Below the pieces are notes generated by a model. That model was not told where the DNA came from. It worked only from the letters and a program-made list of their open reading frames with translations, and did no database searches. A stretch of 64,000 bases of DNA from contig CBDCKN010000001.1 in NCBI GenBank assembly GCA_965218295.1, forward strand, positions 34,321-98,320, given 5' to 3'. Numbering within the stretch: position 1 is the first letter of the stretch; each line of letters opens with the position of its first letter. The DNA is from Longimicrobiales bacterium. GTDB taxonomy: Bacteria; Gemmatimonadota; Gemmatimonadetes; Longimicrobiales; Gaopeijiaceae. Positions 1-64,000 of this stretch are shown here, piece after piece. The translations under genes and the position numbers were made by a program.

Positions 1-150
1 CGAAGACGAGGAGGTGACTCTCCGTCGTTGGGCCTCCCAGGGCCGAGTGGTAACCCTCTCGGAGCTCACCGGCTAGGGGATCCGTCAAGTTGACGGGTGA
101 AGATCGGGGCATGAAGATGAGCCCGTGGCTTTACCCTTGGCCCATAATCC

Positions 151-2886
151 GTGGTGATCCCGATGCGTCCCATAAAGGCTTCCGTCCCAGTCGTCGCGCT
201 CCTTTTCGCGGCCCTGGCGCTTCCCGCCACCGCCCAAGAGACGGTAACCTCACCCGAGCAGCAGTTCGGGCATGAGATTGGAGCGGACTACCAGCTCCCC
301 AACTACACGCAGCTCTACGAGTACTGGCACAAGCTGGCCCGCGAGTCGGATCGAATGTCGGTCCACGACATCGGCCTCACCTCCGAGGGGAGGCCCCAGA
401 TCATGGCGATCATCACGTCGCCAGAGAATCGTCTGAACCTCGACCGCTACCGCGAGATCTCACGACGCCTGGCGAAGGCGAAGGGGGTCTCTGAGGAGCA
501 GGCCCGGGCGTTGTCCCAGGAGGGCAAGGCCGTGGTCTGGATCGACGGTGGCCTCCACGCTACGGAGGTTCTCGGAGCCCAGCAGCTCATGGAGATGGTG
601 TACCGGATGGTGAGCCGGTCGGACCCGGAGACGCTGCGGATCCTGGATGATGTGATCCTGCTGGCGGTACACGTGAACCCCGACGGTATGGAGCTCGTGT
701 CCGACTGGTACATGCGGGAGGACGATCCGCTGAAGCGGAGCACAAGCGGAGTCCCCGTCCTGTACAACAAGTACGCCGGTCATGACAACAACCGGGACTT
801 CTACATGTCGGCGCTGGCTGAGACCACCAACATCAACCGGGTGATCTACCGGGAGTGGTACCCACACATCGTATACAACCACCATCAAACGGGTCCTTCG
901 GGCACCGTCATGTTCGCGCCCCCGTTCCGGGATCCCCCGAATCCGAACCTGGACCCCATCATCCTCACCAGCCTCGACGGGGTGGGCGCAGCCATGCATG
1001 GCCGGTTTGTTCGCGAGGGGAGGGGGGGCACCACCATGCGTTCCGGTGCGAGCTACTCCACCTGGTGGAACGGCGGACTGCGCACCACGCCCTACTTCAA
1101 GAACATGATCGGTCTCCTCACAGAGACCATCGGCAACCCGACGCCCGTCGAGATTCCGTTCATGCCCGAGCGCCAGCTGGCCAGCGGCAACCTTCCGCTG
1201 CCCGTCGAACCGGGTGTCTGGCACTTCCGCCAGTCGATCGAATACTCGCAGACGGCGAACTGGGCGGTCCTCGACTACGCCTCCAGGAATCGCGACCAGC
1301 TGCTGTACAACATCTGGCGCATGGGCATGAACTCGATCGAGCGCGGCAGCCGGGACACCTGGACGGTGCTGCCCTTCGAGGTTGAAGATGCAGCCGCAAG
1401 CCTCGGTGCCGGGGAGGCCGGATCGGCCGAGGACTTCCAGAAAATGCTTCACCCCCGGGCTGGACGGGATCCCCGGGGGTTCATTGTGCCACGGGGTCAG
1501 GCGGACTTCGCCACCGCCACCAAGTTCGTGAACGCGCTTCTGAAGAACGGGGTGGACGTGCACCGGGCTACGGCGGACTTCACCGTAGCCGGTCGGCGCT
1601 ACGCCGAAGGCTCCTATGTGGCGAAGACCGATCAGGCCTTCCGGCCGCACGTGATGGACATGTTCGAGCCCCAACAGCATCCCAACGACTTCGCCTATCC
1701 GGGCGGACCTCCCACGCCTCCGTACGACAACGCGGGATGGACGCTGGCCTATCAGATGGGCGTCGAGTTCCACCGGATTCTGGACGGCTTCGACGGACCC
1801 TTCGAGATGATCGAGGGGCTGGCTGACACACCTCCGGGACAGGTGATGGCCTCGGCCTCAGCGGCCGGCTACGTGTTCGATCATCGCCACAACGGCTCCT
1901 TCCTGGTTCTGAACCGGCTTCTGGCCGGGGGCAGCGACGTTTACTGGCTCCTGGAGGCTCCGAAGGGGGCGAATCTCCCCAAGGGGGCCTTCTACGTGCC
2001 GGGAAGCCAGGTCGACGACTATGCGCTGACGACGTTGGCTGCCGAGACAGGAGTGAGCTTCCAGGCGGTCAGGGCCCCCATGGGCGAGACGCTCAGGTTG
2101 CGTCGCCCGCGGATCGGGCTCTGGGATCGCTACGGGGGATCCATGCCCTCGGGGTGGACTCGCATGATCTTGGAGGACTTCGGGTTCGATTTCGAGGTGG
2201 TCTATCCCTCGGAGCTGACCGACGGAAGTCTGGGCGACCGGTTCGACGTGCTGGTCTTCGAGGACGGTGGGATTCCGGCTCCCAGCGACCGGACCCAGGG
2301 TGGTGGAGATGGGCGACGCCAACCGGCGGATCCGGCCACGATTCCCGAGGAGTTCCGTAGCCGTCTCGGATCCGTCACAGCCGACGGGACCGTGCCTGAG
2401 ATCCTGGAGTTCGCCCGAGGCGGAGGGACCGTCATCGCCATCGGCAGCTCTTCGGTGCTGGGCTACTACGCCGGTCTCCCGATGAGCAACCATTTGGTCG
2501 AGAATGGCCAGCCGCTGGCGGAAGAGCAGTACTACACGCCCGGATCCGTTCACTCGCTCAAACTCGAGCACGTCAGCCCGGTGACGCACGGGCTCGGTGA
2601 GCGCCTGAACGTTCTCATCAGCCACAGCCCTCTCTTCCGACTCGAGCCCGGGTGGGAGGGGCAGGGGGTCAAACGCATCGGCTGGTTCGATACCGATCAG
2701 CCCCTGAGAAGCGGGTGGGCGTGGGGCCAGGAGCGCATGCAGAACGGCACGGCTTTGATCGAAGCGCCCCTCGGAGACGGGAAGCTCTTCCTCTTCTCGC
2801 CCAGGATCACGTTTCGTTCCCAGTCCCACGCGGCGTTCCCGCTTCTCTTCAACGGGATCTTCTACGGCTCGGCTCAGGAGCCTTAA
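151..2886 (+). CDS. Secreted M14-family zinc carboxypeptidase with C-terminal glutamine-amidotransferase-like domain
   Basis: 911-aa ORF with signal peptide; zinc motifs GLHATE, NPDG, DNNRD, YNHHQ. True start may be ATG 163. Confidence 0.88.
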   Translation: MVIPMRPIKASVPVVALLFAALALPATAQETVTSPEQQFGHEIGADYQLPNYTQLYEYWHKLARESDRMSVHDIGLTSEGRPQIMAIITSPENRLNLDRYREISRRLAKAKGVSEEQARALSQEGKAVVWIDGGLHATEVLGAQQLMEMVYRMVSRSDPETLRILDDVILLAVHVNPDGMELVSDWYMREDDPLKRSTSGVPVLYNKYAGHDNNRDFYMSALAETTNINRVIYREWYPHIVYNHHQTGPSGTVMFAPPFRDPPNPNLDPIILTSLDGVGAAMHGRFVREGRGGTTMRSGASYSTWWNGGLRTTPYFKNMIGLLTETIGNPTPVEIPFMPERQLASGNLPLPVEPGVWHFRQSIEYSQTANWAVLDYASRNRDQLLYNIWRMGMNSIERGSRDTWTVLPFEVEDAAASLGAGEAGSAEDFQKMLHPRAGRDPRGFIVPRGQADFATATKFVNALLKNGVDVHRATADFTVAGRRYAEGSYVAKTDQAFRPHVMDMFEPQQHPNDFAYPGGPPTPPYDNAGWTLAYQMGVEFHRILDGFDGPFEMIEGLADTPPGQVMASASAAGYVFDHRHNGSFLVLNRLLAGGSDVYWLLEAPKGANLPKGAFYVPGSQVDDYALTTLAAETGVSFQAVRAPMGETLRLRRPRIGLWDRYGGSMPSGWTRMILEDFGFDFEVVYPSELTDGSLGDRFDVLVFEDGGIPAPSDRTQGGGDGRRQPADPATIPEEFRSRLGSVTADGTVPEILEFARGGGTVIAIGSSSVLGYYAGLPMSNHLVENGQPLAEEQYYTPGSVHSLKLEHVSPVTHGLGERLNVLISHSPLFRLEPGWEGQGVKRIGWFDTDQPLRSGWAWGQERMQNGTALIEAPLGDGKLFLFSPRITFRSQSHAAFPLLFNGIFYGSAQEP

Positions 2887-2895
2887 CGGAAACCA

Positions 2896-2937
2896 TAGGG
2901 GGGTCGTCTGAGTTTCTTGAGACGACCCCCTCCTTTA
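2896..2937 (+). terminator. Rho-independent terminator
   Basis: Hairpin gggggtcgtct...agacgaccccc followed by tccttt just after the peptidase stop. Confidence 0.6.
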
Positions 2938-3002
2938 TTCGCATCGCTGTCGCACGCGACGGCGACGGGGGAACCTGCCGCTGGCGGGTCGATAGAACAT
3001 AG

Positions 3003-4136
3003 ATGAGCCGAGCCGCTGCTAGGAGCGGATCGGCCGCCGCAGGTCCGGAGAGTCATGTGAGTAGGAAGATCGGAAAGATCCTGATGTTCGCCCTGGTTTT
3101 GCCCGGGGTGTGGGTTGATGGGGCTTCGGCCCAGATCACGGGCGTCGTCACGGCGAGGGGTGGAGTACTGCTGGAGGGTGTTGCCGTCGAGGTTTGGACG
3201 GCGAGCGCACGCATCGCGGCGCGTCTCACCAACTCCAATGGGCGTTTCTTTTTCCCCGAGAGCATCGCGTTTCGGGCCGTCACTCTGCAGGTGGGGGCCC
3301 TGGGCTTCAAGACACGGGAGGTCATCGTCGAGGAGGGTGTGGACGAGTACGCCATCCAGCTCGACGAGGAACCTCTGCTTCTCGAGGGGCTCGTGGTGAC
3401 GACGGAAGAAGCCACCTGTGAGATGGGGCGGGACGACAAAAAGGCGAGGCAGCTGTGGCAGTTCGCCCGGCTGCGATACCACGGAATCATGGACACCCTT
3501 GGCGTAGCGACGTACCTGGCCGAGGCCGACACCGTAGTGCCCCTCTCCAAGTTGGGGCCGTTGGACCTGCCCGCTCTTGCCCTGAGCCAGCGCGGATCGT
3601 CGTCGCTCCTGCGCTTCAGCTGGACCCGGCGCATCCGGCGTGACGGATACGCCTTCAAGGTTCGGCGCACCGACGGAGCCCGCCCCTACGACTCCTGGGT
3701 GTATCCGCCCCTGGACGCCGACTTCGCTCCCCACTTCGTCGACGACCTCTTCGGGGAGCGGCATCGCTTTGTCGTGGAGCACGAGGGCCCCGACGGATGG
3801 ACCCTGGCCTACTGCCCGAAGAAGGACAACAAGCCCACCATCAAGGGTACCATCGTCCTTGCACGGGACACCTCGTTCACCTCCGTCGAGTGGCTGTTCC
3901 AGACGCCGGATCCGGTAGAGCACGCCGGGGGCCGCGCCGTCTTCGCGCCGCCGCTCCCGGGTCACGAGCTGGTCTATCTGCTGCCGAGCGAGGCGATCGT
4001 CTGGCGTGAGGTGCCCGGCGGCGAGTATCTGCAGCGTTATCAGCGCTTCGAGGGTTGGCTCGTGGCGCCGGGAGACTCCGTGCCGGCCCTTCCGTTGCAC
4101 CGGAAGAGCGAGCGGGGAGCTTCGCGAAGGAACTGA
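3003..4136 (+). CDS. Exported protein with carboxypeptidase-regulatory-like (beta-sandwich) N-terminal domain
   Basis: Signal peptide ending ASAQ, then ITGVV...LEGVAV...TNSNGRF...ALGF, and LEGLVVT pattern. Confidence 0.6.
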   Translation: MSRAAARSGSAAAGPESHVSRKIGKILMFALVLPGVWVDGASAQITGVVTARGGVLLEGVAVEVWTASARIAARLTNSNGRFFFPESIAFRAVTLQVGALGFKTREVIVEEGVDEYAIQLDEEPLLLEGLVVTTEEATCEMGRDDKKARQLWQFARLRYHGIMDTLGVATYLAEADTVVPLSKLGPLDLPALALSQRGSSSLLRFSWTRRIRRDGYAFKVRRTDGARPYDSWVYPPLDADFAPHFVDDLFGERHRFVVEHEGPDGWTLAYCPKKDNKPTIKGTIVLARDTSFTSVEWLFQTPDPVEHAGGRAVFAPPLPGHELVYLLPSEAIVWREVPGGEYLQRYQRFEGWLVAPGDSVPALPLHRKSERGASRRN

Positions 4137-4377
4137 CGAAGGGTGCGGGAGCTCTGCGACGTTGCCGCCGCACGAGACCGCGAAGAAGCACTAGGGGACC
4201 CGCGCCGGCTCCATCCGATCTGTCTGTCCCGTATCCATGGGTGGAGGAGCGTTGGGGCAAGCCGCATCCGAGACCCTGACGGGGGCACAACTCCTTGATT
4301 TTCACCCGAAAAAGCCCGAACCTTTTGCGCCTCTCTCTTGGCATGAAACTGCCCTCATCCTGACATTTCGGAGCTCT

Positions 4378-5193
4378 GTGAGCCGCGAATCCTCTCTGGT
4401 CGCCCGCACGCCCGAGGCACTGACCCGGATGCTTGCCGCACTCGGCCGCACCTCGAAACTGTTCGCCGAGCACGCGGGACAGCTGGGTCTACTCGTGTGG
4501 AACATAGGCGTGGCCTTCGCGCGCTTTCGCGTGTCGGGCAGGGACATACTGAGGCAGATCTACATCGTCGGAATCCAGAGCATCCCCATCGTCTTGGTGG
4601 CTGCCGGGCTCATCGGAGTCGTGACCAGCCAGCAGGGCGGCTATCAGATGCAGAGCAATCTGCCTCTCTACGTCATGGGCTCCGTCGTCGTGGAGAGCGT
4701 GATTCTCGAGATGGGGCCCGTCCTCACGGCCATCGTCATGATTGGGAGGGTGGGCGCGCGTTTCACCGCCGAGCTGGGGACCATGAAGGTCTCCGAGCAG
4801 ATCGACGCGCTCTACTCCGTGGGGCGGGATCCGGTCGAGATTCTGGCGGCCCCTCGGGTTCTGGCCCTCATGATCTCCATGCCGATCCTCGTGGCCATGG
4901 CCAACGTTGTGGGAATCCTGACGGGAATGGTCTCCGCCCAGTTCACCCTCGGCCTGGGTCAGGAGACGTTCTTCTACGGGGCGCGGCTCTTCTGGCACTC
5001 GTACGACCTGTTCTACTCGCTCCTGAAGGCGTTCGTCTTCGGAGCGGCGATCCCCGTCATCGCGATTCACATGGGTTTGCGAACGGCCGGTGGCGCGGAG
5101 GGGGTGGGACGGACCACGACTCAGTCGGTCGTGTTCATGACTCTGACGATCCTGATCATCGACGCCATGTTCCCTCCACTCTTCTTGCAGTAG
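4378..5193 (+). CDS. mlaE: MlaE-family ABC permease
   Basis: EMGPVLTAIVMIGRVGA..AELGTMKVSEQIDAL and GGAEGVGRTTT motifs; start GTG 4378 or ATG 4429 is uncertain. Confidence 0.9.
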   Translation: MSRESSLVARTPEALTRMLAALGRTSKLFAEHAGQLGLLVWNIGVAFARFRVSGRDILRQIYIVGIQSIPIVLVAAGLIGVVTSQQGGYQMQSNLPLYVMGSVVVESVILEMGPVLTAIVMIGRVGARFTAELGTMKVSEQIDALYSVGRDPVEILAAPRVLALMISMPILVAMANVVGILTGMVSAQFTLGLGQETFFYGARLFWHSYDLFYSLLKAFVFGAAIPVIAIHMGLRTAGGAEGVGRTTTQSVVFMTLTILIIDAMFPPLFLQ

Positions 5194-5203
5194 GGGGGTT
5201 ACG

Positions 5204-6001
5204 GTGCCACCTCAGGGCAACGGATCGGGACCGGTCATCGAGTACATGAACGTCTTCAAGGCCTTCGACGCTCCCGTTCTCTCCGGGGTCAACCTCTCCG
5301 TGCAGAGGGGTGAGATGTTCGCCCTCTTCGGTCCCTCGGGTACCGGCAAGAGCGTGCTCCTCAAGACCACGACGGCGTTGATCACGCCCGACCAAGGCGA
5401 CGTGCGGGTGGCCGGCGAGTCGGTCTACTTTGGGGATCGGCGGTCACTGGAGCGGATCCGAGAGAAGGTCGGGTACGTATTTCAATACGCCGCTCTCTTC
5501 GATTCGCTCACCGTCTTCGAGAATATCGAGATGGGGATTTCGGAGAAGGCCCTTCGGGGCATGGGCAGAGCCGAAGTGAAGCGCCGGGCCTGGGAATCTC
5601 TCGAGCTCGTGCACCTCGAGCCGAGTCAGGTCCTGGGGAAGCTCCCGGCGGAGCTATCCGGGGGCATGAAGAAGCGAGTGGGGATCGCCAGGGCCATCGC
5701 GGGCCGTCCGGAGATTCTCCTGTGGGACGAGCCCACTACGGGGCTCGATCCCGTAAACACTGCCGCCATCGAGAGGCTGATCACGCGGCTATCCGACGAG
5801 CTGCACACGACGTCGCTCCTCGTCACCCACGACGTGGAAGGTGGCCTGGAGATGTGCGATCGGGTCGCAATGCTAGAGGGCGGGACGCTTCGATTCTGCG
5901 GAACGCCCGAGGCCTTCAGGGTGAGTGACGATCCGGTGGTGAAGGCGTTTGGCGATCGAGCCGCCGCGATAGCAGCTCTGGACGTGTTGGAAGTCACCTA
6001 G
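5204..6001 (+). CDS. mlaF: MlaF-family ABC ATP-binding protein
   Basis: Walker A GPSGTGKS, signature LSGGMKKRV, Walker B LLWDEPT; located between mlaE and mlaD. Confidence 0.9.
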   Translation: MPPQGNGSGPVIEYMNVFKAFDAPVLSGVNLSVQRGEMFALFGPSGTGKSVLLKTTTALITPDQGDVRVAGESVYFGDRRSLERIREKVGYVFQYAALFDSLTVFENIEMGISEKALRGMGRAEVKRRAWESLELVHLEPSQVLGKLPAELSGGMKKRVGIARAIAGRPEILLWDEPTTGLDPVNTAAIERLITRLSDELHTTSLLVTHDVEGGLEMCDRVAMLEGGTLRFCGTPEAFRVSDDPVVKAFGDRAAAIAALDVLEVT

Positions 6002-6053
6002 TGTTCCGTTTCCGAAGTCCGGGAGCCGAGACACTTTGGTAACGGGACACTAG
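5998..6053. mobile_element. IS630-type MITE (short form), CTAG-flanked
   Basis: ctagtgttccgtt...aacgggacactag terminal IR; shares gccgagacactt core with 11433 and 21653. Confidence 0.7.
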
Positions 6054-6075
6054 AACGGGTATTCGGGAGCATCCA

Positions 6076-7026
6076 TTGGAGATACGGAACGACCAGAGCC
6101 CCACGGACCAGGAGATCGAGCAGGCCGTCCCTCAACAGGCTGGCCGGCGGGACGTCCGGGTCGGATTGTTCGTGCTCGTCGGCCTCGCCGCGACGATCTA
6201 TCTGCTCTATCTCCTGACGGATCCGGCTACTTTCCGGGGCAGGTACAAGATCACGACCACCGTCGAGAACGTGATGGGGCTCCGCAAAGGCGATCCCGTC
6301 CAGATGCGCGGTGTGAACATCGGGCGGGTCCACGACTTCAGTCTGGACCGGGATACGGAGGACGTCGTGGTCGTTCTCGAGATCGAGGGCCAGTGGCGTA
6401 TCCCCGAGGGGTCGCGCACCGAGATCGTAAGCCCGGGACTCATGTCCCCCAGGACCGTGATGGTCGTGCCGGGCGACGGGCCGGGCGAGATTTCGGCCGG
6501 CGCGACCCTCCCGGGGACGGCGGTGAAGGGGCTCCTGGACGACACCGAATCCTTGGGTGAGAAGGGCGAGGCCTTTCTCGACCAGATAACCGCGCTCCTT
6601 TCGGACTCCACCATCGCCGCCGTGGGCGGAAGCGCCCAGGATCTCCAGGCGATCCTGAACGAGCTCGCCGACCTCATGGGCTCCCAGAGCGAAGAGCTCG
6701 AGGATCTCATCGCCTCCTTGAACCGTGCCGCCGACGGCCTGGCCGATGTCACCGGCCCCGAGCTCAGGGACGACATCTCGAGCACGGTATCCCAGGCCGA
6801 CTCCCTCATGGGGAGCCTAAGCGCCACGTCGGCGCGCCTCGACCGGGCGGCCACCTCCCTGGAGGCGATCCTCGGCCGGATGGAGCGGGGTGAGGGCACG
6901 CTCGGGCAGCTTTCTGTCAACGACTCGCTCTACGTGAGCCTGAACGCGGCCGTGGCGAGCGTGCGCCTTCTCATGGACGACCTACGGGCCAATCCGGGGC
7001 GCTACATCAACCTGTCGATCTTCTAG
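6076..7026 (+). CDS. mlaD: MlaD/MCE-family protein
   Basis: N-terminal TM, GLRKGDPVQMRGVNIGRV MCE motif, helical tail ending GTLGQL..NPGRYINLSIF. Confidence 0.88.
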   Translation: MEIRNDQSPTDQEIEQAVPQQAGRRDVRVGLFVLVGLAATIYLLYLLTDPATFRGRYKITTTVENVMGLRKGDPVQMRGVNIGRVHDFSLDRDTEDVVVVLEIEGQWRIPEGSRTEIVSPGLMSPRTVMVVPGDGPGEISAGATLPGTAVKGLLDDTESLGEKGEAFLDQITALLSDSTIAAVGGSAQDLQAILNELADLMGSQSEELEDLIASLNRAADGLADVTGPELRDDISSTVSQADSLMGSLSATSARLDRAATSLEAILGRMERGEGTLGQLSVNDSLYVSLNAAVASVRLLMDDLRANPGRYINLSIF

Positions 7027-7076
7027 AACCCCCCAGACCCTTTCGAACCTCCTCCACGCTCAGGACCCTGCTTCCC

Positions 7077-7170
7077 GGGAAAGCTCCCCGAGTCACTCTT
7101 CGAGACGTATACGTATCTTTATGTCGTGAGTATACGTACGAGGCTGTGCTGCGGCATGGAGAGACACACT
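7077..7170 (-). repeat. Dispersed palindromic repeat, copy A
   Basis: Reverse complement aligns with 18339-18430 (tgtctctccatgc.gcagcac.gcctcgtacgtatactcacga.ata.agatacgta). Confidence 0.85.
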
Positions 7171-7299
7171 CGATTGGATGTCTCGTCGCGCTATAGCCCG
7201 AGGGTGGGGAAGGTGCCAATCGCCGGCGGTTGAGCGCCGGGCTCCCCACGGGAGCCCGGGCCTATTGCCATGTAGCCGACAGCGTTGACCCGGCAGCGA

Positions 7300-10200
7300 C
7301 TACCAGCCGGGCGAGAGCAGGAAGCCCCAGTGCGCTCCCTTGTCGGGCCGCTGGAAGGGATAGGCGTAGTAGGCCTCCAGAATCAGGAACCCGAGGATGT
7401 TGAAACGGGCGCTCGCGCCGGCGGAGAACACCGGGACACGCTTTCCACTGGACCGCACGAAGTCGAAGTCGACCTCGTCCAGGGAATTCCACGCCAGTCC
7501 GGCATCGGCGAAGAGCACGAACTCGGTGGGCAGGAACGGAAAGTTCAGGAGGCCGAACTGCGGGGTCCCGAGCACCGGCACGCGCATCTCGAGGTTGGCC
7601 ACGGCCAACCGATGTCCGAAGAGACGGTCGAAGCCGGCACAGCTGCCGGCCACGGAGCCGGGCTCGATGGAGCTTAATTCACACTCCTCGGGCTCGAAGC
7701 TCTCGAAGGCGTATCCACGGACGAAGGTCTCCCAGCCCAGGAAGTACGGCTGAATCGCCGAGTTCCTCCGATCCGGATCGAGGTTCTTGCCGTAGCGTCC
7801 GAAGTGGAGGCCTCTGGCCGCGAACGTGAAGTTACGCGTCGGGCTCAGATAGCGCCGGAAGTCTGCCACGATCGTGGAGAAGTTGAGCGTGCCCAGGGTC
7901 TGGCCCACTTCCAGGCGGAAGCGGCCGCCGCCCACGGGTGACGTGAACCCGGTAAGCGAGTTGTCGCCCACGAGAGCGATCGAAGCCGAGAACATGTTGA
8001 GGGGAGGAAAAATCGGCGGCAGCGACACCCGGGCCGCAGCCCCGAAGCCACCGAACCGATTGAAGTAGTACCGATCCTCTTCGGCGTCGGAGGACCAGCG
8101 CTGAACTCCGATGTTGCCCTCCACCCGTCTCGTCGTCGAGAAGGGATAGGCAAGGAGAAGGCTGGTCTGGGTCAGGAAGATCCGATTGCGAACAAGGCCC
8201 TGGTACGTGCCGTTCTCGTCCTGGTCGATCGTCCAGTAGCCAAAGAGGTAGGGAATCCGTCCAGCCGAGACTCCCCAGTTCAGCCGCTTCTCCTGGTTCA
8301 AATAGTAGAGCTGGCCACCGATGTCCTTGTAGGTGCCGTTCGCCTGGAAGGCGACGCCCAGGGACCGATTCCCGAGCATGTCGCTGAAGAACGCCGAGGC
8401 ACCACCACCCACATAGTTCCCGAACCGGTCCGTGCCCACGCCCAGCGCCGGCTGTCCCACGTAGTCAAGTGAGAGGGACGAGTCATACTTGACGGCATTC
8501 TCGACCAGGTAGGTGCCGGTAGGCTCGAGGCCGGTCTGGGCATCGGCCAGATAACCCGCGATTCGGCTCGACCGCGTCGGCAGGCTCGGGGGCAGGAGCC
8601 GCCCGGGCTGACGCTCTGCAGAGGCCGTGACGATCTCGCCACCGGCGTCTGCTTCCCCCGCCTGCAGGCTGTACACGTGGAACTCGAAGGCATCGAAGAC
8701 GGTGAAGAGGATCGTCCCCGCCTCACTAGCCACAGAGAGGGTCGGCGACATGCCAGTGATCCCGCTCACTGCAGTGGACAAACGTGTGATGCGGCGAATG
8801 TCCGTGGTGGCGAACTCGTACTGGTAGATGTCGCTGAAGCCATCCTGATCCGAGACGAAGTAGAGGCTCCGGCCATCCGGGGCGTACTGCGGGTTCATGT
8901 GCTTCACGTTGCCGAAGATGTCCATCACCTCGACCTCGCCCGTTCTGACGTTCGCGAAAGCGATCTGGGGCTTGCTGTACTTGAGGTTCTCGAAATCCGT
9001 GATGCTGCCTCGGTCGGACGCGAAGGCGATGGTGGTGCCGTCGGGCGACCAGGTCGGCTGAAGGTCGGCGAACTTGTCGTTCGTGAGCTGGCGCAGGGCG
9101 CCGGTCTCGACGTCCCAGACGTAGATATCGCTCACGCCTCCCTGCATCCCCGAAAAGGCGATGTACTGTCCGTTCGGGGACCACGCGGGGGCGGTGATAG
9201 CTCCGACCTCGTCCAGGTCGATCTTCCGCTCGATTTTACCGCTGCCGACCTCGACTATGGCCAGCTCGTTGTCACCCTCGGCGAACACCGTGAACACGAA
9301 CTTCTCCCCATCGGGGGACCAGGCCCCGGCGGAGTCGATGAACCGCAGGGCGTCGAAGTGGGGATCGGCGTTGGCGCTCACGAGCTTGCGTTGGATCTCA
9401 CCCGTGCGGGCGTCGGCTATGAAGAGATCGATGCCGAAGAGGTCCTTCTCCGAGAGGAAGGCGACCAATCGCCCGTCAGGGCTCACCGCAGGCGAGACGT
9501 TCTGCTTGCCCGCCCCCGTGGACGGGGCGAGGAGCAGCGCTCCGGACTCACTGGGCGCCCGCCGCCCACCCATGAGCGGCAGGTACTCGTTCTCCACTGC
9601 TTCCCGCCACTCCACGGACAGACTGTCCGAGGACGTGCCCAGAACCTGCTGAAGAGCCGGCTCCCAACCCACGCGCAGGGACCGCCGGTAGAGATCCACG
9701 ACTCTTTCGTCGCCGTACGTGCCCCCGATGTAAGCCCAGAGTGCCTGACCGAACCGATAGGGGAAGAAGCGACGCTCATTGGTCATCTGCTTGATCGTGG
9801 GGAGGTCCTCCCGCTGGATGGCGTCTCTCAACCACATGGCGGTGAGCGGGTCCTCACGGCCCACCGAGAGGTACTCGGCCATCCCCTCGATCAACCAAAG
9901 GGGCAGGAGCGATAGGCCCCTGATTCCGGCTCCGGAGCGACCCTGGGCCACATTGTACTGGAACGCATGGACCAACTCGTGGCCGAGCACGTGGTCCGTG
10001 TCCCAATAGGACCCCGTGAGGGGCATGATGACGCGATTCTTCAGCGACTCCGTGACGCCACCCGTTCCCTCGCTGAGGGATCCTCTGAGCGTATTGGTCT
10101 GCTGGAAGTCGGGATGGTCCGCGTACAGGATGATGGGCTTGGGCTTCTCGAATTCGTGCTGGAACAGGCGTGCCAGACGCTCATACCAGCGCTCGCTCAT

Positions 10201-10425
10201 GCGTGCCGCGTCTTCGACGGCCTCCCCCTCCTCCGGGTAGAAGTGGATGTCGAAGTGGGGCGTCTTGAGGATCTTGAAGTCGAAGGTCTCGTACTGGACC
10301 TTGTTCCGCCCGAAGTACTGGGCCGACGCGGGAAACGGAAGAGTCAGGACGGCCGAACATGCCACGAGGGCGGCTACCAGGCGCGTCATCGACCCTACGG
10401 CCCGAACTCGGTTGGGGAACTTCAT
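7300..10425 (-). CDS. Omp85/BamA-family protein with N-terminal HExxH metallopeptidase-like and PD40/TolB beta-propeller domains
   Basis: HELVH..WLIEGMAEY, repeated PAWSPDG motifs, C-terminal VRGY motif and terminal W. Confidence 0.82.
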   Translation of the reverse strand: MKFPNRVRAVGSMTRLVAALVACSAVLTLPFPASAQYFGRNKVQYETFDFKILKTPHFDIHFYPEEGEAVEDAARMSERWYERLARLFQHEFEKPKPIILYADHPDFQQTNTLRGSLSEGTGGVTESLKNRVIMPLTGSYWDTDHVLGHELVHAFQYNVAQGRSGAGIRGLSLLPLWLIEGMAEYLSVGREDPLTAMWLRDAIQREDLPTIKQMTNERRFFPYRFGQALWAYIGGTYGDERVVDLYRRSLRVGWEPALQQVLGTSSDSLSVEWREAVENEYLPLMGGRRAPSESGALLLAPSTGAGKQNVSPAVSPDGRLVAFLSEKDLFGIDLFIADARTGEIQRKLVSANADPHFDALRFIDSAGAWSPDGEKFVFTVFAEGDNELAIVEVGSGKIERKIDLDEVGAITAPAWSPNGQYIAFSGMQGGVSDIYVWDVETGALRQLTNDKFADLQPTWSPDGTTIAFASDRGSITDFENLKYSKPQIAFANVRTGEVEVMDIFGNVKHMNPQYAPDGRSLYFVSDQDGFSDIYQYEFATTDIRRITRLSTAVSGITGMSPTLSVASEAGTILFTVFDAFEFHVYSLQAGEADAGGEIVTASAERQPGRLLPPSLPTRSSRIAGYLADAQTGLEPTGTYLVENAVKYDSSLSLDYVGQPALGVGTDRFGNYVGGGASAFFSDMLGNRSLGVAFQANGTYKDIGGQLYYLNQEKRLNWGVSAGRIPYLFGYWTIDQDENGTYQGLVRNRIFLTQTSLLLAYPFSTTRRVEGNIGVQRWSSDAEEDRYYFNRFGGFGAAARVSLPPIFPPLNMFSASIALVGDNSLTGFTSPVGGGRFRLEVGQTLGTLNFSTIVADFRRYLSPTRNFTFAARGLHFGRYGKNLDPDRRNSAIQPYFLGWETFVRGYAFESFEPEECELSSIEPGSVAGSCAGFDRLFGHRLAVANLEMRVPVLGTPQFGLLNFPFLPTEFVLFADAGLAWNSLDEVDFDFVRSSGKRVPVFSAGASARFNILGFLILEAYYAYPFQRPDKGAHWGFLLSPGW

Positions 10426-10687
10426 GTAACACCTCTATCTGTGACGGACCAACCCAAAGCACCGGCAAAGTACTGCCTCACCGAACCAAGGCTCAACTTC
10501 GGCCTCCCGCGACCTCGATGCTCCGGGTCCCCCTCCCAGTCGTCCGAAGCGAGCCCTCCAGAGAAGGAACGCCTCAGATGGGTCGACGCGTTCCAGCGTC
10601 GGCCCTTTACTGCGTTCCACCTCCTGTGCAAGATTCCTGCCCGGAGCGACGCACTCCCCCGCATAGGAACTCTTTACTGGACACCAC

Positions 10688-10921
10688 ATGTCATCCTTTC
10701 GTTCCAGGCTCCTCGCGCTTCCTCTGGTCTTCCTGTCGTGCACGTCGGGTGACCGCCCCGTGCCCGGCATCGGTGAGCTCGAAGTGCTGGACCTGCCCCC
10801 CGGAGAGGGCAGCATGTGGCCGGGGCTGTCCACCTACGGGGACAGGGTCGTCTTGAGCTGGCAAGAGTCTGACGAAAACGACGCCTGGTTCGTTAAAACG
10901 GCAATCGAGGCTTTACAATGA
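10688..10921 (+). pseudogene. Short lipoprotein ORF, probably a truncated beta-propeller (BNR/sialidase-like) gene
   Basis: Lipobox-like FLSC, VVLSWQE motif, only 77 aa; ATGA-coupled to tlpA. Confidence 0.35.
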
Positions 10922-11436
10922 GCGTACTGTATCGAAGTGCCCGGCTGGCCCTCCTCCTGGTCGTCACGGCGTGTATCGGTGCTGGTGCGGACCTTAGTCC
11001 CCCCCGGGCAGGCGACCAGGCTCCGGACTTCGAGGCCATAGCCCTGGAAGACGGCCAGACGGTGTCGTTGGCCGATTTCCGTGGCAGTCCGGTCCTGGTG
11101 AATCTGTGGGCCACCTGGTGTGGGCCCTGCCGCTTCGAGATACCTTACCTGGAGTCGGTCTACCAGGAGTATCAGGAGCGAGGGCTCAAGATCGTCGGAG
11201 TCTCGGTGGACTCCCGGGCTTCTCTGGACGCCGTGGAGCAGTTCCTGGCCGACAAGGGCGTCACCTACGACATCCTTCTCGATCCGGACATGGTCTCCAC
11301 CGACGTCTTCGCCGCCATCGGGCTGCCGGCCTCATTCCTCATCGACGCAGAGGGGATGATCCTGTTCGATCGGCTCGGCCCGATCATCGAGGACGACCCC
11401 GAGTTCCTTGCCGCCCTGGAGGACGCGCTTCGCTAG
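10918..11436 (+). CDS. TlpA/ResA-family thiol-disulfide oxidoreductase
   Basis: APDF, NLWATWCGPC, GLPASFLID. Confidence 0.9.
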   Translation: MSVLYRSARLALLLVVTACIGAGADLSPPRAGDQAPDFEAIALEDGQTVSLADFRGSPVLVNLWATWCGPCRFEIPYLESVYQEYQERGLKIVGVSVDSRASLDAVEQFLADKGVTYDILLDPDMVSTDVFAAIGLPASFLIDAEGMILFDRLGPIIEDDPEFLAALEDALR

Positions 11437-11498
11437 TGTTCCGTTGCGGATGCACCGTGCCCTCGACTGGCCGAGACACTTTGGCAACGGGACACTAG
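11433..11498. mobile_element. IS630-type MITE (short form), CTAG-flanked
   Basis: ctagtgttccgttgc...gcaacgggacactag IR; left CTAG is the tlpA stop. Confidence 0.72.
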
Positions 11499-11516
11499 GG
11501 GTTCCGGGCGACGCCT

Positions 11517-12653
11517 ATGTCCGTTCATATCTCGTTGGCAGCCGTCGAGACCCCGGCCGGGGTCGCCGATCTCGCCAAGGTCAGGGCCAATCTGGAGCGG
11601 GTAATAACCTACTGCCGTGAGCACGGCATTTCGTGGCGTCCCCACATCAAGACGCACAAGTGCACCCGTCTGGCCCGTCTCCAAATCGAGGCCGGAGCAC
11701 AGGGCCTGTCGGTGGGCACGCCCCGGGAGGCGGAGGTCATGTCCACGGTGTGTGACGACCTTCTTCTGGCTTATCCCGTCATAGGCGACTCGAAGCTGGA
11801 TCGGGTCATGGCCATACACAAGCGCGTCCGGCTCACGGTGGGGCTCGACTCGGAGGCGGCCCTGAGGGCGGTGGCCGCTGCGGCTCAGCGGGCGGGAAGA
11901 TTCGTCAGGATTCTGGTCGAAGTCGACCTGGGCATGAGCCGTGTGGGCCTCGAGACCAAGGAAGAGGTCGTCCGTCTGGCAGGCCGGATTCGGGACTTCG
12001 AGGGGGTCGAGTATGCGGGGCTCATGTTCTACCCGGGCCACATCCGTGGACCCCAGGAAGGGCAGGACGCCGAGCTCGAGGTCCTGGCTTCCGACCTCCG
12101 GGAGCTCTATGAGGCTCTGGAAGCGGAGGGGTTGTCTCCGGAGGTGGTGAGCGGTGGCTCCACCCCAACGCTGTGGCGCAGCCACGAGCTTCCGGGTCTC
12201 ACCGAGATCCGGAGCGGGACGGCCATCTTCTTCGATCGAGAGGGCCTCACCATCGGTGTCGCCGATTCCGAGGACATGGCCTACACGATTCTGGCCACGG
12301 TGGTGAGCACGTCGGTAGGGGGCCAGGCCGTCATCGACGCGGGCTCCAAGGCCCTGTCGAAGGAGGCCAGGGGAGGAGACGAGGGCTTCGGTGTCCTCCT
12401 GGACCACCCCGAAGTGGTCCTCAAGGCAGTCTCGGAGGAGCACGGCGTCCTCGACATCAACAGGAGCGACTGGCGTCCCGAGGTGGGAGAGCTGGTTCGA
12501 GTGCTCCCCAACCACGTGTGCGTGTCCGTCAATCTCCAGGACGAGCTACTGGTCCTGGTCGACGGAGCGCTGGAGCGCTGGCCCCTCGAAGCCCGGGGAC
12601 GGCAGCCGTTCAGCGTCGCGGGCAAACCGATGGCGGCGGAGCAGGCGACTTGA
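11517..12653 (+). CDS. Fold-type III PLP enzyme (D-threonine aldolase / D-serine dehydratase DSD1 family)
   Basis: RPHIKTHK (PLP lysine), SGGSTPT, DAGSKALS, SEEHG, PNHVC. Confidence 0.88.
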   Translation: MSVHISLAAVETPAGVADLAKVRANLERVITYCREHGISWRPHIKTHKCTRLARLQIEAGAQGLSVGTPREAEVMSTVCDDLLLAYPVIGDSKLDRVMAIHKRVRLTVGLDSEAALRAVAAAAQRAGRFVRILVEVDLGMSRVGLETKEEVVRLAGRIRDFEGVEYAGLMFYPGHIRGPQEGQDAELEVLASDLRELYEALEAEGLSPEVVSGGSTPTLWRSHELPGLTEIRSGTAIFFDREGLTIGVADSEDMAYTILATVVSTSVGGQAVIDAGSKALSKEARGGDEGFGVLLDHPEVVLKAVSEEHGVLDINRSDWRPEVGELVRVLPNHVCVSVNLQDELLVLVDGALERWPLEARGRQPFSVAGKPMAAEQAT

Positions 12654-13642
12654 ACCGACTCGGTGTTGACCGCATAGCCGAGCTCCTGGAGATGGCCCGG
12701 GACGTCCGGGTCCTGGTGGTAGGCGACGTGATGCTGGATCGGTACATCTCCGGTCGGGTGGCGCGCATCTCGCCCGAGGCCCCGGTCCCGGTGGTGCACG
12801 TCGAGGAAGACTCGTCGGCTGTGGGAGGCGCAGCCAACGTCGCCGCGAACCTGGTGGCGCTGGGGGCCGGGTGCGCCGTAGTGGGCTGTGTGGGCGACGA
12901 CGAGGCGGGCCGGGAGCTCAGAGGCGAGCTGGAGGAGCTGGGTGTCGACCTCGATGGGCTCGTGGCGGCCCCGCACCGTCCCACCACCGTGAAGACCCGG
13001 GTCATGGCCCGCCATCAGCAGGTCGTCCGGGTGGACCGTGAGCAGGTCGGCGACATCGATGAGGAGACCGCGGACAGGCTGGCCCACGCGGCCCGCACCC
13101 TGTCGAGCGCATGCTCGGCCGTCGCGATGCAGGACTACAACAAGGGCGTCCTGGTGCCTTCGCTGGTGACGGCGGTCGTGACCGCCGCCGCGGAGTCGAA
13201 CATCCCATCCGTCGTGGACCCGAAGCGCCAGCGCTTCTTCGAGTATCCGGGCGTCACGATATTCAAGCCTAACGCCAAGGAGCTGGAGGACGCCCTGGGC
13301 GAGCCTCTGCGGCCTGACGACGGGACCTGGATGGAGGCGGTTCGGGAGCGCCTGGCGTGCCACCATCTTCTGCTCACTTTGGGCGAGCAGGGAATGGCGC
13401 TTCACTCGGAGGGAGCCGAGACAGTACTCCTGCCGACCTCGGCGCGCTCGGTGTACGACGTTTCCGGGGCCGGGGACACGGTTACGGCGGTTCTCGCTGT
13501 GTGTCTGGCAGCAGGCGGGACGGCGCTGGAATCCGCCATCTTGGCCAACCACGCGGCGGCCCTCGAGGTGGCGAAGGCGGGTGTGGCGACGGTGACCCCG
13601 TCCGAGATCCTCGCTCACGCCGAGGAGATCCTCGCCGAGTAA
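12650..13642 (+). CDS. hldA: D-glycero-beta-D-manno-heptose-7-phosphate kinase (stand-alone RfaE domain I)
   Basis: VGDVMLDRY..RISPEAPVPV, GGAANVA, DVSGAGDTV; TTG start overlapping upstream TGA. Confidence 0.9.
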   Translation: MNRLGVDRIAELLEMARDVRVLVVGDVMLDRYISGRVARISPEAPVPVVHVEEDSSAVGGAANVAANLVALGAGCAVVGCVGDDEAGRELRGELEELGVDLDGLVAAPHRPTTVKTRVMARHQQVVRVDREQVGDIDEETADRLAHAARTLSSACSAVAMQDYNKGVLVPSLVTAVVTAAAESNIPSVVDPKRQRFFEYPGVTIFKPNAKELEDALGEPLRPDDGTWMEAVRERLACHHLLLTLGEQGMALHSEGAETVLLPTSARSVYDVSGAGDTVTAVLAVCLAAGGTALESAILANHAAALEVAKAGVATVTPSEILAHAEEILAE

Positions 13643-13692
13643 ACGAAACGGTCTAAATATATCCACGACAACTCGTTAGGGAGTGTTATCGG

Positions 13693-14079
13693 ATGAATGA
13701 CTTGAAGATGATCCACACCCCCGACGCCCCCGAGGCCATAGGCCCGTACTCACAGGCGGTGGTCGTCGACGAGTGGGTGTTCGCTTCGGGACAGATTCCC
13801 ATCGACCCCGCGACGGGCGAGTTGATCGACGGAGACGTGGCCGCCCAGACCCACCGGGTCTTGAGCAACCTCGCGGCGGTGCTCCGCGAGGCGGACAGCT
13901 CCTTGAGCAACGTGGTGAAGACAACGGTCTACCTGGCCGACATGGGCACGTTCGCGGAGATGAACGCCGTGTACGCCGAGCACTTCGGTGATCACCGGCC
14001 GGCCCGGGCTACGGTACAGGCGGCGGGCCTCCCGAAGGCCGTGGATGTGGAGATCGACGTGATCGCCCGGACGGGCTGA
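13693..14079 (+). CDS. ridA: RidA-family reactive intermediate deaminase
   Basis: APEAIGPYSQA, SGQIP, PARATVQAAGLP, VEID. Confidence 0.92.
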   Translation: MNDLKMIHTPDAPEAIGPYSQAVVVDEWVFASGQIPIDPATGELIDGDVAAQTHRVLSNLAAVLREADSSLSNVVKTTVYLADMGTFAEMNAVYAEHFGDHRPARATVQAAGLPKAVDVEIDVIARTG

Positions 14080-14234
14080 GGCATGACCTGGGCGGGCTGC
14101 GGATCGAGTTTCTGGACGGCTCGGGAGAGACCATCCAGTCCTTCGAGGGAGTCGCCGAGGGCAGGATCTTCTGGGCCGCCGGCAACAACGGACCGATGGC
14201 CGTGCCTGGTGTATGAGAAGATGGACATGAGCCG

Positions 14235-14588
14235 ATGGACATGAGAAGACTGCTTCCCGGTGTGCGAATGGCCGCCCTGATCCTCCTGGTGTGGATCACG
14301 GGGTGCTCAGGGGTCGGGGGTCGTGACCCGTTCACGGGCACGACCAAAGCCATGATCTTCATCGAGGTCGACAACCGGAACTTCAACCAGGCCACGATCT
14401 GGATGCTGTCCGGCTCCGGCCAGCGGCGCCTGGGCGTGGTGAACGGCATGGTGAATAAGACCTTCGAGGTTGAATGGGACCGATCGGACGACCTCAGGCT
14501 GAGGGTGCGCGTGTTGGGCGGGCGGGGCTTCACTACGGGCCGGCAGCTGGTCATTCCGGGGGACCACATCCAGCTTTATATCACATGA
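14235..14588 (+). CDS. Small hypothetical lipoprotein
   Basis: Lipobox ITGC, beta-rich mature part. Confidence 0.55.
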   Translation: MDMRRLLPGVRMAALILLVWITGCSGVGGRDPFTGTTKAMIFIEVDNRNFNQATIWMLSGSGQRRLGVVNGMVNKTFEVEWDRSDDLRLRVRVLGGRGFTTGRQLVIPGDHIQLYIT

Positions 14589-14691
14589 GCCACCATCACG
14601 CTGTTCGTGGAGAGCCGCACCCAGGCCGATCCTGGCGACCCTGAGGCAGTCGGAGCTTCGCAACCGCAGGTAAGGCGTACTTTCGCCCGGG

Positions 14692-17127
14692 CTACTCCCC
14701 GTAGGGGACCCAGATGTTCTTGATCTGTGTGGCCTGCCTCAGGAACTCTTCGCCCTCGCCGTGCTCGGCGCTCCACCAGTCCCGGTGCCTTCCGTAGCTG
14801 ACCCACGTCCGCTTCATGTTGCCTGTGGACAGCCGCTCGACCTCCTCGCTGCCTGAGGCGTCACCCATGAACCACATGCCGTCCACGTCGTCGTGGGCGG
14901 CCAGGACCGGGGCCAGCTCCTGCCGGAGCCCGGTCACGATGTTCAGGGCGCCCCCAGGCACATCCGACGTCTCGAGAACCTGATAGAGGTGCGTTGCCAG
15001 GAGGGGCCAGCGCTCGGAGGGGACGGCGACGACGGCGTTCCCCATGGCCAGCAGGGGAGCCACCAGCGAGACGAAGGCCAGGAGGGGTGCCTCATCGGGA
15101 CAAACGACGGCCACCACGCCGATGGGCTCGGGCATGGCCAGCGTGACGTTCCGGAACGGCGTGTGGTGCACCAGGCCGTCGTACTTGTCCGCCCACGCGG
15201 CGTAGGTGAAGAGCCGCCGGAGCGTGAGGCCCACCTCGGCTTCGGCGACCTTCTTACGGATTCCCGTCATCCGCTGGAGGCGGTCGCGGAACTCGTCCTG
15301 GCGAATCGAGAGATTCTCCGCCAGGTAATAGAGGACTTGGGCCCGGTTGTGCGAGGTCTTGGGCGTCCACAGCCCGGCTCCCTGGTGGGCCGCCTCGACC
15401 GCGTTGCGGATGTCCTTTCGATTTCCCCGGGGCACTTCGCCGATGATGGTTCCGTCCTTCCCACGGACCAGCAAGCTGTAGTCCCCGTCGGCTCGGACCT
15501 GCTTGCCGCCCACGTACAGCTTGGTGGTCCGATCAATGGCCGGGGTCTTCCCACGGTCACCCCCGGCCGAGGCCGAGGGTCCCGCCTCCGCGGGATCCAA
15601 TAGTCCCGACTGGTCGGAGGTCCTGGGACCATACGGCCGGTCCCGCGCGGCATCCTTCTCGCCGACCGGCGTCACGTACTCCCAGAGCCCCTCCTTGCCG
15701 CCCTCTCTCCCGTATCCGCTCTCCCGGTATCCACCGAAGCCCGAGGCGGCGTCGAACAGGTTGGTACAGTTCACCCAGATCGTCCCGGCCTTGAGCTTGG
15801 GGGCGATGTCGAGGGCGAGGTTCACGCTCTCCGTCCAGATGCTGGCCGCCAACCCATAGCGCGTGTCGTTGGCCAACTCCACCGACTCCTCGGGCGTGCG
15901 GAAGCTCATCATGACGACCACGGGCCCGAAGATCTCGACGCGCGCGATCGTGGAAGAAGGGCTGACGTCGGTGCAGAGGGTAGGCGGATAGAACCATCCC
16001 TCTCTGGGGGTTGCCCAAGACGGCTGCCAGATCCGAGCGCCCTCCGCCTTCCCCTGCTCGACGAGGGCCCGGATCTTCTCCAGTTGGACGGGAGCGACGA
16101 TGGCACCCAGGTCCACGGACTTGTCCAGCGGATCCCCCATGCGAAGGGTCTCCATGCGGGCCCGGAGCTTGCGCTCGAGTGTCTCTGCGATGCCTTCCTG
16201 GACCAGGATGCGGGAGCCGGCGCAGCACACCTCGCCCTGGTTGAACCAGATGGCGTCCACCACGCCCTCGACGACGCTGTCGAGGTCGGCGTCCTCGTAA
16301 ACGAGGAAGGGCGACTTGCCACCGAGCTCGAGCGATATCTTTTTGCCGCTCCCCGCCGTCGCAGCGCGGATGATCCGACCCACTTCGGTGGATCCCGTAA
16401 AGGCGATCTTGTGCACGTCCGGATGCTTCACCAGGGCCGCTCCGGTCTCGCCGTCGCCCGTCACGACGTTGACCACCCCCGGTGGGAGGCCCACATCCTG
16501 GCAGAGCTCGGCGAAGAGAAGGGCCGTCAGAGACGTGAACTCGGCCGGCTTCAGGACCAGCGTGTTTCCCATGGCCAGAGCCGGGGCGATCTTCCATGAA
16601 AGCATGAGCAGGGGGAAGTTCCACGGAATGATCTGGCCCACCACGCCCACGGGGCCGTAGCCAGGTAGGGCCTCGTCCCGAAGCTGGGCCCATCCAGCAT
16701 GGTGGTAGAAGTGGCGGGCCACCAGTGGAATATCCAGGTCCCGCGACTCCCGGATGGGCTTCCCGTTGTCCATGCTCTCCAGGACGGCGAAGAGGCGGGC
16801 CCGCTTCTGGATGCCGCGGCCCAGGGCGTAGAGGTAACGCGCCCTGGCGTGCCCATCCAGGTTGCTCCACGAGTGAAACGCCTTCGCGGCGGCCTGCACG
16901 GCGCCATCGACGTCCTGGCTGCTTCCCTGGCTGATGGTCGCGAGGCGCGTACCGGTGGCCGGGCTCAACGTCTCGAATCGCTCCTCGTTGGCCCCAGCGA
17001 CCCAAGCCCCGTCGATGAAGTGATCGAAGGAGCGCCCGTATCCATCGAGCCACTCCTCCACGAGCTCCACGCTCTCCGGCGCGGGGCCGTACTCCATGGT
17101 ATCGAAGATGTCCGCGATCTTGCTCAT
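14692..17127 (-). CDS. Double-length aldehyde dehydrogenase (ALDH16-like, ~800 aa)
   Basis: PWNFP, FTGSTEVG, LELGGKSP, NQGEVCCAGS, EIFGPV, followed by a second degenerate ALDH module. Confidence 0.9.
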   Translation of the reverse strand: MSKIADIFDTMEYGPAPESVELVEEWLDGYGRSFDHFIDGAWVAGANEERFETLSPATGTRLATISQGSSQDVDGAVQAAAKAFHSWSNLDGHARARYLYALGRGIQKRARLFAVLESMDNGKPIRESRDLDIPLVARHFYHHAGWAQLRDEALPGYGPVGVVGQIIPWNFPLLMLSWKIAPALAMGNTLVLKPAEFTSLTALLFAELCQDVGLPPGVVNVVTGDGETGAALVKHPDVHKIAFTGSTEVGRIIRAATAGSGKKISLELGGKSPFLVYEDADLDSVVEGVVDAIWFNQGEVCCAGSRILVQEGIAETLERKLRARMETLRMGDPLDKSVDLGAIVAPVQLEKIRALVEQGKAEGARIWQPSWATPREGWFYPPTLCTDVSPSSTIARVEIFGPVVVMMSFRTPEESVELANDTRYGLAASIWTESVNLALDIAPKLKAGTIWVNCTNLFDAASGFGGYRESGYGREGGKEGLWEYVTPVGEKDAARDRPYGPRTSDQSGLLDPAEAGPSASAGGDRGKTPAIDRTTKLYVGGKQVRADGDYSLLVRGKDGTIIGEVPRGNRKDIRNAVEAAHQGAGLWTPKTSHNRAQVLYYLAENLSIRQDEFRDRLQRMTGIRKKVAEAEVGLTLRRLFTYAAWADKYDGLVHHTPFRNVTLAMPEPIGVVAVVCPDEAPLLAFVSLVAPLLAMGNAVVAVPSERWPLLATHLYQVLETSDVPGGALNIVTGLRQELAPVLAAHDDVDGMWFMGDASGSEEVERLSTGNMKRTWVSYGRHRDWWSAEHGEGEEFLRQATQIKNIWVPYGE

Positions 17128-17267
17128 CTATGCGTGGTCCGTTGAAATGGGCCCAGGGCGGTGTCGCTCCGCGTCGCCCCGCCTGCGAAGTACCGTCCGG
17201 TACTCCTCGGCGGGGCTCCTTGAGCTCCTACCCCTGCATCCCATTTGAACGGCCCCATACATCACGA

Positions 17268-18278
17268 TCACGCTAGAGGATGCCGGTGCGCCGCCGAGTA
17301 CCGTCCGGTCAGATGATGCTCGAGCTGACGCTCGATGTCGCCCAGGAGCGAGCTGACGCCGAAGCGGAAGAGGTCCGGCTCCACCCAGGCGTTGCCCAGC
17401 TCCTCCTTCATGAGGATCAGCCAGATGAGGGCCTCTTTTGCCTTCCGGATCCCACCGGCGGGCTTGAAGCCGACCTGATAACCGGTCCGTTCGCCGTACT
17501 CTCGGATGGAGCGCGCCATGGTGAGTCCCACGGGGAGCGTGGCGTTGGTTGACTCCTTGCCGGTGGAGGTCTTCACGAAGTCGGCACCTGCCATCATGCA
17601 CACCAGGCTGGCCCTGTAGACATTCCGCAGCGTGCCCAGCTCTCCCGTCGCCAGGATCGTCTTCAGGTGTGCCGGCCCGCACGCTTCCCGGAAGGTCCTC
17701 ACCTCGTCGTAGAGGGCCTTCCAGTCGCCCGCGAGAACGTGGGTCCGCGTGATAACGATGTCGATCTCGTCCGCACCCGCGGCCACCGAAGCGCCGATCT
17801 CGGCGACCCGCTGGGAGAACGGGCTCAGCCCGGCCGGGAAGCCGGTGGAGACCGCAGCGACGGGGATGCCGGATCCCTGCAAGGCCTGGACGGCTGTCTT
17901 GACCATGGTGTGGTAGACACAGACTGCGCCGGTGGTAAGACCGAGAGATCCGACACCGAGGCCCTCGAGAATATCCTGTCGGACCGGCTGGCGAGCTTTC
18001 GCGCACAACCTGCGCACGCGTCCGGGAGTGTCGTCTCCGGCGAGCGTCGTGAGATCTATGCACGAGACCGCCTTGAGGAGCCAAGCCGCCTGCCACTCCT
18101 TCTTTACGCTGCGGCGGGTGCCCAGGGTGGCGGCTCGTCGCTCCACTGCGCTCCGGTTGACGCGGACCTCCCGAACCCACTCTGGCTCGAACATTGTGCC
18201 GAGGTTCCGGGCGCCCCGAATGGAGGCCGGCTCGGTCGTGGCGGGCGTGGCCTGTTCTCTGGAGCGTGTGGAGACCAT
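17268..18278 (-). CDS. deoC: Deoxyribose-phosphate aldolase
   Basis: IDLTTL, GFPAG, DEIDIVI, ADFVKTSTGK, GFKPAGGIR; start ATG 18278 inferred. Confidence 0.93.
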   Translation of the reverse strand: MVSTRSREQATPATTEPASIRGARNLGTMFEPEWVREVRVNRSAVERRAATLGTRRSVKKEWQAAWLLKAVSCIDLTTLAGDDTPGRVRRLCAKARQPVRQDILEGLGVGSLGLTTGAVCVYHTMVKTAVQALQGSGIPVAAVSTGFPAGLSPFSQRVAEIGASVAAGADEIDIVITRTHVLAGDWKALYDEVRTFREACGPAHLKTILATGELGTLRNVYRASLVCMMAGADFVKTSTGKESTNATLPVGLTMARSIREYGERTGYQVGFKPAGGIRKAKEALIWLILMKEELGNAWVEPDLFRFGVSSLLGDIERQLEHHLTGRYSAAHRHPLA

Positions 18279-18338
18279 AGGGACCCGTTGTGGTTCATGC
18301 GGAGGCGTGCAACATAGCCGAGGTGTGGGGCGGGGTAC

Positions 18339-18430
18339 AGTATGTCTCTCCATGCTGCAGCACGGCCTCGTACGTATACTCACGATATAGAGATACGTAC
18401 ACATCTCCGAGAGGAGCTCGGCGAGCTTCC
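18339..18430 (+). repeat. Dispersed palindromic repeat, copy B
   Basis: Contains GTACGTAT-N15-ATACGTAC; matches copies at 7077 and 20885. Confidence 0.85.
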
Positions 18431-18623
18431 TATCGGCCGACCACGACTACCGGCTGGCTGCATAGCTCCGTTTTCCCCGCAGAATTTCCGCGGATGAGGT
18501 TTTCGCGGAGCACGGCCGTGGCCCGGGCACGTCAGGCTTGGCAGCGACTGGCCTGGGATGCCAGCGCCTGATACACTGTACGGCTTCATGGATTGTCCAT
18601 TGTAACCAGGGGATCAAAGCACT

Positions 18624-20036
18624 ATGACAGCGGAAGACTTCTTCAAGTACGCCGAGGAAAATGAGGCCAAGATGGCGGACCTCAAGTTCACCGATCTGCT
18701 CGGCTCTTGGCAGCACTGCAGCTTCCCCATCGAGACATGGGACGAGGACACCTTCGAGGACGGCGTCGGGTTCGATGGATCCTCGATCCGAGGCTGGCAG
18801 GCGATCGACGTCTCGGACATGCTCGCTCGACCGGATCCTGCCACCGCGAGGCTCGACCCCTTCTTTGAGAGACCCACAGTCAGCGTGATCGCGGATATCG
18901 TGGATCCTGAGACCCGCGAGGACTACACGCGCGACCCGCGGCATGTGGCACGGAAGGCCGAAGAGCACATGAAGAAGAGCGGAATTGCCGACGTGTGTCA
19001 CGTAGGGCCAGAGCCCGAGTTTTTCATCTTCGACCACGTCGCCTACGAGCAGAACCAGCAGCACGGGTTCTATGAGATCGACTCGGTCGAGGGATCGTGG
19101 AACACGGGCCGCATTGAGGAGCCGAATCTGGGTTATAAGCCGAGCTACAAGGGCGGGTACTTCCCGGTCAGCCCCACGGACACCTACCATGACCTCCGCA
19201 GCGAGATGGTCTACCAGATGTCGAAGGTCGGGATCGTCGTGGAGGCCCATCACCATGAGGTGGGTACCGGCGGCCAGGCCGAGATCGACATGCAGTACGC
19301 TCCTTTGGTCCAGATGTCGGATCAGTTCATGTGGTACAAGTACATCACCAAGAACGTGGCCAAAAACGCCGGGAAGACCGTCACGTTCATGCCGAAGCCG
19401 ATCTTCGACGACAACGGGAGCGGGATGCACACGCACATGTCCCTCTGGAAGGGGGGACAACCGCTCTTCGCCGGCGACGGCTATGCGGGCCTCAGCGACA
19501 CCGGTCTCCACGCAATCGGAGGGATCCTGAAACATGCCCGCGCGATCATGGCGTTCGCCGCCCCCACTGAGAACTCCTACCGCCGGCTCGTCCCAGGCTT
19601 CGAGGCGCCAGTGAATCTGGCGATGTCGAAGCGGAACCGTTCCGCCGGCGTCAGGATCCCGATGTATTCGCCCAATCCCAAGGCCAGGCGGCTCGAGTTC
19701 CGGTGCCCGGACCCCAGCTGCAACGGATACCTCTTGTTTTCGGCCATGCTCATGGCCGTTTTAGACGGGATCGAGAACCAGATCGACCCGGGAGACCCGC
19801 TGGACCGCGACACATACGAGATGACCCCGGAAGAGCTGGCACTCACCGAGAAGACGCCGGAGTCCCTCGAGCAGGCCCTCGGAGAGCTGGAGGCCGACCA
19901 CGGGTTCCTTGTAAAGGGTGACGTCTTTACGGACGACCTTATCCAGACGTGGATCGATTACAAGATGGAAAACGAAGTGCGGGAACTCCGCCTCCGTCCG
20001 CATCCCCACGAGTTCTTCCTGTATTACGACAACTGA
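18624..20036 (+). CDS. glnA: Glutamine synthetase type I
   Basis: [54 protein letters not shown]. Confidence 0.97.
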
Positions 20037-20075
20037 GCAGAGGTGGGGTGGCCGAAAGGGCTGTCCCCTGCCGTT

Positions 20076-20118
20076 GGCCGCCCCCTCCGATCTACTCCGG
20101 GGAGGGCGGCCTTTCCTT
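20076..20118 (+). terminator. Probable terminator after glnA
   Basis: ggccgccc...gggcggcc stem followed by tttcctt. Confidence 0.5.
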
Positions 20119-20367
20119 CATTCTACGACTGGCTCCCGCCGAGTCTGTGCTCGGCGGTCTTCACCACGACTACTTTGGGTGGCCGCCCACGCTCCCGAAT
20201 GAGCTGGACGTGGAGTACGTGCGCATGTTGGGATTGGAACGGCCGGAGCGTTAGGAGCCGGATCGCGTTGCCCGAAGTTTGAAATGCCGACAAATTACGC
20301 GGAATGGGACGGTGTACGGAGGTCGGCGAGGATGCTGATACCCGGAATCCCTTGCGGTACAACGACT

Positions 20368-20464
20368 GGGGGCGGATGGGGTCTGGTGGCCCCACTGGTC
20401 TTCAAAACCAGCTCGCCCGGCTGAACCCCGGGCTGGTGGGTTCGATTCCCACACGCTCCCGCCA
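20368..20464 (+). tRNA. selC: tRNA-Sec (anticodon UCA)
   Basis: 97 nt; long D-stem ggggtc/ggcccc, anticodon arm ctggt-cTTCAaa-accag, long variable arm, gtggg-TTCGATT-cccac, 3' GCCA. Confidence 0.93.
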
Positions 20465-20495
20465 CATGTGAAGTCGGCTGAGCGGCAACGACTTA

Positions 20496-20534
20496 GGGGC
20501 TCCGGCGGTTCTCTTTGAACCAGGCCGGAGCCCC
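20496..20534 (+). terminator. Hairpin/terminator after selC
   Basis: ggggctccggc...gccggagcccc 11-bp stem. Confidence 0.55.
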
Positions 20535-20580
20535 GTGTTGCTACTGGGACTGTGCCGCGATGCCGGGATTGTGCCGTTAA

Positions 20581-20874
20581 TCAGCGTGCTGCGACAAGCT
20601 GGCCCGATGACCTTGCCGGCGGGAAGTCCTTCAGGATCTTCTCCACCGCGTCGCTGACATACATCCGAACCTTCTTAGGATCCGGATCAAGATGCAGCGA
20701 TTTCCTGGCCGATCCCCGGAAGACGACTTCGTCCGTTCGGACATCGATTATGTCCAGAACCAAGGTTCCGCGCAGGTATTCGCGCACGCGGCCCGTGCCC
20801 GCGTATCCGTATCCGGCGCCCGGATAGCCATCGAACGGCCTGAGGTGTCGGCCACCATAAAGCGAAAAGTTGCC
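20581..20874 (-). pseudogene. C-terminal remnant of a DUF4136-family lipoprotein
   Basis: GYGY...VREYLRGTLVLDIID..VVFRG..AVEKILKDFPP; the reading frame runs up into repeat copy C, where it meets a stop; no N-terminus. Confidence 0.65.
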
Positions 20875-20884
20875 TGAGGGGGAA

Positions 20885-20935
20885 CATGCTGCAGCACGGC
20901 CTCGTACGTATACTCACGATAGAAAGTTACGTACA
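20885..20935 (+). repeat. Dispersed palindromic repeat, copy C (shorter)
   Basis: catgctgcagcacggcctcgtacgtatactcacgata identical to copy B. Confidence 0.85.
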
Positions 20936-21014
20936 GCTTTCGTTTTGTTCCCTGGATCGGCGAGGGTAGATTTTCCGCTCGCGTGTTCGAACCCCTACCA
21001 GGCACGAGAAAAGG

Positions 21015-21656
21015 GTGCGATTGAGGATCCCTACCAGAGTTGCGGCTACTGCGCTCCTCACCGTGAGCCTCGTGGCGACGGGCCTCGCGCTGGCGCCGAC
21101 CTCCACCCGGGCGCAGGATCCCGTGGCCGATCCGCCGGCCCGGGAAGCTGTTGCGCCCGACTCCGCGAGCGCACCGCGTCGACACAGTGCCGGGGGCGCC
21201 TTCCTGCGCTCCGTGCTCATACCGGGCTGGGGCCAAGCCAAGGTGGGATCGCCCGATCGAGGAGGGTTCTACTTCGCCGTAGAGTCGATGAGCCTCTGGA
21301 TGATCTTGAAGACGTCCAAGACCCTGGGGAGCGCCAGGGACATCGTGGGCCTGAGACGGGCCGAGGCCGAGGCGCGGGTCATCGGCGAGGGTACGGTTGT
21401 CGACCCGATGGAGATCGCCAACCTCGTCGACGAGGATGAAGCGGTACAGGACGCCGAGGTGCTGGTGGAGCTCCGCTCGCAGCAGAAGGAAGACTGGGTG
21501 GCCTTCGGGCTCTTCTTTCTGTTCCTGGGGGGTGCCGATGCGTTCGTGGCGGCCCACCTGGCCGACTTCCCTGTGCCCCTGGAGGCCGCGATCCGGCCTC
21601 TACCGAACACGGGGGTAGAGCTCGCGTTCTCGCTGCCGTTCGATCCGTTCCGCTAG
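21015..21656 (+). CDS. DUF5683-like exported/membrane protein
   Basis: Signal peptide; AFLRSVLIPGWGQ and ADAFVAAHL motifs. Confidence 0.7.
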   Translation: MRLRIPTRVAATALLTVSLVATGLALAPTSTRAQDPVADPPAREAVAPDSASAPRRHSAGGAFLRSVLIPGWGQAKVGSPDRGGFYFAVESMSLWMILKTSKTLGSARDIVGLRRAEAEARVIGEGTVVDPMEIANLVDEDEAVQDAEVLVELRSQQKEDWVAFGLFFLFLGGADAFVAAHLADFPVPLEAAIRPLPNTGVELAFSLPFDPFR

Positions 21657-21819
21657 TGTGGTGTCCCAGAAGTTCGCGAGCCACCGAGAGTGCCGAGGCG
21701 CCGGATCCTGCAAGGCGCGACGACGAGGAATAGCAACGCTATTTCGAGGAAGAGGAACGCCGCAGGGCCGGATGCATCGGTGCTCGAATGGCCGAGACAC
21801 TTCTGGGACACCACACTAA
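21653..21819. mobile_element. IS630-type MITE (long form, ~165 bp)
   Basis: Perfect IR tagtgtggtgtcccagaagt...acttctgggacaccacacta; the ends supply the TAG stops of both convergent genes. Confidence 0.78.
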
Positions 21820-22553
21820 CCCTGCCACTCCCTGAGCATCGGCGGCTCTCCCTCCTGCAGCACCAGGTAGCTCCGGTGGTGGACCCAGTCTCCGGCGTTC
21901 ACGTAGTAGCGTCGAGGCTCGACCTCTTCGAGGGTGGGGATGTGGGTGTGTCCGAGGATCACGAGGTCCAGGTCGGGCTCGTCTTTGAGCTTTTGTCGGC
22001 CCCACTCCTGCAGCACCAGGGCCCGGGTGCGCTCGCTTTCGGAAGGTCCCGTCAGTCGATGCTCCGTCTGCGAGACACGGCCGGCCACGGCCGCCCCCAC
22101 GTCGGGATGGAGCCACCGGAAGGACCATCGGGTGATCTGACTGCGCAACACAGTGCGAAGAATGCGATATCCCAGGTCGCCACGCCCGAGGCCGTCGCCG
22201 TGGGCGAGAAACGTGCGGAAGCCCGCAAGGTCCAGCAGCACGGGATCCCGCAAGAACGTGACCCCGATCTCGTCGGTCAGGAAGGATCCCCCCCACCAGT
22301 CGTGGTTGCCACCCATGAGCGTCACCGAAACCCCGGCGTCCACGAGCCTCGCGAGAGCACCGAGCACCCGGGTGTGGCCCCGGGGAACCGCCGATCGGTA
22401 CTCGAACCAGAAATCGAAGAGGTCCCCGTTGAGGATGAGCTGTGACGCCTCGGAGCCCGTATGCTCGAGCCAACCCTGGAACGCGTCTTCGGTCTCCCGC
22501 GGGACGACCCCGAGGTGAATGTCGCTTGCGAGATGGATGGGTTTCTCTGACAT
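21816..22553 (-). CDS. lpxH: UDP-2,3-diacylglucosamine diphosphatase (LpxH-like metallophosphoesterase)
   Basis: SDIHLG, NGDLFDFWFEY, GNHDWW, HGDG, GHTH, NAGDW; start ATG 22553 inferred. Confidence 0.85.
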   Translation of the reverse strand: MSEKPIHLASDIHLGVVPRETEDAFQGWLEHTGSEASQLILNGDLFDFWFEYRSAVPRGHTRVLGALARLVDAGVSVTLMGGNHDWWGGSFLTDEIGVTFLRDPVLLDLAGFRTFLAHGDGLGRGDLGYRILRTVLRSQITRWSFRWLHPDVGAAVAGRVSQTEHRLTGPSESERTRALVLQEWGRQKLKDEPDLDLVILGHTHIPTLEEVEPRRYYVNAGDWVHHRSYLVLQEGEPPMLREWQG

Positions 22554-22671
22554 GGGGCTCGGAAGGTAAACCGTGTGTATCACCCTGGGGAAGTACGTTT
22601 GCAGGGGGCACTTGGAACGCTCGATCGGCGCGGGGGTTTCCCCCGCGTGACGTGATGACCCGCACGGATCA

Positions 22672-23406
22672 ATGAACGAGACCACGGAGATCAGGGGCAG
22701 CGCCCTCATGACGGCGATACGAGTCCTGAAGATCAGGTTTGCCTTCTCATTGGCGGTCGCTGCCATGGTGGGGACGACCTGTGGGGGCTCGCCGCCGGAG
22801 CTTCCCGCTCCGACCGTAGACACTCAGCAGGCCGTAGCGGCGGCGACGGAGAGCAACCCGTTCCCGCGTGCCGCTCGCGTCTTCTTCGAGTGGAACATCC
22901 GGGAGCCCAACCTCCGGATCGGAGGCAACGGTGTGGCCCGCCTCGAGCCGCCCGCCCAGGCGCGACTGGATCTATTCCTGGGAAACGGGCAATCGGTCCT
23001 GGCCGTCGCGTTGGTCGACGACGATCTGCGGGCCCCCGAAGGAACTTCCTTGCAGGTCGTCCCGTCTCCGCCCCTTCTATGGGCGTCTCTGGGAGTGTTC
23101 AGGCCGGGTGACGGCGTGACGCTCCTGGGAGCGGAGGTGCGAGATGAGGCCCTTCGGCTGCGATATGCGCTCGGCGACGGCGACGAGCTCTGGTACGAGC
23201 TTCGTGACGGCAAGCTGACTGGCGTCGAACTCTTGCATGACGGGAGCGCCCTTCATCGGGTCTCCCTGGACCGTGAGGTGGAGTGGGAGTTGCCCCGCGG
23301 GGCCACCTACCGCAATCTGGCCTCGTTCAGAGAGCTCAAGATAACCGTCGAGTCCGTTGAGAATGTGGAGTCTTATCCAGCCGACATCTGGAGTCCCCAC
23401 CGCTAA
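22672..23406 (+). CDS. Hypothetical lipoprotein
   Basis: Hydrophobic leader ending in GTTC; co-oriented with lptE. Confidence 0.55.
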   Translation: MNETTEIRGSALMTAIRVLKIRFAFSLAVAAMVGTTCGGSPPELPAPTVDTQQAVAAATESNPFPRAARVFFEWNIREPNLRIGGNGVARLEPPAQARLDLFLGNGQSVLAVALVDDDLRAPEGTSLQVVPSPPLLWASLGVFRPGDGVTLLGAEVRDEALRLRYALGDGDELWYELRDGKLTGVELLHDGSALHRVSLDREVEWELPRGATYRNLASFRELKITVESVENVESYPADIWSPHR

Positions 23407-23442
23407 CGGTGGGGGCCGTGTCGTGATCCAGGGAGCGATAGG

Positions 23443-23958
23443 GTGTTGATCAGAGGCCCCGTCCGGGGTGTGATCGTGTCGTGCCTGGTCGCATCCGTGG
23501 CCGGGTGCAACTACAGCTTCGGATCGGGGAGCTTCCCCGACCACATCCGGACCGTTGCCATCCTGCCGTTCGAGAACGACACCAACCGCTTCGAGCTGAC
23601 TCAGGAGCTCCACGACAAGCTGCTTCGCGAGCTGCCCCGAGCCCTAGGCATCACGAACGCCGGTGAGGAGGTCGCCGATGCGATCGTCCAAGGCCGCATC
23701 ACCCGGTACGACCTGACGACCCCCCTGTTCCGACCCGGCCAGCAGAGAAACCAGGTGGAGGTTCTCCAGCGCCAGGTGAGCATCCGGGTGGAGGTCGAGC
23801 TGATCGACCGGGTCCAGGATGTGATCCTCTGGGACGACCTCAGCCTCACCGCGCTAGGGCAGTACCTGGAGGAGAGCGAAACCGAGGAGGTGGGTCGGGA
23901 GGAGGCCATCGAGCTGCTCGTTCAAAGCATCGTGGACGGCGCCCAGTCAAACTGGTAG
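23443..23958 (+). CDS. lptE: LptE-family LPS assembly lipoprotein
   Basis: VAGCNYSF, IRTVAILPFENDT, ADAIVQGRITRY, terminal NW. Confidence 0.8.
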   Translation: MLIRGPVRGVIVSCLVASVAGCNYSFGSGSFPDHIRTVAILPFENDTNRFELTQELHDKLLRELPRALGITNAGEEVADAIVQGRITRYDLTTPLFRPGQQRNQVEVLQRQVSIRVEVELIDRVQDVILWDDLSLTALGQYLEESETEEVGREEAIELLVQSIVDGAQSNW

Positions 23959-24026
23959 GTTTGGCGTCCAAAATCAGCCTAGACGGTTCTGTTCGGGGGC
24001 ATCCAACACGGAACGAAGGAGTCGGA

Positions 24027-24503
24027 TTGGCAAGAGTTGTGGGCTTGGGAGTGGCGCTCTTCGCCCTGTGGCTTCTCCTTTCCGGGCACTACACGCCTCT
24101 GCTTCTGGGATTCGGCGTGGGCTCCTCGGCGCTGGTCGTCTACATCGCTCACCGCATGGACGTGGTGGACCACGAGGGTGTTCCCCTCTCCATTGCGGGA
24201 CGGTTCCTCGGCTACTTTCCTTGGCTCCTCAAGGAGATCTGGGTGGCCAACCTCAACGTGGCCCGGATCATCCTTACCCCCAGCCTTCCCATCAGCCCGA
24301 TCACGGTCGTCTTCAACGCCTCCCAGAAGACCGACCTGGGACGCGTGATCTATGCGAACTCCATCACCCTGACACCCGGAACCATCACGACGGGGGTAAG
24401 CGGTGACGAGCTCGAGATCCATGCCCTGACCTGGCACGACGTGGACGGCCGCGAGGAAGACGAGATGGACCGGCGCGTGTCCTGGGTGGAGGGTGCTTCC
24501 TGA
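24027..24503 (+). CDS. mrpE: Na+/H+ antiporter subunit E
   Basis: LWLLLSG, YANSITLTPGT, IHAL; TTG start behind AAGGAG. Confidence 0.9.
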   Translation: MARVVGLGVALFALWLLLSGHYTPLLLGFGVGSSALVVYIAHRMDVVDHEGVPLSIAGRFLGYFPWLLKEIWVANLNVARIILTPSLPISPITVVFNASQKTDLGRVIYANSITLTPGTITTGVSGDELEIHALTWHDVDGREEDEMDRRVSWVEGAS

Positions 24504-24793
24504 TGTTCGTCGTGGCGACGGCGGGCCTGATGGTAAGCATGACGCTGGCCATGACGCGGGCGCTCCTGGGGCCCACGGTCTACGACCGGGTCATGGCCCT
24601 CAACATGTTTGGGACGAAGACGGTGCTTCTCATCGCCGTCCTGGGCTTTCTCGCGGGGCGGCCGGAGTTCCTGGATCTCGCCCTGGTCTACGCTCTCATC
24701 AACTTCATCGGCACCATCGCCGTGCTGAAGTTCTTCGAGGTGGGCCATTTGGGACGCGGGGCGAGTGGCGCCGTCTCGCAGGGGGAGGCGTGA
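24503..24793 (+). CDS. mrpF: Na+/H+ antiporter subunit F
   Basis: GPTVYDRVMA, DLALVYALINFIGT. Confidence 0.9.
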   Translation: MFVVATAGLMVSMTLAMTRALLGPTVYDRVMALNMFGTKTVLLIAVLGFLAGRPEFLDLALVYALINFIGTIAVLKFFEVGHLGRGASGAVSQGEA

Positions 24794-25116
24794 TGGAAAT
24801 GATGGCCGACGTCCTGAGCTGGGTCTGCATCCTCGGGGGTCTCTTCTTCATCGTGGTGGGCGCGGTCGGCGTCATTCGCATGCCGGACGTCTACACGCGG
24901 CTCCACGCGGCGGGGATGACGGACACCATGGGAGCGGGCCTCTTGCTCATGGGCATGTCGTTCCAGGCGGGCATCACCCTGGTGGCCGTGCGGCTCCTCC
25001 TGATCTGGGGGTTCCTCCTCTTCACGAGCCCTATCGCCACCTACGCCCTCTCCAGGGCCGCCCTCCACGGGAACGTGGTCCCGATTCGAATCGACTTCGA
25101 GGGAGGTGACTCATAG
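24793..25116 (+). CDS. mrpG: Na+/H+ antiporter subunit G
   Basis: RMPDVYTRLHAAG..DTMG, FTSPIA. Confidence 0.9.
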   Translation: MEMMADVLSWVCILGGLFFIVVGAVGVIRMPDVYTRLHAAGMTDTMGAGLLLMGMSFQAGITLVAVRLLLIWGFLLFTSPIATYALSRAALHGNVVPIRIDFEGGDS

Positions 25117-25760
25117 AAGTCCTGGTCGACGTCTTCCTCCTCGTCATGCTGGCGGTGACGGCGCTGGCGCTCCTGAAGCTCAGGAACCTGTTTGCCGTGG
25201 CGATGCTGGCGGGCATCTTCAGCCTCCTGTCGGCGGCCCTCTTCACCGTCATGGACGCCGTGGACGTGGCCTTCACCGAGGCCGCAGTGGGTGCGGGGAT
25301 CTCGACGATCCTCATGCTCGGCACCATGGCGCTGGTCGGGCACACGGCAAAGGGTGCGTCCAGGCCCGCCCTCCTGCCTCTCTTCGTGGTCTTCGTCACG
25401 GGTGGGGTGCTCATCTACGGCACCCTGGATATGCCTCCGTACGGAGACCCTGCGAATCCCGTCCACCACCACGTGGCCGACTACTACCTGGAGGAGTCAG
25501 GCCACGAGATTGGCGTGCCCAACGTGGTGACGTCTGTCCTGGCCAGCTATCGGGGCTACGACACCATGGGGGAGACCACGGTGATCTTCACCGCCATGGT
25601 GGGCGTGCTCCTGCTCATGGCCCAGGTCCGCAGGAGAGCATGGTCGGAAGAGGAGCGTTCGGTTGGCGGGCCTTCGGCGGATGGTCCGCGCGAGCAAGCT
25701 CCGAGCGAGAACGACCCGAGCGGGGAAGACCCGAGCCAGCGAGGTGACCATGGAGGATAA
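25113..25760 (+). CDS. DUF4040 / MrpB-N subunit of the Mrp antiporter
   Basis: DAVDVAFTEAAVGAG, PNVVTSVLASYRGYDTMGE; start ATA 25113 or ATG 25146. Confidence 0.85.
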   Translation: MEVLVDVFLLVMLAVTALALLKLRNLFAVAMLAGIFSLLSAALFTVMDAVDVAFTEAAVGAGISTILMLGTMALVGHTAKGASRPALLPLFVVFVTGGVLIYGTLDMPPYGDPANPVHHHVADYYLEESGHEIGVPNVVTSVLASYRGYDTMGETTVIFTAMVGVLLLMAQVRRRAWSEEERSVGGPSADGPREQAPSENDPSGEDPSQRGDHGG

Positions 25761-26175
25761 GGTCATCCTGCGGGTCGGCGCCAAGATCCTCATCCCCTTC
25801 ATCCTGCTCTTCGCCCTGTACGTGCAGTTCCACGGCGACTACGGGCCGGGCGGTGGCTTCCAGGCCGGCGTCATCTTCGCCGCGGGCTTCATCCTCTACA
25901 GCCTCATCTTCGGCGTGGACACGGCCAGGGAGGTCCTGCCCCTGTCGGTGGCGTGGTTCTGCGGTGCCGCTGGCATCCTGATCTTCGCCGGCGTAGGAGT
26001 GGTCACCCTGTTGCTCGGTGGCGACTTCCTTGACTATGGCGTACTCGCCCACGAGCCGGAGCACGGCCAGCACTGGGGTATCCTTCTGGTGGAGCTGGGC
26101 GTCCTGACGACGGTGTTCGGAGTCATGGTCGCCATCTTCTACTCCTTCGCCGGGCGCAGGGGGCTCCGCGCGTGA
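25750..26175 (+). CDS. mrpB: Na+/H+ antiporter subunit B
   Basis: HGDYGPGGGFQAG, VELGV. Confidence 0.9.
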   Translation: MEDKVILRVGAKILIPFILLFALYVQFHGDYGPGGGFQAGVIFAAGFILYSLIFGVDTAREVLPLSVAWFCGAAGILIFAGVGVVTLLLGGDFLDYGVLAHEPEHGQHWGILLVELGVLTTVFGVMVAIFYSFAGRRGLRA

Positions 26176-26525
26176 GGCTGCTAGGCCTCGTCAACTACTG
26201 GATCTTCATCTTCCTCATGATGGTCGGGTTCTACATCCTGATCTCCCGAGGGAACCTCATAAAGAAGATCGTGGGGCTGAACATCTTCCAGACTGCGGTC
26301 TTCATCCTCTACATCAGCATGGGCAAGATCCAGGGCGGGACGGCGCCGATCCTCACGGAGGGTGACGTCGTGTACTCCAATCCGCTTCCCCACGTCCTCA
26401 TCCTCACCGCCATCGTAGTGGGCATCGCCACCATCGCCGTGGGCCTGAGCCTGATCGTCCGCATACACGAGGCGTATGGGACCATCGAGGAAGACGAGAT
26501 CCACAGCCAGGATCTCGCCACGTGA
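26172..26525 (+). CDS. mrpC: Na+/H+ antiporter subunit C
   Basis: NLIKKIVGL, NPLPHVLILTAIVVG. Confidence 0.92.
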   Translation: MRLLGLVNYWIFIFLMMVGFYILISRGNLIKKIVGLNIFQTAVFILYISMGKIQGGTAPILTEGDVVYSNPLPHVLILTAIVVGIATIAVGLSLIVRIHEAYGTIEEDEIHSQDLAT

Positions 26526-28003
26526 CGCATCATCTCCCGGTACTGCAGGTCGTCATCCCCCTGCTGGCGGCCCCGGTATGTGCGCTAGTGCGGAACGCCA
26601 AGGCTGCCTGGGCCATCGCCCTGGCCACGACCTGGACCGCGTTCTGGATCGCCCTGCAGCTTCTGGCCCGCGTTCAGGCCGAAGGCACCATCAGCTACGA
26701 GCTGGGCGGGTGGGTAGCTCCGTACGGGATCGAATACCGCATCGATCTGCTGAACGCCTTCGTGGTGGTGATCGTAACGGCCATTGGCGCCATCGTGACG
26801 CCCTTCGCGAAGCAGAGCGTGGAGCGCGAGCTGGAGGGGTCCAACATCGCCCTGTTCTATGCCGCGTTCATCCTCTGCCTCACGGGGCTCCTGGGAATTG
26901 CCGTCACGGGAGACGTCTTCAACGTCTTCGTGTTCCTCGAGGTGTCGTCACTCTCGGCGTACGCGCTCATCGCCATGGGGCAGGATCGCAAGGCGCTGAC
27001 CGCGTCGTTCCAGTACCTGATCATGGGCTCGGTGGGGGCCACGTTCATCGTCATCGGCATCGGCCTCATGTACGTGATGACCGGTACCCTGAACATGGCC
27101 GACCTGGCGGCTCGCATCCCGGAGGTGGGCGCCAACCGGACGATCCCGGTGGCGTTCGGGTTCCTCACCGTTGGGATTAGCCTCAAGCTGGCGCTCTTCC
27201 CGCTCCACCTGTGGCTCCCCAACGCCTACACGTACGCTCCGTCCGCCGTCACGGCCTTCATCGCATCGACCGCCACTAAAGTGGCGGTGTACATGCTGCT
27301 CCGCTTCTTCTTCACGATCTTCGGGCCGGTCTTCTCCTTCGACGTCATGCAGCTCGATCTCGTGCTGCTGCCGCTGGCCCTCGTCGCCATCTTCAGCATA
27401 TCTTTGGTGGCGATCTTCCAGCGAAACGTGAAGCGGATGATGGCCTATTCCAGCGTGGCCCAGATCGGGTACATGATCCTGGGGATCAGCATGGCCTCGG
27501 TGACGGGGCTCACGGCGGGAATCCTCCACCTGTTCAACCACGCCATGATGAAGGGTGCCCTCTTCATGGCGCTGGGCTGCGTGATGTACCGGGTCGGCTC
27601 CGTCAACATCGAGGCCATGCGGGGCCTCGGGAGGCGCATGCCCTGGACCATGGCCGCCTTCGTCGGTGCGGGCCTCAGCCTGATCGGTGTGCCACTCACG
27701 GTGGGCTTCATCAGCAAGTGGTATCTGATCACGGGAGCCCTGGAGCAAGGCTGGTGGCCTGTTGCGTCACTGATCCTGATCACGTCCCTGATGGCTCTGG
27801 TCTACATCTGGCGGGTGGTGGAGGCGGCCTACTTCCACGACTTCCCGGATGACGAGGACCACACGGTCCGAGAGGCGCCCCTCGGCCTCTTGGTACCCAC
27901 CTGGGTCCTGGTCGCCGCGAGCTTCTACTTCGGCATCGACGCCTCCTTCACCACCGAGGCGGCGGGAGCCGCCGCCCGGACGCTCCTGGGGGTCGGACCA
28001 TGA
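26522..28003 (+). CDS. mrpD: Na+/H+ antiporter subunit D
   Basis: DVFNVFVFLEV, KLALFPLHLWLP, KRMMAYSS, HAMMKG. Confidence 0.9.
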   Translation: MTHHLPVLQVVIPLLAAPVCALVRNAKAAWAIALATTWTAFWIALQLLARVQAEGTISYELGGWVAPYGIEYRIDLLNAFVVVIVTAIGAIVTPFAKQSVERELEGSNIALFYAAFILCLTGLLGIAVTGDVFNVFVFLEVSSLSAYALIAMGQDRKALTASFQYLIMGSVGATFIVIGIGLMYVMTGTLNMADLAARIPEVGANRTIPVAFGFLTVGISLKLALFPLHLWLPNAYTYAPSAVTAFIASTATKVAVYMLLRFFFTIFGPVFSFDVMQLDLVLLPLALVAIFSISLVAIFQRNVKRMMAYSSVAQIGYMILGISMASVTGLTAGILHLFNHAMMKGALFMALGCVMYRVGSVNIEAMRGLGRRMPWTMAAFVGAGLSLIGVPLTVGFISKWYLITGALEQGWWPVASLILITSLMALVYIWRVVEAAYFHDFPDDEDHTVREAPLGLLVPTWVLVAASFYFGIDASFTTEAAGAAARTLLGVGP

Positions 28004-29478
28004 CGCCTGCCCTGACGCCGGCCATGACGTCCGGGCTGATCGTCGTCCTGCCCCTGGTGGGAGCGGCACTCATCCTCGTCCTGGGCAGATGGCCCAACGT
28101 GAGGGACGGGGCGGGCCTCATCACGTCAGCGACCCTCTTCGGCCTGGTCCTCACTTTGGTGGACCCGGTAAAGAGCGGGCTGCGCCCCGAGCTCGCACTC
28201 GTAGAGGTGGTGCCGGGAATCGAGCTGGCGCTCCACGTAGAGCCGCTGGGCCTTCTCTTCGCCCTGGTCGCGTCGTTCCTCTGGATCGTTACGGCGTTGT
28301 ATTCCATCGAGTACATGCGCGGGCACCACGAGGAGAACCAGACCCGCTTCTACACCTTCTTCGCCATCGCTATCGCGGGTGCCATGGGAGTTGCCTTCTC
28401 GGCCAATCTCTTCACGCTCTTCGCCTTCTACGAGGTCCTGACGCTCTGCACCTTCCCGTTGGTCACGCACCACGGCACGGAAGAGGCCAAGCGCGCCGGC
28501 CGCGTGTACCTGGGGATCTTGCTCTCGACCTCGATAGGCCTCCAGCTCTTCGCGATCATCTGGACGTGGCAACTGGCCGGCACGATGGACTTCACCGAAG
28601 GCGGCATCCTCGCTGGGACGGCAAGCGACGGGGTGCTGAGCGTGATCCTGGTCCTCTTCGTCTTCGGGGTGGGGAAGGCCGCCGTCATGCCCTTCCACCG
28701 CTGGCTCCCCGCGGCCATGGTGGCCCCCACGCCGGTCTCGGCGCTGCTGCACGCTGTTGCCGTGGTGAAGGCGGGGGTGTTCACGATCCTGAAGGTGGCG
28801 GTCTACGTCTTCGGCATCGACCTGTTGGGGGTTCTTGCCAGCACCACGTGGCTGGCCTGGGCGGCGGCGGCCACCATCCTCCTCGGCTCGCTGGTGGCGT
28901 TCACGAAGGACGACCTCAAGGCCCGGCTGGCCTACTCCACCATCAGCCAGCTCTCCTACATCGTCCTCGGCGCTCTCTTGGCCAACGAGTGGGGGATCAT
29001 CGGTGGCGGCATGCACATCGTCATGCATGCCTTCGGCAAGATCACCCTCTTCTTCGCGGCGGGGGCGGTGCTGGTAGCCGCCCATGAGACGGACATCAGC
29101 CGCATGAGCGGGCTGGGCCGCACCATGCCCATCACCTTCGGTGCGTTCTTCGTGGGCTCGCTGAGCATCGTCGGCGTTCCACCGGCGGGTGGAGCCTGGA
29201 GCAAGTGGTTCCTGGGGCTTGGTACGCTGGAGGCGGGGCAGGTGGGCCTGCTGGCGGTGCTCATGGTGAGCTCACTGCTGAGCCTCGTCTACCTTCTGGA
29301 GGTGCCCGTCAGGGCTTTCTTCGGCGCCCCTCCGGAAGACGCCCACCGTGGTGAGGGCATCCACGAGGCGCCCTGGTCGTCACTGGTGGCCATAGTGATC
29401 ACCGCGCTGGCCACGCTGGGTCTGTTCCTGAACCCCGGTCCGTTCTACGAACTGATGACGATGGTGATTTCCCCGTGA
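28000..29478 (+). CDS. Second MrpD/MrpA-type proton-translocating subunit
   Basis: KAAVMPFHRWLPAAMVAPTPVSALLHAVAVVKAG, LKARLAYSTISQL. Confidence 0.88.
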   Translation: MTPALTPAMTSGLIVVLPLVGAALILVLGRWPNVRDGAGLITSATLFGLVLTLVDPVKSGLRPELALVEVVPGIELALHVEPLGLLFALVASFLWIVTALYSIEYMRGHHEENQTRFYTFFAIAIAGAMGVAFSANLFTLFAFYEVLTLCTFPLVTHHGTEEAKRAGRVYLGILLSTSIGLQLFAIIWTWQLAGTMDFTEGGILAGTASDGVLSVILVLFVFGVGKAAVMPFHRWLPAAMVAPTPVSALLHAVAVVKAGVFTILKVAVYVFGIDLLGVLASTTWLAWAAAATILLGSLVAFTKDDLKARLAYSTISQLSYIVLGALLANEWGIIGGGMHIVMHAFGKITLFFAAGAVLVAAHETDISRMSGLGRTMPITFGAFFVGSLSIVGVPPAGGAWSKWFLGLGTLEAGQVGLLAVLMVSSLLSLVYLLEVPVRAFFGAPPEDAHRGEGIHEAPWSSLVAIVITALATLGLFLNPGPFYELMTMVISP

Positions 29479-29762
29479 GCAAGCACATTTCACACGGCCA
29501 CGGCGCTTCGACCGACGAGCGGCAGCACGTCTGGGACAATCCCCGGAACGTGAAGCTCCTGTTCAACGTCTTCTACGCGTGCTGTGTCATCCTGGTCCTG
29601 CTGGACTTCGTGATCCACCGGCACAACGTGCACGACTGGGAGAACCTGCTCGCCTTCTACCCGCTCTACGGGTTTGTCGGCATCTGGATCCTGGTGGTCA
29701 TCGCCAAGCAGATGCGGCGTGTGCTGATGCGCCCCGAGGACTACTACGAGGGGGGGAGCTGA
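29475..29762 (+). CDS. Small 2-TM protein of the Mrp operon
   Basis: FYPLYGF...VLMRPEDYY, overlapping or abutting its neighbours. Confidence 0.75.
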   Translation: MSKHISHGHGASTDERQHVWDNPRNVKLLFNVFYACCVILVLLDFVIHRHNVHDWENLLAFYPLYGFVGIWILVVIAKQMRRVLMRPEDYYEGGS

Positions 29763-29763
29763 C

Positions 29764-31455
29764 ATGCCTCCTTTCGTGATCTTCCTGATGGGGACCCTGC
29801 TCGTTGCAGTCACGAGAGGGCATGTCCGCCGTGGTGTGCTGCTCCTCGTCCCGGTGCTGGGAGCCCTGAACCTCCTGGGCCTCCAGGACGGCGCGTTCGT
29901 CGAGATCGAGCTGCTGGGCTACACACTCGTCCCGTTCACAGTGACTCGTCTGGGCATGCTGTTCGGGTGGCTGTTCCACCTGGCCGCCTTCCTGGGGAAC
30001 CTCTACGCCCTGCATCTCGACGAGGGCGATCACCCCGGCATCCAGCATACATCGGCCATGCTCTACGCCGGCGCCGCGTTGGGCGCCGTGTTCGCCGGGG
30101 ACCTCATCTCGCTGTTCGTTTTTTGGGAGCTGCTGGCGTTCACATCCGTGTTCCTCATCTGGGCCAGGGGCACAGAGAGCTCGCTGCGTTCGGGATTCCG
30201 GTACCTGGTGATCCACGTGCTTTCGGGGGTACTGCTCCTCTCGGGGGCGCTCATGCGTGCCCACAGCACGGGATCCATCGAGTTCGGGCCCATCGGGCTC
30301 GACGGCTCGCTGGCGGCATGGCTGATCCTCATCGCCTTCGGGATCAAGGCGGCGTTCCCGTTCCTGCACAACTGGCTCACGGACGCGTATCCGGAGGGCA
30401 CCCCCACGGGCACGGTCTTCTTGAGCGCGTTCACCACCAAGGTGGCGGTTTTCGCCCTGGCCAAGAGCTTCGCCGGGACGGAGATGCTGATCTACGTGGG
30501 CGTGATCATGACGTGCTTTCCGATCTTCTACGCCGTCATCGAGAACGATCTGCGCCGGGTGCTGAGCTACAGCATGATCAACCAGATCGGCTTCATGGTG
30601 ACCGGCGTCGGGCTCGGCACTGCGCTCGCTCTGAACGGGGCCGTGGCCCACGCCTTCGCCGACGTCTTCTTCAAAGGCCTCCTCTTCATGAGCATGGGAG
30701 CGGTCCTACAGATGACGGGCCGCATCAACGGCTCCGACCTCGGTGGGCTCTACAAGACGATGCCCATTACGGCGACGCTGTGCGTCGTCGGAGCCATGAC
30801 CATCTCGGCGTTCCCGCTCCTCAGCGCCTTCGTGACCAAGTCCATGATCATGGCTTCGGCGCTGGAAGAGGGTCACGTGTGGATCTGGCCCTTCCTCCTC
30901 TTTGCCTCCGCCGGCGTTCTGGAGCACGCGGGCATCAAGATCCCGTACTTCGCGTTCTTCGGTCACGACTCGGGGATTCGCGCCAAGGAGCCGCCCAAGA
31001 ACATGCTGGCGGCCATGTTCATCGCGGCGCTCCTGTGTATCGGGATCGGCTCGTTCCCCGGGTTCCTCTATGCTTTGCTGCCCTTCGCCGCGGAGTTCGA
31101 TCCGTACGACGCGACCCACGTGCTGACCCAGATACAGCTCCTCTTCTTCGGCGCCCTGGCCGTGCTCTGGCTCATGAAGACGGGGATCTACCCACCGGAG
31201 CTCAGGTCGGTGAACATCGATGCGGAGTGGTCGTACCGGTGGCTGGCTCCCCGACTCGTCCGGGGCATCGGCGCCGCCGTCGCACGCGTGGATTCGGCGG
31301 TCCGCGGCGCGGTCGTCGGCGTGGTGAGGAGTACCGTCACCGGAGCCGCTCGTGGCCATGGCCCGAGGGGCATCCTGGCGCGAACCTGGCCCACAGGGAG
31401 TATGATACTCTGGGTGGCTGTGCTCCTGGGCGTGTACCTGCTGTTCTACCTCTGA
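29764..31455 (+). CDS. Third MrpD/MrpA-type subunit
   Basis: FPFLHNWLTDAYPEGT, LSAFTTK, ENDLRRVLSYS. Confidence 0.88.
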   Translation: MPPFVIFLMGTLLVAVTRGHVRRGVLLLVPVLGALNLLGLQDGAFVEIELLGYTLVPFTVTRLGMLFGWLFHLAAFLGNLYALHLDEGDHPGIQHTSAMLYAGAALGAVFAGDLISLFVFWELLAFTSVFLIWARGTESSLRSGFRYLVIHVLSGVLLLSGALMRAHSTGSIEFGPIGLDGSLAAWLILIAFGIKAAFPFLHNWLTDAYPEGTPTGTVFLSAFTTKVAVFALAKSFAGTEMLIYVGVIMTCFPIFYAVIENDLRRVLSYSMINQIGFMVTGVGLGTALALNGAVAHAFADVFFKGLLFMSMGAVLQMTGRINGSDLGGLYKTMPITATLCVVGAMTISAFPLLSAFVTKSMIMASALEEGHVWIWPFLLFASAGVLEHAGIKIPYFAFFGHDSGIRAKEPPKNMLAAMFIAALLCIGIGSFPGFLYALLPFAAEFDPYDATHVLTQIQLLFFGALAVLWLMKTGIYPPELRSVNIDAEWSYRWLAPRLVRGIGAAVARVDSAVRGAVVGVVRSTVTGAARGHGPRGILARTWPTGSMILWVAVLLGVYLLFYL

Positions 31456-31463
31456 ACTGACCG

Positions 31464-32423
31464 ATGTCCCTACTCCGGCTGGGAACGCGGGGCTCCCTCC
31501 TGGCTCTCTCGCAGAGCCGGACGACGAAGGCCGAGCTCGAGGCCGACGGATCCACCCAGGTCGAGCTCGAGATCATCCGCACCACGGGTGACGTACGCCT
31601 CGACAAGCCCCTCCCGGAGATTGGGGGTAAAGGCCTCTTCAGCCAGGAGCTGGACGAGGCTCTTCTGGATGGGAGAGTGGACCTCGCCGTTCACTCGCTG
31701 AAGGACCTCCTCATCGAGCTGCCCGATGGCCTGTCCATCGCCGCGACCCCGACCCGGATCGATCCTCGGGATGTGCTGGTGGGACCGAAACACGAGCGAA
31801 CCACCCTGGCCTCCCTGAAGAAGGGGGCTGTGGTAGGCACGAGCTCTCTGCGTCGAGCTGCTCTGCTGAGGGCTTTTCGTCAGGACGTCGAGCCGCGGAG
31901 TATCCGGGGCAACGTGGACACGCGCATCAGCAAGGTGGACGACGGGCAGTACGACGCCGTGATCCTGGCGGCCGCAGGGCTGATCCGCCTCGGTCTCGAG
32001 GACCGAGCGCTGGAGTGGCTGGAGCGGACGGCGTGGTTGCCGGCGCCGGGGCAGGGAGCGTTGGCCATCGTGACGCGTACGGACGACGCGGCAACCCGAT
32101 CGCTGGTGGAAGAGCTGAACGACCCCCAGACCCGGTCGGCCGTGAGGGCGGAGCGGGCGCTGTTGAGGAATCTCGGAGGTGGATGTCAGGTGCCGATCGG
32201 GGCCCTGGGGATGCCGTACGAGGGCGGACTCCGCCTCTGGGGGCTGGTGGCCAGCTGCGATGGCACGCGGGTGGTCCGGGGAGACGTCACGGGAGTCGCC
32301 GCCGAGCCGGATGAGCTCGGCACCCGCTTGGCGGACCTCCTCAGGCAACAGGGAGCGGAGGCCATCCTGCAGGAGGTCTTCGACGCGTTTGAGAGCGGGA
32401 CTGGGGAAGTGAGCGGCGGGTGA
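31464..32423 (+). CDS. hemC: Hydroxymethylbilane synthase
   Basis: GTRGSLLAL, GGKGLF, AVHSLKD, GTSSLRR, RGNVDTR, GGGCQVPIG. Confidence 0.96.
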   Translation: MSLLRLGTRGSLLALSQSRTTKAELEADGSTQVELEIIRTTGDVRLDKPLPEIGGKGLFSQELDEALLDGRVDLAVHSLKDLLIELPDGLSIAATPTRIDPRDVLVGPKHERTTLASLKKGAVVGTSSLRRAALLRAFRQDVEPRSIRGNVDTRISKVDDGQYDAVILAAAGLIRLGLEDRALEWLERTAWLPAPGQGALAIVTRTDDAATRSLVEELNDPQTRSAVRAERALLRNLGGGCQVPIGALGMPYEGGLRLWGLVASCDGTRVVRGDVTGVAAEPDELGTRLADLLRQQGAEAILQEVFDAFESGTGEVSGG

Positions 32424-32896
32424 CGATCGAGGAAAAAATCCTCTCCAGGGAGGAGCTTCTTACCCGCCATGGGCGGCCGCGGGAAGGGCGACTCGTGTTC
32501 ACCAACGGGTGCTTCGACCTCCTCCACCGCGGTCATGTGGAGTACCTCGAGCAAGCCAGCCGCCTGGGCGACGCACTGGTGGTGGGATTGAACACGGACT
32601 ACTCGGTCCGCCGACTCAAGGGGTCCGGACGCCCTCTGGTGGCAGAAGGAGATCGGGCCCGGGTGCTGGCGGCGCTGGCTAGCGTGGACGCGGTGACCCT
32701 CTTCGACGAAGATACGCCTGTGGAGCTCATCGGACAGCTGCTTCCCGACGTTCTGGTCAAGGGAGGCGACTACGAAGTCGAGGACATCGTAGGCCGTCGG
32801 GCCGTGGAAGGGGCGGGAGGGACGGTGATGGTGCTGCCCTTGGTAGGGGATTATTCCACCTCGGCGCTCCTGGAGCGCCTGAAGGAGGGCGTGTGA
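32420..32896 (+). CDS. hldC: D-glycero-beta-D-manno-heptose 1-phosphate adenylyltransferase (RfaE domain II)
   Basis: [24 protein letters not shown]. Confidence 0.92.
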
Positions 32897-33606
32897 CGCA
32901 CCGGGTGGATAACCGCCAGGCCGGTGAGTTGAGACCGCTGGAGATGGTGCTGCGTTCGGTGCCGTACGCCGAGGGATCCTGCCTCATCTCCACCGGGCAG
33001 ACCCGGGTCCTTTGCGCAGCCAGTATCGAGGAGGGCCTGCCTCGCTGGCAGGAGCGGAGTCAGGCCGGGTGGGTGACGGCCGAGTATGGTATGCTCCCCC
33101 GGTCGACCCACACGCGATCCCAGCGGGAGCGGGCACGGGTGGGTGGCCGCACGCAGGAGATCCAGCGACTCATCGGCCGCTCCCCCCGGTCGGTGATGGA
33201 CCTGAGGGCTCTGGGCCCCCGTACCGTCATCGTCGATTGCGACGTTCTGCAGGCCGACGGAGGCACCCGCACCGCCGCAATAACAGGAGCCTCCGTGGCG
33301 CTGTGGAGCGCCCTGGACGGGCTCACGAAGGAAGGCCTCCTCGAAAGGAATCCCATGCGGGAGATGGTGGCAGCGGTGAGCGTCGGAATCGTCGACGGCG
33401 ATCCTCTGTTGGATCTCGACTACCCGGAGGACTCCTCGGCCCAGGTGGACCTGAACGTCGTGGGTACGGGAGAGGGTCGCTTGGTGGAGGTGCAGGGGAC
33501 CGCAGAGGGCGACCCGTTCAGCAGGGCGGAGCTCGACGACCTCCTGGATCTCGCCATCGACGGCATCCGCCGCCTGGTCCTGGCTCAAAAAGGGGCCCTC
33601 GGCTAG
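32893..33606 (+). CDS. rph: Ribonuclease PH
   Basis: [48 protein letters not shown]. Confidence 0.96.
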
Positions 33607-33637
33607 TGTCGAACCGCCCCCCTCGGGAGACCGCTTG

Positions 33638-34279
33638 ATGGAGCTGTTGGTGGCGACGCGCAGCGCCCACAAGATGGCGGAGATCAGGAAGATCCTCGCG
33701 GTGGTGCCGCGCTTGCGGGTCATGGACCTCGACGAAGCCGGGGTCGCCTATGAGGTTGCGGAGGAGGATCTGGAACCCTTCGATACTTTTGAAGACAACG
33801 CCGTATCCAAGGCGAAGTACTTCCAGGAGATCAGCGGGATGCCGACGGTGGCGGACGACTCGGGGATCGAGGTGGACGCCCTCGACGGAGCACCGGGGGT
33901 TCGCTCCAAGCGCTTCGCGCCCGAGCGGGGGCTGGAGGGGAAAGAGCGAGATCGATCCAACAACGCGTATCTCCTCGAGCTGTTGGGCGACAGGGCCCTG
34001 GAGGAGCGAACGGCTCGCTATGTGTGCGTGGCCGCCCTCGACTTCGGTGGCGGAGACGTCACGACCCTCCGAGGCGAGGCTCCCGGATTGATCGCCGTGA
34101 GCCCGAGGGGCCAGGGCGGCTTCGGGTACGACCCCCTATTCTTCGATCCGGAGCTGGACCGGACCTTCGGCGAGATCTCCCCGGGAGAGAAGCATGCCCG
34201 GAGTCATCGCGGCCGAGCCTTTCGGGCCGTGGCCGAGCACCTCGCGCCCATGATAGACAGTACCGATGCCGACGCCTGA
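33638..34279 (+). CDS. rdgB: Non-canonical purine NTP pyrophosphatase (RdgB/HAM1)
   Basis: ADDSG, GAPGVRS, GFGYDPLF, SHRGRA. Confidence 0.93.
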   Translation: MELLVATRSAHKMAEIRKILAVVPRLRVMDLDEAGVAYEVAEEDLEPFDTFEDNAVSKAKYFQEISGMPTVADDSGIEVDALDGAPGVRSKRFAPERGLEGKERDRSNNAYLLELLGDRALEERTARYVCVAALDFGGGDVTTLRGEAPGLIAVSPRGQGGFGYDPLFFDPELDRTFGEISPGEKHARSHRGRAFRAVAEHLAPMIDSTDADA

Positions 34280-34622
34280 GACCACGCCCCTCGACATGGG
34301 GCCCACGGAGGACGGCTCGGCCCTCCGTATCTCGTGGAAGGATGGCCACGAATCCACCTATCTGCCTCATGATCTACGGCTCTCCTGTCCCTGCGCAGGA
34401 TGCGTCGACGAGCTCTCGGGACGACGCATGCTAACCAGTGCCATGATACAGCCGGGTGTGTATCCTACGGCCATCCACTATGTGGGGAATTACGCCCTCC
34501 AGTTCGTTTGGAGTGACGGTCACGATACGGGTTTCTACACGTACGATCTCCTGCGGAGCTTGTGCAGCTGTGACACCTGCTCCTCGGCGCGTGGGACCTC
34601 GGATCCAGGAAGTGACGGATGA
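34266..34622 (+). CDS. DUF971 / GBBH-N domain protein
   Basis: WKDGHES..LRLSCPCAGC, VGNYALQFVWSDGHDTG. Confidence 0.88.
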   Translation: MPTPETTPLDMGPTEDGSALRISWKDGHESTYLPHDLRLSCPCAGCVDELSGRRMLTSAMIQPGVYPTAIHYVGNYALQFVWSDGHDTGFYTYDLLRSLCSCDTCSSARGTSDPGSDG

Positions 34623-35620
34623 TCGTCGTTACCGGTGGCGCCGGCTTCATCGGATCGAATCTCGTGGCCGGCCTCGAGGAGCGGGGGGAGACGGGGGTGG
34701 TCGTGTGCGACTGGCTTCGGCACGAGGACAAGTGGCGCAACATCGCCAAGCGTGAGCTAGCGGACGTGGTACTACCCGAGGATCTGCCCGCCTTTCTCGA
34801 GGGACGAGGCTCCGAGGGGCGAGCCTCCGAGGTGCGGGCCGTCTTCCACATGGGTGCCATCTCCTCGACCACCGAGACCGACGTCGACCTGATCCTCAGC
34901 ACCAACGTCCACCTGTCGAGGGATCTCTGGCGGTGGTGTGCAGAGCAGCAAGTGCCGTTCATCTATGCCTCTTCGGCGGCCACCTACGGGGACGGCTCCG
35001 AAGGATTCGACGACGACGGATCGAGGGAGGGTCTCGCCCGGCTGCGGCCCATGAATCCGTATGGCTGGAGTAAGCATCTCTTCGACCGAATGGTGGCCCG
35101 ATGGGTAGCCGATGGAGCCCCGACGCCGCCTCAGTGGGTGGGCCTGAAGTTCTTCAACGTGTATGGGCCCAACGAGTACCATAAGGGGGCCATGCAGAGC
35201 ATCGTGGCCAAGACCTTTCCGGTGGCGTCCGCCGGCGGAGAGGTGACCCTGTTCCGGTCCCACAATCCGGACTATCCGGACGGCGGGCAGCTGAGGGACT
35301 TCGTATCCGTGCGGGACTGCGTCTCGGTAATGCTGTGGCTCCTGGACCACCCGGAGACGTCGGGTCTGTTCAACCTGGGTACCGGCGAGGCTCGCACCTT
35401 CCTGGACGTAGTGGGGAGCCTGTTCGCGGCTCTCGACCGGGAGACTGCGGTGAAGTGGGTCGACACGCCTGCTGAGATCCGCGACCGCTACCAGTACTTC
35501 ACGCAGGCGGAGATGGCCCGGCTGCGGGCGGCGGGGTACGACCAACCCTTCCTGTCGCTGGAAGAGGGGATCGGGGACTACGTAACGGGCTACCTGGCCA
35601 CGGACGACCCGTATCGCTGA
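34619..35620 (+). CDS. hldD: ADP-L-glycero-D-manno-heptose 6-epimerase
   Basis: TGGAGFIGSN, YASSAATYG, YGWSK, FFNVYGPNEYHKG, YQYFTQA. Confidence 0.95.
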   Translation: MIVVTGGAGFIGSNLVAGLEERGETGVVVCDWLRHEDKWRNIAKRELADVVLPEDLPAFLEGRGSEGRASEVRAVFHMGAISSTTETDVDLILSTNVHLSRDLWRWCAEQQVPFIYASSAATYGDGSEGFDDDGSREGLARLRPMNPYGWSKHLFDRMVARWVADGAPTPPQWVGLKFFNVYGPNEYHKGAMQSIVAKTFPVASAGGEVTLFRSHNPDYPDGGQLRDFVSVRDCVSVMLWLLDHPETSGLFNLGTGEARTFLDVVGSLFAALDRETAVKWVDTPAEIRDRYQYFTQAEMARLRAAGYDQPFLSLEEGIGDYVTGYLATDDPYR

Positions 35621-35626
35621 GCTGAA

Positions 35627-37066
35627 TTACCGAGAGCGGGGCTCCACTCCGAGCTCCTGAGCCTGACGCCTCAGCCTGGAGTCCGCCGGGAACCGGGCGA
35701 GACCATCGCGAACGGCGGCCTGCGCCTCGTCGAGTTGATCCAGCTGGATGTGGCTCTGAGTCAGGTACACGTCGCGGGCCGGATCGAAGGGCGGAAGATC
35801 GGACACGACCGATAGGGCCTGCTCCGAGCGTCCCGCCAGCAGAAGCCCTCGGACGTAGTCGAGCTGGACCCTCAGCTCGTTGTGGTTCAGATCGTCGGCC
35901 TGACGCAGCCACTCGAGGCCTCGGTCGCCGATAGCGAGGAACGACACGCCGACGGAGGGGAGGTAGAGTGTGCGCTCGGCCACCCACACCCCCACCGGAA
36001 AGACCAGGTTCCCGACCACGGCGATGGCCAATACGGTCCATGCGACCCCCAGGGCGATCCACTTCCCGCGGCGGAGGCTCAGCGCCCCCAGGGCGACCAA
36101 CCCCACCGCCACCGCCAGGCCGCCCCAGAACCGCATGGACGATATGGCTGCCGGCACGATTACGTCGGGTCCGTAGTCGGCAGCGAGGTCGTTGGGCACG
36201 AGGAGCAGCCGGGCCAGCTCGGTCACGTTGGCCACCGCCGTCGTCATCCGTAGCGACGCCGGAAGAATGACGATGTAGGGGGCGGCGTCGCGGTGGATGA
36301 GTGTGCCGAGTACCTGGTGGCGAACCGCCAAGTACCCAGCGAGAACGGTGGCCAGAGCCAGGAAGAGGGGCCACTGGGAGAGCAGGGGACGGTGGGGCGG
36401 CGCGTCGGTGGACCGGACCGATCCCGACTCCGGCGCGAGGAACGTGACGGCGATGAGAAGTGCCGGCAGGACCACGCCGTTCTCCTTGGAGCCTATAGCG
36501 AGTGCGTACGCGGCCGCCACCAGAGCCACACGCATCCACTCCGCTCGCCAGGGCCGAAGGTATGCCAGGACCCCCAGGAGGATGAAGAGCGTCATGAGGG
36601 CGTCGCCTCGTCCCACCCCGTTCGCGATGGCTTCGGAGTGCACGGGGTGGACCGCGAACAACGCCCCGCCCATGAGGGCCAGGAGGGGGGCGGCACCCAG
36701 CACCGTCAGGAGCCCGGTGACCAGCGCCGTGTTGACCGAGTGGAGAGCCACGTTGAAGGCATGGAACGGGAAGGGATCACCGTCGCCATTGGTCCAGCTC
36801 ACCGCGTAGCTCAGTGAGGTGATCGGCCTATAGGGTGAGCGACCCGGGGGGACGTGCCGCCGGTACGGTGAGGTGAGGATCTCCGCGGTATTGCCGACAC
36901 CGTGGACGGCCGTGTTTTCGACAATGTCGCCCACGTCGTCCAAGGCATGGCCGTTGCCCAACGAGGGCAGATAGACGACGAGCGCCAGCAGGACTGCAAG
37001 TCCGACCGCACCGAGCGAGGAGAGCCGGCCAAGAGGGCCATCAGGGGGATTGGGCTCTTCGCTCAG
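35627..37066 (-). CDS. GT-C / TMTC-like (DUF1736) membrane glycosyltransferase with C-terminal TPR
   Basis: LDD, YRPITSLSY, LFAVHPVHSEAI, SKENG, AERTLYLPS; frame is open upstream to CTG 37066, which adds the first TM helix. Confidence 0.75.
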   Translation of the reverse strand: MSEEPNPPDGPLGRLSSLGAVGLAVLLALVVYLPSLGNGHALDDVGDIVENTAVHGVGNTAEILTSPYRRHVPPGRSPYRPITSLSYAVSWTNGDGDPFPFHAFNVALHSVNTALVTGLLTVLGAAPLLALMGGALFAVHPVHSEAIANGVGRGDALMTLFILLGVLAYLRPWRAEWMRVALVAAAYALAIGSKENGVVLPALLIAVTFLAPESGSVRSTDAPPHRPLLSQWPLFLALATVLAGYLAVRHQVLGTLIHRDAAPYIVILPASLRMTTAVANVTELARLLLVPNDLAADYGPDVIVPAAISSMRFWGGLAVAVGLVALGALSLRRGKWIALGVAWTVLAIAVVGNLVFPVGVWVAERTLYLPSVGVSFLAIGDRGLEWLRQADDLNHNELRVQLDYVRGLLLAGRSEQALSVVSDLPPFDPARDVYLTQSHIQLDQLDEAQAAVRDGLARFPADSRLRRQAQELGVEPRSR

Positions 37067-37123
37067 GTCAGGATAGCGCAGGTCAGGACTCCCAAGTTAG
37101 GGGTGGCTCTCCCCTCGGACGAC

Positions 37124-37564
37124 TCAGCCTGTGGATGACTCGGCCTCCCCGGACTTGAACCCGATCTCGTAGTGACTGTCATCGCAGAACGGCTTGTTTT
37201 TGGAGGCGCCGCATCGACAGAGGGCGACGCGGGCGTCTGTGGTGACGACCCGGCCCTCATGATCGACGATCTCCACTCCGCCCCGGACGTAGAGGGGGCC
37301 GTCCACGGCCAGCGAGATGCCCGGGTCCGCAGGCACCTCCTGGGGCCCTCCGTCCGTGCGCTCGAAGCTGAGGGCACCGGTGGGGCACGTCGCCACTACG
37401 GCTGCGATCTCGTCGGGAGGGGCTGCCGTGGCGTCGATCCAGGGGCGCCGGTCGCGATCGAATACGGCTCTGAGGCCGTGCACACACTCCTCGGCGTGAA
37501 TGCAACGCTGCAGATCGTAACGGACCACGATGCCTTCGCCTTTGTATTCCCTGATCTTACCCAT
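37124..37564 (-). CDS. Divergent 4Fe-4S domain + CDGSH iron-sulfur domain protein
   Basis: CIHAEEC..VFD..RPWI, CPTGAL, LCRCGASKNKPFCDDSH. Confidence 0.88.
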   Translation of the reverse strand: MGKIREYKGEGIVVRYDLQRCIHAEECVHGLRAVFDRDRRPWIDATAAPPDEIAAVVATCPTGALSFERTDGGPQEVPADPGISLAVDGPLYVRGGVEIVDHEGRVVTTDARVALCRCGASKNKPFCDDSHYEIGFKSGEAESSTG

Positions 37565-38062
37565 GTCGGTCTCCGAGAGCGGGATGGGTCGTATGATGGA
37601 TGGGGCCGATACACCTAGGCAACCTTAGGTAACCCAACCACGTCTGTCCGCAGGCTGGTGCCGGGCCAACCTAGAGCTACGGAGCCTTGCGGCCGCGGGT
37701 TCTTGGGAGCAAGGTGCGGCTCGAGGCGGGTTCACCAATCCGCCGGCCATCGTGCGTCCCATCGTGAGAAGGCAGCGTACGTACGTTTCAAGCCGAGACG
37801 TACGTATCTTCTTCGATTTGGCGGCGAGGATGTACCAGACGTAGACGTAGCTGCGGCAGACGGTTGGAAGGGCACCGAGAGCCTCGAGACCGTCTACCAA
37901 CAAACGGACGAGGCCACTATCTTGCATGTCGTCCTTGAGGCGGGTGAGTTGAGGGAAGCGAAGTGAGAGCTTCCCCAACGGACACAGTAACGTGCACACC
38001 CTCAGCTGAGGCCGGTCTCCCAAGCCCGACACATGGCTTCACTGTGGGGAGAAGGACCCATA

Positions 38063-38136
38063 CGGGGCGTGGCGCAGTCCGGTAGCGCGCCTGCTTTGGG
38101 AGCAGGAGGTCCCCGGTTCGAATCCGGGCGTCCCGA
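38063..38136 (+). tRNA. tRNA-Pro (anticodon UGG), CCA not encoded
   Basis: cggggcg/cgtcccg acceptor stem, cctgc-ttTGGga-gcagg anticodon arm, GGTTCGAATCC. Confidence 0.95.
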
Positions 38137-38225
38137 CTGATGTAACTGGTTGTTAACATTGTGGTTACAGGAGATACCTCCACGAAATTCTAGAGAGGAG
38201 TCTCTATGTTTCTCTCTATGTTCGG
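38137..38225. other. att-like junction of a tRNA-Pro-anchored island
   Basis: AT-rich IR tgtaac...gttaca and direct repeat tctctatgtt x2 immediately after the tRNA; gene content changes to IS and cargo. Confidence 0.5.
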
Positions 38226-38538
38226 GGTGAAGTTCCTGGAATTTGGACCCCGAGCGTGGCTGGCCTTGCCCCGCTTGACTCGGTGGCGATCTAGCGGTCT
38301 CTGGTGCGACGAGAGCTAACCCCACCAACACCAGGGGCCGAGGCCGTGATCCACCATAGATCACCAGCTCGGTGGGATCTCGTGGAGAAGACGGCTGCCA
38401 GGTGCGGGATTATGCAGCAGGTCGGTGGTGGGACGGGAGCGACAAGGCTAACCGCCGGGGTCTCCCCCTCTCTGCCAACTTACGTGAGACACGGAGCAGC
38501 TAAGGAATTAGAGTAGGGCGAAGGCAGAGAAACCGAGG

Positions 38539-38988
38539 ATGCTGAGACACCGAGAGAGAATGAAAGAGAATGGAATAGCCCCACCAACCTGGGACGGTAA
38601 GCGAAGCGCGGCAGCTCCTGCGGACTCGGAGGTGGTAGATAGGCCGCTGCGCCGGCGGTTCGCTCCGTCGTACAAGCTGCGGATCGTCGAAGAAGCGGAC
38701 CGGTGCACGGAGCCCGGAGAGGTTGGCCGACTCCTACGGCGGGAGGGCTTGTACTCGTCGCACCTGACGACATGGCGCAAGGCGGCGCATAGCGGGTCCC
38801 TGAAAGCGCTGTCGAAGAAACGAGGCCGTAAGCGCGAGCGCAATCCGCTGGAGGAGAAGGTGCGCAAGCTGGAGCGCGAGAACACTCGCCTCGAGAAGGA
38901 GCTCCAGAAGGCGCACTTGATCATCGACGTCCAGGGAAAAGTTGCAGGGCTGCTGGGATTGAGCCTCGAGGACGGGACGAACTCATGA
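38539..38988 (+). CDS. IS3 transposase OrfA
   Basis: RRRFAPSYKLRIVEEAD..LLRREGLYSSHL..WRK HTH and coiled coil. Confidence 0.88.
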   Translation: MLRHRERMKENGIAPPTWDGKRSAAAPADSEVVDRPLRRRFAPSYKLRIVEEADRCTEPGEVGRLLRREGLYSSHLTTWRKAAHSGSLKALSKKRGRKRERNPLEEKVRKLERENTRLEKELQKAHLIIDVQGKVAGLLGLSLEDGTNS

Positions 38989-39992
38989 AGGCGACCCAGG
39001 AGCTAGCCAAGCACGTAGGGGTGAAGCCCGCGTGCGATGCGCTCAGGGTGCCGCGAGCCACGTTCTACCGTCGTCGGAGGCCATCGACCGGGCATCAGCA
39101 GCCCCGCCCGACCCCCGCCCGGGCCTTAAGCGAGAAGGAACGAGACAAGGTCTTCGACACGCTGTGTTCGGAGCGGTTCGTGGACCGGTCCCCAGCCGAG
39201 GTGGTGGCGACGCTGCTCGACGAGGACGTCTACCTGTGCAGCGAGCGTACGATGTATCGCGTTCTGGCTTCCCAGGTGCCGGTTCAGGAGCGTCGAGCGC
39301 AGCGGAGTCATCCCAAATACCAGAAACCCGAGTTGATGGCGAGGGGCCCGAACCAGGTCTGGTCCTGGGATATCACCCGGCTGCTGGGGCCGAAGAAGTG
39401 GAGTTACTTCTACCTCTACGTGATCCTGGACATCTTCAGCCGCTACGTCGTGGGATGGATGGTGGCGGATCGGGAGAACTCTGCCCTGGCCAGCCGGCTG
39501 ATCCAGCAGAGTTGCTTGAAGCATGGCGTCCAGCCCCACCTCCTGACCCTGCATTCCGATCGAGGGGCTCCGATGACGAGCCAATGCACGGCTCAACTAC
39601 TCGCCGATCTCGGCGTGACCCGCTCGTTGGGCCGACCCCAGGTCTCGGATGACAATCCGTTCTCCGAGGCTCAGTTCAAGACCTTGAAGTACCATCCCTC
39701 GTTTCCCGGCCGGTTCGGGGATCAGGGGCAAGCCAAGACCTTCTGTCGCTCGTTCTTCCGTTGGTATAATGCCGAGCACCGCCATGGCGGCATCTCGATG
39801 CTGACCCCCGAACAGGTCCACTTCGGTCACGCCGATCGGATCATCGCCTGCAGGAAGGCCGTGCTCCGTGAGGCATGGGCCGCTCATCCCGAGCGCTTCG
39901 TCTCCGGTGAGCCGAAGCCTAAACCACTCCCGGAGGCCGTCTGGATCAATCCTCCCACCCCATCCCTCACTACACAGGAGATTGCTCTCTAA
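38985..39992 (+). CDS. IS3 transposase OrfB (rve DDE)
   Basis: NQVWSWDIT, HSDRG, DNPFSEAQFKTLKY, YNAEHRH. Confidence 0.93.
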   Translation: MKATQELAKHVGVKPACDALRVPRATFYRRRRPSTGHQQPRPTPARALSEKERDKVFDTLCSERFVDRSPAEVVATLLDEDVYLCSERTMYRVLASQVPVQERRAQRSHPKYQKPELMARGPNQVWSWDITRLLGPKKWSYFYLYVILDIFSRYVVGWMVADRENSALASRLIQQSCLKHGVQPHLLTLHSDRGAPMTSQCTAQLLADLGVTRSLGRPQVSDDNPFSEAQFKTLKYHPSFPGRFGDQGQAKTFCRSFFRWYNAEHRHGGISMLTPEQVHFGHADRIIACRKAVLREAWAAHPERFVSGEPKPKPLPEAVWINPPTPSLTTQEIAL

Positions 39993-40064
39993 TTGATTTC
40001 CAAGAGTGTCTCACTGGCGTTGACAGGTTCCGCCCCATAGCCCTACCCACCACGTAGCGGCTCA

Positions 40065-40153
40065 GCTCAACTGATTGTTTCCACACTCGCCTTCACCCTC
40101 GACTCTACTGCCCGCTCCACCTAGAGTGTGGAAACAATCCTTAATCGTTAGAC
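40065..40153 (-). repeat. 16-bp inverted repeat inside an attC-like frame
   Basis: gattgtttccacactc / gagtgtggaaacaatc, bracketed on the minus strand by GTCTAAC and GTTGAGC. Confidence 0.45.
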
Positions 40154-40315
40154 GGCCGACTCCCCGGCACTGACGGGCGGTCGGATCGAGGGTGAGTCAA
40201 GGAACCAGAGGGGGAAGTTTTTGAGCGATTTCGGGGCATCGAACGCCGCAGACGGAACCGCGGCGGCACTTCGTCGGAAACCGATCGACCTGGCCCGAAG
40301 CGGCCATGGGGCAGG

Positions 40316-41043
40316 TCAGTAGGGGGTGGCGAAGTAGAATTTCGATCCGGTTTCTGCTTCGATCGCCCCATAGCCGTGGAACTCAGTTCCGTTGTCGGCC
40401 GTGATGGTGTGAGTGGGGCGAGCAGCAGTCTTGATCAGACGAACGGCTCGACGGTTCGTAGCCTCGACGGTACGAGCCTCGAGCTTGCCGATCATCACGT
40501 AGCCCGTCTTACGATCGACGAAGGTGAGGACGCAGTGCTTGTCGGAGCTGGTACCGATCACGGTATCGGCTTCGAGGTGGCCGACTCGGCTTCGGTTCTG
40601 TGCACCAGCTGGGCGCTCAGATATCGGCCGTTTGCCGGCCAACCGACCTCGGGAATCATAGGATCCGTACCGTTTTCGGCGTTGCTTGGGCGAACAGCGC
40701 AGATGCAGATACAGGCGGCCACCGCGCTTTCGGTCGCGCCAGATGTGGCGGTAGATGGTCTCGTGGCTGATCGAGAGCCGAGCCTTGCGCCGTAACCAGC
40801 CTGCGGCTTGCTCAGGGCTCCACTGTTGCCTGAGGCACGCCTCCACCATTCGCCAGTCCGATGCACCGAAGCGCTCATTGCGGCGCGATCTGCCTCGTCT
40901 CCACCGGGCGTAGTCATCGGCCAGGTCCGGTCGATAGGCCCGGCCCTGACGATCCTTCGAGTTGCGGCGCACCTCACGGCTGATCGTACTTCGATGTCGG
41001 CCCAGTGCTCGAGCGATCGCAGCTTGGTTGCATCCTTGTTTTC
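40316..41043 (-). pseudogene. IS30-family transposase, central part (3' truncated)
   Basis: IARALGRHRSTISREVRRN, WSPEQ, ISHETIY, GHLEADT, TITADNGTEF; stops at FATPY before the WERG/E region. Confidence 0.9.
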
Positions 41044-41334
41044 GGTAATTATATACCCCTTGCACGACAACTGCGGGTCAGTTAGCGTGGGGTATGAATC
41101 TGAGAGGTTGGCTTGGCAGGCCATACACTGCGGTGTGTGGTCTCGCAATGTTCACGGGTTTGTTGGTCGATTTTCAGGGTGCGGCCTCTAAGATGTCCAA
41201 AGGTCGTGCCTGTTCTTGCGGCGTTCCTCCCTATAATAGCTATAGGTGGAACGACGTTCTTCCCTCTCTGCCAACTTAGGTGAGACACGGAACGAGTAAA
41301 GAATTAGAGTAGGGCGAAGGCAGAGAAACCGAGG

Positions 41335-41787
41335 ATGCTGGGACACCGAGAGAGAATGGAAGAGAATGGAATCGCCCCACTAACCTGGGAGGGTAAGCGA
41401 AGCGCGGCAGCTGCTCCGGACGCGGAGGTGGTAGATAAGCCGACGCGCCGACGGTTTAGTCCGTCGTACAAGCTGCGGGTCGTCGAAGAAGCGGACCGGT
41501 GCACGGAGCCGGGAGAGGTAGGGCGACTCCTGCGACGGGAGGGCTTGTACTCGTCGCACCTGACGATATGGCGCAAGGCGGTGCGGAGTGGGTCGCTGAG
41601 AGTGCTGTCGAAGAGACGAGGTCGAAAGCCGAGCGAACGGAATCCGCTGGAGGGGAAAGTGCGCAAGCTGGAGCGCGAGAACACTCGCCTGGAGAAGGAA
41701 CTCGAGAAGGCGCGCCTGATCATCGACGTCCAGGGAAAAGTTGCAGGGCTGCTGGGATTGAGCCTCGAGGACGGGACGAACTCGTGA
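41335..41787 (+). CDS. IS3 transposase OrfA (copy 2)
   Basis: Homologous to 38539-38988. Confidence 0.88.
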   Translation: MLGHRERMEENGIAPLTWEGKRSAAAAPDAEVVDKPTRRRFSPSYKLRVVEEADRCTEPGEVGRLLRREGLYSSHLTIWRKAVRSGSLRVLSKRRGRKPSERNPLEGKVRKLERENTRLEKELEKARLIIDVQGKVAGLLGLSLEDGTNS

Positions 41788-42791
41788 AGGCGGCCGAGGC
41801 GCTGGCCACGTACGTAGGGGTAAAGCCCGCGTGCGATGCGCTCAGGGTCGCCCGAGCCACGTTCTATCGTCGTCGGAGGCCATCGACCGGGCATCAGCAG
41901 CCCCGCCCGACCCCAGCCCGGGCCTTGAGCGAGAAGGAACGAGACAAGGTCTTCGACACGCTGTGTTCGGAGCGATTCGTGGACCGGTCCCCGGCCGAGG
42001 TTGTGGCGACCCTGCTCGACGAAGACGTCTACCTGTGCAGCGAACGTACGATGTATCGCGTTCTGGCCTCCCAAGTGCCAGTTCGAGAGCGCCGAGCGCA
42101 GCGGAGTCATCCCGAATACCAGAAACCCGAGTTGATGGCGACGGGCCCGGGCCAGGTCTGGTCCTGGGATATCACACGGCTGCTGGGGCCGAGGAAGTGG
42201 AGCTACTTCTACCTCTACGTCATCATGGACATCTTCAGCCGCTACATCGTGGGATGGATGGTGGCGGATCGGGAGAGCTCGGCCTTGGCCGGGCGCCTGA
42301 TCCAGCAGAGTTGCCTGAAGCATGGCGTCCAGCCCCAGGTCCTGACCTTGCACTCGGATCGAGGAGCTCCGATGACGAGCCAATGCACGGCTCAGCTCCT
42401 CGCCGATCTCGGGGTGACCCGCTCGCTGAGCCGACCTCAGGTGTCGGATGACAATCCGTTCTCCGAGGCCCAGTTCAAGACCTTGAAGTACCATCCCTCG
42501 TTTCCTGGACGGTTCGAGGATCAGGGCCAGGCCAAAATGTTCTGTCGCTCGTTCTTCCGCTGGTACAATGCCGAGCACCGCCATGGCGGCATCTCGATGC
42601 TGACCCCCGAACAGGTCCACTTCGGTCACGCCGATCAGGTCATCGCCGGCAGGGAGGCCGTGCTACGCGAGGCCTGGGCCGCTCATCCCGACCGCTTCGT
42701 CTCCGGTGAGCCGAAGCCCAAACCGCTCCCGGAGGCCGTCTGGATCAATCCTCCAACCCCCTCCCTCACGACACAGGAGATTGCTCTCTAA
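41784..42791 (+). CDS. IS3 transposase OrfB (copy 2)
   Basis: Homologous to 38985-39992; GTG start. Confidence 0.92.
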   Translation: MKAAEALATYVGVKPACDALRVARATFYRRRRPSTGHQQPRPTPARALSEKERDKVFDTLCSERFVDRSPAEVVATLLDEDVYLCSERTMYRVLASQVPVRERRAQRSHPEYQKPELMATGPGQVWSWDITRLLGPRKWSYFYLYVIMDIFSRYIVGWMVADRESSALAGRLIQQSCLKHGVQPQVLTLHSDRGAPMTSQCTAQLLADLGVTRSLSRPQVSDDNPFSEAQFKTLKYHPSFPGRFEDQGQAKMFCRSFFRWYNAEHRHGGISMLTPEQVHFGHADQVIAGREAVLREAWAAHPDRFVSGEPKPKPLPEAVWINPPTPSLTTQEIAL

Positions 42792-43173
42792 TTAATTCCC
42801 AAGAGTGTCTCACTGGCGTTGACAGGCTCCGCTTTGGGCTTTGGTCAATAACGTCTATTTGGACGTTCCTTAGGTCACGGCGCCCTGCTGCGAGGTTTGG
42901 AACATACTATCACACTGTGGTTCAATGCCGTGATGCCGCCAGGTTCGCGATGGAATGTTCCACGCACAGTGCAGAACTGTATGCTGACTTGCGGCAACTT
43001 TCCGAAATATTGGGAAGGTTGGGCATAGAGTGTCCATCCGTATTCCCAGATGACCAGAAATATTCAAGTATATGGTTCGCCTTTCTGACTGAATTGAGCT
43101 CACTGGCTTTCCATGGAGATTTGACCAAAGCGCGCAGGCTAAAAAAGTTGATGTCCCTGTGAACAGACAGATG

Positions 43174-44082
43174 TTACGCGGCGGCTGTCAGCTCGCGGTA
43201 CCGGAGGGCCTGGCCGTCCAGGAGACGGATCAGGACGGCCTCGAAGATGTAGGGGTCGTTCCGGTGGTTGATCCTGAACTCGACTTCGGACAGGTAGGCG
43301 TCCAGGTGCTTGGCGCTGACCTGGTGCCATGCTCCGACGATGGAGCGCTTGAGAAGGCTCCAGACACCCTCTACGCTGTTCGTGTGGACATCTCCGACCA
43401 CCCACTCCTCTTCGGAGTGTTTGACCGTCTCATGGCGCGTGTCGTGATCGGCGATCCCGAGGTAGGACTTAAGCTCGTCGGTGTAGATGGCCTCGGTGTC
43501 GGACCGCGTGTTCCTGGCGATGAAGGCGTGGAGCGTGGCCCGCTTGATGTTGGGGACCGCCTCGATACGCACCTCGCCGCCACGCTGGACGGCTCCGGCG
43601 ACCCACGTCTTGCCGACGCGGTTGCCGGTACCGACGCCGCGCCTCTTGCCGCCGACCAGGGTCTCGTCCACCTCGACCACGCCGAACAGGGTCGGCCCGC
43701 CCGAGAGATTGCCCCGCATGGCCGACCGGATACGATGGCACAGGTGCCACGCGGTCTTGTAGGTGACGCCGATCGTCCGCTTGATCTGGTTCGCGCTGAT
43801 GCTCTTCTTCGACTCGCAGACCAGGTAGATCGTTACGAACCACTTCCAGAGCGGAAGGTTCGTGTTGTCGAAGATGGTTCCCGAAGTAACGCTGAAGCGG
43901 TAGCGGCACCCGTTGCAGTCGAACTGGTCACGGGTGCTGATCTCCGAGACGGACATGTCGCCGCAGCGCGGGCAAGCAACCGCCCCCGACCAGCGCAGCT
44001 TCTCAAGGTATTCGCGGCAAGTCTCTTCGTCGCGGAACTTTTCGATCAACGAAATCAGATTGATTCTGGAGGTGTCAACCAT
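43174..44082 (-). CDS. IS1595-family transposase
   Basis: Zn ribbon CPRCG..CNGC, FSVTSGTIF, VEVDET, IYTDE, HTNSVEGVWS, YLSEVEFR. Confidence 0.95.
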   Translation of the reverse strand: MVDTSRINLISLIEKFRDEETCREYLEKLRWSGAVACPRCGDMSVSEISTRDQFDCNGCRYRFSVTSGTIFDNTNLPLWKWFVTIYLVCESKKSISANQIKRTIGVTYKTAWHLCHRIRSAMRGNLSGGPTLFGVVEVDETLVGGKRRGVGTGNRVGKTWVAGAVQRGGEVRIEAVPNIKRATLHAFIARNTRSDTEAIYTDELKSYLGIADHDTRHETVKHSEEEWVVGDVHTNSVEGVWSLLKRSIVGAWHQVSAKHLDAYLSEVEFRINHRNDPYIFEAVLIRLLDGQALRYRELTAAA

Positions 44083-44227
44083 GGGTCATACCCGGCGTAA
44101 AGAGGACAAGCTACCGAAGGACGTAAGGCACCTAACGGGCGACCAGGTGATGGAGAAGTTGTTCTCTAAGAAAGTGGCTAAAGAACTGAAGAAGGTCGCC
44201 CATGAGAAGGGCCGGAAAGCGAAGTGA
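44081..44227 (+). CDS. 48-aa basic peptide inside IS1595
   Basis: GGAGGT RBS 7 nt upstream of ATG; Lys-rich. Confidence 0.5.
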   Translation: MGHTRRKEDKLPKDVRHLTGDQVMEKLFSKKVAKELKKVAHEKGRKAK

Positions 44228-44286
44228 ATATCCATACACTGAATCTAATACAACCGGCTCTGCCGTGCAAGGGGTATATAATTACC

Positions 44287-44349
44287 TTGTTTTCTGAGCG
44301 CAGAGAGCGCATATCGCTCACCAGAGGTGAGCTGGCGATACCTGTTCAT
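44287..44349 (-). pseudogene. IS30 transposase N-terminus
   Basis: MNRYRQLTSGERYALSALRKQ joins in frame to 41043 once IS1595 and one TSD copy are removed. Confidence 0.88.
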
Positions 44350-44368
44350 GAACTTCCTCTTTTTCGTC

Positions 44369-45825
44369 GAAGCTGTCCCAACCGTAGTTGAAGGTTCCTG
44401 ATAGGGGAGAAAGAAAAGTGGTGGCTCCGGGGGTCCCGGGCCGATAGGCTCGGGTAGGCAAAAACCCCAACACGGAGCCACCACGATGAAGAGAACGTAC
44501 GAGGTAAGGGATCGGGCGGACAAGCGCGCGATCAGGGAGTTCCTGAAGCGGGAGGGGCAGTTTCTGCTTCCGATGCTTGAGCTCGTGGAGCAGACGGAGG
44601 TCGCGATCGACGAAGTCATCCAGGTGATGGGACGAGCGACGATCGAAGCGGTGCTGGAGATGAGCGCCGAGGGTGTGGCAGGCGTGAAGCAGGCAGGTCG
44701 GTCACGAGCGGAAGACGACACGGTGTGGTATGGCCGGCAGGGTGGTGTGGTTTACCTGTCGGACCGGAAGGTGCGTGTGGAGCGGCCACGGCTCAGGCGC
44801 CGGGGCGCCGGGGAGGGTGGCGAGGTCGAGGTGCCGGCGTACGCAGCGATGCGGAGACCGGGCGCCGTGGCGGATCGGATGCTCGAGGTCCTGATGGCGG
44901 GGGTGAGCACGCGGAAGTACGGCCGTGTGATCGGTGAGATGGCCGACACGGTCGGGGTGAGCAAGTCGGCGGTGAGCCGTGAGACGGTCGAGGCCTCGGA
45001 GCGCGTGCTGAAGGAGCTGATGGAGCGCCGGCTGGATGCGTGGGACCTCCTGGTGATCTACCTGGACGGGATCCAGATGGGCTCGCACCACGTGCTTGCT
45101 GCGGTAGGCGTGGACTCAGACGGAAAGAAGCACGTGCTGGGCGTGAGGGAAGGAGCGAGTGAGAACGCCGAGGTGACCGGGGCGCTCCTAGAGGATCTGG
45201 TCGAGCGCGGCCTGGACCCGGGCAGGCGGCGGCTGTTCGTGATCGATGGCTCGAAAGCGCTCAGGAAGGCGATCGAGAAGGTGTTCGGCCAACGTCACCC
45301 CATCCAGCGCTGCCGCAACCACAAGCTCCGCAACGTGCTGGGTCATCTGCCGAAGGATCAGCATCCTCAGGTGAAGGCGGCGTTCCGGGCGGCGATGAAG
45401 CTGGACGCGAAGCAGGGCGAGCAGAAGCTCGAGCAGCTCGCCCGATGGCTCGAGCGCGACCACCCCTCGGCCTCGGCCAGCCTACGCGAAGGCCTCAGCG
45501 AGATGTTCACGATCAACCGGCTCGGCCTCCCGCCGCGGCTGAGGAAGTGCCTGGGCTCGACCAACCTGATCGACAGCACCCACTCGGGCGTAAGACAGAA
45601 GACCCGCAGGGTGACCAACTGGAAGAACGGAGCGATGGCCTTGCGCTGGGCTGCGGCCTCGTTCGTGGAGACCGAGAAGAGCTACCGGAGGATCATCGGC
45701 TACGACCAGCTCTGGATGCTCAGGGCCCACCTCGACGACCATGAACCGGTTGCCGAAATGAGAAAGGCAGGCTAACAAGGAGACTCTCCGGAGCCACCAC
45801 CTTCAACTGTCAGCGGGACACCATC
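44369..45825 (+). mobile_element. IS256-family element
   Basis: IR GAAGCTGTCCC..AGTTGAAGGT / GATGGTGTCCC..AGTTGAAGGT; 8-bp TSD ttttcgtc. Confidence 0.92.
44486..45775 (+). CDS. IS256-family transposase
   Basis: GVSTRKY, SKSAVS, IYLDG, VIDGSKAL, QRCRNHK, STNLID. Confidence 0.95.
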   Translation: MKRTYEVRDRADKRAIREFLKREGQFLLPMLELVEQTEVAIDEVIQVMGRATIEAVLEMSAEGVAGVKQAGRSRAEDDTVWYGRQGGVVYLSDRKVRVERPRLRRRGAGEGGEVEVPAYAAMRRPGAVADRMLEVLMAGVSTRKYGRVIGEMADTVGVSKSAVSRETVEASERVLKELMERRLDAWDLLVIYLDGIQMGSHHVLAAVGVDSDGKKHVLGVREGASENAEVTGALLEDLVERGLDPGRRRLFVIDGSKALRKAIEKVFGQRHPIQRCRNHKLRNVLGHLPKDQHPQVKAAFRAAMKLDAKQGEQKLEQLARWLERDHPSASASLREGLSEMFTINRLGLPPRLRKCLGSTNLIDSTHSGVRQKTRRVTNWKNGAMALRWAAASFVETEKSYRRIIGYDQLWMLRAHLDDHEPVAEMRKAG

Positions 45826-45833
45826 TTTTCGTC

Positions 45834-45923
45834 GAGAAGGAAGGTCTAGGGCGTCCCAGCTCGCCTCAACTTCTTTGTGGAGTTCGGTCGGGTGGTTTGT
45901 TGCACTTACTATATGAATCCAAG
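45834..45923 (-). mobile_element. IS30 left end
   Basis: cttggattcatatagtaagtgcaaca terminal motif upstream of the IS30 start codon once IS256 is removed. Confidence 0.7.
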
Positions 45924-45925
45924 CT

Positions 45926-46026
45926 GTCTAACAAGCGATTGCTGCAGTCGCGGTAACCATCAGGCTCGCGCGCTACGCCCGCGGTCACCACATTAGCCGC
46001 GCAGCAGAATCGCATAGACGTTAGAG
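45926..46026 (+). other. Integron attC recombination site (orphan)
   Basis: R'' GTCTAAC, GCGATT(G)CTGC pairing with GCAGAATCGC (extrahelical G), CGCGG/CCGCG, R' GTTAGAG. Confidence 0.78.
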
Positions 46027-46066
46027 CGCGGTGCGTACACGCTGAAAATAGGGGCAGGAGGAGGGT

Positions 46067-46390
46067 ATGAAACGCTTATTGACCCCAGTTGTTGTGCTGG
46101 TCGCTGCCTGGGTCGGACAGGAGCAGGTGATCGATCTATCCCCGACCAGCTGGCTAGCCGACTACGATGAGTTTATTCAGGCGCAACTGGTCGACCGCAC
46201 CGAAGCGGGCGTCGCCTCCGGCAAGAACGGCGCCGTGACCGTTGCCTACAACGGACTGGCCGCCCGTGCTGGATTGGAGGCTCTGATGCAAGGTGGAAAC
46301 GCCATCGACGCGGCGATCACTACCGCGGTCGCGCTGTGTCGGATTGAGGTAGGGCGCTCGATACTTCGTGCTGGAGGCTTTGAACAATGA
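46067..46390 (+). pseudogene. N-terminal fragment of a gamma-glutamyltransferase-family protein
   Basis: GAVT..AARAGLEALMQGGNAIDAAITTAVAL, then an abrupt end at 107 aa. Confidence 0.7.
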
Positions 46391-47364
46391 AAAATTTCCG
46401 TGAGAAGCTCGTCGGCATCGTGACTTCGCTGCCGACCTTTTGCGATGACGATTACAAACTGCTGCTCGACCGCCAGCGAAAGCACATCGGCTGGCTGATC
46501 GAGCACGGGTTGACGGAGGGGTCGGCCGTGCTGATGGGCAGCGGGGGGCTCGGGGAGGGGTACTTCCTCGGCACCGACGAGTGGGAGCGCCTCGTCGACG
46601 TGCTGGCCGAGGAGGCCGGCGGCAGGGTCCCGACGATGGTCGGTGTCTTCGATCTGAGCGCCCGGGAGGCCGCGAGGAAGGCGGCATACGCGGCCCGCGC
46701 CGGGATCGACTTCGTCCAACTGGCTCCGCCCCACTACATGGTGCCCTCGGAGGAAGATGTCTTCGGGCACTTTCGCTACGTCAACGACCACGCCGACATC
46801 GGCATCATGGCCTACAACATCCCCTGGGCGATGCCGAATCCGGGCTTCGAGCTGACCGAATCGCTCTTGGAGCGGTTCGCCGGGTTGGAGCATGTCGTCG
46901 GCGTGAAGTGGTCGTCGCACGACGTGGACCACTTCTTGCGGACGCTGCGGCTCTTCGCCGACCGGTTCAACTTCATCGACAACATGCTGCTCTTTTCGCT
47001 CGGGGCGCGCCTCGGAATGAAGGGGTTCATCTCGCACGAAGCCAACGCGGCGCCGCGGCTGGAGTTGAGGCGGCTGAAGATGCTTCGGGATGGAAGGTTC
47101 GACGAGTTCGATGAGGAGTTTCTCGCGATGAGCTTCGACCCCTACATCAAGACCGTGTCGCCCGAGGAGGCGTCGTGGGTCGGCATGGGTGAGGGCCCCA
47201 CCGCGCGGTTGTCGCTTCGCCTGCTGGGCCTGGATGCCGGCCCGCCCTTTCCGGCGCAGGCTCCGCTGCCGAAGGAGTACGTCGAGAGCGCCCGGCGCGC
47301 CGTCGAGGTGAGCGGGGTCCTGAAGTGGGTTGACTGGGATCAGTCGATCTTCGATCGGGGATGA
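46387..47364 (+). CDS. Dihydrodipicolinate synthase / N-acetylneuraminate lyase family protein
   Basis: GGLGEG, APPHY, MAYNIP, VVGVKWS. Confidence 0.85.
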   Translation: MKNFREKLVGIVTSLPTFCDDDYKLLLDRQRKHIGWLIEHGLTEGSAVLMGSGGLGEGYFLGTDEWERLVDVLAEEAGGRVPTMVGVFDLSAREAARKAAYAARAGIDFVQLAPPHYMVPSEEDVFGHFRYVNDHADIGIMAYNIPWAMPNPGFELTESLLERFAGLEHVVGVKWSSHDVDHFLRTLRLFADRFNFIDNMLLFSLGARLGMKGFISHEANAAPRLELRRLKMLRDGRFDEFDEEFLAMSFDPYIKTVSPEEASWVGMGEGPTARLSLRLLGLDAGPPFPAQAPLPKEYVESARRAVEVSGVLKWVDWDQSIFDRG

Positions 47365-48887
47365 ACGCCTCCGGTCTCGACTGGATCGACGGAACCGTCA
47401 TCGGCCTCTACATCTGCCTCGTGCTCGGCATCGGCTGGTACCACGGTCGGCGGCAGAAGAGCACGGACGAGTACTTCGTCGGCAACCGGGCGATGAGCCC
47501 GAGCCTCATCGGGATCTCCATGTTCGCCACCCTTCTGAGCACGATCACCTACCTCGCGCTTCCGGGCGAGTACGTCGCAAAGGGGCCGGTCTACGGGTTC
47601 GAGCTGCTCGGAATCGTGGCCGCGTACTTCGTGGTGGGCTACTGGATCATCCCGGTTTACATGAGACGGCGCGTGACCAGCGCCTACGAGCTGATCGAGG
47701 ATAAGCTCGGCCTCGGATTCCGACTGTGCGCCGCGACGATCTTCCTGGTGATTCGGCTGGCGTGGATGTCGCTGCTGATCTATATGGCGTCGAAGGCGAT
47801 TCTGGCGATGCTCGGCCTGGAGACCACGTGGCTTCCCGCCGTCGTCTTCACCAGCGGCGGCGTGGCGATCCTCTACGCCTCGATCGGAGGGATGCGCGCC
47901 GTGGTGATCACGGATCTGCTGCAGTCGCTGCTGCTGTTCGGCGGGGCGGCCCTGGTCGTGGCGACGATCACGCTCGACTTCGGCGGGTTCGGCTGGTTTC
48001 CGACGTCGTGGCAGGAACACTGGGACACGCAACCGCTGTTCAGTCTGGATCCCAACGTGCGGGTAACGGCGTTCGGGACGATCCTGGGGGCCCTGCTGTG
48101 GTGGATGTGTACCAGCGCCGGCGATCAGACGGCCGTTCAGCGATTCATGGCCACCGGAAGCGAGAAGGCCGCACGCCGCTCGTTCCTCGTCAATTCGATT
48201 GCCGGGGGTGCGGTGGCCGTGATGCTCGCGCTGGTCGGATTCTCGCTGATGGGCTACTTCCAGGCCCATCCGGAGCAGCTTCCGGCGGGCGAGACGTTCT
48301 CTTCGGCCGCCGACGATCTGTTTCCCCATTACATCGCATCCCAACTTCCGAGCGGGATTTCGGGTTTACTCCTGGTGGCGCTGTTCGCCGCGGCGATGTC
48401 GAGCGTCGACTCGGGAGTCAACTCGATCAGCGCCGTGGTCCTCACCGACTTCGTCGGCCGCCTCCGAAAGCGCCCGATCTCGCCCCGGAGGCAGATGCTC
48501 GTCACGAGGCTGCTGGCGATCGGGATCGGGCTGATCGTCGTGCTGACGAGCTCCTTTTTGATTCCGCACGTTCCCGGCAACTTCGTGGCGCTGGCCAATC
48601 GAATCACAAATCTTCTGATCAGCCCCCTTTTCCTGATCTTCTTCATGGCGCTCTTCGTCCCCTTTTCGACCCGGGCCGGAACCCTTGCGGCCGTCGTCGC
48701 GTCGATGCTTACGGCGGTTACGGTGGCGTACTGGGAGCCGCTCATCGGCTGGTTGGGCGTCGAGCCGGAGTTCTTCAAAGCGATCAGCTTCCAGTGGATT
48801 CAGCCGTGCGCGCTGACCGCCGGCATCGCGGTTGGCTGTTCGGTCATTCTGCTCCAACGCGCGGCGAGCAGAAAGGCCGCCGTTTAA
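47361..48887 (+). CDS. Sodium:solute symporter
   Basis: EYFVGNR, SAYELIE, GGMRAVVITD, DQTAVQR, AAAMSSVDSGVNS. Confidence 0.92.
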   Translation: MNASGLDWIDGTVIGLYICLVLGIGWYHGRRQKSTDEYFVGNRAMSPSLIGISMFATLLSTITYLALPGEYVAKGPVYGFELLGIVAAYFVVGYWIIPVYMRRRVTSAYELIEDKLGLGFRLCAATIFLVIRLAWMSLLIYMASKAILAMLGLETTWLPAVVFTSGGVAILYASIGGMRAVVITDLLQSLLLFGGAALVVATITLDFGGFGWFPTSWQEHWDTQPLFSLDPNVRVTAFGTILGALLWWMCTSAGDQTAVQRFMATGSEKAARRSFLVNSIAGGAVAVMLALVGFSLMGYFQAHPEQLPAGETFSSAADDLFPHYIASQLPSGISGLLLVALFAAAMSSVDSGVNSISAVVLTDFVGRLRKRPISPRRQMLVTRLLAIGIGLIVVLTSSFLIPHVPGNFVALANRITNLLISPLFLIFFMALFVPFSTRAGTLAAVVASMLTAVTVAYWEPLIGWLGVEPEFFKAISFQWIQPCALTAGIAVGCSVILLQRAASRKAAV

Positions 48888-49004
48888 GAATAACCGACGC
48901 ACGTTTCGAAGATGACGTTCGCGTCCAAGTAGATTCTCATTCTGTCGGGGTCCAATCAGGATCCTCGAACCCCGGCGCCCCCTCATGAATCCAGTGGATC
49001 AGGT

Positions 49005-49073
49005 GTGAACAGAAATGTCGTGGAGATCACGGATCAGAACTTTGCGGAGACCATCGAGGGGTCCACAGGCTTT
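49005..49073 (+). pseudogene. 5' stub of a thioredoxin-like gene
   Basis: VNRNVVEITDQNFAETIEGSTG resembles the TrxA N-terminus; no WCxxC follows. Confidence 0.45.
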
Positions 49074-49303
49074 GACCCAGATTCCCCCAGTGGTTTCTGA
49101 ATGCGGACCGTGGAGCTTGTTGACGATGACTCTTCAGGGGCCTAAGAATGTGATCCGGCCACAGTCATCGCACTTCCAGAACAGCCAGCCTCGTCGTCTG
49201 ATCTCATAAAGAGATGGCCGAGGCGATGAGGGACTTCTGGATGTTTCTGATCATCGCGCACACATATCAAAGAGATGACGGACTTGGACCTGCGACCTAG
49301 CTC

Positions 49304-50308
49304 ATGGGCGAGCGGCCTTCGACGTCAACGATGAAGAGGACCGTTGGCCTCCTCGCGCTTTCGGTGGGCAGCGCACTACTCCTGCTCGTCGTGGTGGAGG
49401 CAGGGCTCCGCATCCTCGACTGGTACCCTCCCCCGATGCAGCCCGTCCAGTCGCGACGTCCGGATCTGTATCAGTCGGACGCCGCTGTCGGCTATCGACT
49501 CTGGCCTCGGCTCGACACCACGTACCGGTACCCGCCGGACCGGTCCGATCCGATCCCACTCGTCGCCAACGGTAGCGGCTTCCGGAACGCGCGCGAGTTC
49601 GACGGAGTCGACGAACGCCCGAGGATCCTTTTCCTGGGGGATTCCTTCGTCTTCGGAGATGGCGTGCACGCCGAGGAGCGCCTGACCGAAGTCATCGAAT
49701 CGATGGAACCGGGCTGGCGCGTCGACAACATGGGCATGACGGGATACGGACTCGACCTGATGGTGCGAGCGCTCGAGCGCTTCGTGGAGGAGGCACGACC
49801 GGATGTAGTAGTCCTGTGCTTCTACACGGACGACTTTCGCCGACTGCTCCCCTACTACGCCGGCGTGGGCTTCGAGTATCCGAAATTCGAGCTGAACGAC
49901 GGAGTGCTCGTCTCCGTCCCGCACGAATACCCCGACTTCTTGGAGCGCACACGCCCCGTCCAGGCGTGGCTTAGAAGATACTGGTCCAAACGGAGAAACC
50001 GGTACAAGCTCAACGAAGCTCTCCTCGATCGTTTCTTGGCCAACTCGGCTGAGCACGGTTTCGTGCCGGTGACGGTCTTCTTGCCGGGGCGCGACGATAA
50101 CGAGGAAGACCAAGAGCGCCGCAGCTTCCTGAGGGGATGGGCCGAGGGCCACGAGGTCGCGCACCTCGACCTCACCGACCCGATCCACTCCACCGGCGTC
50201 GACAATACGTACATCGAGCGGCACTATCATTGGAACCCGACCGGCCATCGGATCGCGGGCGAGCGCATCCGTGAGCTTCTCTCGGCGGAGGTCTTCAGCG
50301 AGGGTTGA
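49304..50308 (+). CDS. SGNH/GDSL hydrolase-family protein with N-terminal TM
   Basis: FLGDSFVFG, NMGMTGYG, PDVVVL, HWNPTGH. Confidence 0.85.
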   Translation: MGERPSTSTMKRTVGLLALSVGSALLLLVVVEAGLRILDWYPPPMQPVQSRRPDLYQSDAAVGYRLWPRLDTTYRYPPDRSDPIPLVANGSGFRNAREFDGVDERPRILFLGDSFVFGDGVHAEERLTEVIESMEPGWRVDNMGMTGYGLDLMVRALERFVEEARPDVVVLCFYTDDFRRLLPYYAGVGFEYPKFELNDGVLVSVPHEYPDFLERTRPVQAWLRRYWSKRRNRYKLNEALLDRFLANSAEHGFVPVTVFLPGRDDNEEDQERRSFLRGWAEGHEVAHLDLTDPIHSTGVDNTYIERHYHWNPTGHRIAGERIRELLSAEVFSEG

Positions 50309-50515
50309 GCACCTCCCGTTCCTCGTCGCCGATCGTCACAGCCGCTTCCGGTGGTCACCCGACTACCAGGATTTCCTCAGCCTCGGTGTACGTATCGGTT
50401 TGGTCATCCATGGCGCGGAGAGCCGATAGACCGGCGCTGCGATCCAGCCATCGCCCAACCTCAGCATCACCCATAGCTTGAGCGCATGTCCGATTGGCGC
50501 CGCCCTGAACGGTAA

Positions 50516-50884
50516 GTGAGTCTGATGGGCATCTCTGAACCCGTGAAATACGGAATCGCCTTGGGCGTCCTTGTGCTCATCATTGGTGGGATCGTTGCGA
50601 TCTCGGGACCGGGTCGTGCGGACGTGACTGTACGGAACCGCTCCAGCCAGCCGATAACTCTGATTCAGATCACCACCTTCAGTGGTGGGGACGCGATCGT
50701 GAGGGAGCCTCTCGCCGCGGGGCAGGAAAGGCTTGTTCCAATCATCGCCGGCGAGGAAGGATATGATCTGCGGATTCGCTTCTCCGATGGACGCTTCCTA
50801 GATGTAGAGGAACGCTACGTTCAGAGGGGCGATGACTGGATTGAGGTAGTCACCGATTCAGCGATCACCCGGACGTTACCGTAA
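50516..50884 (+). CDS. Hypothetical membrane-anchored protein
   Basis: One TM followed by a small beta-sandwich-like domain. Confidence 0.5.
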   Translation: MSLMGISEPVKYGIALGVLVLIIGGIVAISGPGRADVTVRNRSSQPITLIQITTFSGGDAIVREPLAAGQERLVPIIAGEEGYDLRIRFSDGRFLDVEERYVQRGDDWIEVVTDSAITRTLP

Positions 50885-51055
50885 GCGGCCTGCGGAGCGA
50901 TTCACCATGCCTCGGGGAGTTCTGCTTGCGCCTGCTGGACCGCTCTCGGATGTTGACCAGGTCTGCTCCCGGAGTGTATGGGTGTCCGATCCAGTTATCC
51001 GCCCGTGCGTAGCTCGAAGCGGCTCTCCACTACCAGAGCCATTCCAGTGGCGGCT

Positions 51056-54000
51056 TCAATCTCCGGTGGCGCTGAGTTCGGCCGCCGATCTCGAGAGCTG
51101 CCTCGCACGCCGCCCCACCCACCCCGCCTCCACGTTCGCCTGAACCATCGCCATCGCGGGCACCAGCAGCATCAGAATCGCCGTCGCAAACAAGATCCCG
51201 AAAGCGAGCGACGCCGCCATCGGGATCAGGAATTGCGCCTGCAGACTCCGCTCGAAGACGAGCGGCGCTACGCCCAGGAACGTCGTGAGCGAGGTCAGCA
51301 TGATGGGGCGGAAACGCGCCTTCGCACCCGAGATGATCGCGTCGCGTGCGTTCATCCCGCTCCGGCGTTCCTCGTTGATGAAATCGATCATGACGAGTGA
51401 GTCGTTCACGACCACGCCAGACAGCCCGAGGATCCCGAAGATCGAGAGCAGCCCCAGAGAGAGGCCCATGGCGAGGTGGGCCCATAGCGCCCCTACGATC
51501 CCGAAGGGGATCGCCGCCATGATGATGAGAGGTTGGACGTACGAGCCGAAGGGGATCGCCAGCAGCGCGTAGATCACCAAGAGGGCTAGGACGAATCCCC
51601 GCCCGATGGAGCTGAACGACTCCTGTTGTTCCTGTTGTGCGCCGCCGAAGTGGACGCGGAGCCGGGCGTCTTCGGCGGCGATGGGCGGGAGGATGACCTC
51701 TTCCAGTTCGCGCGAGGCCACCTGGCCGGTCACGATAGCCGGGTCGACGTCGCCGGTGATGATGAGAATGCGCTGACCTTCCTTTCGGCGGATGGTGGTG
51801 GACGAGTTACCGAAAGAGACTCGTGCGATCCGATCCAGCATGACCTGGCCGCCGCTCGGCGTGCGGACCATGTAGTCCCCAACGTCCGCGATGGCGTCGC
51901 GCTCGTTCTCAGGTAGGCGCACGTAGACTCTTACGTCCTCGCGCCCCCGCTGCACCCGCAGCGCCTCGTCTCCGAAGAACGCGGCGCGGACCTGTCGGGC
52001 GACCTCGTCCAGCGTGAGGCCCAGTGTGCGGGCTTCAGGCTTCAAACGAAGCTGAATCTCTCTGAGTCCCTGATCCTGGTCTGTCTTTACGTCGAAAACA
52101 CCGGCCAGGGATTCCAGTTCGTTCACCACGCGACGCCCGACCGCTTCCAACCGCACGGGGTCGGGGTGCGACAACTCCACCTGAACCGGCGCTCCGATGT
52201 TGACGATATCTGCGGAAAACGTGAGCGAGCGGGCCTCCGGAAGGCTCCCGATTTCCTCTCTCCAGATCTGCTCGAAGCGTGCGGCCGGAAGGGTCCTCTC
52301 CTCCGCGCTGAGGAGCCTCACGTCCACGTACGCCCGGTTCCCGATAGCGCCGCCCGGCGTGGCCTCCGCGATCGGCCCACCGGTGGACGGTGATTGGCCC
52401 ACCACGCTGTAGATGCCCCGAACGAGCGGCGGCGAGCCCGCCGGCCGCTCGGACTCCAGTCGCTCAACGGTGCGCTCGGCGGCCAGCCGAAACCGTTCAG
52501 CCACCTGACGCGTGCGCTCGACCGAAGTGCCCTCCGGCATCTCGAGGTCGGCGATCACGTTATCGCCCTCCACCGCCGGAAAGAACTGGACGCGAATCAG
52601 CCCCGCGGGTATGAGCGCAACGGATAGAATGATCATCGCCACCGCCCCCGCAATTATGATACCGGGCTCCCTGGTCGTGAAACGGAGTCCCCGCTCCAAT
52701 GGCCCCTGGATAAAGGCCTGTAGCCGTGCGTCGACGGATTTGTGTATCCGCATGACCAGGCGGGATATGCCGGCCTTCCCCTGGGTGTGTGGCTCGGGCA
52801 GGTGCGAGAGGTGGTGGGGGAGGATCAGGAGCGACTCGATGAGCGACAGGGTCAGTACCGAAATCACGATGATCGGGATTGTCCCCAGGAACTTCCCGAT
52901 CGTGCCGGGCGCGAAGAGCAGGGGCGAGAACGCGGTGATCGTCGTTAGCACGGCGAAGATGACCGGACCCGTGATTCGCTTGGCGCCGCGCACCGCGGCG
53001 AGCAGACCTGGCACTCCGCGCTCCCGCTCCGAGTAGATGTTCTCCCCGACCACGATCGCATCGTCCACTACGATCCCGACCGCGAGGATGAAGCCGAACA
53101 GTGACATCACGTTGATCGAGACGCCGAGCACCATCATCACCGCCAGCGTGCCGATGAACGACATCGCGATCCCGGCCGCTACCCAGAGCGCGAGACCCAG
53201 TTCGAGGAAGAGCGTAAGCGCGACGAGGACCAGCAATAGGCCGAGCGCGGCGTTCTTCAGCATCAACTGCAAACGGTCCGCGAGGATGTCCGCGTCGTTG
53301 TTCCACACCTCGAGGAAAACCCCCTCGGGTAGCCCCGGAATGATGTCCTCCGCAAGCGCGACCTCGATCGCGTCCACGATGTCCAGCACGCGTTCGTCGG
53401 ACGTGCGGTAAACCTCCACGAGCGCAGCGGGCCGACCGTTGTAGCGGGTGATCAGGTCTGCATCCTCGAAGCCGTCAATCACCGTAGCGATGTCCGCGAG
53501 GCGCACGACCGTCCCGTCCGGACGGCTGATGACTACGATCGACTCGAAATCTTGCTGATCGTAGTTCTGCCCGAGCGTGCGGATGCGCACCTGCTCGTCG
53601 CGCGTCTCGATACTCCCGGCCGACAAGTCGAGGCTGCCCCGGCGAACCACCCGTGAGATGTCGCCTAGCGTGAGACCCAGGGCACGGAGGGTGTTCTGAT
53701 CGATTTCGATCGAAATCTCGTACGGGCGGATGCCGGTCGTCTCCACGTACGAGACCTGGTCGAGTTCGGAGAGCGCGTCCTCGGTTCGGTACGCGATCTC
53801 CTTGAGCGTCCGTTCGGCAACGTCACCGAAGATCACGAGCTTGATTACGCTCTGGCGACTGGTGAGCTCGCGGATCTCCGGGCGTTCCGCGTCGACCGGG
53901 AAGGTCGTGATCCGGTCGACTTCGGCCTTGACGTCGTCGAGCACCGCGCTCACGTTCGCGCCCAGTTCGAGCTGCAGCGAAACCGTGCCAAGGCCCTCCG

Positions 54001-54322
54001 CGGCGGTGGAGGTGATCTCGTCGATTCCCTCGACCGACTGTACCTGCTCCTCGATCTTGAGCAGGATGGATTCCTCGACCTCGTCCGGCGTCGCGCCAGG
54101 GTAGGGGACCGAGACCAGGATGATGTCGAGGCTGAACTCCGGAAAGACCTCCTGGACGAGAGCCTCCAGCGACACGAATCCGGCCATGATCACGAAGATC
54201 ATGAGCAGGTTCGCGGCGACCTTGTGCTTCGCCATGTACGCGACCGGGCCGTGGTAATCGTCGACCGTTTCCCGCAGCTCGCGCCCCTTCTCCGCGCGGA
54301 TGTCTTCGGGTGTGCGGGTCAT
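51056..54322 (-). CDS. RND efflux permease (AcrB/AcrD/AcrF family)
   Basis: GIVVDDAIVVGEN, RFRPIMLTSLTT; 1088 aa. Confidence 0.95.
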   Translation of the reverse strand: MTRTPEDIRAEKGRELRETVDDYHGPVAYMAKHKVAANLLMIFVIMAGFVSLEALVQEVFPEFSLDIILVSVPYPGATPDEVEESILLKIEEQVQSVEGIDEITSTAAEGLGTVSLQLELGANVSAVLDDVKAEVDRITTFPVDAERPEIRELTSRQSVIKLVIFGDVAERTLKEIAYRTEDALSELDQVSYVETTGIRPYEISIEIDQNTLRALGLTLGDISRVVRRGSLDLSAGSIETRDEQVRIRTLGQNYDQQDFESIVVISRPDGTVVRLADIATVIDGFEDADLITRYNGRPAALVEVYRTSDERVLDIVDAIEVALAEDIIPGLPEGVFLEVWNNDADILADRLQLMLKNAALGLLLVLVALTLFLELGLALWVAAGIAMSFIGTLAVMMVLGVSINVMSLFGFILAVGIVVDDAIVVGENIYSERERGVPGLLAAVRGAKRITGPVIFAVLTTITAFSPLLFAPGTIGKFLGTIPIIVISVLTLSLIESLLILPHHLSHLPEPHTQGKAGISRLVMRIHKSVDARLQAFIQGPLERGLRFTTREPGIIIAGAVAMIILSVALIPAGLIRVQFFPAVEGDNVIADLEMPEGTSVERTRQVAERFRLAAERTVERLESERPAGSPPLVRGIYSVVGQSPSTGGPIAEATPGGAIGNRAYVDVRLLSAEERTLPAARFEQIWREEIGSLPEARSLTFSADIVNIGAPVQVELSHPDPVRLEAVGRRVVNELESLAGVFDVKTDQDQGLREIQLRLKPEARTLGLTLDEVARQVRAAFFGDEALRVQRGREDVRVYVRLPENERDAIADVGDYMVRTPSGGQVMLDRIARVSFGNSSTTIRRKEGQRILIITGDVDPAIVTGQVASRELEEVILPPIAAEDARLRVHFGGAQQEQQESFSSIGRGFVLALLVIYALLAIPFGSYVQPLIIMAAIPFGIVGALWAHLAMGLSLGLLSIFGILGLSGVVVNDSLVMIDFINEERRSGMNARDAIISGAKARFRPIMLTSLTTFLGVAPLVFERSLQAQFLIPMAASLAFGILFATAILMLLVPAMAMVQANVEAGWVGRRARQLSRSAAELSATGD

Positions 54323-54326
54323 GCCG

Positions 54327-55545
54327 CTACTGCCTCCCTCCGTCGCTCAGGCGGACTTCCATGCCGTTCGTGGCGACGGAAATACCGGCCACGATCACCT
54401 GCTGTCCGTCGGTGAAGTCGCCGATGACGTAGAGCAGTTCGTCGGTCTCCTGGAGCACGTCGACGGCGACGATCCGCACGCGCCCGTCTACGGCGATCGC
54501 CCAGACCTCGTCGCCCAGGCGCAGTGCGCGGCGAGGCAGGATGAAGTACTCCGCCAACTCGAGCCCATCGATCGCGACCTGAGCGAACTGCCCGACCAGG
54601 AGAGGCGGCGCCACGCCAGTCTCCAAGTCCCCCTCGACCGCCTGGCCCTGGCTGAACGGATCGGGGACGCGGACCACCACGTCGATGGTGCGGCTCTGCT
54701 CGTCGAGCGCGGTTTCGGCCCGGTCGACATATCCCTCCCAAAGGAATCGCCGAGCGCCGTACTCGATGGTCACCGTTGCCGGAATCGAGCGGTCGTCGTC
54801 ACCGGCCTGGAGCGACCAGAGGTTCGGAATCAGGGCGGCGTCGTCGTCGGACACCGGGACCACGACCTCGACCGCGTCCGAGGCGTAGATCTGCCCGAGG
54901 CTTTGCCCCGGGGCGACGACGCGACCCACGTCGGCGACCTCGATCCGGACCCGCCCGTCGAAGGGAGACGTGACTGCCGTGCGGGACAACACCAACTCGG
55001 CATCGTGCAGCTGGGCCTCGGCCCGCGCGAGTGCGGCCCGGGCAGCCTGGAGTTGGGGCTCGCGGAGCACCAGGGGACTCGGGGGCGCCGCACCGTTCCC
55101 TCTGCGACTCTCCCGGGCGCGGAACTGCTCGTACTCGGTCCGCGCGATATCGGCCTCTTCTTCGGCCTGGAGCAGCGCGACCCGCTGCGTGGCTACGTCG
55201 GCCTCGGCCTGCTGGACCCGATTCTCGTAGTCGGCGGGATCGATGCGGACGAGGACTTCGCCCGCGGACACGTGACCGCCGCTCTGCAGGTTGGGGCTGA
55301 CCGCGACGATCTTGCCCCCCACCTCGGGCGCTATGTCGATCTCCCAATGCGGACGCACGGTTCCGCTTCCGAAAACCAGAATCGGACCGGAGCCTGCCAC
55401 CACGGTCTCGACGGACACGATGGGCGACTCCGGCTCGGGGGGGCGGCGGGGCGGCTCGGGCCGCAACATGATCATCACCCCGCGCGACGACGATCGCTCC
55501 GATCATGATCCCCGCGATGGTGAGAAGACGTCTGCGATTCGTCAT
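54327..55545 (-). CDS. RND periplasmic adaptor (MFP); one frameshift near 55482
   Basis: APEVGGKIV, SPFDGRV; TM leader MTNRRRLLTI.. is in a different frame. Confidence 0.85.
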
Positions 55546-57065
55546 GGAGTGGCCTCGATTGTAGTCCATCCGCCGCCCAGGGCGCGATGGACGGCGAGTC
55601 GGGCCAACGCGAGTTCCGTGCCCGCCGCCGAGAGAGTGGATTGAACACCGAGTAGCGTTCGGAGCGCGTCGAGGTAGTCCGTGTATCCGGCCACGCCCGA
55701 AGCATACCGTCGGGCCTGCAAGTCCGCGGAGATCTGGGCTTCCCCGCGCTGGGAAGTCAGGAAAGTGTAGCGCTCACGCTCCTCCTCGTAACGCACGAGG
55801 GACGTCTCCACCTCGTAGACGGCGATCAGAACCGCGCGGCCGAAGGCAGCGGCGAACTGGATGTATTGGGCCTCGGCGGCCTTCACGTTGTTGCGTAGCC
55901 GTCCGCCTTGGAAGATCGGAGCCGTCAGCCCGGCGATCAGGTTGGTAAACCACTGACCGGCGTTGAACAGCCCTCCTACGTCACTACTCTGTTGCCCGAC
56001 CGACCCGGACAGGGAAAGCGTGGGAAGGAGCTGGGCCTTGCGCGCTCCCACGCGGAAGCGGGCCGCCTCCAGATGCTCTGCCGCGGCACGCAAGTCGGGG
56101 CGCTGCAGAAGCAAGTCGGCCGGGATCCCCGTGTCGATCGGATCGAGCGACGGAGTCGGATCGGGGTCCGCACCCAGGAGGCCGTCGATGCGGCCGGCGA
56201 ACTTCCCGAGGAGCACCGCCATGCGGCCCTGGGCGTCGGCGAGTTGCGTCTCGATCTGTGGGAGGCTGGCCTGCACGGTTCGCAGGTCGAGGCGCACCTG
56301 GTACAGCTCCAGCGAGGAAACCAGTCCTCGGTCGTAGCGTGTCTCGGTCAGCGCCTCTCGCTCCTCCAGGACGTCGACCGTCTCGCCTGTCAGCCCCACG
56401 CGCTCCCGCAAATCGACGATCTGGAAGTACGTGGAGATGGTCTCCGAGAGGACTCCGAGCCGAGCGGCGTGCAGATCCGCCCGAGACGCCATGAGCTCAG
56501 CCGCGGCAGCACGCCCGTCGTTCCGGGCGCGGCCCCAGAAATCCAACTCCCAGGAGAATCCCAGCGACGCCGAGTACGTGGTGAAGTCGAAGCGGTCGAA
56601 GCTCGGACCCGCCTGGGCGGAGTCCCCCCTTAGTCCACCCAAGGCTCCACCGATCCCCGTGTTCGCGGGCTGGCTCGTGCTGCTCACGTCCCCGCCTAAC
56701 TGGACCTGCGGGAAGAGATCCGCCCACGCAATGCCCGACTGGGCCCGGGCCTGTTCGACCCGCGCAACGGCCTCCACCAGATCGAGGTTGGAGACGAGCG
56801 CAGAGTCGATCAGCGCGTCGAGCGTGGGGTTCTCGAAGTCGCGCCACCACTCGAGCGGTGCGTACACGCCTGTGGCCTCCGACTCCAAGAAGGTTTCGGG
56901 AAGAGCCGCCACCGGCTGGGGAAGCTCGGGGTCCGGGGCGAAAGAGCAGCCCACCGAGGCCAGGAGGGCCAGGGCAGCGGCTCGTCGAGGCCGGATCTTC
57001 GCTCGAATGCGTTCCACCGTCTTCATTCGCGAGATGGTAAGACCCGTAGGAGCCCCCGGGAACAC
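55542..57065 (-). CDS. RND outer-membrane factor lipoprotein (TolC/NodT)
   Basis: Lipobox SVGC, WELDFWGR, LLQRPDL, ALGGGW; start may be ATG 57026. Confidence 0.93.
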   Translation of the reverse strand: MFPGAPTGLTISRMKTVERIRAKIRPRRAAALALLASVGCSFAPDPELPQPVAALPETFLESEATGVYAPLEWWRDFENPTLDALIDSALVSNLDLVEAVARVEQARAQSGIAWADLFPQVQLGGDVSSTSQPANTGIGGALGGLRGDSAQAGPSFDRFDFTTYSASLGFSWELDFWGRARNDGRAAAAELMASRADLHAARLGVLSETISTYFQIVDLRERVGLTGETVDVLEEREALTETRYDRGLVSSLELYQVRLDLRTVQASLPQIETQLADAQGRMAVLLGKFAGRIDGLLGADPDPTPSLDPIDTGIPADLLLQRPDLRAAAEHLEAARFRVGARKAQLLPTLSLSGSVGQQSSDVGGLFNAGQWFTNLIAGLTAPIFQGGRLRNNVKAAEAQYIQFAAAFGRAVLIAVYEVETSLVRYEEERERYTFLTSQRGEAQISADLQARRYASGVAGYTDYLDALRTLLGVQSTLSAAGTELALARLAVHRALGGGWTTIEATP

Positions 57066-57107
57066 GACGGGTGGATCGGCCGTCGTGCGAGGGGCTGGCG
57101 TGACACC

Positions 57108-57136
57108 TAATTATAGTGATACTATATAATTGTATC
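57108..57136. promoter_or_regulatory. Candidate TetR operator / divergent promoter
   Basis: AT-rich overlapping palindromes aattata..tataatt and GATAC-N9-GTATC between the efflux operon and tetR. Confidence 0.55.
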
Positions 57137-57187
57137 GGAGCGTGCAAGCTGGTCTCAGTACCACTTCGGTTGACCCATGTACCACTC

Positions 57188-57943
57188 ATGAAACGAGAGC
57201 CCTCGCTCGATGTCCGCGACCGCATCCTCGATGCGGGGGTGCGCCTCGTCGAGACGCGTCCCGAAGAGTTTACCATGGCGCGGGTGGCCGACGGCGCCGG
57301 CGTATCGCGCGCAACGGTCTATCGCCAATTCGGAAGCGCCGAGGGGCTTCGGTCCGCGCTGTGTAAGGCGCGAGGGGCCTCCGCTTCCCTCGATCGGTAT
57401 GGCACTCGTGCGAGGGTCCTGGACGCCGCCCTGGCCGAGTTCACGCGGGCGGGCGTCCACGGCGCCACGATGCAAGGCATCGCCGAACGGGCCGGAGTAA
57501 GTCCGATGACGGTCTACAACCACTTCGATGACAAAGAGGGACTCGTCTTCGCGCTCATCTCCGAGAGGGGACCCAGTAGTCTGCCGCTCCAGCGCCTCGC
57601 CGACTTGGGGACATTCGAGGACACGGTCGCCGCTTTCGTGGCGGGTGTGCTTCAGATCGTACAGGACCAGCGTGACCTATTCGGCCTTGTGATCGCGCCT
57701 GATCCCATCACTAGACGGGCGTTCCGACGGATGCGCGCCGATCACGCCGAGATACCCTTGGTGCCCATGCTCGAGGCGGCCGGACTTCTGCCGGAAATCG
57801 ACGGTCGCATGGCGGCCGCGAGTTTGATGGGGATGATCATGTCCAACGCCGTGATTTACCCGCTGCTCTTCGGCGAAGAGGTCGAGGACCCGGCCGCCCT
57901 TGCGGAGCAGATCACCAGACTGTTCGTGAAGGCCGTCTCCTAG
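57188..57943 (+). CDS. TetR-family regulator with two tandem HTH domains
   Basis: VADGAGVSRATVYRQFGS and IAERAGVSPMTVYNHFDDKEGL. Confidence 0.88.
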   Translation: MKREPSLDVRDRILDAGVRLVETRPEEFTMARVADGAGVSRATVYRQFGSAEGLRSALCKARGASASLDRYGTRARVLDAALAEFTRAGVHGATMQGIAERAGVSPMTVYNHFDDKEGLVFALISERGPSSLPLQRLADLGTFEDTVAAFVAGVLQIVQDQRDLFGLVIAPDPITRRAFRRMRADHAEIPLVPMLEAAGLLPEIDGRMAAASLMGMIMSNAVIYPLLFGEEVEDPAALAEQITRLFVKAVS

Positions 57944-58049
57944 CCGGACCCTTGCGAGAGGGTGGTTGTTCCTCCCCCGGGCTCCAACCTATCTTGCCCT
58001 TTCGCCCCTGCAGGGGCCTCCGGATCTCCTATCCGTGTGGGAGGAGAGC

Positions 58050-58556
58050 ATGAGCAACGTCACGCTCAAGGTAAACGGCGAAACGCGTACGATCGACGTC
58101 GATCCCTCGACACCGCTGCTCTATGTCCTCCGAAACGATCTCGGGCTCAGGGGTCCACGATTCGGCTGTGGGCTCGGGCAGTGCGGGGCGTGCACGGTGC
58201 TCGTGGACGGCGTGGCAATCCGCTCGTGTGTCACGCCCACCTCCGGCGTCCAAGGTGAGATCACCACGCTCGAAGGACTGTCGACGGACGGTGAGCTCCA
58301 CCCCGTGCAACAGGCCTGGATCGACGAGCAGGTACCCCAGTGCGGCTACTGCCAGAACGGGCAGATCATGACGGCTAAGGCGCTGCTCGATCAGAATCCG
58401 AACCCGACCGATGCGGAACTCCGGCAGGGAATGAACGGGGTCATCTGCCGCTGCATGACGTACTACCGGATCCAGGCGGCCGTCAGGCGTGCCGCGGAGG
58501 CGATGGCGGGCGATCGGTCGGAATCGGGCGATGCAGCGAGGGAGGTGAACCTGTGA
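58050..58556 (+). CDS. (2Fe-2S)-binding small subunit, IorA/CoxS type
   Basis: GCGLGQCGACTV..SC, QCGYCQNGQ, ICRC. Confidence 0.92.
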   Translation: MSNVTLKVNGETRTIDVDPSTPLLYVLRNDLGLRGPRFGCGLGQCGACTVLVDGVAIRSCVTPTSGVQGEITTLEGLSTDGELHPVQQAWIDEQVPQCGYCQNGQIMTAKALLDQNPNPTDAELRQGMNGVICRCMTYYRIQAAVRRAAEAMAGDRSESGDAAREVNL

Positions 58557-58941
58557 TGCGCTCCACAGAGATTCCGAAGGCAATCGAAGACGCCCTGGAA
58601 GCGTGCCATGGGACTACCTCTCGACGCGACTTTCTCAAGAGTTCGGGGGTCTTCGTCCTGAGCTTCAGCGGCGCGAGGGTGGCGAACACCGGTAGGTCCG
58701 GCTCAGGAGCCGGGTCGCAGGCGCCGGTGACCCAGCCCGCCGCTCCGTATCCCGACCCCGACTTCCGCCTCCTCGACTCATGGCTGGCCGTCCATGAAGA
58801 CGACACGGCGACCTTCTACGTCGGGAAGACCGACGGGGGCCAGGGCACCGGAACCGCCTTCCGCCAGATGATGTGCGACGAGTTGGACATCGCCTTCGAG
58901 AAGGCCACGCTAGTCATGGGCCGAACCGACATGACGGTCGA
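58556..58941 (+). pseudogene. Truncated molybdopterin large subunit, IorB type
   Basis: Tat motif SRRDFLK, GKTDGGQGTGT..DELD; homology is lost at the AT-rich junction at 58942. Confidence 0.82.
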
Positions 58942-59052
58942 TCTACTGTATATCCTGTCCCTATGTCATCATAAGTATATGACCTATAGTTATTTATATA
59001 TGTCGTCGCTGTTGGTCCGGCTCGTTTCCATCGTATATAAACCCGTATAATT
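58942..59052. other. AT-rich att-like junction
   Basis: Abrupt AT-rich tract with direct repeats cgtatata/cgtataat that cuts iorB. Confidence 0.45.
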
Positions 59053-59378
59053 GGTGTGCGATTACACGGGAGCATACGGGACGTTCGCGGAACCCGTGAC
59101 CGGTGCTACCTTGGGCGTCGCGGGCGTCGCGCGGGGCTGAGAAAGACCCGGCAGGTGACGACGTGGCGATCCCGAAAATTGGGAATCTCGTCGCCACGGT
59201 GCGGGCGTTCGAGGATGTGCTGGCGACACACGATGAGGCAAAAGCGTTCAGTCGTGAGTCCGGTAGGTCGAGCTAAGGAGCGGTCGGCGACACGGCGAAG
59301 GAGCGAAGCTTGCCGGAGGCCGGTTGTCGATGGCCCCTGTCCTCTCTCATGGCGAACTGTCAGATGATTCGTCTCAAC

Positions 59379-59492
59379 TCACGCTGCGCTGCCACGGCTG
59401 GCCGCGATCTGTTCTCGGATCCACGCATCCACCTCCGACTCGATCCAGCCGATGGCGCGGGCGCCCAGCCGGACGGGTTTGGGAAAGCTCCC
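59379..59492 (-). pseudogene. alpA: AlpA-family (excisionase/regulator) C-terminal fragment
   Basis: Manual translation: GSFPKPVRLGARAIGWIESEVDAWIREQIAASRGSAA*. Confidence 0.8.
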
Positions 59493-59497
59493 GTGAA

Positions 59498-59780
59498 CGA
59501 TTCAGGCGCGCATCGAGCGCGATCCTGCCTTCCGCGAGGAATTGCTCAAAGAGGGGGTGGAATGCCTGCTCGCCGGCGACGCGGACACCGGCAAGGCGGT
59601 ACTGAGGGGACTACATCAATCCCACCGTCGGCCTTCAGGAGCTTGGTGCGTTGACCGCGAGTCTCCGAAGAGCCTGATGCGTATGTTCGGCCCCAACGGC
59701 AACCCCCAGGCCCGGAACCCGTTTGAGGTCATCGGTTACCTCTAGGAATGCGAAGGACTTCACCTGAGGATCCGCGGCGT
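59498..59780 (+). pseudogene. Addiction-module antitoxin (HigA-like) remnant
   Basis: TIQARIERDPAFREELLKEGVECLLAGD..GKAVLR / SPKSLMRMFGPNGNPQARN; frameshifts, premature stop, N-terminus missing. Confidence 0.7.
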
Positions 59781-59968
59781 TCGATGGGCACCGAGTTCGT
59801 GAGCGATATCCGGCCCCGCGGCCCAGATCCGCGACCAAGCTCACCCTCACGGCGGCACGATTAGGCAGCACACTTATCCATGTAACCGGGACTGGTAGAG
59901 TATCGCAATCCCAAGATAACGAAATAACCGGACTACGTCTTTACAATCGATCAATCGAGTGGATAGAG

Positions 59969-60796
59969 ATGCAGAAATGCAAGCGGTATGATTGGGTGAG
60001 ATTTCCGCCCGAAGTGATACGTAAGGCAGATTCCAGGCTGCATGACATTGTCCACAAGGAATCGCCCGATGCTGAGTTTGAATATCATCTGGCAGTAGGC
60101 CTCCACGGTGAGACTTGGAATCACGATAGCCTGGAAGAATTTTTTGCTGATTATCGGAAAGCAACTGACGATTATAGCTTCCGGTCAAGAGCGTACATAC
60201 ACGAAGGAGGGGGGTGTGGTTTTATTCTCGATGTCTTGCATCAAGTAATATTAGGAAAAGCAGTGTACACGATTGTGACAGTTTCAGCGCGTACCAGAGA
60301 AGATATCAACAATGTATTTGATGTATTTGAGGAGCGTATTGAGTCGTCGCGTATTCCTAGGCAAGAACCGTCTATTGAAAAGCCCACGATTTTCATTGGT
60401 CATGGACACAGCCAGTCCTGGAGAGATTTGAAAGATCACCTCTCTGACCAACACGGATATGAAATTGAAGCATACGAGACTGGTGCTCGTGCTGGCCATG
60501 CCATACGTGACATACTAGAAGATATGGTGGGAAAGAGTAATCTCGCTTTTCTAGTTCTAACCGGGGACGATCATGCCGAGGATAAGACCTCCAGGGCTCG
60601 GCAAAATGTGGTCCACGAAACTGGATTGTTTCAAGGCCGACTGGGGTTTGCGCGCGCGGTCGTCTTGGTCGAAGAAGGTGTTGAGGGATTCTCAAACCTT
60701 GACGGAATACAACAAATTCAATTTTCGAAGGCCAACATACGGGAAGCATTCGGCGATGTTCTGGCGACTATCAAGAGAGAGTTTCCTGATCGCTGA
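59969..60796 (+). CDS. TIR-like nucleotide-binding domain protein (CAP12/PycTIR-type TIR) with unknown N-terminal domain
   Basis: IFIGHG, AFLVLTGDD, RARQNVVHETGLFQGRLG, FSNLDGI. Confidence 0.85.
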   Translation: MQKCKRYDWVRFPPEVIRKADSRLHDIVHKESPDAEFEYHLAVGLHGETWNHDSLEEFFADYRKATDDYSFRSRAYIHEGGGCGFILDVLHQVILGKAVYTIVTVSARTREDINNVFDVFEERIESSRIPRQEPSIEKPTIFIGHGHSQSWRDLKDHLSDQHGYEIEAYETGARAGHAIRDILEDMVGKSNLAFLVLTGDDHAEDKTSRARQNVVHETGLFQGRLGFARAVVLVEEGVEGFSNLDGIQQIQFSKANIREAFGDVLATIKREFPDR

Positions 60797-60859
60797 GCTC
60801 AGCAAGCCCACTAAGACTGAACTAGGACTGACCGTAATGAATAGAGGTGGGTTTCCGTC

Positions 60860-62731
60860 TTGTTGAGTCCGATTATTGGATTCGGCCCTGGGAAGGGTCG
60901 CCTGTTCACGCAAAGCGTGTCGAAGCAATATCTCAGCGAGCGAAGTCTTGCGGAGATCCCACATCTCGAAGAGAAAACACATCGCCTTTCCGGGTGGCTG
61001 GCCCGACTCCAGGGAACTAGTGCAACTGAGGCTAGTCTGGAGGCCGCGTTCATTTCGCAGGTATTTGAGGGGATTCTTGAGTATCGTACGTTTCCGGTCG
61101 CGGGAGACTCTCACGCCTCCCTCTATCTCAAGCCACCGAGTAAGGTCACCGGTATCGGCCGAACCCCTGACGGGATTATCGGAGCCTTCGCTGAGGAGCA
61201 TTTCGAGACCCAGGCGATTCTTGAACTAAAGACGCCAGGTACAGATCTCGATCGTCCGCAAGCTCGTGCAAGCGGAGAGTCACCAGTAGGTCAGGCTCTC
61301 GAGTATGGACGCCAGATCCTCGGTACCCGTTGGGTGCTGGTGTCGGACATGAAAGTGATCCGGCTCTACTCAGTTGAGTCAGAGGCCGAATACGAAGAGA
61401 TCGACCTTTGTCGTTGCATAGGTCCAGACGAAGAGGCGACGGATGAATATTTAAGGCTCTATTATCTACTTGCTTTTCCGAACCTGATCGAGGGAGACAT
61501 GCTGTCGCCGGTCTCTCTAATCTACGAAAAATCGTCGGCCCGACAGCTTGAGATTCGAGATGGGTTCTACGAAGTCTACTACGAAATCCGTTCAGACCTC
61601 TTTGCCGCGATCAACAAAGCCTGCCAAGACCAACTAAGCCCGCCACCAGACAAGGTGGCAGTTCTCGAAGCCATGCAGAGGCTTCTTGACCGCCTCTTGT
61701 TTATTTACTACTGCGAGGATCATCCGGAACAGCTCATCCCAGACCGCACACTCGAGAGGGTGGTCGAGGCTGCCCAAGTACTTCCGGGAAGTAGTGGCAC
61801 TATAGTATACCGGGTTCTGAGGGATCTTTTTAGAGAGGTCGATGATGGGAGCCGCAGTGAGAGCGGCCTGAATATACTTGGTTACAACGGCGAGCTATTC
61901 AAAGAAGACGTGATCATCGACCAAATCGACCTTCCTGACCGGCTTGCGAGAAAGATTTATAAGGCGCGTGTTCCTTCAGGTGGGGAACGTCACATCAAAG
62001 GGGTGTGGGGCCTCCACGTATTCGATTTCTGGACCGAGTTGAATGAGCATCTACTCGGGCACGTGTTCGAGGAGTCTCTTTCTGACCTTAAGGAAATGGA
62101 AGTTGGAGAGCAGGTTTCCGTCGCTCATAAGCTGAACGAACGAAAGCTTGGTGGAATTTTCTACACTTCTAGTATGCTGTCTGATTTCATGGCAGCAAGT
62201 GCGCTGCGCTCCCTTCTTGGCGACCTGGCCCCCATAACTCCTGAATCAAAAAACATCGAGGTGGCGATTGATCAGCGTATTGAAGTGCTTAGTGGACTTC
62301 GGGTCCTAGATCCAGCGTGCGGGTCTGGAGCGTTTCTAGTCTCCACTTATAGGGAGATGCTCTCCGAGCTTCGGCATAGCCAAGCAGCAAGACGAGCACT
62401 CGGAAAGAAGAGTCACGATGGCCCTCTGGATATCTTCGAACAGGCAGAAATGATCAATCAGGCTTCCGTTCTACGAGAGTGCCTATTCGGAGTTGACTTA
62501 CTACCCCAGGCAGTAGAGATTGCCAAGCTTGCGCTTTGGCTGCAATCGGCCCAAAAAGGTGAGAGAGTTGCAGATCTCTCGTCTAATATTGTTTCCGGGG
62601 ATGCCCTCGCCGTTTCAAGATTTTTTGAGCAATTACCACCTGGAGAATCATCATTCGACCTAGTTATTGGTAATCCGCCTTGGGGTGCTGAAGTCAACGC
62701 CGTTGCACTAACAGAGGCTGCTGCCTCCTTG
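60860..62731 (+). pseudogene. Type IIG restriction-modification enzyme (nuclease + N6-adenine MTase), interrupted by IS3
   Basis: RTPDG..ELK PD-(D/E)xK motif, GIFYT, VLDPACGSGAFL, VIGNPPW; IS end begins at 62732. Confidence 0.85.
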
Positions 62732-63015
62732 CCCTCTCTGCCAACTTACGTGAGACACGGAGCAGCTAAGGAATTAGAGTAGGGCGAAGGCAGAGAAACC
62801 GAGGATGCTGAGACACCGAGAGAGAATGAAAGAGAATGGAATAGCCCCACCAACCTGGGACGGTAAGCGAAGCGCGGCAGCTCCTGCGGACTCGGAGGTG
62901 GTAGATAGGCCGCTGCGGCCGGCGGTTCGCTCCGTCGTACAAGCTGCGGATCGTCGAAGAAGCGGACCGGTGCACGGAGCCCGGAGAGGTTGGCCGACTC
63001 CTACGGCGGGAGGGC
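62732..63015 (+). mobile_element. IS3-family element, copy 3 (left part), interrupted by IS481
   Basis: Near-identical to copy 1 from ccctctcTGCCAAC onward, with one extra G. Confidence 0.9.
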
Positions 63016-64000
63016 TGTACAGAGATGGTAATGACCTGACAGTTGGCCCTCGCCGGAGCTGTGTCTAGGCTGCCTTCGTCTTAGCCTCCTCCTTCCTGGC
63101 CTTTGCGGCCTTCCTGGCGTCGGTGAGACCGGCCTTGAAGACCTGATAGGGCGTGCGGCCCTCCATGGCTCGACCGCGGTGCGGCCGCTTCCGGTTGTAG
63201 GTCTCCAGATACGCCTCGAGGTCCTGCTGCATCTCCTCGACGGTCTCGTACCAGGTGGTGCGGCCCTTCACCCTCAAGTGCTCGTCGAGGAGCGTGCGGT
63301 GGAAGCGCTCGATGAAGCCGTTGGACTGGGGCCTGCCCACCTTCGTCGTGCGGTGCTCGATGTCCTCGAGCTGAAGGAACAGCTCATATGGGTGACGGTC
63401 CGGACGGCCGCAGAACTCGCGGCCGTTGTCGCTGAGCACGGTCTTCACCCGGACCCGGTGCTCATCGAAGAACGGCAACACGTCGTTATTCATCACCTGC
63501 ACCGCCGTGAGCGGGAGCTTGCTCGTGTAGAGCCGGCCCCAGGCGTAGCGGCTGAAGCAATCGAGCACGGTCTGCAGGTACACCTTGCCGACCCCCTTCA
63601 GCGTTCCGACGAAGAACGTGTCCACGGCGACGAGGTCGCCCGGGTAATGGACTTCGATGTGGCGCTCCCGGAACTCGGGACTGAAGCGCTCCAGCAGCTC
63701 GATCTGCTCGTCGGTCAGCTTCAGCTTCCGTTCCCTGGCCGTCTCTTCGAGCCTGAGCAGCCGTTCGTGCTTCGTGGTGAGGCCATGCCGGCTCCACACG
63801 CCCCGTACGCCTCCTGAGCTCACCTGGATCCCTCCGAGCAGCAACTCGTCCGCGACCCGCTGAGCTCCGTGCGTCGGAGCCTCCAAGGCGTGGGCCAAGA
63901 CCGCCTGCTCAATCTCTTCACTCACCCGGTTCGGGTGCGGTCCCTTCGGCCCCGGAAGCTGGTCGATCAGCCCCTCGGCCCCGTAAAGCTGGAAGTTCCT
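63016..64000 (-). mobile_element. IS481-family element (partial; runs off the window)
   Basis: TGT terminus at 63016 where IS3 homology stops; carries the transposase below. Confidence 0.8.
63065..64000 (-). CDS. IS481-family transposase (5' end outside the window)
   Basis: PGDLVAVDTF, LSDNGREFCG, PQSNGFIERFHRT, YNRKRPH. Confidence 0.92.
   Translation of the reverse strand, partial: RNFQLYGAEGLIDQLPGPKGPHPNRVSEEIEQAVLAHALEAPTHGAQRVADELLLGGIQVSSGGVRGVWSRHGLTTKHERLLRLEETARERKLKLTDEQIELLERFSPEFRERHIEVHYPGDLVAVDTFFVGTLKGVGKVYLQTVLDCFSRYAWGRLYTSKLPLTAVQVMNNDVLPFFDEHRVRVKTVLSDNGREFCGRPDRHPYELFLQLEDIEHRTTKVGRPQSNGFIERFHRTLLDEHLRVKGRTTWYETVEEMQQDLEAYLETYNRKRPHRGRAMEGRTPYQVFKAGLTDARKAAKARKEEAKTKAA

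Follow-up and report, generated by a model that had tools for sequence, protein, structure and literature searches.

The window, the whole stretch of 64,000 nucleotides analysed here, carries three copies of an IS3-type insertion sequence whose conserved bases continue outwards beyond a TG..CA inverted repeat, which raises the question of where such an element ends and how its ends are cut and joined. We consider it probable that this is a highly active element of a deep IS3-family branch, with asymmetric CCC/CCG tips and 3-bp target duplications, which is likely to move by a copy-out/paste-in route via a circle closed without a spacer.

Window copies and transposase

Copy 1 (38466..40032, forward strand, as are all features below unless stated) is a complete insertion sequence of 1,567 bp with true ends C...G. 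Its left tip CCCTCTC (38466..38472) is followed by the inner left repeat TGCCAA-N6-TGAGACAC (38473..38492), a putative transposase-binding domain inside which a predicted TG-extended -10 (38476-38481) may act as part of a promoter. The inner right repeat (40006..40025) has a perfect -35 hexamer TTGACA at its end (40020-40025) and is followed by the right tip GGTTCCG (40026..40032). Copy 2 (41262..42831) is a complete isoform of 1,570 bp with 91.5% identity to copy 1, in agreement with the preliminary description, which had called it a diverged isoform. Copy 3 (62732..63020) consists of the left 289 bp only. A reverse-strand integrase-like frame lies after copy 3 and groups apart from IS3.

The frames orfA (38539..38988; 149 aa, HTH_Tnp_1 helix-turn-helix) and orfB (38985..39992; 335 aa, rve/DDE transposase core) overlap in -1 phase, as in the IS3 family. 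The heptamer G GGA AAA (38934..38940), the same in both isoforms, is a candidate site for a -1 frameshift to OrfAB, and no significant hairpin was found downstream of it (z = 0.81). OrfB has the catalytic residues D129, D192, E228 and K235, which make a DD(35)E triad with K at E+7, a fold of the integrase/TnsB/IstA type and a C-terminal HPERF...WINP tail that is conserved in the branch. It matches the IS3 transposase model NF033516 with 177.7 bits against a cut-off of 160. Membership of IS481 was rejected, as there are two frames here and NF033577 gives 75 bits, below 224.

True ends of the element

Ends were located genome-wide by the inner repeat alone, which gave 55 left and 55 right ends. 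The left tip CCCTCTC is found in 55/55 left ends and the right tip GG(T/C)TCCG in 55/55 right ends, and across these ends conservation is sharply lost beyond 7 bp, on the left and on the right alike. The preliminary description had noted CCCTCTC outside the left TG of the three window copies (38466, 41262 and 62732), where it is indeed seen, and had assigned extensions of 7-8 bp to the element itself, as a DDE (rve) lineage with ends at a fixed offset from its repeats. The remaining genomic copies also carry the extensions, which confirms this assignment with an offset of 7 bp on either side of the TG..CA pair; the eighth base on the right has to be given up, since position +8 beyond the boundary is C in only 20/55 right ends. 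The true ends are C...G in 55/55 ends, without the TG...CA of IS3 type, and in the end alignment the two tips are asymmetric and complementary at their first and last base only, as in copy 1.

A search by the inner motif gave 93 distinct copies of relatives in other genomes, and their tips start with CCC in 92/93 and finish with CCG in 93/93. Rather than a terminus, the inner TG..CA most plausibly represents the -35 hexamer together with its mirror, within a probable binding domain. It could instead be an ancestral IS3 terminus, with the 7-bp tips as captured flank that became fixed as the cut site moved outwards, and the matching 7-bp depth of TG and CA from both ends and the lack of complementarity between the tips would agree with such a history. 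We hold it to be very improbable: in the canonical elements L204 and L206 this inner motif, as TTGACC, lies 6 bp inwards of the terminal CA, so that the motif matches an internal site and not a terminus, the total repeat length is about equal (26-27 bp), and the end alignment of the named relatives IS1240, ISPsy31 and ISAs20 has TTGAAA at the inner motif, without CA. Annotation at the inner TG..CA shifts both ends by 7 bp and conceals the target duplications, as happened in the first reading of this locus.

Target duplications and empty sites

Measured beyond the true ends, an exact 3-bp duplication flanks 22 of the 39 full-length copies in this genome, against a cross-pair chance rate of 1.3%, which overturns the earlier claim that there is no normal target duplication. 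One further copy has 5 bp, six have 2 bp and ten have 0-1 bp. The peak of duplications in the 39 copies is at offset 7/7 only, and no 3-bp duplication is found at offset 0/0, the TG/CA positions, in the full-length copies of this genome. Copy 2, which was said to have no duplication and to share at most one C, is flanked by the 3-bp duplication CTT (41259..41261, repeated at 42832-42834), and the empty allele, which is present four times in the genome and has neither tip, confirms this. The duplication was missed because its first C had been taken as a base of the element. Copy 1 is flanked by CC (38464..38465, repeated at 40033-40034), and its empty allele is found in a contig of run X6, which skips 1,569 bp (1,567 + 2) with a joint position ambiguous by 4. 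Twelve copies have a left flank that recurs uninterrupted elsewhere in the genome; 6/12 of these empty sites give exactly 3 duplicated bases, one more does so with one mismatch, and five are composite or rearranged. Among the relatives elsewhere, 60/93 copies have a 3-bp and 4/93 a 4-bp duplication (64/93 with 3-4 bp), the latter length being seen in copies of ISAs20 and IS1240. The target consensus has no fixed base and shows only a mild G/C bias.

These empty alleles bear on two other readings of the ends. If the 7-bp motifs were a target-site preference outside the element, both would be expected at empty sites; the empty alleles have neither, which refutes this reading, and the motifs abut directly in the junctions described below; nothing was found that favours it, and its probability is negligible. 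The preliminary description had also proposed an analogy with IS110/IS1111, in which repeats are subterminal, no duplication is made and recombination takes place at a single shared C. In its favour, the repeats have a subterminal look and the junctions lack a spacer, but the analogy and the single-C recombination fail because of the normal 3-bp duplications. The empty alleles refute them, the enzyme is of the DDE/rve type with an integrase fold and is no DEDD recombinase, and there is no fixed target base, which leaves this proposal with almost no probability. An Rfam scan of 38300-43200 found no RNA family, with one weak match below threshold.

End-to-end junctions and a putative junction promoter

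Metagenomic sequences were searched with a pattern that required the two tips to be complete and 0-8 bp apart, which covers joints that have lost no bases, in subgroups other than that of IS1240. It gave 54 matches, of which 15 have both inner repeats and 13 are distinct. The spacer is 0 bp in 12 of these 13 junctions of relatives and 1 bp in one (L137), ten of the 13 contigs having neighbouring accession prefixes that may reflect a single campaign. The OrfB C-terminal motif lies upstream of the junction in 10/13, and in the 28 matches with neither inner repeat the spacer lengths are scattered. Two more matches, L109 with a spacer of 3 bp and L101 with one of 5 bp and a different inner-repeat subtype, look like real joints by eye but were not among the accepted ones. 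One contig (L134/L135) of 1,660 bp has a period of 1,533 bp and an exact terminal overlap of 127 bp, and is a closed circle. Circularity was judged from the junction loci alone, and this is the one contig shown to be circular; the remaining junction contigs could be tandem dimers.

The search for circle junctions, which the preliminary description had recommended, succeeded for relatives and not for the window element, for which neither a junction in its own genome nor an end-to-start joint in the Logan contigs of 8 runs was found; such contigs drop rare variants, so that a missing joint there does not amount to absence. No junction was found in 401 genomes of the phylum or in 23 genomes carrying relatives. 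The sole viral match to the junction pattern is not an IS end, and the IS1240-type pattern has no viral match. Published circles of the IS407 group (PMC5737581, PMC3877037) belong to a different branch, and the 'new subgroup' of PMC3646047 concerns rhodopsins.

The two ends carry sequence signatures of different halves of a putative promoter. The right-end hexamer is TTGACA in 48/50 cases, against 5/48 for the left mirror, and 39/48 of the left ends have a -10-type A..T at the 17-bp position, as do 7/50 of the right ends, the copies counted being kin and not independent. The junction predicted for the window element (-35 TTGACA, 17 nt and a weak TG-extended -10, CAACTT in the window copy) occurs naturally in relatives, for example in L113, whose 26-bp core is identical to it. 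The L128 junction reaches a promoter score of 12/12 with an 18-bp spacer, and a promoter scanner called a junction promoter in one of three junctions tried, and not in L111 or L113. The outward-facing -35 box in every right end could switch on neighbouring genes.

With the ends as described, the spacerless joints could also be by-products, of blunt excision followed by host ligation or of tandem dimers, while movement takes place by cut-and-paste or by spacer-bearing circles. By-products are favoured by the lack of proven circularity in most of the junction contigs, by the 1, 3 and 5 bp that three probable joints hold, and by the window element, which gave no junction in its genome or the 8 runs. 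On the other side, the end-specific -35 and -10 signatures come to stand 17-18 bp apart only with a spacer of 0, one circle of unit length is closed, and enzymes of IS3 type use circles (PMC3299598, PMC3219604). We regard by-products as unlikely, and prefer the spacerless circle as an intermediate.

Branch and named relatives

In a phylogenetic tree, 34 related cores split from 6 canonical IS3 cores with support of 98/96 and 99, these 6 being the only outgroup in a tree where long branches meet and not all IS3 subgroups are sampled. On this sequence comparison the element is placed on a deep branch within the IS3 family. The branch, which holds ISAzs23, ISAs20, IS1240 and ISPsy31, is widespread. 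Six canonical controls end in TG..CA (three by script, three by eye).

ISAzs23, a RefSeq product name on a plasmid of Azospirillum sp. B510 (L081), belongs to this branch as a separate member, with 1,602 bp, the same inner repeat as the window element, tips CCCTCTG / CGTTCCG, a 3-bp duplication (TTC) like that of the window element and 54.6% identity in OrfB; it is named in no paper of the literature searched. ISPsy31, IS1240 and ISAs20 (Pseudomonas, Aeromonas; named as IS3 family) have tips CCCCCGG / AACGCCG and, unlike the window element, an inner motif of the TAGTTGTCGC type with -35 TTGAAA. They make a 4-bp duplication, and their OrfB is 41-43% identical to that of the window element. The outer length of ISPsy31, tips included, is 1,667 bp, the length that its entry in Table 2 of PMC6053426 gives, and a passage of PMC7104195 reports 4 duplicated bp for ISAs20, as seen here at L082 and L088. 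The passages cited from these two papers do not discuss tips or junction, and PMC3189936 merely lists IS1240 as absent. The earlier caution that the end structure may already be documented is hence partly right: the elements, and at least the boundaries of ISPsy31, are already catalogued. For the tips and the spacerless junction no description was found in the literature, ISfinder being outside that search. Members of the branch include high-copy elements, for instance ISPsy31.

Proposed mechanism

Transposition would begin with a -1 frameshift that yields OrfAB, which would bind the inner repeats at positions 8-27. One end would be nicked at its terminal G and would attack the exact tip of the other end, presumably because the attack falls at a constant spacing relative to the inner site; the distance between inner motifs would be 14 bp here, against 6+3+6 = 15 bp in ISKpn18-type ends if a 3-bp spacer is assumed. 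Replication would release the circle, whose joint would set TTGACA 17-18 bp from the left-end -10 box and raise transposase production. Both strands would then be cut at one position, bluntly, and joined to the target with a 3-bp stagger, and the conserved HPERF...WINP tail possibly helps the spacerless attack or the blunt cut.

Since the tips are unlike, the duplications are of an ordinary 3 bases and the joints of relatives hold no extra bases, the element is likely to form a circle and to integrate again by a cut that is cleaner than in the textbook account of IS3. Whether the whole amounts to an undescribed cross-phylum IS3-type subgroup, in which CA-3' is replaced by two fixed tips, the circle is spacerless, the junction is cut bluntly and a spacer of 0 is uncoupled from a duplication of 3-4, is in our judgement evenly balanced.

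Comparison with known systems

Canonical IS3-family elements end in CA-3' in most cases (PMC3219604) and their junctions hold 2-4 bp of donor DNA, near the duplication length (PMC3219604, PMC3299598), with 1-4 donor bases in published IS3 junctions overall. Spacer length usually equals duplication length (PMC3299598), and current models take the circle spacer to follow from geometry, in that flanking DNA enters the active site in place of the recipient end's tip (PMC7780238). A large branch found in nature whose junctions have 0 bp, whose 3' ends are G and whose duplications are 3-4 bp puts this rule directly to the test, and likewise the need for a CA-3' end in integrase-family enzymes. IS911, IS3 and IS150, which use copy-out/paste-in, share with the window element the orfA/orfB layout, the DD(35)E core and a 3-4 bp duplication, and their circle with a junction promoter has a predicted counterpart here. 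In contrast to them, the 3' ends are G and the tips non-complementary in the window element, and a spacer of 0 is known from its relatives; the catalytic core of IS3 is 28.5% identical to that of the window element.

IS2 has asymmetric ends, a spacer far shorter than its duplication and a junction promoter that requires 17 bp (PMC3299598). Its right end has CA and its left end TA, and it needs a 1-bp spacer, whereas the branch of the window element has neither CA nor TA at either end and a spacer of 0. Elements of IS110/IS1111 have a fixed circle junction. Their repeats are set back from the ends, as the window element's look, and are called subterminal in the passage cited from PMC11187229. 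They differ in their DEDD enzyme and RNA-guided targeting, while the window element has a DDE enzyme, 3-bp duplications and little target specificity.

Ends of the element and target duplications

Two complete two-frame copies of the insertion sequence (IS) lie at 38466-40032 (copy 1) and 41262-42831 (copy 2), with a left-end fragment of the same IS at 62732-63020, and the IS accounts for 80,322 bp of this bacterium's genome (G000, 3.57 Mb). When its ends were located by the inner repeat alone and the sequence was then read outwards, CCCTCTC preceded the inner TG in 55/55 left ends and GG(T/C)TCCG followed the inner CA in 55/55 right ends, while position 8 held mixed bases on both sides. Since the tips are constant in all these ends and position 8 is not, the extensions measure 7 bp on each side; the preliminary description, which had placed them at 7-8 bp beyond TG..CA, was right about their presence, but the right one has 7 bp and not 8.

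The same description had reported no target duplication, which is refuted by the 39 simple full-length copies of G000, where the duplication is 3 bp in 22, 5 bp in one, 2 bp in six, 1 bp in two and 0 bp in eight; the chance rate of a 3-bp duplication, taken from cross-pairs of flanks, is 1.3%. An offset scan in G000 gave its sole peak at 7/7 and no duplications at the TG/CA positions. CTT flanks copy 2 on the left and on the right, and its target, found uninterrupted four times in the genome, has a single CTT and neither tip, which refutes the alternative that the tips are a target-site preference with CCCTCTC and the right motif already present in empty sites. For 12 copies the left flank is also present elsewhere in the genome in uninterrupted form; exactly three bases are duplicated in six of them and, with a mismatch, in one more, and the other five are nested or rearranged. 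A contig of sequencing run X6 lacks 1,569 bp at copy 1, which corresponds to 1,567 bp plus a CC duplication.

In copies with 2-bp duplications (G000 and the relatives' loci L036, L050 and L193), the neighbouring base repeats the terminal base of the element (C for the right flank, G for the left) in 8/9 cases, against 45% in other copies, and the sole exception is a composite copy. This match may point to slippage of the ends by 1 nt, but G000 showed no copy that lacked its terminal base. The IS is often nested within its own copies (C3, C9, C13 and C15 of G000), 15 ends having self sequence as flank, two of them within the terminal repeats. This self-nesting is reminiscent of the IR-targeted insertion of IS911.

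Genomic surroundings of the copies

Directly to the right of copy 1, an 89-bp imperfect palindrome (40065-40153), single copy in the genome and bounded by RYYYAAC and GTTRRRY, resembles an integron attC site. Copy 2 is inserted in a repeat (40316-41261 and 42832-43170) that has four further, uninterrupted copies in the genome, and it adjoins an IS30-like frame on the reverse strand (40316-41065) with HTH_38 and weak rve matches. A dense IS cluster follows at 43174-45775, with an IS1595-family transposase (43174-44082) and a 429-aa frame, IS256-like by eye (44486-45775).

Transposase

The IS behaves like an IS3 element and its proteins passed the corresponding tests. OrfA has an HTH_Tnp_1 domain, while OrfB has an rve domain and scores above the cut-off of the IS3 model (177.7 against 160 bits) and below that of the IS481 model (75 against 224 bits). 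Among 60 aligned proteins, which have in common a C-terminal HPERF...WINP tail, all have D129 and D192 and almost all have E228 and K235, and the predicted OrfB structure (pLDDT 87) matches TnsB, retroviral integrases and IstA. The candidate heptamer G GGA AAA would join the two frames, but no significant hairpin was found downstream of it, so frameshifting is putative.

Distribution of the related elements

The best 80 of 502 loci, from many phyla, give the consensus CCCTCNN-TGYCAA-N6-TGAGACA for the left end and TGTCTCA-N6-TTGACA-NNTTCCG for the right end. With loci added from eight genomes, 93 distinct complete copies were identified by the inner motif in other genomes; their tips start with CCC in 92/93 and end with CCG in 93/93, and their duplications are 3 bp in 60, 4 bp in four, 2 bp in three and 0-1 bp in 26. 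Plasmid matches name ISAzs23, ISAs20, IS1240 and ISPsy31 as members, all with such tips. Both tips are present in relatives from Enterococcus, Moraxella, E. coli and Streptomyces and a single tip in four more; at locus L212 neither was found.

Cores within this branch are 40-65% identical; outside the branch identity does not exceed 33%, and with IS3 itself it is 28.5%. Trees of 34 branch cores and six canonical cores separate them by a long branch (support 98/96 and 99), with rows grouped by protein similarity, few outgroups and long branches that meet. A search at E <= 1e-30 returned 1,943 cluster representatives, a rough branch size only. One member, L050, comes from an archaeal assembly (Methanoregula) and has unchanged tips. 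In seven loci (L089, L091, L095, L104, L113, L128 and L129) the left inner repeat motifs are 7 bp apart instead of 6, the right spacing staying at 6, a further asymmetry between the two ends.

Junctions and proposed movement

A scan for a right end, 0-8 bp and a left end, a pattern blind to joints with lost bases, gave 53 metagenome matches and one viral match. Both inner repeats, each within two mismatches, occur in 15 matches (13 distinct), with a spacer of 0 bp in 12 and 1 bp in one; 11 matches have a single repeat, and the 28 with neither have scattered spacers. L109 (3 bp) and L101 (5 bp), outside this repeat criterion, are real-looking joints by eye. In 10/13 an OrfB C-terminal motif lies upstream of the junction, and several have OrfA-like starts downstream of it. 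The tip-to-tip junction predicted earlier for the window IS is borne out in the relative L113, whose core TTGACA GGTTCCG CCCTCTC TGCCAA is identical to the two ends of that IS. The L134/L135 contig (1,660 bp, period 1,533, exact 127-bp terminal overlap) is an assembler's circle. Contig size is at most 2,125 bp for 12 of the 13 distinct junctions, most of these contigs could be dimers and 10/13 may stem from one campaign. No junction of the window IS itself was found in G000, contigs of eight runs, 401 genomes of the phylum and 23 relative-carrying genomes.

Alongside the observed ends, duplications, enzyme class and spacerless joints in relatives, a copy-out/paste-in movement is likely, in which one end would attack precisely at the tip of its partner and give a spacerless circle. 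Since each junction base recurs once in integrated copies, a productive circle would have to be cut bluntly and inserted with a 3-bp stagger. That the spacerless joints are by-products is an improbable alternative.

In dereplicated ends, the right-end hexamer is TTGACA in 48/50 and its left mirror in 5/48, and a -10-type A..T occupies the 17-bp position for a spacerless joint in 39/48 left ends vs 7/50 right ends (Fisher p about 1e-11, overstated by kinship). The L128 junction has a promoter score of 12/12 with 18-bp spacing, and a promoter scan of L111 and L113 made no call at the junction.

Comparison with IS3 elements

In the canonical elements ISKpn18 and L206, TTGACC lies 6 bp in from the terminal CA; in the window IS the inner motif lies 7 bp inside the end, and in IS1240, ISPsy31 and ISAs20 it is TTGAAA. 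The inner motif is the same kind of site as the canonical TTGACC, and the inner TG..CA most plausibly represents a -35 box in a putative binding domain. The unusual part is the outer domain, which lacks TG/CA and has two unlike tips conserved across phyla.

According to the available parts of the cited papers, IS3 ends mostly terminate in CA-3' and junctions generally hold at least one host base (PMC3219604), the spacer being 2-4 bp in IS3, IS150 and IS911 and 1-2 bp in IS2 (PMC3299598). In the same partial sources, ISAs20 has a 4-bp duplication (PMC7104195), ISAs9 and ISAs20 are classed as type IS1240 (PMC5756416), and ISPsy31 is labelled IS3/IS911-type (PMC5895724, PMC3583860) with a length of 1,667 bp (PMC6053426, Table 2). 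Its outer length, tips included, is exactly 1,667 bp, so its boundaries are already curated. The available parts of PMC3189936, PMC3646047, PMC5737581, PMC3877037 and bioRxiv 2023.06.07.543989 contain nothing on the branch, and literature searches found no description of the tips or of a spacerless junction, though ISfinder, TnPedia or subscription reviews may have one. Unlike the usual IS3 elements, the window IS lacks TG..CA ends and, judging by its relatives' junctions, probably also a donor-derived spacer.
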